From Octopus vulgaris (lineage: Eukaryota): DNA of 64,000 bases. The notes beneath the pieces are model-generated. The model saw only the letters and a list, made by a program, of their open reading frames with translations. It was not told the origin of the DNA and did not search any database. This document shows positions 1 through 64,000 of this stretch, piece after piece (the stretch's first letter is position 1; each line of letters opens with the position of its first letter). The position numbers were made by a program, and so were the translations under genes. The stretch is from contig OX597818.1 in NCBI GenBank assembly GCA_951406725.2, positions 17,298,001-17,362,000 on the forward strand. Direction: 5' to 3'.

Positions 1-1666
1 CAAATTATCATATATTTATAATATTCTCACAATATATATACACAATTGTTACAATATATATACAATACATATACTTTTGAAGCGATTAGCATGCTATAGC
101 TACATAGCTACATTGCTTTCAGCTAAAATGGTCTATATATTGCAGGGAGGGTGGAAAGGTAAAACGAAATATGAGAATTAATCATGGTTGAGTACATCTT
201 TAAAATAATAAGGGTAACAGTTCATAGGGTACAGTTGTCACAATGCCAAAACATATTGAAGGTATTTTTCATAATTGTTCTGAAATATAGTTTTGATTAT
301 ATACTTGATGTATTATTTTGACATTTTTTTCTGAGTATCGAATGATTTGAGTTTTGTTTGCTTTTTTTTTTTTTCATTTGCTCTTTTTTTTTTTTTTTGG
401 TTGTTGTTCTGTGGAGTACTTTGATGATTTGAGACACATCTTTGTCAAGCATTAATGAAATTTTAACTGTAATGAAATACAATTCGGTTGATTAGATGTG
501 GAATAATTCTCTACTATTTTAAAACACACAGTAGGTTTAATTAGTACAGAAAATACAAATTGGTCATTCAATTTTCCGTTCAAAGCTATTTAGATTGTCA
601 AACTCCTCACAATTATCCAGCATGTGTAAGGATTATTTAATCATCTTGTTTTCTACAGCTGTCGATTATAAGAAAAATTCAGCTAAATACCAGAATTGTT
701 TAAAAGTCCCCTGGAACTGTTTCAACAGTGTTTGGTTGTTGTAGTTGGTGTTGTTTAGGTTCTCTAGTTGTAACCATCCCATCATATTTCCAGGCATTTT
801 TTGTTCTTCCTTTTCAAGAAGACATGTTGTGATTTCAAGGGAAATTTGGCTGATATTTCTAACAGACCTTCCATGGAACACTGTTGTTTGGTTGCCTTAA
901 AACAATATAAACCCCTGCCCTCCAGACAAAGCAATGAACTGAAGCTTATATCTTTTATTTAATAAAACCAAGCCATAAAATACATACATCAGTGTTGGCC
1001 CACCAGACTTGTGGGTCCCCTAGAAAAATGCCTGGTGTTCCCATGTCTTAAAACAGCACTGTCTTCCTGTGTCTCAAGACAGCACTGGGTCATTATTGAT
1101 GGCATAAAACATCCAAAGTTTTCTTATACTTATTATTTATTTTATTATACAAGCAAATACTCACAAAGTCAGACAACTTCTCATGTTCTAGATTGTCTGT
1201 TAATATATTGCCTCCCCCCATGTGTATCATTATGCTTTCTTTTTCAAATCTGCATGTATAGGCATACATTAATATGTTCATCAAAGTTGTGGTCAAAGGT
1301 TGTAAGATTAGAGAAGCTATTTCTTCTTTTGTTGTACATTGTCTTCTTTTCTCATATATAAATATATTAACAAGTAAACTGATTAAACTGAATTATGATG
1401 AAGATATTTATGATTCTTATAAAGCTGCAGTGCCTGTATATAGATTCACATACAAATATGTATAGGATGCACATATAAGATGAAAGCAATCAAGCATAAC
1501 AAATGTTTATTCTCATATGTAAAACCTTGCTAAACATACCATTGTAAACAGCTCTGTCCAGAAAAAACTTAAAGGAGTGTTGTATAAACTTTCATGGCGG
1601 TGCCCCAGCATGGCCACAGCTCATGAGCTGAAACTGGAATCAATCAATCAATCAATATATATATAC

Positions 1667-1767
<101 letters not shown>

Positions 1768-1804
1768 TATATATATATACATATATATATACATATATAT
1801 ATAC

Positions 1805-1854
<50 letters not shown>

Positions 1855-1902
1855 ATGTATAAATATAAATGTATGTATATATATATATATGTACATACAT
1901 AC

Positions 1903-1936
<34 letters not shown>

Positions 1937-2432
1937 ATGTATATATATATGCATATATATATAGTGCACATATGCTGACGTACACAAAAATATAGGTGTA
2001 TATTTATATAAATAGTTTGGCAACAGAGCTCAAGATGAAATAAAAGACAAAACTCACATAGATGTTTCTTGATCAATTCCATCGAAGACATTGGTTTCAA
2101 ATTTTATCAGCCGAAACTTTGTGTTAACAACAAACAAGATGAGAACAAATATCCGTCAATTGTAAATAAATGTAAATATAGAACTGCATGTCTATTACCT
2201 GTTTTCAACTGGTACTTATTTTATCAACTCCAAAAGGGATGAAAGGCATTTTGTCTGCTATGCTATTGATTCTACCAACTTAATGCCAATTCCATCTAAA
2301 ATATTAGTACCAAATAACAACAACCATAATTATAATAATTTATTGTATCATAATGAATATTTCTAACACAGTCACAAGGCATTTTATCCTCTGTTGCAAT
2401 GATTCTACCATACATAATATTAATAATATACC

Positions 2433-2877
2433 TTTCTACAATAAGCACAAGGCCTGAGATTTGTGGGGAGGGAATACAGAAGATTACATTGACCCCAGTG
2501 TTTCACTGATACTTAATTCATCAACTCTGAAAGGATGAAAAGCAAAGTCAACCTTGGCAGAATTTGAACTCAGAACATAAAGATGGACGAAATGCTAATA
2601 CTCATTTTGCTCAGCATGTTAATGATTCTGCCAGCTCAGTGCCTTATACATGACATTAATAATTCTTTCTACTAAAGGCACAAGGCCTGAAATTTTCTGG
2701 GAGGGACCAATTGATTAGATCAACCCCAGTATGCAACTGGTACTTAATTTATCGACCCTGGAAGGATAAAAGGCAAAGTCGACCTCGGTGGAATTTGAAC
2801 TCAGAACATAGCGACAGATGAAATACCGTTAAGTATTTTGCCTGGTGTGCTAATGATTTTGGCAGCTTGTCACCTTC
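2433..2877 (-). mobile_element. Two tandem CpG-decayed tRNA-derived SINEs (family A)
   Basis: Shared body aaaggatgaaaggcaaagtcgacctcggcggaatttgaactcagaac; B-box GTTCAAATTCC on the minus strand. Confidence 0.85.
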
Positions 2878-5518
2878 ATACATGATGTTAATAATAAGTG
2901 TGATGTATACTGAGATATTAACAAAACTCCAGGACTTACATACACAACTAATTTATTTCACTTTGCAAAATTTTATACATAAAATACAACTAAAAACTGC
3001 ACATATATTATTTAAGATTACTTTAAATATAATTGTACAATAAGCATTGCATGCATATAGGAAATATAGTAGTTTCAACAGAATACCTTAACTATGCACT
3101 GAACATATATCACATAAGGAACTTGATGATTTTCCTTCTCTTTTAATCGAAGGGGAATTGAATTTCCTAGTACAAGATATGCAAACCTTTTACAATACAA
3201 GGCGAGACATCCTTTTACGCAAACCCCATACTTTATGCTACTTCCTCCTCACCTGCCATAGAAGAAGTAAGGAGGTCTGCAGCTGTTAATGGATACATCA
3301 TCTACAAGAATAAGGTGGTACAAGATCCTGCCATCTTACTGTACAAGAGAGAAATCTTCTTACTTGTTTCAAAACTCCTTCATGATAAAAAGGGAGGGTC
3401 ACATCCTTGTTAATTACTAAAAGCATCACAAGGTTTTTTTTTTTTTCTTGAAACACAGATTTTAATTACAAAGATTTTAATTACTACTAAACAAAAGCGA
3501 TTATATTTTTATATATTAATATATCTAATACATTTATCTCTTATATGCATCAATATATATACAGACAAGTTACTAACTATTAATATAGATGCAGTGTTTT
3601 TATTCATACATGTAACCCATATGCATATTGAAACATTTACAACATTTACACCTAGATATATACATTTGAATAAACATACATGCATAAATGAATAAACCTT
3701 AATACAAATTTCTATATATATATATATATATTATCATACAATTATTCTGTGCATATTTACACATATACATATATATATATGTACATGAATATGTATATAT
3801 GTATAAGTATATATATATATAATACATATATATATATTCACATACATACATATATATATCTGTATGCATGTATATATATATGTATGTATATGTATATGCA
3901 TAAATTTAATTTAGATTTTAATCTTGGAGTTGGATCTAACTCCTGGTTTCACCCTGTCAGTTTGGAAGATGTGGCTGTAAAACCTGCTTTGTGTAAGCAT
4001 TCGACTTGTTTGGGCACGCTTTCAATAACAAACAATTTTAGAATGACGTTTTTCTGTCAAAACACTAAAAATAACTGACCAACAAAAAAAAAAACCAACC
4101 AAGATTCAACCAAATCAAAAAATAAACCCAAATACTAAGCGAACAAAGATGAACCATCCCACTTCCATTGCATGCGCACATGCACACACACACACACACA
4201 TGTACACACACACACACATTCACATACCCTCCTTTACATACACACACATATATTCACACAGAGTTGAAATGCTGTTTGATTTATTTTTTCAGCGTACACT
4301 ACCAAGTATGACATCACCCCTTCCTTCCTTGTTCACCTATCACCCCTTCCTTTCTCATTCATAAACACAAGAGTATTATTATAGTAGATTATCTCGGTAA
4401 CCATGGGAGCTATGAAAACAATACAAAGCACAGCATCACCACCAGATCATTCCACACATCTGTGTAATTTTTTGCGCCCAGCAGTTTGACTGTGAATCCC
4501 AAGATTAGAAAGAATCGCCCATGTCAAATTTATATGTATAGATATGTATATATATATATATATATATGTATGTATGGATGTATTTAATGTGTATCTATAT
4601 CAGTACATACCTTAATGTGTATACCTACATATATCTGTATAGGTGTGTGTATATATGTGTATACACATGTGTGCATGTGTATATATATATATACATAATT
4701 GTTCTAAATTACTTATTATTTTTGATAGTATACACACACACCACACATACACACACATGCACGCACACACGCATGCACACACACACACACACATAATGAC
4801 ATGAGAATTAATTTTAGATTCTCTGGGCCTTCTAAATCTCCTTAGTCAATCTCCTGATTCATTTATTACTAGAGAAGAAACACCATTTTGACATAGAAAT
4901 AACTTAGTTTTATCTACCTATAAAAATGTCTTACTCTATATGTCTGAGAGAGTGGTGGAGCATGATAGATGATTCTGCTAGTAATTCAAATTTAATTCTA
5001 TGTCGGCAAAAATGTTTAACCATTAACTCTAGATAAGACAGTAATATTAAATTACATAATAGACAGGGTATTGTGCATCCGGCCTCCTTAATAACATCAG
5101 AGCAATGACTGTCTATCAATAGACACATGGCTCTGGAGACAGAAAAATCTCTTATGTTCTATTTAATTTCTCATTTACATGTTCATTTATTTGTTTATCC
5201 TATTTGTTTGTTCTCTTTGATTCATCCTACTTCTTGACAAGTTAATTCGAATTTGTGGTTTATTATGTATTTGTTTTTCTGCATTAACTATGATATTCAA
5301 ATGAAGTGATATGAACATCTTGGACGCAGTTATATATTCTTGAAAATGCAAGTTCATCCAGCAAATGGATTTTACACATAAACCTGATGAGTTGGTACTA
5401 TAATAATACTGATACAATGTATTGTTACACACATTATTTGTTAATAATATAGCAATACATTTTGCCAGACAGACGGACAGGCAAGCAGGCAAACAGACAG
5501 ACAGACTGATGGACAGAC

Positions 5519-5587
<69 letters not shown>

Positions 5588-5607
5588 AATAGATAGATAG
5601 ATAGATT

Positions 5608-5689
<82 letters not shown>

Positions 5690-6202
5690 CTTACGTATAT
5701 ACAGATTATTACTATGAATTTATACATGCATCAGTAATTAGGATAAATGGAGCTAATTAATTCACCTTTCAGTGGTCGAAGAGATCCATCCACATCTAAT
5801 CACCCCTACTGATTTCTTTGTAGGTAGGGAGCAGTTAATTATATTGAGTACTTGCTTGATAATATTTTATCACACATGGAAGCAGGAAAGGCAAAGGTGG
5901 CTTCAGTGAGGTTTGAACTCAGGGTGTAGAGTGCTATACATAAATACGTCAAGGTATTTTGTGTGTCTACCTCACACTTCTGCTAATGCACTAACATGTA
6001 TCTACATCAATATTCATGTACATGCAAACATACACTCATACATACAAATACACACACTCTCTCTCTCTCACATACACTTACACACACACACACACTCAGA
6101 CACATGCTCACACACACACACATATATGCATATATATGTAATGTATATACATATATATATATATTCATATACGTATGTATACACACACATATGTATGTAT
6201 GT

Positions 6203-6236
<34 letters not shown>

Positions 6237-6249
6237 ATGCATATGTGTA

Positions 6250-6296
<47 letters not shown>

Positions 6297-6481
6297 ATAT
6301 ATATATAAATACATATATTTAAGTGTGCATATGAATATGTATAAATATGAGTGTGTGGGTGTAATATGGATATATGTCTATGTACACACACACACATACA
6401 CACACACACACATACACACACACACATACACACACACACACACACCCACATATATATATATATGCATATACATATGTATAG

Positions 6482-6512
<31 letters not shown>

Positions 6513-8192
6513 GATAGACAGACAGATACACACACTCACATACCACTCTTACACCTACACACATTCTCATATGCCCATACAAACACATCTACTTACTGCT
6601 TTTTTACTCCAACAAAAAAAAAGCAGCTTTGCTATCTAATTTTATACAGACCACCCCACATTTCGACACCATCACCATATACAAAAATTGATGTGCATGT
6701 GAGCAACCTAGTCCCATTTTCCTTTGTAAATCTAAGGAGAGGACTTATATATTTTTTTAGATTTTGCATTTTTTTTTCCATTAATTGTTTATAAATACAC
6801 ACATATATTTGTTGTTTTTTTTATTATTTTTTAAATTATAATGTGCACTCGAATATTTAACTATATATATATATGAGTGTCCATTGTGATCGGGTGGATA
6901 GAGAAGGTGTTTGAAAACTGGTAAAATGAGGTAGATGTGGTACTTCATGATTCATAAGCCCTCTCTGGGTACCCTCTCTATGCAGTGACAGAGAACTAAC
7001 AATCTAGAAGTGATAGATGGGTACCATGGAACATTTAAAGTTTAATGCAGCAGACAACAATAGCACTGAATAACTAAGAAGTATTTTGTTAATTAGTAAC
7101 ATTTGCTATCTGTCCAATTCACAAGATGTGTAGAGCTTTAAGAGAGATAGTGCTTACCTCTTATGTAATTAAGCAGATCAGTCTCTGTTCATTTTAATAT
7201 TGAATAGACAGTTGTTCAATCAATTGAACTCCCTGCTTATTAGATGTTAGCATACAGGTGGTTGAGTATTCCATAGATACATGTACCAGGCAAAAGCAGC
7301 AAAGCACAAGATATGTAACAAAGCTAAACTTTTGGATTATTGGCACAATCCATCCAATGGACTTCCACTGTTTCTTCATTTTCACTCACAAGATTTGGGC
7401 AAATCTTGAGGCTATGATAAAAAAGAATAAAGCATTTGCCTGAGATGTCTTGCAATTAGTCTGAACCAGAGACCTTGTGATTGAAAAGCAAGTTACTTAA
7501 CCATGCAGTACCTCTTCATCCACAACTACTTCTTTATTCACGGGACATTACTTTATGTTTGTCATGTAAATATTTCTATATCTAATGTAGAATTTTCCAG
7601 AGGCTGTAATAAAACAATTCTAGGGTTCTTTTTGTTTATTTTTTCTTTCTATATTTTTTTGCTCTACTTGGGTAACATGGAGTGGGGGTAGGGAGAAAAT
7701 ATATATGTATTGGTATATTTTACCACTAAGTGACACTTTTTTAATTGTTAGATTTAATAAGAATATAAATAAATATATACACACACAAACACATACACAC
7801 ACACTTGCAATCACATACACCCCACTTTCTCACATACACATACTTGTACTCACAAGTAGCACTCACATATGTACATATGAACCTACAGAGGATGGTCACA
7901 TATTCACACGCACTCATACACATACACATGGCTGTGTAATAACATGTATATACATTTAGATCAGTGGTTCTCAACCATTTTTACTTTATCTATGGACCCC
8001 TTTCTTTTATTCGTTTATTCTTCTACATGTTTCAGTCATTTGATTGCAACCATGATGGGGCATCGACTTGGAGGGATTTAGTGGAACCAATCGACCCTAG
8101 GACTGTTTTTTTCAGCCAACTACTTATTCCATCAGTCTCTTTCACCAAACTGCTAGTTTAAGAGTGTGTGTGTGTGTGTGAGAGTATGCATC

Positions 8193-8227
<35 letters not shown>

Positions 8228-8253
8228 TTATACACACACCCACATATCTATAT

Positions 8254-8306
<53 letters not shown>

Positions 8307-8326
8307 AATGGGGGAGGCCGGTTTCT

Positions 8327-8384
8327 GAGGTTACCTAGGGTTTCCCATCCATAAGGGGTTTGGCCTTATGTATCATCAAACCCC
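8327..8384 (-). ncRNA. Degenerate hammerhead ribozyme (C3>U) beside (TA)n
   Basis: ggggt TTGATGA ta-cataagg ccaaacc ccttatg-gatgg GAAAC cctag GTA acctc; 5-bp stem I, 7-bp stem II. Confidence 0.55.
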
Positions 8385-8508
8385 AAATCTGTACACAGAC
8401 ATACACATATGCATACATATAATTAAACTATACTTATTAACCATGACTACATCAGTTCATCTAAGTCTATACTACAGACATATACATGTACTACACACAC
8501 ACTCCCAT

Positions 8509-8547
<39 letters not shown>

Positions 8548-9256
8548 GACACACACATGCTAATGTGCAAGCATGTGTGTATGTGTATAAATGTATTTAA
8601 GACATATATTTCACAGAGATGCAAAAAAGAAATTCAGTAGAGACAATTGGAAATGTCGCACAAATGCACTATAAACACAGTATTACAATTGTATTACAGA
8701 CTTGGAGATGTACTATGCACACATACTGATGTACAACAAACATATATGTAGTTTAAGATTGTTCTTTTACAACAGATAAATGTAATAGAAGCAGATGAAC
8801 TAATGACGTACATATGTAGTATAGACAGATGACAGAAAGATTTGGAGATGTTATACAGGCAAGTGAAATTAAGATTTGCAAATGTTATACAGGTAGATGA
8901 ACTAATGACCTATATATGTAAAATAGTACATATCTAATATATTGGTAGATTTAGAGCTATAATACAGATACATCAACTAAAGACTTCTAGATGTTATAAA
9001 AATATAATACAAGCTGATCAACCAAAACTTTGCAGATATAATACAGTACATATCTAAAACAGATGTAATGTAGATGGATGACATACATACACACATATCT
9101 AATATAAGGTTGATAGATGAACTAAAGATTTCAGTATGCAACATAGGTAGGTTTATGGATATAAGACAGGCAGATTTGTAGAAGTGATACAAGTAGATAT
9201 ACATCAGGCATATACATATATATATATATATATACATACGTACATACACACGCACG

Positions 9257-9322
<66 letters not shown>

Positions 9323-10609
9323 CACCAATATGTATGACAGATTTCTTTCAGTTTTCATTTTCATTTACCAAATAGTTTTTTAAAATTATTTAGTGGTTAG
9401 ATTACTCTGTCAAATGTGTTGCTTATTTATTCACATTGTTTAGAATTAATTATGTATCATCTTGAAGCTTCAAGTGATGCTATGTGTGCTACAGTATTTA
9501 TTTATGCAATCTTTCTGGTTTCCGTGGTGTATGTGTTCCCCCCAGCTGGATGGGACACAAGTCCATCGCAGCATTACTCAAGAAACAGGAAGAAAGAGTG
9601 AGAGAAAGTTGGGGCGAAAGAGTACAACAGGGATCGCCACCACCCCCTGCCAGAGCCTCATGGAGTTTTGGGTGTTTTTGTTCAATAAACACACACAACA
9701 CCTGGTCTGGGAATCGAAACCGTGATCCCCCGACCACGAGTCCGCTGCTCTAACCACTGGGCCATTGTGCCTCCACCTGCTACAATATAGCCTGAAAATG
9801 AATTTTTAGCCCTATACTTTTAGTTATACTTTTAATTCAGGTGCGCTACCTAATTTTGAAAGGAAAATAAATGTAACATAAGTGGAAAAAGGTTGCCGAG
9901 CATCGATCTAGTCAGTTTGAATGTTAAACAGGTAGAATATTTTGGTTTGGATATGGTTGATTTAAATGCTAAAGAGTTAAAGAAATGTTTTAAATTATTC
10001 CAAAAAACTAATATACAAGATCTATCATATAATATATATTACATATCACTGATTATATAAACATCTGTTGCATAATATCTTTAACCATTTAACTTTATTC
10101 TTATATTACTTGTTTGTCCTGTCTTGCATGTTTTTAAAGCTCCCCAGTTTTCACATTTCAAATTTTGTTTGCAGAAACACTGGTTAAATGAAAGGAAGAC
10201 ATCATCATCATCATCGTCGTCATCATTGTCGTCGTCGTCATCGTCATTGTCATCATCATCATTGTCATCATCGTCGTCATTGTCATCATCAACAACCAGT
10301 TAAGACATGCTAGTTTAATTAATAGAGAAGTTACCTTCAGGTTTGGTAACAAGTGTTTTCAAAACGTAAAGAATTTTTCCCAGGATTCTTGCAGAATACA
10401 AGGATAGGAAATGGCACTTTTATAGAAGGCCACAATACGTGTCTATTAAAGAATCATCTTCATCATCATATTCCTCACTGTCATCATCTTCATCATCATC
10501 ATCATCATTATTATTACTATCATTATTATTATTATGATTGTTATTATTATGATTGTTTTAAGCCCATCCTGCTTAAAAGGTCCTATTATTATTATTATTA
10601 TTATTATTC

Positions 10610-11044
10610 TGTTTGACTTTTGCTTTATGTCTGTACAAGTTGGCTCCAAGTCTCACCCAGAGACCTCAAGAGACAACAGGTTGGAAGTTCTGTGCCATAT
10701 ATTTGGGGTTTTTTTTTGTTGTTTTTTTTTGGTGTTGTACTAGTGAATGTCTAATACATAAAAATAAAATTAAAAAAATAAAATAAATAAAATAAAATAA
10801 TAAATAAAATAAAAATTGTTTTAAACCTTGGGATTACATAGAGAGTATTTTGCATAGGATATGAACAGTTCCCATGAGCACTATCTTTTGAATTTCTGCC
10901 ATTTTGGGGTTTCCTGGTATCTGAGTTAGGTAGCAATCAGTCCCTTTCGCTATCATTCCCAGGGCACCTATGACAACAGGTATTGTTTTAGTCTTCAGCT
11001 TCCACATTTTGCTGATTTCTATTTCAAGATCTTTATATTTGCTC

Positions 11045-11045
<1 letters not shown>
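10610..11045 (-). mobile_element. 5'-truncated R4/Dong-like element (REL C-terminus and 3' UTR) in (TAA)n
   Basis: SKYKDLEIEISKMWKLKTKTIPVVIGALGMI...QKIVLMGTVHILCKILSM*; (TAA)n on both sides. Confidence 0.8.
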
Positions 11046-11128
<83 letters not shown>

Positions 11129-11209
11129 CATCATCATCATCATTATTGTTTTGTTATTGTCATTCTTATTGCAGTTGTTGTTGCTGTTATTATTATTATT
11201 ATTATCATT

Positions 11210-11455
11210 TAAGACGTTGCACAGTACCCAATATTGTGATGTTGTTGATTGAAGATATTGTGTCTACCAGGGATTTGTACTGTCTGTCAAGTCACAATAA
11301 GGGCCTCAAACAGACAGTATTTTACACAATATGCATGCTGTTCCAAGTAATGCTGATTCTGGCAATACACCTAGATTGTAGGGTATTCCTATAGTTCCCA
11401 GATGTTTCTTTAGGTTGGGTGGTATTGAACCCAATGCTCCAATGACTATAGAGAC

Positions 11456-11456
<1 letters not shown>
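11210..11456 (-). mobile_element. 5'-truncated R4/Dong-like 3' end in (TAA)n
   Basis: VSIVIGALGSIPPNLKKHLGTIGI...SALLGTACILCKILSV*. Confidence 0.75.
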
Positions 11457-11506
<50 letters not shown>

Positions 11507-11523
11507 CATTATTATTATTATGA

Positions 11524-11596
<73 letters not shown>

Positions 11597-11613
11597 CATT
11601 ATTATTATTATGA

Positions 11614-11682
<69 letters not shown>

Positions 11683-12276
11683 TGGATTCAAATCCCGCCA
11701 AAGATTCAACTTTGCCTCTCATCCTTTATGGGTTATAGAATAAAACATCGTTGCTAGTATAATGTCCTTGCTCAATTTGATAACCTTGTGCCTAAGTTAC
11801 AAAGCATCATCATCATCATCATTGTTGTTGTTGTTGTTACTATTATTGAAATATTTGTGGGTACCACTTGCTGTTGTTCTTCAGACATCAGAGCAGTGCA
11901 GGTTGACCAGACCTGTAATTAAAGATGTCCCAGGCAGATAAAATGAAAGCATATGATTAAAGGAAAATTTGGCAGCTATTTCTAGTTGAATGAGCAACTA
12001 CTTTGTAACTTCCTTGTTGGCTTGTATGGTTGGTTGGTTGGTTGGTTGGTTGGTTGGTTGATTGGTTGATTGGTTGGTTGATACAGAAAGGAAAGCTTGA
12101 TATTTTAAGTTTTATGGACCAGGTTCTAAAAGTCATGTCCTATTAAAAACTTGATATTGTAAGACACTATAATGAGTTCAGTTTTGTCTTTTAGTACTAA
12201 TAAAATTAGTAGTAATAATTATTTTCTGTGGTGAGTAATATCGTCTCACCTTTATAAATAATAGAATACATATTCA

Positions 12277-12314
<38 letters not shown>

Positions 12315-12476
12315 TATTCAATATTAGACAAACATTTCAAATAATCTTAGGGATATGTTTCACACTGGGTATAAAATAACTGGATATTTGATAACAGCAT
12401 GGTTATATAACATCAAATACACTTCAGAGATGGCAATTATGAGAAAAACATATTTGACTTTCTTAGACTATATATT

Positions 12477-12512
<36 letters not shown>

Positions 12513-12815
12513 GTGTATGTGTGTGTGCATGCGTGTGTGTGTATGCGTGTGTATATGTATGTGTGTATATGTATATGTATATATATTTAAATATATTTAT
12601 ATATATAAATATAGATATATTTTTGTCATTAGATATATAATTGAATATATATACACACACACACAGATTATATGTATGATATACAAATATGTTTATTTAT
12701 AAAATATTATACATACATATATACATACATACGTACATACACACACACACACACAGACACACACAGACACAGACACTGACACAGACACATACACACACAC
12801 AAACACACACACACA

Positions 12816-12950
<135 letters not shown>

Positions 12951-13104
12951 TAACAAACTAAGGAAAATAATTCCTTCAAAGGGGTGTATAAAACATCCAG
13001 TTCACTGGTACATCAGTTGAATACCATATAAATATGGGTATAAAGCAAATTACAAAGATAAAATTAAGTAGAGAGATACAATTGACAATCCATTAATTTA
13101 TTTA

Positions 13105-13316
13105 TCTATATATATAAAACTGAGAATGTGAGTCTGTCTGTATGTGTGAATCACTAAAACTCAAGAACTACTTAACAGATTTCATTTAAATTGCACACAT
13201 GTCTTACTAAGGGTCCATGCAGTGTCATGGGCCAAAAACATTTTCAACTTCTTGCCTAATGCGAGCCGGGAGCGATCTCTTATCTCTTACAGTTTCCGTA
13301 TGCATATGTATATATG

Positions 13317-13398
<82 letters not shown>

Positions 13399-13639
13399 TA
13401 TTTGTACCCCCACCATTGCGTGACAACCGATGTTGCTGCGTTTACATTCCTATAACTTAGCGCTTCGGCAAAAGACACTGGTAAAATAAGTAGTAGATTT
13501 ACAAAGAATAAATCCTGTGGTCGATTTTTTCGACCAAAGGTGGTGCTCCAGCATGGTCACAGTCACATTACTGAAAGAAGTAAAACAATAAAAAAATTAT
13601 GCCATTTTAATCCCGAGCAAGGCCGGGTATCTCTGCTAG
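13105..13639 (+). mobile_element. Non-autonomous Helitron containing a nested microsatellite and SINE fragment
   Basis: 5' TCTATATATATAAAA; 3' hairpin cccg...cggg (13612-13627) then CTAG; inserted at A|T with no TSD; removing it restores the inverted-repeat arm. Confidence 0.85.
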
Positions 13640-14370
13640 TATTGTATTATAACATAATATAGTATGAATAAAATATAGCATAATATAAGATAACATAAAC
13701 AATTATTAAAACATCAAAAGGCCAACAATTTGTTTCGACTTACATACATTTTCTTATATATAAACAAATTAATTCAAATGCCTATGTTTTATGAGCGTGA
13801 GCATTAGCTATTCAATAACATATTAATAACTAAAAACAACAAAAAAATTTTAACGAACAAAAATATAAAGTAAGTGTAATCTACAACTATCAAAATTTAT
13901 TTCTATTTATCTCAAATGATATTGATCCGAACTCGTTTATGTCCAAGAGAATCTTTCGCTATTATAACATACAACAATAATATATATGCGTATATAATTA
14001 TCAGGGTCTTGCTTTATCTAGAACTGTATAAAACGTTAAAAAAATATAAATGATAATTATATCTTTAATATATAACTCTTCTATTTATTTTATAGCTATT
14101 GATATAAAAATATATTGTTAAAAGTAAATAATAGGAATGTTCTGTAATTATTGTTTATCAGAGGGATAATTCTGTAATAAATATGAATAGAAACCTGATA
14201 AAAAAATTTTCTTTGTATACTTAATTTATCGTAAGGAGAATTCCATAATAAATATGAAAATAAACTCATGGGTGTAAACACTATAACTTAAATACCCTAT
14301 AGGCATTTGAATTAATTTTTTACAGTCCAGCCGTCCTTTCACGTGGAATTTCGTCTATCTTTAAACTCTG

Positions 14371-14446
14371 GGTCTGGTGAGACTTATATATAAGGGGATT
14401 ATGTATAAATAACAAAATGTGGTATAAGTCGAAACAAAATGTTGGC
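14371..14446 (+). ncRNA. Degenerate hammerhead ribozyme (CTGGTGA) overlapping an inverted-repeat arm
   Basis: CTGGTGA gacttata...tataagtc GAAAC aaaat GTT; 8-bp stem II, poor stem I. Confidence 0.45.
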
Positions 14447-14596
14447 TTTTTGATGTTTTAATAATTGTTTATGTTATATTATGTTATATTATATTCATAG
14501 TATATTATGATATATTGTAATATAATAAATTATTGGATTGTCAATTGTATCTCTCTTTGTAATTATATATATATATTCTTAAATAAATATTCATAA

Positions 14597-14667
<71 letters not shown>

Positions 14668-14767
14668 TTCAGCAAAAATTTAGATTCAAATGAATATGGT
14701 ACTTAATTTAGATGCACCAGAATTTTGTATGGTGTTATCCATAAAAATCCGTGGGGTGATTATAATC

Positions 14768-14857
14768 AAAATAAGCAACAGGAATGACTCCCGTAATTTG
14801 GTACGATGTAGTACGAAACGATCGTACCAAACTACCGGAGTCATTCTTGTTGCTTAT

Positions 14858-14860
<3 letters not shown>
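14768..14860. repeat. 40-bp-arm hairpin centred on a half hammerhead (GAAAC gatc GTA), between (TA)n tracts
   Basis: aaaataagcaacaggaatgactcccgtaatttggtacgat / atcgtaccaaactaccggagtcattcttgttgcttatttt with a 13-nt spacer. Confidence 0.85.
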
Positions 14861-14919
<59 letters not shown>

Positions 14920-15057
14920 GTATGTATGTATATATCATATATATATATATATGTATATGTATGCATGTATGTATGTATATATATATATATGTATATATGT
15001 ATATATATATGTATATATATATATGTATATATATATATGTATATCTATATATGCATA

Positions 15058-15107
<50 letters not shown>

Positions 15108-15659
15108 TATATGTATTATATATGAATTTATTTAAATAAACATATGTATTATATATTATAACTATGTATAAATATATGTCTTATATATAAATAAGTAATT
15201 ATTGTAGATTGTAATAAAATAGCTTTTCTGTCATGACTTAAAATGACAGTGATAGTAATATAAAATACATCGTTCTTCAAGATAGTGTAGGGAAAAGGGT
15301 ACACTCTTTAGACTCTCTTAGTAATCAATCAATGATCGCTTACACACACATGCACACTCACATGTGCGCACACACATATGCACACATACACACGAGAATA
15401 CACACACACACATACGCTGTTTAGATGGTAGCACGAGATATTTTCTATGGAACTAAGGAAACTATTCTTCTGATGATTTTTGAATAGCTAATATTATATG
15501 TTGATGTAAAATATATATATTCAAGATCCCTCTGCGGCATCTGATTAGTCGTTTTGTTTTCTTTTTACAGATGTTTTGAGAATATACACACCACATATAC
15601 ATACCATAGAAATACTATGAGATTATACATATAAACATGTATATGAATGAGTATATGCT

Positions 15660-15729
<70 letters not shown>

Positions 15730-15945
15730 AGCTTTAATTTTAAGCGAAACTAGACTAGTATAGTGATCTTGTTCGCTGTGGGGTGGTTATATCCCCTGTC
15801 AGTGTATGGAAAATATTTCCTTGCGGCTCTAAGGTTTTTTAACTCTTACTTCTAGCAATGTAGGTGTTACCCTTCACCTTTAGTCACAGTTAGTGACAAT
15901 GGATTTTTTCCTTTTTGGTTTTATATTGCGTACAGCTGCTTTCGT

Positions 15946-16025
<80 letters not shown>

Positions 16026-16156
16026 GTATGTATATATGTATGTATATATATATATATTAATTATATATATATTGTATATATATATATGTATATATAATAT
16101 ATATACATATATATATAGAGAGAGAGAAAGAGAGCGAAAGTGATAGATAGATGGGC

Positions 16157-16192
<36 letters not shown>

Positions 16193-18070
16193 GTATATAT
16201 GTATATATATATACATATATATATGTATGTATATTCATGTATATATATATAGGCATGTACGTACATATATGTATGGATGTATGTATATGTATGTATGTGA
16301 ATCTTTTGCTTCAGCTTTTTTCCTTCTGTGAGATGAAAAGCAGTGGTGAGACAAATATATCATTCAGTAAACCAACAAACCAAAGTATTTACATAATTTA
16401 GTAATAACATTGTGATTTGTGAGTTCAATTCCTAATAGGGTCTGCTTTACTTTTCTTTTCTCCAGAACCAATAAAATAGAATTCTACCCACATAAAGGTA
16501 ATGGGTAATCAGAACCATCATTACACTTGCCCTGCATGTTTCTTGGTCTTATGCCAAAGTAAAAAAATAAATAAGAAAATAAATAAATATATTTCCAGCA
16601 ATTGGTAAATGCAGTTTTAAAATGAAAATATGTTTTTAAATGCACTTATCACTGCTGAACAACTGGTGTATTTCACCATGCACCAGAGACAGCCTGGAGC
16701 TAGAATCAAGGAAAAAAATCTTATGAACATGTTTATTAATAAAACAGGTTGTAGCTGAATAACCTCTCAGAATGAGAAAATATTTTGTAACTTGACTGGC
16801 CTCGTATTTTTGTTGATGTTGTTGTTATTCGTGTTAGGTTCCTTCACTTATTTCTGCTTGGAATACATGACACATGTCCGTGGAGGTGGTTAAACAAGTA
16901 ATCCAAGAGCAATCTAAGACCCAACAATCAAAGATTATTTCATGCTTAGCAGAAGTCAAATGAATTTGGGTCAAATTTTCTTTAGTTTTCTCATAGTTTA
17001 TTCTTTATTCTTTATGTCATCCTGCTTTTTAAGTGTAAAAGTTGCTGTTGTAAAATTGATTTCTTTTTTGGCTGAGGAGACAAAATTGTGCTTTTTCCAA
17101 AAATGTAAAAGATTTATGAAATAGCGTAAAATATTTCTCAACCACCGATAGAACCTGCATTGTATAGTCACGAAATGTGTATTTTATCTTCTTCTCTACG
17201 TCACTCATCATATGCTATGAGAGTATTATTTTCTTTTTGCTAGAACAAAAGCTTTATATCTTTGAGTAGCCAGTAAATATGAAGTTAAGACATTCATGCA
17301 TTTCACAAGAATATTAGCAGTGTAAGTAATGTGAACAATTTTCCATCCATGTTTGAAACTGAGTTGCAGTCTTGTTTGATTCCTTTGCTTTTTTTTTTTT
17401 TTTTTTGGTTTTTCTTTTTTGTCATTTTTTTCATTCTTATATCCTCACCATATGTTGTTTTGATATTTAGGGCTTAAAACTTATGGAAGGGAGTTTGTGA
17501 AAGGACATTTCGGATGATTATATTGAACAAGTCAAATGACAATAAAGAAGTTCTCTCTCACCAACTTGTGACCAAAGTTGAATAAACTAGGAGTAGAAAT
17601 GAACAAATAGCAACATAACCACCATTTTGAATTAAGTGTGGTGAGTGAAGGAATGGTGTTAATTCTCTGAGATGTGAAACAGTTAAAATGATCTGGTGTT
17701 AGTATCAAGTAAACAGTAATGCCACTAATGAATTAAAAGAGCTGAGGCAGAAGCAATGAACAAGCAATGCAATTAACAGAGAGGAGACAGAAATAATATC
17801 CAGGGAGGAAATTGTAGTTAATTAGTCCCAGGTCAGTCCTGATCAAACAATCCTATGATCAAAGGTTTTCACCTGTGACCATCCTATTTTATTTAGATAT
17901 AATGTATCTAAGACTAATAACTTTAGGAGTGATGTATTAATGCCGTATGTCATATACCAAAAGCTCTTAATTATTGGAAAATTTCCCTCTTAGTCGGGCA
18001 CAGAAAAGAATATTCTGACAGCAATAGTTAGTGACTCTCAAAGAAAAAGGGGAGATAATTGCATGAAATT

Positions 18071-18271
18071 GGTTTCAAATTTTGACACAAGGCCAGGAAT
18101 TTTGGGAGGTGGGGTGCTAGCCGATTACATTGACCTCAGTGGTCAATTGGTACTTAATTTATTGAGCCCTGAAAATGATGAAAAACAATTTGAACCCAGA
18201 ATGTGCAGACAGACGAAATGCCACTAAGCATTTTGCCTGGCGTGCTAACGATTTTGCCAGCTTGCCACCTT
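18071..18271 (-). mobile_element. tRNA-derived SINE (family A), decayed
   Basis: Same head (aaggtggcaagctggcaaaatcgttagcacgcc) and body. Confidence 0.75.
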
Positions 18272-19468
18272 ATAATTGCAAAAAATTAAGAAGCAATCTC
18301 TTAAGGTTGATTTACATGTTTAGGGAAAAGCCTGATTATAGCTTATATCTTTTTGCTATTTGAGATTTTTAAGACTGCAGGGTATTTAGGGAGTGCTTTG
18401 TTATCTTTGGCAAATGAAATGACTGACCATATATTTTGGCAGGTAAAATACCTGCCCACGTTTCAGCTTTTGTGTGACCAACAGATTGAGAAAGCCACAA
18501 GGAATATAAATACAGGGAAATACAGGATACGAGATTCATTCTGAATATATTAAAAGGAGAGTTTGGATAACTACAGCAAGGAGGAGCTAACTCAACATAT
18601 GAATGTAGGGGGACTAGATAGGTGAGGGCTAACTAGAGTGGGGAGGAGGAGGAGAGCAAGAAGGTCTCACAAACATTGAAATATATATTGACACACATTT
18701 TTGAAGTTGCTCATACTACTATGGTGTTGATTATACATGTTATATTTGCTGTTATTGTTGTTGCTGACAGTAGTAGTAGTAGTAGTAGTAGTGGTAGTAG
18801 CAGCAGCAGCAGCAGTAGTTGATGTTGTAATAGTAGTAGTGGTGGTAGTAGCAGCAGCAGTGGTGGTGGTGGTGGTGGTGGTAGAAGTAGAGGTATTGGT
18901 GCTGTGGGTGTGGAGGGAAGTAGTGTTGTAGTCAGTGCTGTAGTTGTTCTGTTGTATAGGTTGGATTAACTGTACTAGTGGTGTTGCAACGTTATTGCGT
19001 AGGTGACAGTATTAGTAGTTGTGTTACTATATAGTAGTAGTTCAGTCATTGTGTAGGCGGTAGTTTTAGTGGTGATGTTGTAGTCTTAATGACTGTTAAT
19101 GGTGATGCTTTAGTGCTCTATAGGTGGTAGTTTGGCGATTGAGTTGGTGTAGTAGTTCTGTTATTGTATTGGTCATAGTTTTAGAGGTTACTTTAATGGT
19201 GTTGTATAAGTGATAGTTTTAATGACCGTGTTACTGCTCTTTTGAGGTATAGGTGATAGTTTTAGTAGTTGTTTGATGGGTATGTCCTTAGTGCCATATA
19301 TTATTAAGATAGCTTAAGCAGAGAGAGAGAGAGAGAGAAGGTGAAGGAGAGAGAAAAAGAGAGAGTGCATGTATATATGCATGTGTGTGTTTTAGTCTAT
19401 TTGTGTATATATATATCAGTATGATTTCTGGACGTGCAATTACAAACAGTTTCAATGTCTTCTAAGTC

Positions 19469-19821
19469 TCAAGGGACAGCAATTGATGCAGCTGAGACGG
19501 CATCACATTCTTGGCGCGTGCGCAGTGAATGCCACTGAGCGATGGCCGAACGCTGTGACTGTACCATACGAGACCAATGCGTAATTTCATGCGGACCTGT
19601 AGCCATCTTACCGAGAACAATACGTCCAACGAAATCGTCCTTGCTCTTCGAGTTATAATCCCACACGGACACAACTAGACTTGCATTCGCCAGCTGACGC
19701 GGCGATACGTTGAAGTTGATCGACTCATTGAAAACTGGGTCAATTGTATTTTTTTTGCAGGTAGTTTTCTTACATTTCATGATCTTGTCATTGATGGTCA
19801 GAGTTACCTTCACAAATGGAT
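19469..19821 (-). CDS. SYT17: Synaptotagmin-17 last coding exon (rest of C2B and stop codon)
   Basis: tttacgcAG|AT CCA TTT; (D)PFVKVTLTIN...IDPVFNESINF...WDYNSKSKDDFVGRIVLG...QWHSLRTRQECDAVSAASIAVP*; TGA at 19471-19469; phase 1 matches the preceding exon. Confidence 0.93.
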
Positions 19822-20067
19822 CTGCGTAAAGAAAAAAAAGAACATAGAAAAAGGTATAATGTTTAGACAGAAATGTTTTGCCGGCTGAAAAACGCACAGT
19901 ACCGAAATGGTAAGGATATGAACAGTAAACACTCATGAAGTGAAAATACAAAGGTATGTAAGTGACAGTCTAGTGTTTATATGTGTGAAAATTTGAAATA
20001 AATAAAATTTAGATAGAAGTAGTATAAAAATATACGAGTTACATTTTTTTAATGTATCCCAGCATAG

Positions 20068-20210
20068 CACTAGCGTAGCTAGGGTGTGTGCCACACGAGG
20101 CGGCCCTTCCGTTTGCCGCCCCGGGACACCACAAAAAACATATTGCCTACAGCAGACCCAAAAGTACCACCCTTTTAAAAGTGCCCCTACCGACCCTAGC
20201 TGCGCTAGTG
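20068..20210. mobile_element. MITE (hAT-like)
   Basis: TIRs cactagcgtagctagggt / accctagctgcgctagtg; imperfect 8-bp flanking duplication cagcatag / cagcacta. Confidence 0.75.
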
Positions 20211-20229
20211 CAGCACTATATGGTCACAA

Positions 20230-20960
20230 CTCACTGACTGGAAACTGTGTTAGCCTCTACAGTTTAAGCCACGATGAGAAAAGCCAAGGATTATCCTGAG
20301 ACCAAAGAAACAATAACCTACAATATGGTAGAGACCAAAACCTCTCATAATGAGGAGTACTGGTGGAATGTCTCAGAGAAAACTTCAATAAAATGCAAAA
20401 TAATGGACCAGACAGTGGTTTAAGACAGAGAAGAGAAACTGTGTACAGTCGTGGAAATCAGCTGCCCAGCAGATGTAAATATAAAGCTAAATATTAGTGA
20501 AAAAGAAAACACCTACGATTAATTACTGAGAAATCTACAGTTACTCTACCCGAGTTACACTTTCAGATTTATATTTGTAATTATTGGAGCACTGGGCAAT
20601 GTAACACACTGCCTAAATACTAATCTTGAGAAATTAGGCTTCTCAAGACCAGAAAGGAAAAAGCTGATTCGAAAAAATACAGATCCAAGTCATCAACGAA
20701 ACTGTAAAAATCTGTAAAACTTTCTAGAAGTTTAGCATTTAAGTGTATACGCGCATGTCTAGACGTGCAAATAAGTGCACGAAAATACATACATAGAAGA
20801 AAACATTCAAACCTACATAGGCACCGACTCCAAATACAGAACATATACACGGATACATGCACAAATACGCTGTTGTTGAAACCCCGATGAAGGAGCCTTG
20901 AATCTTGGTTAGATTCTATTGGCAAGAAATCTTGAAATAAAACTGAATAATAACTGACAT
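20230..20960 (+). mobile_element. 3' part of an R4-like REL non-LTR element ending in (TACA)n
   Basis: EYWWNVS...PD.VV.D.EEKLCTVVEISCPADVNIKLNISEKENTY..LLRNLQLLYP...VIIGALG. Confidence 0.7.
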
Positions 20961-21101
20961 ATATACATACATACATACATACATACATACATACATACAT
21001 ACATACATACATACATACATACATACATACGAGATACACAGATACTCCTCGTATATACATACATACATACATATATACATACACACACACACACCTACAT
21101 A

Positions 21102-21888
21102 CGAGGGGGTACCCAAAAGAAACCAGAATTTTGCAATATTATTTTATTCATTTGGTTTTACATCTCTACACTTTTATCGCCTTCAAAGTATTCTTCATTT
21201 GAAGCAATTCATTGGTCCAGATGCATTTTCCACTTTTTGAAGCAGTGCTGGAAATTCCTCGAAGTGATGCCTTTTAATGCCTCTGTCGTTTTTTTCTTCA
21301 CCTCTTCTACATCTCCAAATTCCGTAGGACCAGTTTTCGTCACCAATGATGACCTTTGAAAACAGGTCCGGATCGACTTCCAGCTGTCCTTTCAGTTCAC
21401 AACAAGCATTCAGTCGTGACTGCTTTTGATCTTCCGTGAGCAAGAGAGGCACAAATTCGTTGATAGGAGCTCCAGGGCACACCAGTCATATCAACAAGTT
21501 CGTCAATTTTTCAGAGACTGTCCTCCAAGATCAGCCCAGGAATTTTCATGATGTTTTCATTTCTTTAGGAGGTCGATGGTTCCTCTGAACGAGGTTGATC
21601 TTCAAGCGATAAGTGACCATTCTTAAAGCGTGTAAACCACTTGTAAACTTGTATTTTGCTCATGGCAGCGTCCTTGTAAACTGTTGGAGGCATGACAGTT
21701 GTTTCGGCTGCCGTTTTCTCCAGCAGAAAACAGAAGCTCACAGAAGCACGCTGTTCCTTCGTTTCAGTAATCGCAAAAATCGACTAAAAAGGGAGAAGCA
21801 CTGCAAAACAAAGATGCACCACGTGTCAGTACGAGCAGAGGTCTTCCAATTAACGCATAAGTACCTGAGTATTCCACAGATACTCCTG
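21102..21888 (-). mobile_element. Internally deleted mariner element
   Basis: TA-cgagggggtacccaaaaga end; FVPLLLTEDQKQSRL...DPDLFSKVIIGDENWSYG. Confidence 0.8.
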
Positions 21889-22038
21889 GTTGTATGGTTG
21901 AGACTTTGCCTCCAAACTATATTGGGTTAAGTCTCACTGAGTGGCATCTTGGGAAAGTGTATTCTACTATAGACCCAGGTTAACTAAATAAAGCCTTGTG
22001 AGTGGATTTGGGAGATGGAAACTGAAAACAGCCATCGT

Positions 22039-22207
22039 CAGAGACACCTTAGCAGCATAGTAGGCCCCTGGGAACATCAATGTACTGGGCCATGTAATAT
22101 CTATTTATTGACAGCAAGCCACAACAGACATAGATCAGAATTGGGTCCCTAGACCCGCGGAGCTTCAGGGCAACTGCCCAGTGTTCTAATGCCTTAAGAT
22201 GGCACGG
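22039..22207. mobile_element. Decayed MITE (related copy at about 989-1061)
   Basis: cagagacacctta / ttaagatggcacgg ends; ggcccc/ggtccc internal motifs. Confidence 0.4.
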
Positions 22208-22534
22208 ACCTTTCCGCTATTCTCTTTCTGATGAAGAGTCATGCTCAAAACCTTACACACCACCCCACCTCTTTTCTCCGTCTTAAACTGAGGGTCAACC
22301 TAGTACATTCACTGTGTACGTTCTTATGAATTTGTATGGTTGTGTATAGAAGAATATTAATCAATAAAATTCCGACCTGGTCTGATTTTCACGTTTTACT
22401 ATTTACAACTTTTACAAGTTTACAATATTATATATTTATTGTGATAAAACTAGTACTTTCAGGCGTTACGCAATCATGTAGTAGTAGTAGTAGTAGTAGT
22501 AATAGTAGTAGCAGCAGCAGAGCAGCAGCAGCAG

Positions 22535-22601
<67 letters not shown>

Positions 22602-22879
22602 ATAGTAACAGTCGTGTTCCACAATTGACAATGATAGTGAGATGATTAAATTTGTCCTTTAAATATATTCCGATAGGCCCCATCAGGCTGAATCCTACGA
22701 ACTGTATTTTGACCAATCAGTATGTGGCTAAGATATCACGGTTTGGTGAATGTGCCAACTTGCTTAACATTTATCCCGCTTTTTTCAACGAAATATTTTA
22801 GCCTCTTTCTCTCTCTTCCTCCCTCTCTCTCTCTCTATATATATATGTGTTTGTGTGTTTGGGTGTGTGTGTGTGTACC

Positions 22880-23565
22880 GTGCGAAAGTCTTCGGCCACT
22901 TTAAATTATTTTAAATTTCTACAACTTACCAACTTGTTAGTGAATGTTTCGCGTTGCGTTTTTTTTACTAATAAGCGAGAATTTGTCAGAAGGCCTTGCA
23001 GGAAAGCGAAACGACCCACGTTACACGACGAAAACAGTGAAGTTTGGGGGTAAGAGTCTGATGCTTTGGGGATACATAAAATGTGATGGTCCAAGAAAAT
23101 TGGTTATAATTGCAACTAACTTGAATAGGACAATTTGATACCAAACTTTTTCAGCATGACGGAGCTCTATGTCTCAGATTGCGTACAATACAACAGGGTC
23201 TGACTGATGAAGGTGTTACCGTATTGAAAGATTGGCCAGCTCAGAGCCCTGACTTAAATATCATCGAGCAAATGTGGACAGAACTAAAGAGAAGAGTTTG
23301 TCAGAAGAATCCACGCAATCTTGAAGAGTTGTGGGAGCTCAGGCATACATAATGGCATCTTATACCTGTGAATATGGTGAACGAATTGTACGTATCTCTT
23401 CCCAGGTATATTGAAGCAATTATTCAAGCTTAGGAAAGCCACATGAAATATTAACAATGTATAATAACTTCTAGAAATTAATTTCCATTATAGACATTTT
23501 TCTGTTTTAAAACACTGTAACTTGATTGGTTTATGTGAGGTGACCGAAAACTTTTGCACGGCCAT
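22880..23565 (+). mobile_element. Tc1-like (DD34E) transposon 3' remnant
   Basis: TTKTVKFGGKSLMLWGYI; QHDGA; WPAQSPDLNIIEQMWTELKRRV; end aaaacttttgcacggc. Confidence 0.85.
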
Positions 23566-23771
23566 TTTTGGTGGTCGTCTCGCATCTTCCCCTCTCATTC
23601 AGGACCCCTACTACAAAATATAATGATTAGATATGGAAATGACTCCAACAGGACCAATGTTTCATCAGTGAAAAAACGCAATGCGAAACATTTACTTACA
23701 AGTCGGCAATTAGTAGGAATTTACTATAGTTTAAAGTGGCTGAAAACCTTTGCATGGTACTGTATGTATGA

Positions 23772-23830
<59 letters not shown>

Positions 23831-23920
23831 AATAATGAGGGAGATAAATTAATATTGATTTAAAACCAGTAGCCTAGCATACAAAAATCTGAAAGATCAG
23901 AGAAAATTCTAATACATGTG

Positions 23921-24055
23921 TATATTCAAAGGGCAAGACCGCTAGGTAGTCGGTGTTCTAGTGTTCGCTAAATTTTCCTCTAGAGAACATTCTTTGTAGT
24001 TTGATCGTTGGTGATCTATTTCTAGCATACGGCCGACTGCCTAGCGGTCTTGCCC

Positions 24056-24064
<9 letters not shown>
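23921..24064. repeat. ~33-bp inverted repeat with an ~80-nt spacer, between (TA)n tracts
   Basis: tatattcaaagggcaagaccgctaggtagtcgg / ccgactgcctagcggtcttgcccttgaatata. Confidence 0.85.
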
Positions 24065-24109
<45 letters not shown>

Positions 24110-24290
24110 AAAGGGCTTAGTAAAATAAATTACTTTGCCGCATACTGAACTCATTAGAAATAGCAGCTAAAAAAACTTTTTAAAACTATTTCCAATACTT
24201 AAAGAAAATCTCTCTCATATAGTGTTTGCTCAATTCAACCCACGAAAGTATGGGGGTAGAGACATTAAAAAATCAAATGCAAAGGTTATT

Positions 24291-24343
24291 TGAGAACGTA
24301 CGTTTCAAGATTAGTCAAACTCGACACTTCTATCATCAGCTCA
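24291..24343 (-). ncRNA. Mirror hammerhead ribozyme in the left arm of the palindrome
   Basis: Exact reverse complement of 24465-24517. Confidence 0.75.
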
Positions 24344-24464
24344 GAACTCCCTGGTTTGGATTTGAAAACACTGAAAGTGGGAGCATACCCTTTCGGCTTC
24401 CCGATGGGAAGCCGAAAGGGTATGCTCCCACTTTCAGTGTTTTCAAATCCAAACCAGGGAGTTC

Positions 24465-24517
24465 TGAGCTGATGATAGAAGTGTCGAGTTTGACTAATCT
24501 TGAAACGTACGTTCTCA
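24465..24517 (+). ncRNA. Minimal type I hammerhead ribozyme in the right arm of the palindrome
   Basis: tgag CTGATGA tagaagtgtcgagtttgactaatctt GAAAC gtac GTT ctca; stem I tgag/ctca, palindromic loop gtac, imperfect stem II. Confidence 0.75.
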
Positions 24518-24801
24518 AATAACCTTTGCATTTGATTTTTTAATGTCTCTACCCCCATACTTTCGTGGGTTGAATTGAGCAAACACTATATGAGAGAGAT
24601 TTTCTTTAAGTATTGGAAATAGTTTTAAAAAGTTTTTTTAGCTGCTATTTCTAATGAGTTCAGTATGCGGCAAAGTAATTTATTTTACTAAGCCCTTTTA
24701 TATAATGTAATAATTTGAATTCGCCTTAAATGGTCCCTTTGCATACTGAATACTTGGTGAAATTGATTAATTAATTAATTTTACCCCAATTGTTGAAATT
24801 G

Positions 24802-24839
<38 letters not shown>

Positions 24840-24843
<4 letters not shown>

Positions 24844-24880
24844 CGACGTTGGCTCAACTGGCCGAAACTTCGAAGTCACT
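24840..24880 (+). ncRNA. Degenerate hammerhead ribozyme abutting (TA)n
   Basis: agt CCGACGT tggc tcaactg gcc GAAAC ttcgaa GTC act; two changes from CTGACGA, palindromic loop, GUC triplet. Confidence 0.5.
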
Positions 24881-25706
24881 GATAAAATATTCTTTTTTAA
24901 GAATAATAAACATATCTGTGTGTGTGTGTGTGTGTGTGTGAGTGAGTGAGTGTGTGTGTAAGTGTGTTATGAGTTGTGCGTGTTTGTCTCCAACCGCCGT
25001 ATGACAGCCAGTATTGGTTTGTTTGCGTCTCGCAACATATCGGTTTGGCAAAAGAGAGACTCTTAAAATAAATATTAGGCTTCAAAAAAAAAGTATTGAA
25101 GTCAATTTGTTCAGTCAAACCTTTCAAAGTGGTGCCCTAGTATGGTCGCAGTCCAATGATTATAACAAGTATTAGCTAAAAGATTAAAAGAAAAAAAAAG
25201 ACACGAGCGACCTTAATATAATTATCAGGCACAACCAACGTGACACTGTGTGTGACAAGACTGTACCTTCGAATTACAGACACAACCAATCCAACAGGGT
25301 CCTCACAGTTTCCGTCGAGTTAATTTTACTTGGACGGACCCAAGGCAAAGGTAAAAAAAAAAGATAGTTGCCCAACATGTCACACAGAAGGATCGAACCC
25401 GATGTCTTGTGATCGTAAAGCGAACGTCTTAACTATTATTCGGTCATGCTTAGTCATTATATCATTGTTGCGTAGAATATGAATAAATATGTCTAGGTAA
25501 TTTCATTATACGAATTTTTCGAAATTTTTGTTTATACCCTGTCGACTTCGTTATTATGGAATTTCACCTGCGTATGTGCGCGTACGCGAGTGTGTATGCG
25601 TGTGTAATGGCGCATGTGTGTGTAATGCATGCATATGTGTATACACACAAACACACACACATACACACACATATATATACATATATATACATACTTGCAT
25701 GCACAG

Positions 25707-25770
<64 letters not shown>

Positions 25771-25907
25771 GCATACATAGCCTACAAGCATATTACGCAC
25801 ACATTTATTACACATACCTACATTACACACAACACACACACATACATATATACATATACATATGCCAATATAGATATACATAGGTATATATGTATGTTTA
25901 TACATAC

Positions 25908-25974
<67 letters not shown>

Positions 25975-26091
25975 CAAATATAGATATATGTATGCATATT
26001 GCATGAGTATGGGTGTGTGTGTGTATACACAGAAAGAAAGAGAGAGAGAAATAATATATATCTACATATATACTGATATATACATACAAAC

Positions 26092-26153
<62 letters not shown>

Positions 26154-27249
26154 TCACATACGCATATGCATATACACATATATAAATATATTTACATGCA
26201 GTTGAGTATATGTCCGGTCATAGAGTGATAAATAGATGTATGTGTGAATTCATACTTTTATGCACGCAAAGAGAGGAAGAGAAAGAAGAGAATCAATGCA
26301 TAACTGATAATAATCTAATAGATATCATTCTCAAAGATGGAACAATTGCTCTTGTAATTTTACACTGGCTATTCCCGAGGGGGAACAGGCATCCGATCAA
26401 AGGCATTTGGATATGTAATCACTCAATTCCTGGTTCTCATTTATACATTTATACAAGATACAAGTACGATTCTGATACAAGCATGATTCCCTAGCTATAC
26501 ATGTACATGCACCGGTGTCTTACAACAGTTGTTTTGTTGTGGTTCTTGTTGTTGCTGATGTTTTTGTTGTTGTTGATGACGACGACGACGACGACGATGA
26601 CTACGATGGCCAAGTTGTTTATCCCCCAGGTCATCACTGATCAAGGAGATAAAAGACGCCAGCAGATCAAAAAGATTCCAGTTGAGGATTTTCCTTTCCA
26701 CTGGTGACATCTACCACTACATTATTTTTGTCCTTCCTGTTTATTTCTTATTTTCAAAGGTAATAGTGAAATTTAGCTATTGTTTCAAGAAAGTCGAGTG
26801 ACTTCGTAGTTGTTTCCTTCGTTTGGCTTGACAATAATTGATTTCACAGATAGATGCCTTTCTCAAAACAAAGCAATAAATTGTGTAGTAAGGAGCTCAG
26901 CCTATCATCAGCCAGGCATACTAAGATAAGGAGAGTTATGTACCTTGTTCAAAACAACAACACAACTTAGATGTTACAATTTGCTTCAGCCTTCATCCAT
27001 TTACTTGTTTCAGTCATTCGATTGTGGTCATGCTGGGATACTGCCATAAAGGTCTTGATCGAAAATATTCACTCCAATACATATTCATTTTTAAGTTTGT
27101 TACGTACTCTATTGTGTATTTTGCCGAACCGCTAATTTACAAGACCGTAAACAAACCAGCACTGGTTGTCGGGTGGTATAAAGACAAGCTCAAAGACATG
27201 CACACAAATAGTATCCTCCTACATATACATATATATAGATACATACTCA

Positions 27250-27692
27250 CATACATAATACATACATACATACATACATACATACATACATACATACATA
27301 CATACATACATACATGCATACATACATACATAATACATACATACTACATACATACATACATACATAATACATACATACATACATACATACATACATTGAT
27401 ATATACATACATAATACATACATACATAATACATAGATACATACATACATGCATACATACATACATAATACATACATACATACACACATACATAATACAT
27501 ACATACACACAAACATAATACATACATACATGCATACATACATACATAATACATACATACATACATACATACATACATACATACATACATACATACATAC
27601 ATAATACATACATACATACATACATACATACATACACACATACATACATAATACATACATACATACATACATACATACATACACACATACAT
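27250..27692. repeat. Long interrupted (TACA)n microsatellite; representative of dozens of TA, CA, TAGA, TACA and TAA tracts
   Basis: Direct inspection; such tracts generate most YI/HT/CV/II/NN-rich ORFs in the track. Confidence 0.95.
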
Positions 27693-28609
27693 ATGTGTAT
27701 ACACATGCGCGCTGGCGCACACACATGCGCACAAAAAAGAAAGAAACGCATCTCCGATAATGGCCATAGTGAACAACTATTGAAAACATTGCAAGAAGCA
27801 ACGAAAATTTTAGAAGAAAAAAAAAATGAGTGGAAATCGAACCGGTGAGTGTTAATAGGACATCAAAACAATGATTCTCCCCAGACACAACAAAACTAAA
27901 TGAAAGTTCTGGGAAAATTATTCCTGGTCTATTTTGCGCATTTGACGATACTTGATCTTCAATTGTCTCCTTCATCTATGAGCAAGAAGTATGCTACTCG
28001 TAGATATAGATTGTTACTATGTATCCCTATTAAATTTGTGTGTGCACTTTAATAGCATTATTATATTGTTTTTGTTCGTCTTATAGTTGTATCTTCGTGC
28101 CACCAGGCTATTCGCCCAAGGAAAGCTATTTGTATTTTCGCTTATTGTAATACTTAAGTTCAATAAATTATAGTACATATGTTTTTAGTTTTCCCTTAAC
28201 TTTTCCCTAACCTTCGCAAGAATGAAAAAGCAAGGTTGACATCCGTGGGACTTGAACCCAGAACATAAACAGCTTTAAGTAAATACTGCAAATCTCCAAT
28301 GATTCTGTCAATCCATCATTCTTTAAAAATCCTATTAATAATGATTGCAAATATAAGCACAAAACTACGATTTTGTGGGAAGGATACAGTCCAGTCGATT
28401 TACTCAGCTTCAGCACTTGACTGGCGGTTTATTGATTCCGTAACGGTTAAGTCGGCCTAGACAGGTGTTGAGCAATACGCTGTTTGTCTGGTTCTCTGAG
28501 AGTGGGCCATACACGACCATAGCAGCAATAATGATTTCTAACATAGGCACAAAGCCTCAAATTTTGGAGTGAGTAAAAGTTGACAAATACCAACTCCATT
28601 ACTTGAATG

Positions 28610-28787
28610 CAAGCCCATCGCTAAAGGGGTGCACTGGACGGTACTTCCCCTGACTATTCAATGGTGCACCCTCAGATTTACATTGAGTTTCTTATTTCGA
28701 AACTCCACTTTAGCATTATTACACCCTAGTGCCCACCCAGAATATTCTGAAAAATCTCCCAGGTACCAAAGTCTAGTGACAGGCCTG
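28610..28787. mobile_element. Decayed MITE
   Basis: caagcccatcgcta / tagtgacaggcctg imperfect TIRs. Confidence 0.5.
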
Positions 28788-28963
28788 CTTCAATGGTAAT
28801 TTATCTTATCAATGCCGGAAAAAATAAAAATAAACCTCTAAACTCAGTACGTAAAGATAAGTAACCCCAATAATACTCAAATCATTTTGTTTGATGTTCT
28901 ATCGATTTTTACCAATCTACAGACAAATGATGGCAACTACAATATCTGGATGCAGAAACTTAC

Positions 28964-29084
28964 CTGAACCTCCAACCAGGTCTGTCTGTAGCAGCTGTTT
29001 AGCTTTAATGATGTCCACATTTAGTCTCCCAGCACTTGGCAAATAATTGAGTGAGAGAAGGATTTCACCTAGGTCGTGTCTCTC
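28964..29084 (-). CDS. SYT17: Synaptotagmin-17 exon (start of C2B); absent from the ORF track
   Basis: tctcAG|GAG...TCAG|GTAAGT; 121 nt, phase 0/1; ERHDLGEILLSLNYLPSAGRLNVDIIKAKQLLQTDLVGGS. In frame with both flanking exons. Confidence 0.93.
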
Positions 29085-29339
29085 CTGAGATCATCACAGC
29101 AAATTGTTGACAGCAATGAATTATTTGAAAATAGAAGGTAGAATTTATAGATTACACATGGAATAAAAAAAAAAACTATATGTAAACTTCATTATATGCT
29201 GTACACTTCAGTATAAAATTATTGTTTATAAATCTTTACACACACAAAGGCATACATATATATATTACCGCAATAACACGCACAAATACATACAAATATA
29301 TTACCGCAAGAACAGTTAACTGTATCTGACATAAAGACA

Positions 29340-29745
29340 ATTCACCAAGAAATTATGCACCAAGAAAGGAAAAGAAACAAGTATCATGATCAGATAGAAG
29401 ACTGCTGCAAGAGTTGATGGAGAACAAGGTTTTTGCCGGTGGAGCTTGGCAATGGAGGATTTGCAGGTCATACTCTGAGTAAGGTGTATGGAAGTCTTGG
29501 ATGTTCAGAAACTCGCAGAAAAAGTACCATCAAGAACAACGTAGAGGTTGTTGAGCTGCTGAAGAAATGTCTTGGTAGCTCTGGCTGCAAAAAAGGTAAT
29601 CGATGGGGTCAGCAGAATGCCGCTTGGGTACAGACCTAAGTTCGATTAACTTAGTTCAGGTCGACTGGATAAGGGTGTATATTGTAAGAGCCGAAACAGT
29701 CAGTGACTCCAGGATACTGACGATGAATCCAAGCATCGCATTTAT
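29340..29745 (+). mobile_element. 3' end of a Hero-like restriction-like-endonuclease non-LTR retrotransposon (decayed)
   Basis: PVELGNGGFAGHTLSKVYGSLG...TIKNNVE resembles PVEVGCRGF..SL...LG; the 3' UTR gggtgt...ccgaaac...tgactccagg...actgacgatg resembles remembered Hero UTRs. Confidence 0.5.
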
Positions 29746-29779
29746 TCTTTTATTCTTTTACTAGTTTCAGTCATCAGAC

Positions 29780-30100
29780 TAAGGCTATACTAAGAAATCT
29801 AACTCTTTAATTGCTATATAGAGCAAGATAAAGCAGTGGTATTTCTCCTAATTGCATGTTTAAAAGAGGATTTATAATTCATGTACTGACTTTTAAAGAT
29901 CTTTCACATATACCAATGTAGGATTTAGTTTGTGATAGACGAGAATGGTGGACTTTCACTTGGTAATTTAATGGTTCTGCATTATGTTTATCATTAGGAG
30001 AACATAATTCTCCAAATTTACAAATAATTATCTTCCCTATATGTAACAAATTCATTATATATATATATTTATAGCTATTGTAGTGCAAAGCGTTAGTTCT
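29780..30100 (-). mobile_element. Degenerate Penelope-like GIY-YIG endonuclease fragment
   Basis: CSPNDKHNAEPLNYQVKVHHSRLSQTKSYIGICERSLK resembles the Penelope CPL..C....VIYQA.V...K.YIG.CE..FK motif. Confidence 0.55.
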
Positions 30101-30599
30101 CTAAACGTACAAGATAAGCTTTTCCTGATTTTATATAATTTGTCTCGACTAATGATCTCTGAGCAATCTCGTCGTCTTTGCGCAGTCTAACGTTTACGAT
30201 TTTAAATTTCGATATTTAAAAATTCTGATAATAGCAAAACAGTAGAATAATCACTGTAGCTAGCTGGTTCTGTAGTATTAGAGAGTAAAGTTAATGTAAA
30301 TCCACTGAGTTCGATATCGTCAAATTTTATCTGTCCATTTACAAAATCTTCCTCATTAAAGCACTACAGTTTGGAAAAAAATACACAGGCCAAAGATACA
30401 CAGGTAAAAAAAATTCCTTCTTTTAATAAGGTCAACAATCTTTTGACGTCACTATGATAAGATTGAGTGAAGGCATATTTGCGAGATCGGTGCATTGTAT
30501 AAATTACATATATAACGTGACAATATCACTCAAAAAATTAAAATTTAAAACATTAGGCATAGGACAGCACAGAGACGATAGCTTGGCTGCCTCATATAT

Positions 30600-31240
30600 T
30601 ATTAGCATTGATGGACGCCATTTTAATAATAAAATAATAATTGGTAATCTATGACTAAACGGTGCAGTATTATAGTTAATCTTTTAGACACTATTTTAGA
30701 TTTAGACACAAGCACAGAAAACCAACTAAAAAACTTGTGTGTGTGTGTGTGTGTATCTGTGCGTGTGTACGCGTGCGCTAACATACATTCATATATACGT
30801 GCGCATATATATATAAATGCAAACGCGCGCACACACATATATCGACAAAAATTCTACCGAACCCCTATTGTCTTTATGAAATTTGTCAGCAACATATTTA
30901 AACGAATTTATGACATATCCCCAGATAAAACCACATTTAACGGAGCAGATAGTTATTACAACGAAATATTAGATAATAATTGTGCCAGGGAAATAACTAG
31001 CTTCATAAAACCAAGAAGAAAAGTAGAAGAATCTATGAATGAAGAAATTAAACACCAAAGGAAGCGTAAGTGCATCCGAAAGAGGTTTTGCTTTAGCACC
31101 CCAATTACAGTCAACGTCATTTCTTAGTTAAAATCATTCTAAAATTAATTTGCGAAATTCTTTTCCTACCAAAAGCAAATTACACAATCTTTTCAAAGGA
31201 AACAACTTTAAAGTGACTGGCCATCTACGCAGCATGCTTC
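30600..31240 (+). mobile_element. Degenerate Penelope-like RT thumb and linker fragment
   Basis: PIVFMKFVSNIFKRIYDISPDKTTFNGADSYYNEIL...KRKCIRKRFCFSTPITVNV...FPTKSKLHNLFKGNNFKV resembles the Penelope/Poseidon NISKRIS..S....F..A..YYN.AL...WFNPPF..NV...FP...KLHKIFN.NN.K pattern. Confidence 0.65.
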
Positions 31241-31329
31241 ATGTATACATATTAACGATAGGCCAGTTACAGCAGTATTTGTCCCGAGATAACATCTCTT
31301 CTGAACTTGCTGAGTTAAAAACAAAATAT

Positions 31330-31382
<53 letters not shown>

Positions 31383-32199
31383 AGATTCGTCCCATCTGTG
31401 GTCAGCTAGAGCGCCAGATATATTCTGGCCATCTGGAGATTGTAAATGGCTTGTATTCACAGCCAGCAACATGCTCGGACAAGAATTATTTACCGATTTC
31501 TATATCACATATGACGAATTCTCGTCTGAGCAAGTAACTGGCTGCAAGTACTTGCTATTTATTTACGTTAACCATCTAGTATTAGCTTCTCATATAACAC
31601 TTGCTCACGCTAAACTTCTTTCTTCTATATAGATTTTTTAATAAAATATATTATACTACGTACTGATTTCAACGGTTAGTTTTAATTTAAATTTGGTATT
31701 GTCTTCCCATTGGACATTTCTATTACTTACTTGCCCTACGCCACATATATGGAGCTATAATTCTAATTTCCGTACTCATCTTTAGAGGGAACGTTTCCGA
31801 TACCTCTTTACTTATATCTTCAAATAACCGTTGAAGCCGTTAGTTATGGTTCAATATCCGACATGACTCCGATCCCTTTCTCTCATAGATACCAATAAGA
31901 CCCTTCTAGATCCAATTTTCTCTGCTGTATTTCTTTTTAAGTTTCTTGTATTATGGTTTCTTTCTTTCCTGAACAGAAGAGTACGCTGATATTGATTTAA
32001 TTTAATTCAGCCACAAATTAATATTTTTATTATATCTCTGTAAGAAACGATCGTCTGCAAGAATTAAACTCCTAAATTTTAACAATTTGTTTCCTACATT
32101 CTTAACTAAATTGATGAGATTTATGGTACTTCATTCCATAAATTCATCATACATTAAATATATACGTGTGTGTGTGTGTGTGTGTGTGTGTATGTTTAA

Positions 32200-32519
32200 A
32201 AAGACTCCGCCGGTTACGACGACGAGGGTCCCAGCTGATACGATCAACGGAACAGCTTGCTCGTGAAATTAACGTGCAAATGGCTGAGCATTCCACAGAC
32301 ACGTGTACCCTTAACGTAGTTCTCGGATAATCAGTGTGACACAGAGAGTGACAAGGCTGACCCTTTGAAATACAAGTACAACTCATTTTTGCCAGCTGAG
32401 TGGACTGGAGCAACGTGAAATAAAGTGTCTTGCTCAAGGACACAACGCGTCGCCGGGAATCGAACTCACAACCTTACGATCATGAGCCGAATGCCCTAAC
32501 CACTAAGCCACGCGCCCTC
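32200..32519 (-). mobile_element. tRNA-derived SINE (family C); relatives at about 9515-9777, 41920-42020 and 44720-45046
   Basis: Head gcgtggcttagtggttaggg (A-box) ... gagttcgattccc (B-box); core tgtgtccttgagcaagacacttta. Confidence 0.85.
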
Positions 32520-32561
32520 ATGTATGTTTATATGCATATATGTATATATATATTATTACAA

Positions 32562-32594
<33 letters not shown>

Positions 32595-32598
<4 letters not shown>

Positions 32599-33452
32599 GG
32601 GCATGAATAAATTGTCGTCTAAATGACGAAAAAATGGAAATAATACTGACATCTCATTTTAACAGATATATTTACCAAAATTACGAAAAAATATTTTGAA
32701 ATACTAAAGAGTAATTTAATTCAATAAACACGCCATTGGCTTCAACCACGGCCTCCAGACGACTTCGGAATCTCCTGCAACTCTTCTGGACAGTCTCTAT
32801 GCTTGAGTTGGTGAATGGTGCCATAATCCTTGCCTTCAGTTCATCTTTGGTGTTACGAGGTGTTGTTGATCTCTCGCTCAACTGCACCCCACATATGATA
32901 ACCAAGGGGATTGTAGTCTGGGAAGTTAGGTGGCCAGATGTTAGGAGTGATGTGGTTGCAGAAATTGTTTGATAGCCATGACTGGGTTCTCCTGCTTGTA
33001 TGGCATGGTGCAGAGTCATATTGCCTGACATAGGGTCTTCCAAGCAGCCACCCTCTTGAACAAGGGCAGCACAACCTCATCCAGACACTTGATGTAGGCC
33101 TCCGTGTTGAGTCTGAGGCCATGTAGCAAGATGAAGGAAGCATAACGTCGCCATCGCTAGTGATCACCCCAAACACCATGCTGTTGGCTGGATGTTTGAT
33201 TTTTATCACTCTCGGTACATATCCTCAGATTGACACCCACTCTGAAATGTTCACATTGGAGCTTCCGGCACGAATGACAAGCTGTACAGTCGTTTTCAAA
33301 TTTCTAACAAAGTGAAATGCATCGTGGTGCTGTTTTTCTCACATGTGGTGCCCAACTGACCCTACTATACTGTGTAGCCGACAAAATCAAAAACAAAGTG
33401 CATGCGAGAAATTAAAATTATAAAATGACGACAATTGAACCATCGCACTCTG
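32595..33452 (-). mobile_element. maT/DD37D-type Tc1/mariner element, internally deleted
   Basis: TA-flanked ends cagagggcatgaataaattgtcgtc / gacgacaattgaaccatcgcactctg; MVFGVITSDG; DSAPCHTSRRTQSWL...WPPNFPDYNPL(G), with 37 residues between the second D and the third catalytic position. Confidence 0.88.
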
Positions 33453-33653
33453 TATATGTGTGTATGTGTGTGTGTGTGCATGTGCGTGTGTGCGTACATG
33501 TGAGTATGTGTGTGTGTGCGCGCTTTGTATAAATGTGTATATATGTATGTACATATATATAAATGTATGTGTGTGTATGCGTATATATGTGAGTGAATGC
33601 ACATACATACACATATATATTGCATTTTATATTATATTTTGCTATATATATGC

Positions 33654-33702
<49 letters not shown>

Positions 33703-33876
33703 TACATACACACATATATATATATATATACACACACACACATATATATATATACATATATATATATAGGTATATATGTATATATATATATGCATATACA
33801 GATATATATGTTTATATGCATGTGTATTTATGTATGCATGTATTTACACATATGCATGTGTGAGTTTGTATATATG

Positions 33877-33908
<32 letters not shown>

Positions 33909-33945
33909 AATATATATATGTATGCATGTACATATATATATGTAC

Positions 33946-34039
<94 letters not shown>

Positions 34040-35063
34040 ACATGCATACATATATATGCGCAGTATTTCACATTCAAACATGACTAAAATGTCAGCTAAT
34101 TCAAATGACTAACTTTGAAATATTGCCGTTGTCTTTCCTGTACGGAAACTGTGTCCACTGGCCAAGCGTACACAGCAGGAGGGAAATAATATAATACGTC
34201 TACTTTGATAGTATAGATGGGGAATAAATGAACGAATGAATTATAAAGAGAGGGAGAAGTGGTGGGAGGAAATTATGATATAACTACGCACTCTGCACCA
34301 CTGACCACTACAAATCACTAACCACTATCACCACCACCGCCATTACTCTATCTACCGACAGGCTGACTCCAGTAATATTGCACAGTTAACACGATAATGC
34401 ATATCACTGCAAATAGACGGCTATTTTGAGAGCAAACATGACAGGGAAATACCATCAAGAGACGGCGACTGAAATTAATGTCATAATATATTGCACTGGT
34501 GATAGAGACACTTAGTAAAAACCACCCGCCACTGTAATGTCGGACGTTGTCATATCCCACACCACTGCATCTAACCACCACATTCGTACATCCTCCTCTC
34601 TGGTCACTAGTAATACCGCCGAAAAGCAACTACCAACACAGTATCACTTGCAGCCGTTAATGCATTTGGTACAACCTGCTGCTTTTAAGTGGTTACTCGA
34701 ACTGGTAGAAATAGCAACTAAATCTCCCTCTCAGATCACACTCCGCTGCGTTAGAAAACAAAGGGAGGGTTGGATAATGTGTGAAACCAGCTTTCCTACA
34801 CATCTTTTTATCTTTTCATCCTTTTACTTGTTTCAGGCATTAGACTGCGGCCATGCTGGGGCACCAGCATGAAGAATGTTTTAATCGAATGTATCGACCC
34901 CCCCCCCCACAACCAGTACAAATTTTTCTTTTTATAGCTTGATATTTTTTTCTATCGGTCTCTTTCTGTTGAATCGCTAAGTTACGGGGATGTAAACAGA
35001 CCAACACCGGTTGTCAAGCGGTGGGAAGGGGACAAATCCCCCCCATATATATATATATATATA

Positions 35064-35764
35064 TGAGAGAAGTCAAAAATTATCCGCACTTTCGCGCTAA
35101 CATGTCTTTATTATTGTCACGCTGTCTTCTGCGCATGCGTGCTTATAGTTGGGGCTATTGTGGTCACATGATCGAAGTTCGAGCCTGATCGTGCCATTTT
35201 TCTTTCTGGCTTTACAGTGTAAGCATGGCCGCTCCACTAGCAATGTGCACCAAAGAAGAACAAAGAGCAATGGTCCGTTTTTTTCTGGAAAAGAGGTATA
35301 TGATCAGCAGTGATTTGCTGGCCAAAAACTGAAGCCAGCAATTCACGCCAAATGCCGAAGCCTATTGTCGAAGAAAGTTTTGTCGTTGCATGACAATGCA
35401 CAGCCACACACGGCCGTCCAGACCATTGAAACCATTAACCAATTGGGTTTTGGGGTGCTGAAACACCCTGCCTACAGCCCAGATTTCGCCCATTCCGACT
35501 ATTATATCTTTGGACAGCTCAAAGCTGGTTTACGAGGTCGTAGATTTCCTACGGATGAAGATGTGAAGGATGCAGTGTATAAATGGATGCACGACCAATC
35601 GAAACCCTTCTTCTTGGAGGGAATCCGCAAACTTGTGAACCACTGGACCAAGTGCATCGAAATGGAAGGAGACTATATAGAAAAATGACGTATTTGTTTA
35701 TCCCCTGCTATGGTGTAAGTACATTGGAAAGACATGAGTGCGTATAATTTTTTACCCTCCCTTG
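35064..35764 (+). mobile_element. Internally deleted mariner (DD34D) element
   Basis: LHDNAQPHTA...LKHPAYSPDFAHSDYYIFGQLK...GIRKLVNHWTKCIEMEGDYIEK; TIR-like aaaaattatccgcact / agtgcgtataattttt. Confidence 0.88.
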
Positions 35765-36686
35765 TGCATATATACAACTTATAGTTTCTTTTAGTTTCCG
35801 TCTACCAAATCCACCCACAAGGCTTTAGTCGGCCCGAAGCTAATGTAGAAGACACTGAACCCGGAGCCATGTAGTTGGGAAGTAAGCTTCTTAACACACA
35901 GCCACGCCTACTGGAAAAAAGACAGTATGGTCAAGGGTGGAATATCTTTGACCATAGGTTTGGTCGACCAGACCTGACCTGAAGTTAAACAACAAGAACA
36001 ACAATAAGCCATTGCTTTGATAAGACGTCATCATACAACCACTCTACAACAGTTACCACCACACAACTACAACTGGAACCACACCATGCAACCAACACAC
36101 AACAATTACTACAGCCAGCGTACCACAACACTACAGCCAACTTACAACACCCCTACCACAAACATACCTCACTACTACAACCAAGACATTATATCTCTAC
36201 AGCCAATACACCTCATCGATATAGCTCTCCCAATACTATCACCATTATCGCTAGGCAATACCGCAGCTACTAAAGTACAATTAAAGGTTACAGAAGCCAC
36301 AACGTTACTCGACAAATCACCAGACTGGTATCACCAACACTACCACCACCAACACCACCACCACAACCACCACAACCACAATCACCACCACCACCACCGC
36401 CATCAATATCACCATCAGACAAGGATGTGGATAAAGACTGGCCTCTAGACACGAACTACATCGCCCCCCCATCCCTAAAGGGCCTTGAACCTTTGCGATT
36501 TGGCAAAAGAGACCGATAGAATAAGTATCAGGCTTTCAAAAATAATAAATACTGTGGTCGATTCATTCGACTAAAAAGTTTTCAAGGCGATACCCCAGCA
36601 TGGCCACAGTCTAATGACTGAAACAAGTAAAAGGTAAAAGATAGTAAGTATGGTGGTAGTTACAGTAATGTAGTAGTAATTATATA

Positions 36687-37381
36687 TTTCTTTATTGCCC
36701 ACAAGGGGCTAAACATAGAGGGGACAAACAAGGACAAACAAACGGATTAAGTCGATTAGATCGATCCCAGTGCAAAACTGGTACTTTATTTATCGACCCC
36801 GAAAGGATGAAAGACAAAGTCGACCTCGGCGGAATTTGAACTCAGAACGTAATGGCAGACGAAATACCGCTAAGCATTTCGCCCGGCGTGCTAACGATTC
36901 TGCCAGCTCGCCACCTTGGTATCAATCGGTGACCTCCGTCTCTCATTATCTCTTTCTACTATAAGCACAAGGCTTGAAATTTTGCGGGGGTGGCCAAGTC
37001 AATTACATAGACCCCAGTACTTGACTGCTACTTATTTTATCGCCTCGAAAGGATGAAAGACAAAGTCGACCTCGGCGAAATTTGAACCCAAAACGTACAG
37101 ACAGATGAAATGCTGTAATTTATTTTGCTCAGCGTGCTAACGCTTCTTATTTCTTTATTGTCCACAAGGGGCTAAACACAGAGAGGACAAACAAGGACAG
37201 ACAAAGGGATTAAGTAGATTAAATCGACCCCAGTGCGTAACTGGTACTTAATTTATCGACCCCGAGAGGATGAAAGGCAAAGTCGACCTCGGTGGAATTT
37301 GAACCCAAGACATGCAGACAGACGAAATGCTGCAAAGCATTTTGCCCAGCGTGCTAACGCTTCTGCCAGCACGCCGCCTTT
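36687..37381 (-). mobile_element. Cluster of three family A SINEs
   Basis: Copies at about 36687-36917, 36950-37146 (headless) and 37148-37381. Confidence 0.88.
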
Positions 37382-38093
37382 ACGTCTGACATTAATGACA
37401 ATAAACGAATCTCGTAGTTGTTCGTAGCTGAACAGTTCGATGCGTTAACGTCAGTCTTTGCTAAACAAGTCGGAGTTGTAGGACGTCCCATTGTTGTTTG
37501 GGATGTTGTGGTATGCTTCTTGTATAGGACGTTCGATACAATTCTAGCCAGAGCAGTATGGTACGAAGGACAGAGAGTTACCCTTGCAGTAAGTCCCCCT
37601 TCCCTCTCTCTCCTTGCTACTAATGGATGCAAAAGAAAAAAAATGTCCGTTACACTTTGGCGTCAGCGCTGTTGCAGATGTTGCCAGTACAAGGTTGTAG
37701 ACAACATCGAACTACCCGAGGGAGCTCCATCTCCCGAAGCCTTTTCCATGACTGGCAATAGGCGCAAAACAGCAGAGATTCGGAATTAGGGTTTTCCTTC
37801 CCCTAGATAGGTTGCCATCTACCTAGTCTCCATCTGCCCAACTGCCTCACTTATTAACCCATAGTTACGACCCTTACAGGTGGTATTACTCTGTGTCCGA
37901 ATAGACCTGGATGCAATAGCGGCTAAGAGGTAATCCCGTACTCCTCAAAATAGGGTTCCACTGTTGGATGAAATTTGAAGTCATCATACTCAGTACTTTG
38001 TAGCGGTACAGTATTAAAAATAGTAAGATGCTAGAAGGTAAAGTAGTCTAGTAGTAGCTATAATGATGTAATGGTTAAGGCTAAAGGGATGTG

Positions 38094-38162
<69 letters not shown>

Positions 38163-38635
38163 AAGCAACTAGACGGGTAAGGGTGATTAGGTGATGGTCT
38201 AGGGCTTAGGGGCGAGAAGACCTTGGGAAAAAAAACTTTGGTCATCTTGATGTAGTCGAGGGCTCTTCCTTGACGCCCGACACCACTGGGAGGTGGCCCT
38301 CGAAGTCGCTGGAAATGGAGATCTCCAGATCCAAATTCTTGAACGGCAAAGGGATGTGATGGCAACTATAGTAGCGTTGTAGTGCTTATTGTAATGAGGT
38401 AGCAGTAATAGGGCTGTTGGGGTAATTATTATAGTGCTGTTTCAGCAACTATGTTTATAGTGCCGTTGTAATTAGGCCAGAAAGTGGAAGCTTGTAATTT
38501 TAAGAGATACTATGTCTAACTTTGTTAGAGAAAACGGAAGGGAAGTTTGGTAGGAAAAGTCTAACTTTTATAAATCTCTCCAATTTGTTTATCCTCATCT
38601 GTTATTAGTAAGTATATTATCATAAATACTACAAA

Positions 38636-38725
<90 letters not shown>

Positions 38726-38733
38726 CATATACA

Positions 38734-40022
38734 CAAGGTGCGATGGGTAAATTGTTGCCATTTTATATATTTTTGTGGGGTTGCGTCCTGAAGGACGACC
38801 TAGATAGATAGATTTATATTTTTGATTTGCCGCATGCGCATTGATTGCTTTTGTCGACTACACAATATAGTAGGGTCAGTTGAGCACTGTCTGTGAGAAA
38901 AACAGCATCATGACACAATTCACTCTGCCAGCAATTTGGAAACGACATGTTGTGCTACTTGGGATTTGCGCCAGAAGCTCCAATACTAACATTTCAGTGT
39001 TTGAGTGTCAATCTGAGGACAGTGCAAAGGATTCTATAAGAGTCTAATAGTGATTACGAAAGTACGGCAGCACGGAAAAATTACTCTGATCGTCCTGATT
39101 TGTTGGTGAGATCCAGACCATGATTGACAACAATCCTTCCAAGCCAATCAGGTCCATTCCCAGGGACATGAGAGTGTCTGAGTTTCTTATCAGGCAGGCG
39201 GCCCATAAAGACATTCGGTATTCCTCATACAAGATGAGAACGGATCACTTTTTATGCTAAGCCATCAAGGACCGCGCTACAAAGTTTTTGAACAAACTCA
39301 AGCAACCCCTCCAATCGAACATGCTTTGGCTTTTCTCAGACGAAAAAAATTCTGCCAGGATCAGATGGTGAACACACAGAACAACCGTGTCCCCAAAACA
39401 TTACCGAGAGTGATAAAAATCAAACATCCAATCAACATCATGGCGTTTGGAGTGATCACTAGTGGTGACGACGTTATGCCTCCATTCATCTTCCCACACG
39501 GCCTAAGACTCAACACGGAAGCCTACATTAAGTGCCTGGAGGAAGTTGTGCTGCCCTGGGTCAAGAGGGTAGCAGCTGGAACACCCTATGTTTGGCAACA
39601 GGATTCTGCACCATGCCACACAAGCAGGAGAACCCAGTCATGACTGTCAGACAATTTCTGCGACCACATCACTCCTAACATTTGGCCACCTAACTTCCCA
39701 GACTACAACCCCCTTGGTTATCATATGTGGGGTGCAGTTGAGCGAGAGATCAACAAAACTCCTTGTAAAACCAAAGATGAACTGAAGGCAAAGGTTATGG
39801 CAGCATTCACCAACTTAAGCAAGGAGACTGCCCAGAAGAGTTGCAGGAGATTCCGAAGTCGTCTGGAGGCCGTGGTTGATGCTAATAGTAATTTTTTTTT
39901 AAATAAATGTACTCTTTAGTATTTCGAGATATGTTATTTTGGTAAATATTTCTGTCAAAATGAGATGACCGTGTTATTTTCATTTCTGCGTAAGCTCGAT
40001 ACAATTTATTTATCGCCCCCTG
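38734..40022 (+). mobile_element. maT/DD37D-type Tc1/mariner element, near full length, pseudogenised
   Basis: FSDEKKF, MAFGVITSG, WQQDSAPCHTSRRTQS*; ends caaggtgcgatgggtaaattgt / acaatttatttatcgccccctg-TA. Confidence 0.9.
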
Positions 40023-40088
<66 letters not shown>

Positions 40089-40213
40089 TAAATTAGAGAT
40101 AAAACCACTATTAGGCAAATCATACAATGAAAAACTTAAGCCAATACATAAGATTATTTAATTTATATTATTTAAATATATAACAAAATTATTTTAAAAA
40201 ATATAATTAATAT

Positions 40214-40281
40214 AACACTACGATCGTTTCATGGCTGTTAATTTCTTTAAATTTTCAAGTTACAGTCATTCATCAGGTGGT
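40214..40281 (-). ncRNA. Minimal type I hammerhead ribozyme, tandem copy 1
   Basis: Minus strand: accac CTGATGA atgactgtaactt...aattaacagccat GAAAC gatc GTA gtgtt. Intact core, stem I cac/gtg, long stem II, palindromic loop 3, GUA triplet. Confidence 0.85.
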
Positions 40282-40376
40282 TTAAATATTTAACTTGGCG
40301 AGGTTTACTATAAAATTGGATTCAATCCTAAATCTGATTTTTCCCTGTAAGTTTGGATTTATTCCCTAATATTTAT

Positions 40377-40429
<53 letters not shown>

Positions 40430-40559
40430 TATATTAAATTAGAGATAAAACCACTATTAGGCAAATCATACAATGAAAAACTTAAGCCAATACATAAGAT
40501 TATTTAATTTATATTATTTAAATATATAACAAAATTATTAAAAAAAATATAATTAATAT

Positions 40560-40627
40560 AACACTACGATCGTTTCATGGCTGTTAATTTCTTTAAATTT
40601 TCAAGTTACAGTCATTCATCAGGTGGT
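40560..40627 (-). ncRNA. Minimal type I hammerhead ribozyme, tandem copy 2
   Basis: Same motif as copy 1, 346 nt away. Confidence 0.85.
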
Positions 40628-40885
40628 TTAAATATTTAACTTGGCGAGGTTTACTATAAAATTGGATTCAATCCTAAATCTGATTTTTCCCTGTAAGTTT
40701 GGATTTATTCCCTAATATTTATTATTATATATATATATATATATATATATTATATTATATTAAATTAGAGATAAAACCACTATTAGGCAAATCATACAAT
40801 GAAAAACTTAAGCCAATACATAAGATTATTTAATTTATATTATTTAAATATATAACAAAATTATTTAAAAAAATATAATTAATAT

Positions 40886-40953
40886 AACACTACGATCGTT
40901 TCATGGCTGTTAATTTCTTTAAATTTTCAAGTTACAGTCATTCATCAGGTGGT
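40886..40953 (-). ncRNA. Minimal type I hammerhead ribozyme, tandem copy 3
   Basis: Same motif, 326 nt from copy 2. Confidence 0.85.
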
Positions 40954-41048
40954 TTAAATATTCAACTTGGCGAGGTTTACTATAAAATTGGATTCAATCC
41001 TAAATCTGATTTTTCCCTGTAAGTTTGGATTTATTCCCTAATATTTAT

Positions 41049-41091
<43 letters not shown>

Positions 41092-41490
41092 TATGGAGAG
41101 AGAGAGAGAGATTCATGCACACACGCACACACACATACACAAACATATGCGTATGTAAATGTATGTGTATATATTTTTTTTGTAATCCACACATAAATCA
41201 TAAGTGTTTGGTTGAAATGGTCGGGCAGCTACATTTCACATTTGAACTGGGCCTATTGCCAGTTTTACACGCATTTCGTTGTAATGCTTATAGTAGCACG
41301 ATAGCAGCTCTTATTTCAACTTATATAGAGATTATTACAGTTACTTCGATTGTATTCTACCCTAGACGATGCACCAAGCGCTATAATAAGAAGAATCAAT
41401 ACCTCCAATCACAATACAGCAGAATTAATAAAAAAAAACTGATGGTAGTCTCTTGAAGTCTGCAGATTCTAGTTGAAAAATTGGACAAAT

Positions 41491-41921
41491 GATTGCATTT
41501 TATAACGAACGGGTGTACGGTGCACCACATGTCAGGTATCGAAGTGATCGCAGAGCAACATGAGATTGCATTTCATAACGAACGGTGCGCCACATGTGGT
41601 ACGGTGCACCACATGTCAGGTATCGAAGTGATCGCAGAGCAACATGAGATTGCATTTTATAACGAACAGGTGCGCCACATGTGGTACTGTGCGCCACATG
41701 TGGTACTGTGCACCACATGTCAGGTATCGAAGTGATCGCAGAGCAACATGAGATTGCATTTTATAACGAACAGGTGCGCCACATGTGATACGGTGCACCA
41801 CATGTCATGTATAGAAGTGATTGCAGAGCAACATGAGATTGCATTTTATAACGAACAGGTGCGCCACATGTGGTACGGTGCACCACATGTCAGATATCGA
41901 AGTGATTGCAGAGCAACATGA
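41491..41921. repeat. Minisatellite: five ~73-104-bp units with a variable 19-bp internal subrepeat
   Basis: Unit gattgcattttataacgaacaggtgcgccacatgtggtacggtgcaccacatgtcaggtatcgaagtgatcgcagagcaacatga; runs into a family C SINE head. Confidence 0.95.
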
Positions 41922-42181
41922 GATGGAGTGTTTTGCTCAAGAACACAAAGCACCACTCGGTCCAGGAATTGAAACCCGGGTCTTACGATCGTGAGGGCAA
42001 CACCCTAACCACTAGGCCATGTATTCTCACAGCTACAATACAAATAATAAATGAAGCAACAACACAAATAGCAACAACAACCACAAAAATACTACACATT
42101 AACAGCATCGACAAGAACAGTAACAATAACTGTAACAACAATTGCAGAGGCACAAACAATAAACTGAAAAGGTTTTCTTAC

Positions 42182-43030
42182 CTTTGAACTTGGTGACAAT
42201 GGTTTCCACATGTGACCACCCTTGATTAACTTGACTGAGTTGAGTGCCAAGTGGAATTGGCCAATAACACAATGTCTGGAATACTTATCAAAGTCTTTGA
42301 CTAAAATCTCAAGAATTCTCATCTGAGCTTCCTTATAAGGAATCTCAAACATGAAGTATTCGTTCCAAGTTGGGTCCTGTGTCTTGCGCTGTACTGTTGA
42401 CTGCTGCGAGTTCTTTTGGTCTGGAAGCAAGGAGATCTTGCAGTAAGGGTTCGACCGGGCCATATCTTGACGTTCCTTATCCAAGCAGTACGGTGCCGGT
42501 AAGTCTTTAGCCTCGATAATTTTAACCATAAGGACCTTTTCTGACACATCATACTGAAGTCCGAAGTGGATCTGACCGAGTTGATACCTGACTAGTTTTT
42601 GTTCATCGGTTAACCCCTCGCTTTTGTTTACCTCGTACAGTTCTCGCTGGAAGTTTTCGACGCTGATTTCCGCTTCACTCGGATGACGCCGTTTTGGACG
42701 TGGTTGAATGCTCTCGCGATTTGCTGCCCAGAATTCTATCGGTTTCATATCGATGATGGGTGTCTTACCGGCGCGTCGATAATCATTCATCAGCGTTCCT
42801 GTAGACGACGTAGAGTCTGTACGGGCACGGCTGTCGATCGAGTCGACGCGATCCCGTGACGAGACGCTCTCGCTATGACTGCTCGTCGAGTCAAGACGGG
42901 GATTATGCACTGAATGCTGGATGTCACTTTTCGAGATCTTTTTCTCCTGAAACCAGTGACAGTCGCAGCAGCTCTTCACACCTTGTTGGCAGCATAAAAA
43001 CTCCCATAACTTCTGGAGAAGCTTCTGTGG
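42182..43030 (-). CDS. SYT17: Synaptotagmin-17 orthologue, large internal exon (N-terminal Cys cluster, linker, C2A domain)
   Basis: Acceptor ttctctttccactgttgtAG|CCA at 43030 and donor AAG|GTAAGA at 42182; 849 nt, phase 0/0. Translation PQKLLQKLWEFLCCQQGVKSCCDC...PIIDMKPIEF...LTDEQKLVRYQLGQIHFGLQYD...RQDMARSNPYCKISLLPDQKNS...DFDKYSRHCVIG...KGGHMWKPLSPSSK matches remembered SYT17-specific motifs (IDIKPIEF, QDMAHSNPY, LLPDQKNS, KGGHWWK). No transmembrane segment. Confidence 0.93.
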
Positions 43031-43080
43031 CTACAACAGTGGAAAGAGAAAACAAATAAGAATATTATATTATATACATA

Positions 43081-43112
<32 letters not shown>

Positions 43113-45669
43113 CATACATCTATAAAATACTTAATGAACAATGGAGACAATGAAGTCCTTCGACCCTTCAAATTGCCAACAAAACTGTTAAGTTGTATTT
43201 CTATGGAAAATATAACACATGCGATCAGCACTTGCTCCAAAATATAATTAAGGTAGTACCTTCTAAAGTAGCATACTCTTTTTAACCCTTTAAGTCCTGT
43301 GTACAACGTGCAATACATAGGACATTTATCCCTAGTGTCCATTCATCATATATGATACATATTGCCATTTTTTTCAGCCACCAGAGTTACTTGGGACATA
43401 TGCAAGAAAAGCTTCATATTACTAAGAACGTAAGAAACAGGGGTTAGCTAAAAATCTGAAATTAAGTGTGGACGTTTAGACAAACTTATAAAAATACTTT
43501 ATACGAGCAAAGGGCTAAAAAAAGAAAATATCATAGCAGCTGTGAGAAAATCTGTCCTGGGATGAATATAACACATTGGAAACATATATTATACATTTGA
43601 ATACAAGGAGTATTAACAGAGTATTCTCCTCAAAATTTGTCTAAGTCCAGATAAAGCACACAATATCGTATAACTGCTTCCACATCTGGACCAGTGCTAC
43701 TACTACACACACCGGCATCAGAAATCACATCCCCAAAATTCCACCTAGACTGATTTATATAAAATCTCTTATCAAATTATTCAAAATCTCACATCATGTC
43801 ATTCAAACTATAGCCCTTAAACGTGCTGTCTTCTCTTCTTGCTATTTCTACCACTACTTCAGCGGCCTGTGCTCCTAAACCCGAAATAATCTCAATTCAG
43901 GCATATCCTACTCATTCGTCTCTTCTTCTCGTTAACTATATTGTGGCCTTCTCTCACCTTAACATTTACCACTACTCTTAGCCCTTCCCTCTCGGAACGT
44001 TCTCCTTCTGTAATCCCGATCCCACTGAAAATGCCCTTACTGCAGCTTTTCATATGCAACTGTTAAAGAGGAACATTAACCGCATCACTTTTGCCAAACT
44101 TATAGAGACTACGAATACTAGAGACACAGTCCCTTCCTCTAACCCCACCCCACAGACCAATGAAAAAAAATAAACATAGAAAAGTAAAGTAATTACGAAC
44201 ATACCGTGCTTAATATAGTTCTTTGGGCAGAAAAGAAAATTATGTTCAGTTATAAATGTCAACTGACTTGCAGATTTAAACGTTTCTTTCAAAATTAGTG
44301 GAAAAAAATATTTCACTATCAGCTGTTTCTAAACAGCTTCTCTATCCAGACTACATGGGCTCATTTTCCCCAATAATTATTACTGCATACAGTTATGTTA
44401 CTAAAGACCAAAGTGAACCACTGAGGTTTTTCAACTAAGAAAGCGACCAGCTAACATGCATTTTATAAAATACAGTTTGTAAGCGGAACAGTAAAATTTT
44501 GCAAAACTTTTCGAAAATGAAGTTTTCTAATTCTTAATCTTCGTTATCCAAATTGCAGCGAAGGCTATTTATCCTTTTGTTACAAACCAATTGAAAATAC
44601 AAATAATTAACACAGGAAGATCACGTACACGAACATAGGCACACAAACATATATGCACATACATGCCCGCATACGTAAATACATGCGTACGTGCATTTAA
44701 ATATAAATACATACATGAGACCCCCTTCGGTCACGACACAGACCATGGGATTGCACCTAGAAAGTTACCATCCCAGGCACAAGTCCGGGCTAGGTTGTTT
44801 TATGGAAGACCAGCAGTCGCCCATGCATACCGGCCTCCCCTCTCCACGCCACCAGTGTTATCCAAGGGAAAGACAAAGGCCGATACAGTTTGGCACCTGT
44901 GACGTCGCAACTCATTTCTACAGCTGAGTGAACTGGAGCAACGTGGAATAAAGTGTCTTGCTCAAGAAGACAGCACGCAGCCCGGTCAGGGATTCGAGCT
45001 CACAACCTCACGATCGTAAGCTCGACGCTCTAACCACTGAGCCATGCATACATGAATCTACACATAAATACATAAGTACATACATATCTGTGTATAGGTG
45101 TGTGTGTGTTTAAATACGTTTAATCAGGAAAGTTTATTCTATCTGATGAATAAACTTTATATGTTATATAAGAACTATTCTACTTCGTAGCTGTTTCCCA
45201 TCACCGACCAACAGCCAAAGGCTGCTTGCAAGTCGGAAATAGGATGAAAGCTTTCATACTTTGAATTTCACATTCAAAGTATGGTCTAATATTTTCCTGT
45301 CATTCATGTAGTCTTTTCTATTACTGTATGATATATCATCTATCATTCTTATGATATTGTATTAAGTAGAAGGGAAACAGATATGATATATTGAGCGAAT
45401 GACATGGCACTATATTATGTATGTATGTATGTATGTATGTATGTATGTATGTATGTATGTATGTATGTATGTATGCATGCTTGATGTATGTATGTGTGTG
45501 TGTAGGCGCAGGCGTGGCTGTGTGATAAGAAGCTTGCTTCCCAACCACATGGTTCCGGATTCAGTCCCACTACGTGGCACCTTGGGCAAGTGTCTTCTAC
45601 TATAGCTTGGACCAACCAAAGCCCTGTGAGTGGATTTGGTAGACGGAAACTGAGAGAAGGCCGTCGTAT

Positions 45670-45729
<60 letters not shown>

Positions 45730-45731
<2 letters not shown>

Positions 45732-45999
45732 GTGATCTGATCAGTAAGTATCCGGATTGTTGCCATAGTAACGAAGCTAAAGCATGCAGAGTGAAGCAGC
45801 CTGTCACAGATTGAGTTTGAAATCTGTTGTGCATGTGCACTAAGTTTTAACGTTCTAGCTCACTTTCGCTGTTTACAACAATGCTTGGAAGGAAAGTGTG
45901 TAGCGTGTGATCGTCTCATTGACCATTATAAAGAAAGTTGAGCAAACAATCTGCATCCAACTTTGCCAAAAGCTTGGCGATACCTGCTCAGGGGCCTAC
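45730..45999 (+). mobile_element. 5' fragment of a mariner element
   Basis: TA-cgtgatctgatcagtaagtatccgga start; KVEQTICIQLCQKLGDTCSGAY resembles the mariner N-terminal EQR.CIKFC.KLG motif. Confidence 0.6.
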
Positions 46000-46382
46000 G
46001 CATAAATATCTAGGCAATATTTTGGCAGAAATGGAATGGTGTATTCATATTGTGAGAGAATGACCATAAAAGTGGCTATTGAGCAGAGTGAAGGGAGAAA
46101 TAGGAAAAGAAAAAAAGGGAACGAGAGGCTAATGAGGAGAGGGAGAGAAATGGGGGTAGTCTGTGGGAATAGAGAGAAGAAGAAGCTAAGCGACGGGGTA
46201 TTAGTAAGGACTGGTCACAAGGATTGGTTAGAAGAATAAAAATAGAGATATAAAAATATAGATTCTACTTCTCCCTCCACTCTGCTTAACAGCCATTTTT
46301 GTGGTCATTCTCTCACAAACCAGTCATTTCAATATGAATGCACCATTCCATTTCTGCCAAAATATTGCCTAGATATTTATGC
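46000..46382. repeat. ~90-100-bp diverged inverted repeat upstream of an HHR (Penelope-type inversion)
   Basis: 46000-46090 is the reverse complement of 46278-46382 (gcataaatatctaggcaatattttggcagaaatggaatggtg...). Confidence 0.85.
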
Positions 46383-46608
46383 TGTGAACACACTACTTTG
46401 CCGTAATACTACCCGGCTTTACCTTGGATTTTACCTAAGGATATACGGACTAACATCCATATCCTCTGAAAGATGAACTATGAGCTTTATTTCTTTATTT
46501 CCTTACTATCTACTCGTTTATCTTATTGCTTATTATCTGCGAATTTTCTAGGTCTAAATCTTTTATCTGAATATTTCCATGTCTAGATCTTTCATATATT
46601 CTCTACTT

Positions 46609-46684
46609 GTCTCTGATGAAAGGACATCCCATATTCAGGCATACTCGCCTATCACTAGAGATATTCCAGAAACAGCTGTAAAAC
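46609..46684 (+). ncRNA. Minimal type I hammerhead ribozyme (slightly decayed) in a Penelope-like 3' remnant
   Basis: gtct CTGATGA aaggacatc...gatattcca GAAAC agct GTA aaac; intact core, palindromic loop agct, one mismatch in stem I. Confidence 0.7.
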
Positions 46685-46939
46685 TTCGGCTAATCTAAGA
46701 ATAATATAAAATAATGTATACAACTTAAGATGTTTGTTATGTCTCTGCGTTTATTGTCCTCTTTCACAAATATGCATCTGCTAAATCGGATATCTAAAAT
46801 TGATCCATTGCTCACGTTGCAGTTACGAGGTTGGAACCCTGATAAGTCGTTACAGCACTTACTCAGCGTACCTAATCGTTTAGATCACCAAGGAACTAAA
46901 CTCCCATATTCTATGTATGTATATATATAAATATAAATA

Positions 46940-47012
<73 letters not shown>

Positions 47013-47060
47013 ATATTTCGGAATGGTCATTTTGCCAGTTTAGCTAACAAATATATAAAC

Positions 47061-47119
<59 letters not shown>

Positions 47120-48239
47120 ATATATATATATATGTGTGTGTGTATCCATGTGTTTTTGTTTGTGTTTGTTCCCCCATCATCGCTTGGAAACGGGTGTTGG
47201 TGTGTTTACATCTCCGTCACTTAGCGATTCGGCAAAGAGACCGATTGAATAAGTACTAGTCTTTAAAAAATTAGCCCTGAGGTCGAACTGCTCGACAAAA
47301 AGCTCTTCGAGGAGGTGTTCGAGCATAGCCGCAGTCAAATGAGTGAAACAAATAAAAGAGTAGATGAATAAATCAACTCTCCCCTATCTGGTTTTAAGAA
47401 GCCTAATTTCAAAAGACTGGTGCTTAGGCAGTTTGTTACATAGCCCACTGTACCACAATATTTATAGGTATAAACCTAAATGTGTAATACGGGTAGAGTA
47501 ACAGATTTCTCAAAAGGTCAGCGTAAGTGTTTTCTTTTTTGCTAATCTCTAGTTTTATGTATTTATGTATGTATGTATGTTTGTAGGTAAGTAGGTAGGT
47601 AGGTATATGTGTATGTGCCTAAGTGTGTGTGTGGGGGAATAAATACTCCTCGCTTACACATGTAGATATACCATTTAGTTTAAAGTAATGGACAATATGT
47701 TTACTAAGCGCTAATTATTTCACTTAATCACTTACAATACAAACTAAACATAACAAGGAAGAGAATTTTTGTTTCTTTACTATTTCAAATGACGTATAAG
47801 CCAATAATTAACAATATTAATGAAAGACCTCCAAAGTCGAACGATACCTAATTTAAAAGCATTTAAGATAAAACATGTTTCGAATTTAATTTTCGATATT
47901 ATTTTCTATTTACGACAAACTATGAATAGCTAATTGATTTCTGTCATCTTAACATATGTCATGACTGATAAATGAAAAAAACAAAGTTTACCATAAGAAA
48001 TGCGATTGACAACTGCCTGAGTACCTAAACTAAAATGAACTTTTAAGCCATTCTTGCTGAAACCGGGCGATCAGTAATTATTGGTTATCAAGTGGACATT
48101 TACTATGAAACAAGTAGTTATTCTCGCCGTTCTTAATCAGGGCAGCAGCGATAAACTACCGAAAAGATTAGCCTATACACTTGATTTTTATCGCTGCAGA
48201 AAAGGAAAATAATTGTCGTTGACATTTTGAATGACGCTT

Positions 48240-48800
48240 GACAGAAATACCATCAGAAAATTAGCCTCAAAACCACCAAAAATCTACTAAAATATTTGGA
48301 CTTGTGAGAAGTGTAGTGTTTAAATAAATATATAGTTCTCTGGAAAAGAATGGTATCCATATTTAGTTCTCTAAAGAACATAGAATTGGATGCAAACAGA
48401 CTGAAATTTTATTTGTTCGGCTCTCATGGTCAAGTGTACGTTCGACGTTGTACAGTAGAATTTCATCGAGAATGTATGAATCCGATAATTAAGCATGAGA
48501 GGGACAATGGTGATGCTTGGTGATGTCTAGAAAGGGGGTTGGTCCATACACCATGAACAACGCAAAAAACACTATACTTCTATATACATGAGCATTTGGT
48601 TCAATCAAAAACTTTTCAGTATAACAACGACCCAAAGCATCCCCACGAGAGTAATCAAGGGACCCATTAAAAGCAAGAACGTCAACGTATTACAATAACC
48701 AGTAGAATCTCCGGCTTTAAATCTTATTGAAAGCTTAAGGAAACTCATGGTCGATATGAATATTCAACAGAAGTAATCGGAGAATTAAAGTGAATTGCAT
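48240..48800 (+). mobile_element. Very decayed Tc1-like remnant
   Basis: Residual FQYNNDPKH, P.ESPALNLIE and P.IKH motifs. Confidence 0.5.
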
Positions 48801-49249
48801 AATCATGAAACACATATCGCAGGAAATTTATCAGGGATAATTTTGAGGAAGCTCTAAATCTAATAGATAATTAGATGAAAATAATATCAGTATAGAAATG
48901 GACGAAGATCAATTGCATCACCTTCCCAAGGTACAAAAGAATAAACGAGTTTATGAAAGAGAAATAAATAAAATAGGGGCTTACAATAAATTACCCAATG
49001 CAACAAACCACCTTAATGTTGACAGTTTGAATGATCTGTTCTATTCAACGGAAGTAGTTGTATCGAAGTAAACCGAACTTGATCCCACAAAATGGAAGGC
49101 GAGAATATTACATAAATTAAGAAAGGAAAGGAAGATCTATCGTTACTTTGCAAACTAGAAAAGGAAGTGGGGGTCCAACATGAAAAAAAGAAAAAAAAAC
49201 AGATAACAAAAAGGTAACAAAACAATCAGATCAATACATGAAGATATCT

Positions 49250-50220
49250 TAGAAGCAAAAGAATGGCTCAAGCAAAACATAGCAGCAAAAAGAAAAAAGA
49301 GAAATATGAACGCTTCTTCCAGGAGAATAAAGTATTGCAATAAAATACTAAAAAAACTCGACTTAAAAGTACCAACACCATCACCAACAGAAATCCAAGG
49401 GTGCTGAAAAGTAATACGGAGCCAAGACAATAAATACATTAAAAATGCCCAATGGAACAAAAAGACGAGAAAAAGTCCTATTAACACTGCATATATGATC
49501 CACCATAACCGACAAGGAAATCATCAATACGTTAAGAGCTGCAAGCAAGTGGAAAGTACTTGGGATCAAGAAAGTCCTTCATATCTGACTAAAGCACCTG
49601 ATCAGTACCAAAGGATAAATAGTAACACCTCTCAATGAAACTATAAGCCAACCAGAATCAACACCTGATTGTATGCCGTAGAAAGAAACCTACACTACTT
49701 CGTCTCAGAGAATACCACAAAACTATAGAAGGAGACCCCCTTCGGTCGTGAATGACCATGGGATTGCTCCCAGAAAGTTATCACAAAACTATAAACCTGT
49801 AACAAATTACCAGTATACAAAGCCTTTATATCCCACATTACATTACAAAGAGCTACATATCTACCGAACAATAAATTGCAAAAACAGAAAGGGTGCTGAA
49901 AGGGAATGTATCGTTGTATAAAGAAAGGTACTGATAACTCACAGAAGACAGTTAAAAGAATACAAACCTTGGTATGGCTTGAATTGACTACTAAAAAGGA
50001 TTTAATAGCAATTCCCACATATGCAGAGTATTTCTTGTATCTATTATTCTAGGGACCCTATTCTTAGACGAAGCAGCTCTAACGAAAAACACATTACACA
50101 ACAAAGAAAGGCAATTAAGACTAGCATTATATCTATAAGAAGAGGAATCTTCTAAGGGAATTCTTTATCGACCCTACGATTTGGCCTAGCACTGCCTCTA
50201 TTAACAAACCTGTCGAATGA
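49250..50220 (+). mobile_element. Highly decayed R4/Dong-like RT fragment
   Basis: Residual motifs (SKWK, QKGC.KG, MA.IDY.K.F....H, RGIF.G.SLS) with many stops and frameshifts. Confidence 0.5.
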
Positions 50221-50527
50221 AACTACTAGGTTTGATAATCTGCCTCGAGTGTGATTTGATTCGGATCTTCAGGTGGGTACGAACTGGGATGTGATAACCA
50301 GCAGAAATTGATAGAAAGAAATTCTTGCAAGTGTGGCGAGTGCGTAAGTCCTCTCTTATATACTACTACCTAACCGCCTTTCTCCAGTTTTGAGCTGACT
50401 ATTATTGGTACATCATCTTTTTCGTGTTTTATGCATACATTAGAGCAAATGTAAACATGAAGAGAAGAGCGCAAACGTTCTTTCAAGAAAAAAAATGAAA
50501 GAAACAAAAACCTTGATATGGAACACT

Positions 50528-51930
50528 TTGCCGAAAGTTGGAGAGCCTTGCAGTATTTTTTCACTCCGGTCAAGTGACAGTATGCAACAATCAATCAATG
50601 AGGCACGTGACCGCGATAGAAAGAAAATATCGATAGAAAGAAAGTATCTTAGCCGTGCTTTTCCAAAAATACAGGAAGTTTCCTTGTTCCATCCAAGCCA
50701 GAGTGCAAGAGCATATTGCACTATCTTCAATTTCTAAAATAAGGAACAGGGCAAAGTACAAACCCAAATGGTACGCTATGTACCTCCCCAAACGCTGGTT
50801 CCGCAGTATTTGGGAAGGAAAAGCAAAAAGTTACTATCAGAGACATTGATAACTATGTCGACCCCTGACTGGCGCGATACGGGTAGATCGTCAGCGCAGA
50901 TAGAAGATTTTGCGATATATGGTCGATTGAGATCAGCTTAGACATAGAAGTTCTCATAACTCTGCAAGAATACAAAACAGTTCAAGAGTTTTGTCCTGAA
51001 GAGAATACTGACAGGTATATCATAAAACTGAGTGTCCAAGGTAAACGACCAATTAAGTAAGATCTTACGAAGCAGACCGAATATCGTGTGAGAAAGAATC
51101 AGCCTCATTGCTGAGCGAAATTAAATGCACAACCGTTTGTAAAACTAACAAAGCACTAATAAGACATTTTGCCGAAAGATGGAAAGCCTTGCTGTATGTT
51201 GCTCGCTGGCCAAATGCCAGTATACTGCAATCAGTCATTGAGGCCCGTGACCCGCGATAAAAAGAATCCTATCTGTACTTTTCCAAAGACACAGGAAGTT
51301 TCCTTGTTCCATCTAAGCCAGAGTTAGTGACAGTCTTATTTCTTTATTGTCCACAAGGTGCTTAAAATAGAAGGAACAAACAAGGACAGACAAAGGGATT
51401 AAGTCGATTACATCGACCCCAGCGCGTAACTGGTACTTAATTTATTGACCCCGAAAGGATGACGGGCAAAGTCGACCTCGGCGGAATTTGAACTCGGAAC
51501 GTAACGGCAGACGAAATACCTATTTCTATTTCTTTATTACCCACAAGGGGCTAAACATAGAGGGGACAAACAAGGACAAACATAGGTATTAAGTCGATTA
51601 CATCGACCCCAGTGTGTAACTGGTACTTAATTTATTGACCCCGAAAGGATGACGGGCAAAGTCGACCTCGGCGGAATTTGAACTCGGAACGTAACGGCAG
51701 ACGAAATACCGCTAAGCATTTCGCCCGGCGTGCTAACGTTTCTGCCAGCTAGCCGCCTCGAGCTAGTGACAGTCTTGGCAGATGCTATAAGTGGAGGAGC
51801 ATATAGCTCTATCTTCTGTTTTTAAAAATAGGGTTCAAGGCAAGGTGCAAACCCAAATAAAGAAGCATAAAAGTTACTGTCAGAAACCTTGATAACGATG
51901 TCGATGCCTGGCTGGCGCAATATGGGTAGA
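50528..51930. repeat. Old direct duplication (about 50528-50888 versus 51169-51325 plus 51795-51930); second copy split by the SINE dimer
   Basis: Shared blocks ttgccgaaag.tgga.agccttgc, caggaagtttccttgttccatc.aagccagag, aaaagttact.tcaga.ac.ttgataac.atgtcga, ctggcgc.ata.gggtaga. Confidence 0.8.
51338..51758 (-). mobile_element. Family A SINE partial dimer with a 17-bp TSD
   Basis: gagttagtgacagtctt (51321-51337) and gagctagtgacagtctt (51760-51776) flank both units together. Confidence 0.9.
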
Positions 51931-53879
51931 TACAACATTCACAAGAAGTTTACAGACGAATTATAAATCGAGAAAGAAATGGGATTACATTTTAAAGAGC
52001 ATAAGAAGGACAAACAACTAGTTCAGCCTTCGGATAGAATTAACAAAGTATTAAATTTCAGTCATCCAGAGAACGCTGGCCTTCACTTAACCATGATAAC
52101 TCAGAAGTTCGTCACTGAAAATTTTGGAATGTCAGGAAAGAAGTAGATTGGAAGCGAAATCAGAAACAATTTTTTGTATAGATATCTTGGTCAAATTATC
52201 ATCTGCTTTGTCGTACATTTGTTATTTATTCCGTGTAAATATTGCTTTATAAATTTTCAATTCGTCGAACAATAGGATTATCTAACACACACACATAACA
52301 GTTTAGGGAAATAAAATCACACGAAGATTTCAAGTTCAAACTCCATAAAAAAGATGGCATTTCAAAAACAGCAAGAGACACCAAAGGGTCATGACCTAGG
52401 CGGGTCTGACTCCTTTACGTTGTCAAAAACTTGCTTGACAGGAGTTCTTTCTCTGACGATTTCTCCTGCTGTCCGCCCGTCCTGTAGAAAATTTCCTCTT
52501 ACTATAACGGCTTTTATCCTTTCCGCCATCTTTGTATAACTTGTCCGTCCCACCCTAAACACCTTTTTAAGGCCATTTGTTTAAAGTTTCTTTGCATTTT
52601 TCTGTGTCTCATCAACTTCTTGTGGCTAATAAATAAAAGAGGTGGATGAATATTCAGAAAAATGCTTTTTTTTTCTTCTGGTTTTATATCTTCTGATTTC
52701 AAATCCCGCCGAGGTCAATTTTGCCTTTCATCACATGGAAGGCAATAAAATGGAATAAAATACCTGACAAATACTAGGTGGCGTTGGAATGGACAAACTA
52801 TCACCCCTCAAAATTGTGACCTTGTGCCTAACTCAGAATTCATTATAATTATTGTTGTAGTTATTGAGAAGACAAAAAAAGGATTTTATTATATTTAATT
52901 GGTGAAAAAAAGTTGTTTTTATCTGTTTCTCATTCTGGAATATTGCGAAAGCCTATCGGATTTATTAAGAATCCACTCCAATTCCCTGTGGTGGAAAAGG
53001 GTTCATCTTGACATTGCTGTATTTAACTGTATATGTTTTTACGATTGACTTGTACTTGCAAAATTTACTCGTGTTGCAAGATGGCCGCCTCAGAAATAGC
53101 AGAAATAACTACTCGCCACAGTGGTAGTAGCAGTAACCTTATTAACGTAATGAAATACACAACCCAATTATTTTCAATCTCGAAAACACATGAAAAAAAA
53201 AAGCAGATAATGGGAAAATTAAATAAGCAGAAAGCTTCGAGCATAAATACGAAGTCGCAGAATGGAAAACAATAAAAAGATAAATAATGTGGAAAACAAA
53301 AAGCAAATAATAAATATAAACAGATCCAATAGTAAAAAGGAAACAACATTTCATCTTTTGTTAACGTTATGGGTTAAAGGGAGTTCTTCGATATGAGTCA
53401 GCTCCCGCTAAAACAAAATGCAAAAAAAAAACTGTTGGGGAACTGTGTTGATAATCACATCGGCTGAGAAATTTCTCCAAGAAAAAGTAAGGAGGAAAAT
53501 TGCGGACCTCTGTATTACAAATTTTGGGGAGAGCTTCCCTATGTTCTTGAAACATCTCTCATGCATCTTCACGACAATAGGAGGAAATGTACACTCTTAG
53601 TCAGGGTAGGTAACATGGAAACACTGTCTGAAGAAGCAATAAAGAGACAAGAGATAGTGTTAATACACCATATTCCTGCTTCCTACCCAAAAGTTGGTGC
53701 CACAGTATATAGATCACAGAATACAAGAGTCACCGATAGAGATATTGTTACTGGTGTTGACATTTGGCTTATCCCGTTTGTAGCACATTACAGGCAGGTG
53801 GTGAACACGGAAGTGACCCACATCAGTATGTGATCAGATGGGGTTTGCATGGCACTCACGATCATAATGACCTTCGTAG

Positions 53880-56827
53880 ACCATAAGGATATCCCAAAAT
53901 TATTCTCCATTGTGTTTTTATCCGGCCTATTGGCCTTAATTTCTCTGTGTGTGTGTGTATTGGCATATCCCAGAGTATGGTTGTTATCTCATTTTCTGTA
54001 ACCTCTTTTGGTGTGTGCCTATACCATCTTTTTTCTGTTGTTATTCCGTAGTGTTGGCGTAGCTTCCAGTATATATAGGTTCCAACTCTGTCGTATCTGT
54101 GAATATATTCCTTCTTAACCAGGGCTAGGCAGCCAGAGATGAATGTGATTTATTGTTTCTTCTCCATCATCACATATTATGCAGTTACTTGTATTCCTTT
54201 CATTACGCGTTTTGGGTGATTTCTGGTGGGAAGGCTTTGATATTGCGCTGCAATTAAAAATCCTTCAGTCTCTGCTTTGAGTCCTGAGATTCTCAGCCAT
54301 TGTTGGGATTTTATTTTGTCTGTTTCTTTTCTGTTTAGCTTAACCCAATATTTGCCAAACAAGGGCTTTTCTTGCCATCGTTTCATCACGATACGTTGCT
54401 GATCCAGTTTTAGTTTGGATTTCAGTTGTTTTACTTCTTTTTTGTACTTGTCATCTTCCTTAAGATAGAAAACAGTTTTATTGCTTTGTTCGTGCTTTGT
54501 GGTTATTTGTATTAGTTTTCCCTGCTTCCAAAGTAGGTATTTCTGTAATCCTATGGTGGTTATTTTATAATAGTTTTCTAGCAGTATAAGGCCTGTTCCA
54601 CCTTCGGTACATTGTTTTATTTTACTTGTTTCAGTCATTTGACTGCGACCGTGCTGGAGCACCGCCTTTAGTCGAGCAAATCGACCCCAGGACTTATTCT
54701 TTGTAAGCCCAGTACTTATTCTATCGGGCTCTTTTGCCGAACCGCTAATAAACGGTGACGTAAACACACCAGCATCGGTTGTCAAGCAATGCTAGGGGGA
54801 CAAACACAGACACACAAACATACACACACACACATATATATATACATGTATACGATGGGCTTCTTTCAGTTTCCGTCTGCCAAATCCACTCACAAGGCTT
54901 TGGTCGACCCGAGGCTATAGTAGAAGACACTTGCCCAAGATGCCACGCAGTGGGACTGAACCCGGAACCATGTGGCTGGTAAGCAAGCTACTTACCACAC
55001 AGCCACTCCTGCGCCATTGTATATATTGTCTTTCTATGTCAGACTTTGGGTGGTGCATCCTAAATCCTGTCATTATTTTTCTTGATTTCCTGTCTATTCT
55101 GATTAGTTCATTTAGAGTCCAGTTAAGAATATTGTAGCTGTAACTTATAATTGGGACGGCTAGAGTGTTCATACCAATTATCTTACTTTTTGGCAATCAA
55201 CTCTGCTTTCAGTATTAATCTAACTCGTCTTCATTTATGTGTGTTGTATCGCATCTAGTTCATTGATTCCTAGGTATTTGTATGTTTGGTTTTGGTCTTA
55301 TTCATTTACTTTATCTAGTGTGTTGTTACTCTTATCTAGTTTTTCCTCTTTTCAAGGTTGCTTCTGCACATTTTTCTAAGCCAAATTCCATGTTTATTTC
55401 TTTGGTAAAGTCATGTACTGTCAGTAGTAATGTTTCCAGCTGTTTATCATTTGTAGCATACAGTTTTAGATCATCCATATACAAGAGATGGTTGATTGTT
55501 TTACCGTCACAGTTATATCCATACCCAGTTCTGTTTAGCGTGTCAGATAAAGGTGTAAGTGCTAAGCAGAAAAAGAGTGGAGGGAGCGTGTCCCCCGGGA
55601 ATATTCCTCTTCTATTGGGGATAGCTTTGGTTTTTATGAGTCCCTCTTTTGTCTAGAGCTGTAGCACTGTCTGCCATTTATTCATGGAATGTTTTATGTA
55701 TTTTATGTTATTGGTGCTACTTTGTTCATGGCTAGTATTTCTAGGATTCAGGTGTGGGGAATACCATCAAAAGTCTTTCGGTAATCAATCCAAGCCATAC
55801 TTAGACCCTTCTACTTTCTGCGACTGTCTTCAGTTATGGCTTTATTGATCACTAGCTGATTTTTTCAGCCGTATGAGCCCTTGCAGCATTCCTTTTACTT
55901 TTCCGGAAATAGGCTGTTTTCTTCCAGATGCTTACTCATTTCTGCAATATTATTGCAGTAAAGGCTTTCTAAATTGTAGGGAGACAAGTTTTCGGTCTGT
56001 AATTTTGTGAGTTTGCCGTTTCAGTGGATTTGGGATTTAGGATAGTTTTCCCTTCCGTGAGCCATTCAGGCATTGTCTCTGGCTCTGCTAGTATTTCATT
56101 AAATTTCTCAGCCAACGTTTGATGTATTCCTGTTAGATATTTTAAGCAGAAGTTGGGGATCTTGTCGTTCCCGGGTGCCTTCCACTTGCTTAGTTTTTGC
56201 AGTGCCTGGGTGATCTCTTCAGTTGTTATAGGAGTCCAGAGTTGTTCAGGTACTGTGTTTGTTGTTTTGATAGATCTTTTCTGAAGTTGTTCCTTCGTCG
56301 ACCATATTTCTTTCCAAAATTCTTCCACTTATTCTGCTGTTGGTTCTGCATTGATCTCTATTTTACTTTTTATCAAGTTCTGGGTAGAATCTTTTGGGGT
56401 TGGAGTTGAACTATTTGTTTTGTTCGAAGAAATTTTGGCATTTTTTCATACCGGCAGATTCTTTGTGCTTTGGCAAGGATATCTTGCTTTAGCTGTTCTT
56501 TTACCTCAGATATAACTTGCTTTGTAATTTTGTATTTACGTAGGATTTCCCTTATCGCCTTGTTGCTTAGTAATGTTGATTGTCATCTAGTTTCATTAAG
56601 GATTGACAGATCCTTTTTTTTGTATTTTTTCTCGATACTATTCATCCACAGAGTTTGATTGAGTAGTGATACTCTTGTTTGGATAAGTTTGATGGGGTAT
56701 CCAGATTCTTTTGTGGCCACATAGACTGCTGCATATATTATATAATTTAACCAGGTCATATTGCCATTTGTTTCTCTAGCTATTAGTTCTGTGACGGCCA
56801 GGTTCATGCTATTTATTATTGATGTTT

Positions 56828-56830
<3 letters not shown>
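53880..56830 (-). mobile_element. R4/Dong-like non-LTR retrotransposon (RT and start of REL endonuclease), frameshifted and interrupted by a SINE
   Basis: KWKAPGNDKIPNF, PEWLTEGKTIL, NYRPKTCLPTI, INHLLYMDDLKLYA (about 55460-55495), EGGTGL, LKAETEGFLIAAQ, ILWDMPI...ANRPD; 5' side adjoins a long TAA/TTA tract. Confidence 0.88.
54616..55014 (-). mobile_element. tRNA-derived SINE (family B) inserted in the R4/Dong element; other copies at 45504-45668(+) and about 35785-35908(-)
   Basis: Head ggcgcaggagtggctgtgtggtaag...ggttcagtccc; 6-bp TSD cattgt; internal CA/TA microsatellite. Confidence 0.88.
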
Positions 56831-56890
<60 letters not shown>

Positions 56891-56901
56891 TATTATTATT
56901 A

Positions 56902-56959
<58 letters not shown>

Positions 56960-56968
56960 CATTATCAC

Positions 56969-57046
<78 letters not shown>

Positions 57047-57072
57047 CATTATTATCATCATCATCATCATCA

Positions 57073-57134
<62 letters not shown>

Positions 57135-57136
57135 GA

Positions 57137-57688
57137 TTGAGCGAGCAGAGCATGCCATCAAAGTGACACTGGGGTAAAATATACGAAGCCCAGTATACCC
57201 ATCATGACTACCCGTCTGATAAGGGTACACCAGGCACATGCATCACAACCATATGTGCGCGACATGGTGATCTCATATCAAGATAAATAGCACATGACCT
57301 TGCAGGTGGAGCCCAGTTAGAATTTTCTTCAGATCGAGTAGCCCATCCCGCTCAAAAGGTCCCTGAATAAAGGTTGTTTAAGGATATTGAACGAAACACC
57401 CATGTTTCCAGAGGTGAATTATTCAAACCCCAAAGAATCCTTCTCAACACATGGCTATGATGCTCCCCCACTACTTCTGCTCATGATCAGAGATGCACAT
57501 ATCGTCAGCCACTAAGGGACATGCTCAACTGGTTAAGGTCAAACAACTGACAAGCAAATCTGTGGTATTGAGCAGAATATTTGCTGTAGCCCATCTTTTA
57601 TACCAAGACAAAACAATGTACATGATAACACTTCCAATCAGTTAAGATCAGAAGCCATGAGAGCCACTGCCTGGTACTGCATCAGGGC

Positions 57689-57690
<2 letters not shown>
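57137..57690. mobile_element. ~550-bp non-coding element inserted in (TTA)n, copy 1
   Basis: Direct diverged copy at about 59090-59630; both end ...ggtactgcatcaggg(c/t)atttattatt. Confidence 0.8.
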
Positions 57691-57760
<70 letters not shown>

Positions 57761-57781
57761 CATCATCATTATTATTATCAT

Positions 57782-58303
57782 TTACTCTTAACCTGCATGT
57801 TTGTTACAATCACTTGCCGAGACACACCCAGTGTACTAGGGCCAGTGAGGGGATAAGAGATGTCACAGTATGACTGAAAGCTTGGGAAGGGGATGTGGCA
57901 GGGGATGTAGCGAAATATCTTCATATAATACCCTAAGTTGATAGGGTTTTTCTAAAGATGTGGGCAGTACTTGTTAGCACAATCTTTTGGGTTTTTCTGA
58001 GACATGGTTCTCCTGGGATATTATCTAGTTGCTTTTCACATCCCATTCTTATCATATTTAGGGTACCCACGATAACAAGAACAGTTCTCACTTTAAGATG
58101 CCACATCTTTTGTATTTCAATTTCCAGGTCCTTATATTTACTTAATTTGTCAAATTATTTACAGATATATTTTATCAGTAGGAACATCTATTAGCTTACA
58201 AGTATTTTATTCCCAATTATTTAATGAATATATCTGGTCGATTAGCCTGGATCGTTCTGTCAGTGTTGACTGGAAAATCTCAGAAGATAGTGACATTTTT
58301 CAC

Positions 58304-58305
<2 letters not shown>
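57782..58305 (-). mobile_element. 5'-truncated R4/Dong-like 3' end in (TAA)n
   Basis: KYKDLEIEIQKMWHLKVRTVLVIVGTL...QKIVLTSTAHIFRKTLST*; (TAA)n flanks. Confidence 0.78.
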
Positions 58306-58829
<524 letters not shown>

Positions 58830-59089
58830 CTCTTCTTTCAATTTTGTTTCCATTTCTTGCCGAGTGTCTTCCCAACACCTAAGACAAAGAAACTCACTGG
58901 ATACATTGATAGACCATTAAAATAAACACACCAGATTGTTCGTTTACAAAGTCATGTTGTAGAAAAGAGGGGGAAGAAAGAGAGAAGGAAAAACGAAAGA
59001 ATAACATTTTTTAATAGGCTAAAAATGAAAAGCAGAAAAGAAAGAAACTAAAGGGGGAAAATGGAAAGAAAATTATTATTATTAGCATT

Positions 59090-59627
59090 GAGTTAGAGAC
59101 CAGTGCATGCCATGAAAGTGACACTGAGGTACAAATATATGATGCCCAGCATACCCATCATGACTACCCATCTGATGAGTGTACACCATGTACATGCATT
59201 ACAACCATATGTGCTCGATATGGTGATTTCATATTAAGATAAACAGCGCATGACCTCGCAGGTGGGGCCCAGCTAGAATTTTCTCCAGGTCGAATAGTTC
59301 ATCACGCTCAAAAGGTCTCTGAATAGGGTTTGTTTAAGGATGTTGAACGAAACACCCATGTTTCCAGAGGTGAATTATTCAAACCCCAAAGAATCCCTCT
59401 TAACACATGGCTATGATGCTCTCCCACTACTCCTGCTTGTGATCGCCAACCACTAAAGGATATGCTCAGCTTGTTAAGATCAAACAAATAACAAGCAAAT
59501 CTGTGGTATTGAGCAGAATATTTGTTGTAGCCCATCTTTTATACCAAGACAAAACATGTACATGATAACACTTCCAATCAGTTAAGATCAGAAGCCAAGG
59601 GAGCCAGTATCTGGTACTGCATCAGGG

Positions 59628-59630
<3 letters not shown>
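59090..59630. mobile_element. ~540-bp non-coding element inserted in (TTA)n, copy 2
   Basis: Colinear with 57137-57690, with substitutions and a short deletion. Confidence 0.8.
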
Positions 59631-59722
<92 letters not shown>

Positions 59723-60665
59723 AGTATCATCGAAGACTGCGACTCTAGATTTGTGTCCAAACGCCTAGGAAATAAACGATGATGATTCTATCAGCAGCAA
59801 TTTCACATTTGAATTTCACAGGGTTTGAATCTGAGTTTCTTCTGGAAGAATATGAAGACGTTGTGAGTGAGAGATGTTAATTGTTCTCAACTGATCATTA
59901 TGAGGGTCAATGTGAATAAAGAATACTTATGCAAATACAGTTATCACCGCAGTTTATGGACAGAAGTAGAATGCAGTTCTGACAAGCCGTTTTTCTTGTT
60001 TAAACACAGATCAGTGCTTATCCAGCAGACCTATTAAGAGTGAAATATTTTCCAAAAAATCTTTATAAGAGATGAAAATAATAGCTATACTGAGAAGTAA
60101 TGTTTCTCGCCACATCAATATGGCTGTTCCGTAGCAACTGACGTTATCACCGTTTTTAACTCCATGGTAAGGATTTGCTCCCCCGCTTGCAATCTGCTCC
60201 CAACATTCCTCGATAACCGGCTGGAGGTGGTACTTCTGCGGTTAAAAACGGTAACATCGGTTTCCAAAATTGATTGATAGAAATTTTTCGCGGTATTCTG
60301 CAAATTTTTTTTTAATAAAATTTTATAAAAATGTATTCTATAAAAATGGTATCTACTATATTCATAATAGTTATATGTTGTTGTTGTTGTTTTTTTAACA
60401 TATTATTTCTCTAAAACAATTTTTGATTAATTTAATGCCTTATTAAAATTAAGATGGGAAGGACTACTCGTAAAATATATAAATTTTAGTTATATGATCA
60501 TTAGAAAATTGTGTAAAGGTTCCTCGACAAAATTAATTTGGAAAACCATGGCAGAGAGGGAGACTTGGCCACTGGTTCCAGCAAGTGTTACATCCTCTCT
60601 CCCAAGTTCGTTCTGATAAGGTATGAGAAAGTGAAAATATAAAGTAAACTAAACAAGTAACTTAC

Positions 60666-60689
60666 CTTGTTGAATTTTGAATCGGTCAT
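60666..60689 (-). CDS. Candidate first coding exon of SYT17 (MTDSKFNK), or exon of an upstream gene or pseudogene
   Basis: aaccATGACCGATTCAAAATTCAACAAG|GTAAGT: good Kozak context, consensus donor, and phase 0 as the 43030 acceptor requires. Alternatives exist at about 52.5 kb and 47.99 kb. Confidence 0.3.
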
Positions 60690-60799
60690 GGTTGAGCGGT
60701 TTCTTTGGCACGGAAAGAAAACTGTAACGTTAAGCTTGTAAGGTGGGGTACCACAGTTTGACCATCAATGGAATCTGTACGACTGGGAAAATCAGTTGA

Positions 60800-61700
60800 A
60801 GTACTTGACAGGCTTTTGTTGGAATATAACAGTCAATAAGTTGTACATGGGCTGTGGATGGATAATTATAATATGGTTGATGTATTCTCCAGAAGACCAT
60901 GAACTGTTGGTGGATTTATGCGTCCAATAAGCATTATATGGATTTAGAATAATCGGCTTGTATGGTTGGTGTATTCTCAAAAAGATCCCGAACCGTATGT
61001 GGATATATTAAGTCAGTAAACTATATATGGACCGTGATCATTTATATGGCTGGTGTTTTCTCAGGAGAAAAATGAACCATAGGCAAATTTATATGGGCAA
61101 TAAGCTTTTTATGGACGGTGGATAAGCATTATATGGCTATACGATCATGTGGATAAGTAACTGATTTATGGTTGGTAATTTTTGTAGAATACCATGAACC
61201 ATGTATAGCTGTATATGGACTATTGGAAAATAAAATTTATATGGTTAGTATATTCTCTGGGAGACCATGAACCATTTCAAATAACTGTATGGTTATTTGG
61301 TTATTTATTTTATTATATGATTATTTACCGAGGACTTCCGTTGGCATACTGGTAGAGAGATGTTTTCGCTTTTACTGTCTTCTACCGTTGGTGTACCAGT
61401 AACAGGGTTATGTTCATTGAGGTATATTAGTACTACGTTATGTTCGCTGTGGACTACTCTTGGTATATGGTAAAATCTGGACTACTATTGGACTACTATT
61501 GGTATATTGGTAAAAATGGTGTTTATACCGTTGACTAACTTCGTTAAAGTGGTAGGGGGATATTTTCAGTTCTGCTGTTGGTATGGCAGTAAAAGGATTA
61601 TGTTTACTGGAATATACTGTTTCTAAAGTGTGTTCACAATAGAATACTGTTTATACTGGCAGCAGACTGGCTTTGTCAGTGGTATACTAGTAGAAAGTCG
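60800..61700 (-). repeat. Degenerate tandem repeats with a coding-like character
   Basis: Recurrent minus-strand GGTTCATGGTCTTC..GAGAATACACCAACCATATAA...TCCATATA...CTTATTG units (60800-61290) and TACCAAC/AGTCCA units (61330-61700). Confidence 0.6.
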
Positions 61701-63697
61701 AGTTCACTCTGGACTGTCGTTGGTACTTTTAAAATCACTTGATTGTGAGAGACATGAGCAATTTGCAGTAATACGCATTCATCATAGATAACCACTCAGA
61801 TGGTTGGGTCGAAGAAGATTTGGAGACAAAGTTCTTGGAAGTACTGTAAGCTGGAATGAAGAGGTTTGGTATTTGATATCCGTAGCATATGTCCAGGTCA
61901 CACATACAGACCAACATACTATTGTATTCTCCTGTAGTGGTTATTTTTATCAGGTCCATAGACAAATTAAGATTTCAAATACCGAGTGATTTTTGCCTCG
62001 TTTGAAGAATCAGCGGAATTTTAATCCAGTTCAGTAATCCCTGTGAACTTTAAGATCCCCTTTTTGATGATTTCTGTTATGGCTGACAGAAAATTACCTC
62101 ATGACTTGTGGAGTAATGTGCATGTATTGTGCATGCCTGTATATTGCCTGTGTCCATGCTTGAGTGTGTAGATTTGTATGGGTGCAAATGGAGGTGCATG
62201 GGTACGTTACCAAGTTTACTGGAAATGTTGAAGTGGGATAATATGAGTGGAACTTGGAAGAAGCTTTCCACAAGAAGGACACAAAGCTGTGTGTGAGGAC
62301 ATTTGTATAAATGCTGGTAATAGAGTGAGAATGCGTAAGAGAACGGGAAGGAAAGAGAAAGAGTTGGAAGGGAATTATTTAAGGAAATAAGGTAAGCTAT
62401 ATCTATTTATCTATATATCTATCTAGCCTATTTAACTAGTGAGAAAGAGAAATCGCTGAGGCAAGGTATTTAACAGAATGAGAGAGAGCGAGAGAGACTT
62501 GAAAGAAATGCAGTACATGTGTAGATGCATGTATGTATGCGTGCGTGTGTGTGAGTGAGTGAGTGAGTGAGTGAGTGAGTGAATGAGTGAGTGAGTGAGT
62601 GAGTGTGTGTGTGTGTGTGTGAGTGAGTGAGTGAGTGTGTGTGTGTGAGTGAGTGAGTGAGTGGGTGTAAAGACAGGACTACAGCAATACCCACAGTTTC
62701 CACGAGTCAAAATTTTGAACAAAATATTAATGTATCATTACAGTACATATACCGACACACCTACAAAACACCAGTTATACTTTGGTCTGCTCGATTTGAG
62801 CGACAATACTAACAAGGAGAAGAACAAGTTACGTATATAACAGATGTAACAATTGGTGTAACGCCTCAAGACTCACTGTGTCAGTGCAGTAGTGTGGAGG
62901 TTGAAACCCGATCAAATGTTACTATCACTTGTTTTTTCCAGGATCACTGATCACCGTTGCTATTGTATGTTACAATGGGTATCTTCTTTTGCTTTCTTAT
63001 TTGGCAAACTGACCACTGGGAATGACTCTCAGGGCTTCAGTGTTCTGACTGCAGGTGATTATTTCTTGAACAATATTCTTGCTGACTTTTGCCACGGCTG
63101 AAGGTTCAGCTGAACTTCGATCCAGTTGAGTAATCACTGAGGCAGACTCTTAGTCTTCCTTCGGATGGCATTTTCTATGGCTGACTGACCAGCTGGATTT
63201 TGTTCTGGTTCATTGATCACTGCAAAACAAGAAGAAGTAAAATTTATTACAAAGAAATATACGGACATTTAGAAAGAAATTAATGTTAGGGGAGAGTTTT
63301 CAGCATTTAGATTTGGTTGTATGTTTAGGATAAAGTCTCTTCATATACATGGCTGTTTTGTTTCATTAATAAGGTTTATGTTTAAAAGTGGGATTCCAGT
63401 AGGTTTCCGTCACTCCCTGTTTTAACATCTAAAAGCTGAAAAGATAAAGTTGACTCTGAGTGAATCTGTATTAAGTCCAGTGGAATCATACGCTCGGTTT
63501 GTTAAGGATGACTTTTCTGCTCTCTTTGCTCTGTAGACGGTAGAACCATCGCTGCCGAGATTGGAAATGTAAGGCATTCCGTCTTAAGTGGGTCATAGAA
63601 GGGTTGTGTCTGCGTACGTGGGTAGTGTCACGGTCATTGTGTCGGATACAAATGGAACTGTACGGGCAGATCACTGCATATTAGCAGGAACATATAT

Positions 63698-63913
63698 TGG
63701 TTTCAAATTTGGTACAAAACCAGCAAGTTCTGGAGAGGGGGTAAATTGATTACATCCTCCCACCAATGCTCAACTTGTACTTATTTTATCGGCCACAAAA
63801 GAATGCAAGGCGAAGTCGACCCCGGCAGAATTTGAACTCAAAACATGAAGTTGGACGAAATGCCGCTAAACATTTTGCCCGGCGTGATAACGATTCTGCC
63901 AACTGGCCGCCTT
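63698..63913 (-). mobile_element. tRNA-derived SINE (family A)
   Basis: aagtcgaccccggcagaatttgaactc...ttttgcccggcgtgataacgattctgcc...gccgcctt. Confidence 0.8.
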
Positions 63914-64000
63914 CACAGGAACATATATTAACTAATAAAAATGAACTTGTAAATCGACACCTGGAGAGGTAAGTTCATACGTACCACTGGTTTTTATCAC

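Follow-up and report, generated by a model that had tools for sequence, protein, structure and literature searches.

The question raised by this locus is whether three hammerhead ribozyme (HHR) motifs lying in direct tandem in Octopus vulgaris constitute a retrozyme, as a first-pass annotation proposed, or the remains of another mobile element. Comparison of the 64,000-nt stretch analysed here (the window) with related copies across the genome suggests that the array most likely represents a dead, spliced copy of the leader of a Penelope-like element (PLE), tripled in place.

The array consists of three units read on the minus strand, each 298 bp long: unit 3 (40755..41052), first in the RNA and made of an inverted tail and a spliced PLE leader, unit 2 (40429..40726), and unit 1 (40083..40380), last in the RNA. 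Strandless (TA)n linkers of 48 nt (40381..40428) and 28 nt (40727..40754) separate the units, and outer (TA)n target tracts, likewise without strand, flank them at 40023..40082 and 41053..41079. TRF confirmed the tandem period with 3.1 copies, and the GC content of the array is 22%. No ATG ORF of at least 30 aa recurs with the units, the longest overlapping ORFs measuring 39-56 aa. The annotation's picture of ORF-less units of ~300 bp, spaced 346 and 326 nt apart and joined by (TA)n, is thereby confirmed, with unit starts at 40083, 40429 and 40755.

All three units are complete, and any pair differs at 2 sites, the differences across all three amounting to 3 sites, one 3' end and the linker length. 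The 3' end of unit 1 has one AATAT repeat less than those of units 2 and 3. These differences bear on whether the triplication is real. Assembly stutter at the TA tracts, with a true locus of one unit, would be consistent with unit differences that fall mostly at a T/A homopolymer boundary and in TA length, and with the finding that no contig in four DNA runs spans the array. Conversely, unit 3 carries one private, non-homopolymer substitution, 2 nt from the splice junction described below, and each of the three units has its own state at the T/A homopolymer boundary at constant length. The assembly, with 227 contigs for 2.8 Gb, suggests long reads, and similar TA-linked tandems occur elsewhere, making stutter quite unlikely.

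The array lies inside a synaptotagmin-like gene. The C2-domain part of a host exon occupies 42182..42610 on the minus strand, with 'B/K protein' as its best PDB match (E 7.8e-48), which we take to be SYT17. The exon ends at 42182, with its GT donor at 42181; the array lies 1129 nt away, in agreement with the annotated placement on the gene's strand about 1.1 kb past a splice donor. A subsequent C2-type exon frame of the host gene is found at ~19.5-19.8 kb, so the array is intronic and sense to the host. Two neighbouring repeats were also observed. A high-copy element with imperfect inverted ends, presumably Tc1/mariner-like, directly abuts the array's TA tract (38730-40022), and young 84-104-bp tandem repeats with 94-96% matches, another local amplification, lie 460 nt from the array (41515-41924).

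Each unit carries a minimal type I hammerhead on the minus strand, at 40888..40951 in unit 3, 40562..40625 in unit 2 and 40216..40279 in unit 1, reading CUGAUGA, stem II and GAAAC-GAUC-GUA, with the CUGANGA / GAAA / NUH core present. Predicted cuts fall after 40891, 40565 and 40219, which would give pieces of 326 and 346 nt. Helix I comprises 3 bp plus an extension, helix II comprises 7 pairs with one mismatch plus an extension, and helix III is an 8-nt perfect palindrome, ACGAUCGU. Cores and palindrome are intact in all three units, matching the intact minimal hammerheads of Penelope type with palindromic helix III that had been annotated. The G10.1-C11.1 pair, given as typical of PLE ribozymes in the part of Cervera 2014 (PMC4209133) available to us, is absent from the array hammerheads, as is an extra base after A9, an A-U pair following directly after the core. 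Rfam models returned no hammerhead on the window at the gathering score and, at E<=10, TA-driven chance matches only. A loose core pattern matched the window 11 times against 2.9 expected, a number reached in 0 of 100 shuffles, and 6 of the 11 matches belong to the array. One loose CTGATGA..GAAA match at 23204-23229 lacks helix III and is probably due to chance.

The origin of the unit became apparent from its copies elsewhere. A genome search with the unit gave 1264 candidates, 40 of which were scored; in most other copies the unit's first 77 nt are inverted relative to the window units and follow the remainder of the sequence, and many copies form palindromes, arranged head to head, with TA on their flanks. 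Sequence comparison shows the unit to be composite: a PLE tail, inverted, is joined to a spliced PLE leader. In unit 1 it reads, in RNA order, as the inverted tail of ~77 nt (40304..40380, plus strand), an 18-nt exon 1 remnant (40290..40307, minus strand), a splice junction at 40289..40290 (minus strand) from which an 851-nt GT..AG intron is precisely absent, and exon 2, or pseudo-LTR (pLTR), up to the first 3' end site (40083..40289, minus strand). The corresponding tails of units 2 and 3 lie at 40650-40726 and 40976-41052, the exon 1 remnants at 40636-40653 and 40962-40979, and the junctions at 40635/6 and 40961/2. A 4-nt microhomology marks the joint between the exon 1 remnant and the inverted tail. 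The overlap with Penelope pLTRs that the annotation proposed to look for is present.

The parent is a PLE of ~5 kb, found as a partial tandem with a spacing of 4967 bp on C20 (G000:C20:10.972-10.978 Mb). From 5' to 3', this copy shows a truncated pLTR, ribozyme, first end site, ~80-nt tail and ATG, followed by RT and GIY-YIG frames, a long 3' UTR and the pLTR once more, giving the full order pLTR-HHR-tail-ORF(RT, GIY-YIG)-3'UTR-exon 1-851-nt intron-HHR-tail. The tail follows the first 3' end site, and the ATG of the ORF lies 57 nt beyond the tail and 335 nt downstream of the hammerhead core. The full elements seen carry stops and frameshifts, and no intact source copy is among them. The partial tandem and its flanks occur twice, at 10.97 Mb and 11.01 Mb, ~34 kb apart, probably through segmental duplication.

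The parent RT frame contains YRDD; the C-terminal GIY-YIG domain that follows it scores 22.2 bits where the cut-off is 22.6 (E 1.8e-4). Neither this frame nor two 35%-identical homologues, which share its motifs, matched an RT in Pfam. Motifs recognised by eye in the translations are DKT, a CxCX5C linker, CxxC and CxH, with no CCHH; the RWK position reads KWK in the parent and RWR and RWK in the two homologues. By these motifs and the TA target the parent is Hydra-like. A first guess, the Neptune/Nematis clade, was dropped once the motifs matched Hydra. An asparagine-rich stretch within the PLE ORF (L125:8250-8520), also present in both homologues, resembles the N-rich inserts of Adineta Penelope elements described in the consulted part of Arkhipova 2013.

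The absence of the intron is shared by many copies of the family. In long copies the intron (GTATGT..TTTTAG) measures 851 nt and ends 13 nt before the hammerhead core; the window units join precisely without it and stop 18 nt upstream of the donor. Genome-wide, exact 27- and 26-nt patterns, which miss diverged copies, found 133 spliced versus 96 unspliced junctions, with 0 in reversed controls. Examination covered 106 of the 133 spliced places, 100 listed and 6 from other searches, and every one of the 106 has its 5' end 14-46 nt ahead of the donor, the majority at 18-29 nt; one further spliced copy with a variant junction reaches 54 nt. Core and GAUC-GUA are intact in 84 of these 106 places. 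Conversely, the ends of the unspliced loci examined (n=30) are scattered between 46 nt and >1.5 kb upstream of the acceptor. Ten distinct unspliced copies holding the donor were chosen without regard to upstream sequence; seven continue for at least 475 nt, while three stop at 17, 24 and 57 nt. The 5' extent of spliced and unspliced copies differs with a Fisher p of 2.6e-9, or 5e-8 by loci, values to be read with the copies being not fully independent.

Since the spliced copies examined all end 14-46 nt before the donor and the unspliced ones that hold the donor mostly continue, the former resemble cDNAs of a spliced 5' leader; the most economical interpretation is that the leader of a spliced mRNA was copied again and again to its 5' end. 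The spliced copies also read across the cut site, so the template was either uncleaved or religated; their ends at the presumed start site lead us to favour an uncleaved template. The full pLTR was compared with contigs from one DNA run and from three further runs, tentatively taken as RNA. One contig in one of these tentative RNA runs skips 851 nt with GT..AG boundaries, two contigs carry exon 1 behind TA and correspond to a genomic spliced copy, and two bridge the predicted cut site, contigs showing neither level nor ends. A literature search, supplements aside, found no account of intron-less or spliced genomic PLE copies or of octopus PLE ribozymes, and an earlier description is possible; the octopus repeat paper, in the part available to us, mentions Penelope and no ribozyme.

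The intron-less form could instead go back to a single deletion in the genome, the derivative of which spread non-autonomously as a family, rather than to repeated splicing. Internal deletions do occur in this PLE family: an unspliced subclass including L096, L104 and L114 shares a common 129-nt deletion inside the intron, the reference ends of which do not read GT..AG. Additionally, the splice label is clustered when mapped on an exon 2 tree, requiring 14 changes compared with 26.7 after shuffling (126 of 143 rows kept, those lacking full exon 2 being dropped). The boundaries of the missing 851 nt are, however, exactly GT..AG, both states occur in each of the tree's three subfamilies, well-supported branches force at least 5 state changes, and the three unspliced copies mentioned above end in the same 5' zone. 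A single deletion derivative is therefore highly improbable, and repeated copying of spliced leaders is retained in what follows.

The mechanism that we regard as probable starts from this reading: an intron-less PLE pLTR fragment with an inverted tail, likely reverse-transcribed from a spliced 5' leader, would have been inserted into TA and likely tripled by local DNA duplication. Transcription would be driven by a promoter within the upstream pLTR; copy ends, the only guide here, would place its start ~25-50 nt ahead of the donor, and the intron there would be spliced out. The PLE RT of Frangieh 2024 (PMC11167929) cuts and extends both strands of AT-rich DNA and has two internal start sites, by which a tail is defined; HHR cleavage is not needed for its insertion in vitro. 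From this work we infer that the octopus RT likewise initiates within the RNA at two positions, which lie ~80 nt apart and bound the tail. An RT starting in the 5' pLTR would run off the RNA 5' end after ~230 nt, passing through the uncleaved ribozyme, and a second cDNA, initiated from the opposite strand at the site of the tail, would be joined head-to-head by microhomology. The window unit would be the extreme case, its inverted arm reduced to the tail and its joint to the 4-nt microhomology. Misalignment between the flanking TA tracts may then have duplicated the insertion twice, leaving the ribozymes of the array as passengers.

The architecture of 96 loci agrees with this account and sets the array apart: 68 are inverted, 27 are single, and one, the window array, is a direct tandem, a tandem count that rests on these 96 loci. 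An inverted piece is present in 69 of the 96, with the tail on exactly one arm in 67 of the 69 and on both arms in 0. The 3' end abuts TA at 76 of 96 loci, which identifies TA as the PLE insertion target, and the annotated unit carrying its own microsatellite is not upheld; nor do these 96 loci bear out a family that spread as head-to-tail arrays. A 129-bp piece from the 3' part of the same PLE, lacking the ribozyme, also forms a TA-linked tandem, with 4.1 copies (L033:13-542; G000:C4:24756520), indicating that a ribozyme is not needed for tandem formation and that local duplication is the likeliest cause of the window array. In the window, the unequal target TA included in the repeated unit and the completeness of all units are taken as pointing to local duplication; as a counter-point, the unit differences (3 sites, 3' end, linkers) would also be expected from repeated reverse transcription. 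Probably the array itself arose by local accident.

The retrozyme alternative treats each unit as a monomer with (UA)n, dimeric ribozymes freeing RNAs of 326 and 346 nt that are circularised and re-inserted by the PLE enzyme. The intact cores and palindromes of all three units would suit such a cycle, and the dimer between adjacent HHRs that had been suggested is supported by prediction, a nested dimer fold being 7-9 kcal/mol better than two monomer folds at 20 and 37 C. The same fold lies, however, 9-13 kcal/mol above the free ensemble, in a calculation with no active-ribozyme control and with tertiary energy ignored. A dimer fold in the host intron is accordingly possible, but as a predicted minor conformer, and low-level cleavage of host RNA by the array hammerheads would be possible. 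Such motifs are reported to have weak activity in vitro: a minimal PLE ribozyme, made as dimers and trimers, cleaved weakly (Cervera 2014, PMC4209133), and among Xenopus dimers 1 of 9 tandem elements cleaved and 8 of 9 did not (Li 2026, 10.64898/2026.07.22.740005). Cleavage by the Anolis ribozyme needed protein (Frangieh 2024, PMC11167929).

Classification gives the retrozyme idea some footing. With at least two tandem HHR units the array falls within the operational screen of Li et al. (Li 2026), and its units lie within the 150-450 nt, low-GC and ORF-less range of non-LTR retrozymes. To that extent "retrozyme-like" stands as a label; that the unit is a retrozyme monomer is not supported, the unit itself being a PLE composite. 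A second copy of the composite exists on C10, which would fit mobility; this copy is single, with ~5 private changes. Direct tandem at 1 of 96 loci, the ribozyme-less tandem and the lack of a randomly truncated first unit, unlike the seamless arrays of a second HHR family described below, also count against this retrozyme model, which we judge unlikely.

The C10 copy deserves separate consideration. The exact junction of the unit occurs at one other place genome-wide (L004:1499-1793; G000:C10:51626949), in a copy ~98% identical to the window units, its private changes falling where the window units match the family. It shares a window variant that is found in 2 of 78 other informative places. 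Given the shared junction and the rare variant, the composite may have moved once as a unit, as judged from these two loci; identical junctions also recur by microhomology (L007 and L008). A transcribed composite could likewise have entered the same TA tract three times, through re-priming of reverse transcription and with no ribozyme cleavage. The variation of 3' ends, homopolymer states and linkers among units, the C10 copy and the dispensability of HHR cleavage for insertion in vitro (Frangieh 2024, PMC11167929) are all compatible with re-priming, yet no other tandem of the composite was seen among the 96 loci and the source transcript is hypothetical, leaving this route distinctly improbable. 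Beside the C10 copy, between TA tracts, a third hammerhead family with a bulged A and a G10.1-C11.1 pair was observed (L004:1205-1262).

Comparison with known systems places the locus more precisely. PLE ribozymes, tails, inversions and TA targeting are already known (Cervera 2014; Craig 2021), as are the descent of retrozymes from pLTRs and their local amplification (Li 2026; Cervera 2020), within the portions of these sources consulted. Hydra-clade PLEs, as covered by the consulted part of Craig 2021 (PMC8557442), share with the octopus element a C-terminal GIY-YIG, DKT, CxCX5C, CxxC and CxH with no CCHH, an HHR in the pLTR, (TA)n targets, and inverted truncated copies with a tail at one end. 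They are generally <3 kb, which is a tendency, whereas the octopus PLE is ~5 kb, and RWK is described for them where the octopus PLE has KWK; an 851-nt pLTR intron with many intron-less copies is not described for the clade in that part of the paper. Penelope of D. virilis likewise has an intron in its pLTR/5' UTR shortly after the start site, ending by HHR helix I (PMC2377424, PMC4209133), the start site lying 46 nt upstream of the intron (Schostak 2008, PMC2377424). Its intron measures 75 nt against 851 nt, and in the portions of these accounts available it is described as keeping the intron, whereas spliced junctions outnumber unspliced ones in the octopus PLE.

Anolis Poseidon PAc (Frangieh 2024, PMC11167929) resembles the octopus element in two 3' end sites that define a tail downstream of the HHR, in an AT-rich target, and in copies that read through an uncleaved HHR. 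In contrast, its HHR overlaps the ORF start, which in the octopus PLE lies well past the core, and spliced copies, present in the octopus PLE, are unmentioned in the main text of that paper. Non-LTR retrozymes (Cervera 2020, PMC7229834; Li 2026) share with the array ORF-less, GC-poor tandem units of ~330 nt, each bearing a type I HHR, as well as a pLTR origin with local amplification as Li et al. propose. They carry a canonical HHR, as described in the consulted parts, whereas the array has a minimal HHR, joints of target microsatellite and an inversion inside the unit; their families spread as head-to-tail arrays, while the window family forms a direct tandem at 1 of 96 loci.

The array matters less as a 'retrozyme' than as evidence on why PLEs seem to keep introns. 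PLE intron retention is called of unknown significance in the available part of Craig 2021 (PMC8557442), and a possible antisense template is proposed in that of Arkhipova 2013. More than 100 precisely spliced copies, a single end zone, head-to-head inversions and tails point to a template that would be sense, spliced and uncleaved by its ribozyme. We lean, with modest confidence, towards the view that PLEs do not really 'retain' introns: RT would prime at the same internal site in both pLTRs of a sense mRNA, the spliced 5' pLTR giving short copies and the unspliced 3' pLTR long ones. The short copies would be promoter-less, intron-less and dead, ending at the start site, as the window units do. 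If true, the antisense-template model would be excluded, and spliced solo pLTRs would be a general, overlooked product and a seedbed for retrozymes. Spliced copies would also map the PLE start site from DNA alone, and a spliced/unspliced count can be applied to any genome with PLEs. The locus itself illustrates a route by which a PLE terminus can give rise to a retrozyme-like tandem, and provides minimal hammerheads in a host intron as a natural monomer/dimer pair.

A second HHR family with a palindromic GUAC is present in the same window and inside the same host gene, at 24100-24810, as a head-to-head pair with cores at 24339 (minus strand) and 24469 (plus strand) and a ~95-nt tail. Elsewhere this family, with 2008 candidates genome-wide and a GC content of 35%, forms seamless, ORF-poor head-to-tail arrays of 557-558-bp units with no internal TA. 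Such arrays comprise four units at C17:1.592 Mb and four plus four inverted units at C6:99.796-99.800 Mb, occur also on C2, C1 and C4, and account for 5 of 18 distinct sites among the top matches, a selected set. Seamless arrays of this kind would be the expected trace of rolling or read-through copying. The second family is a much better candidate for a non-LTR retrozyme than the window array.
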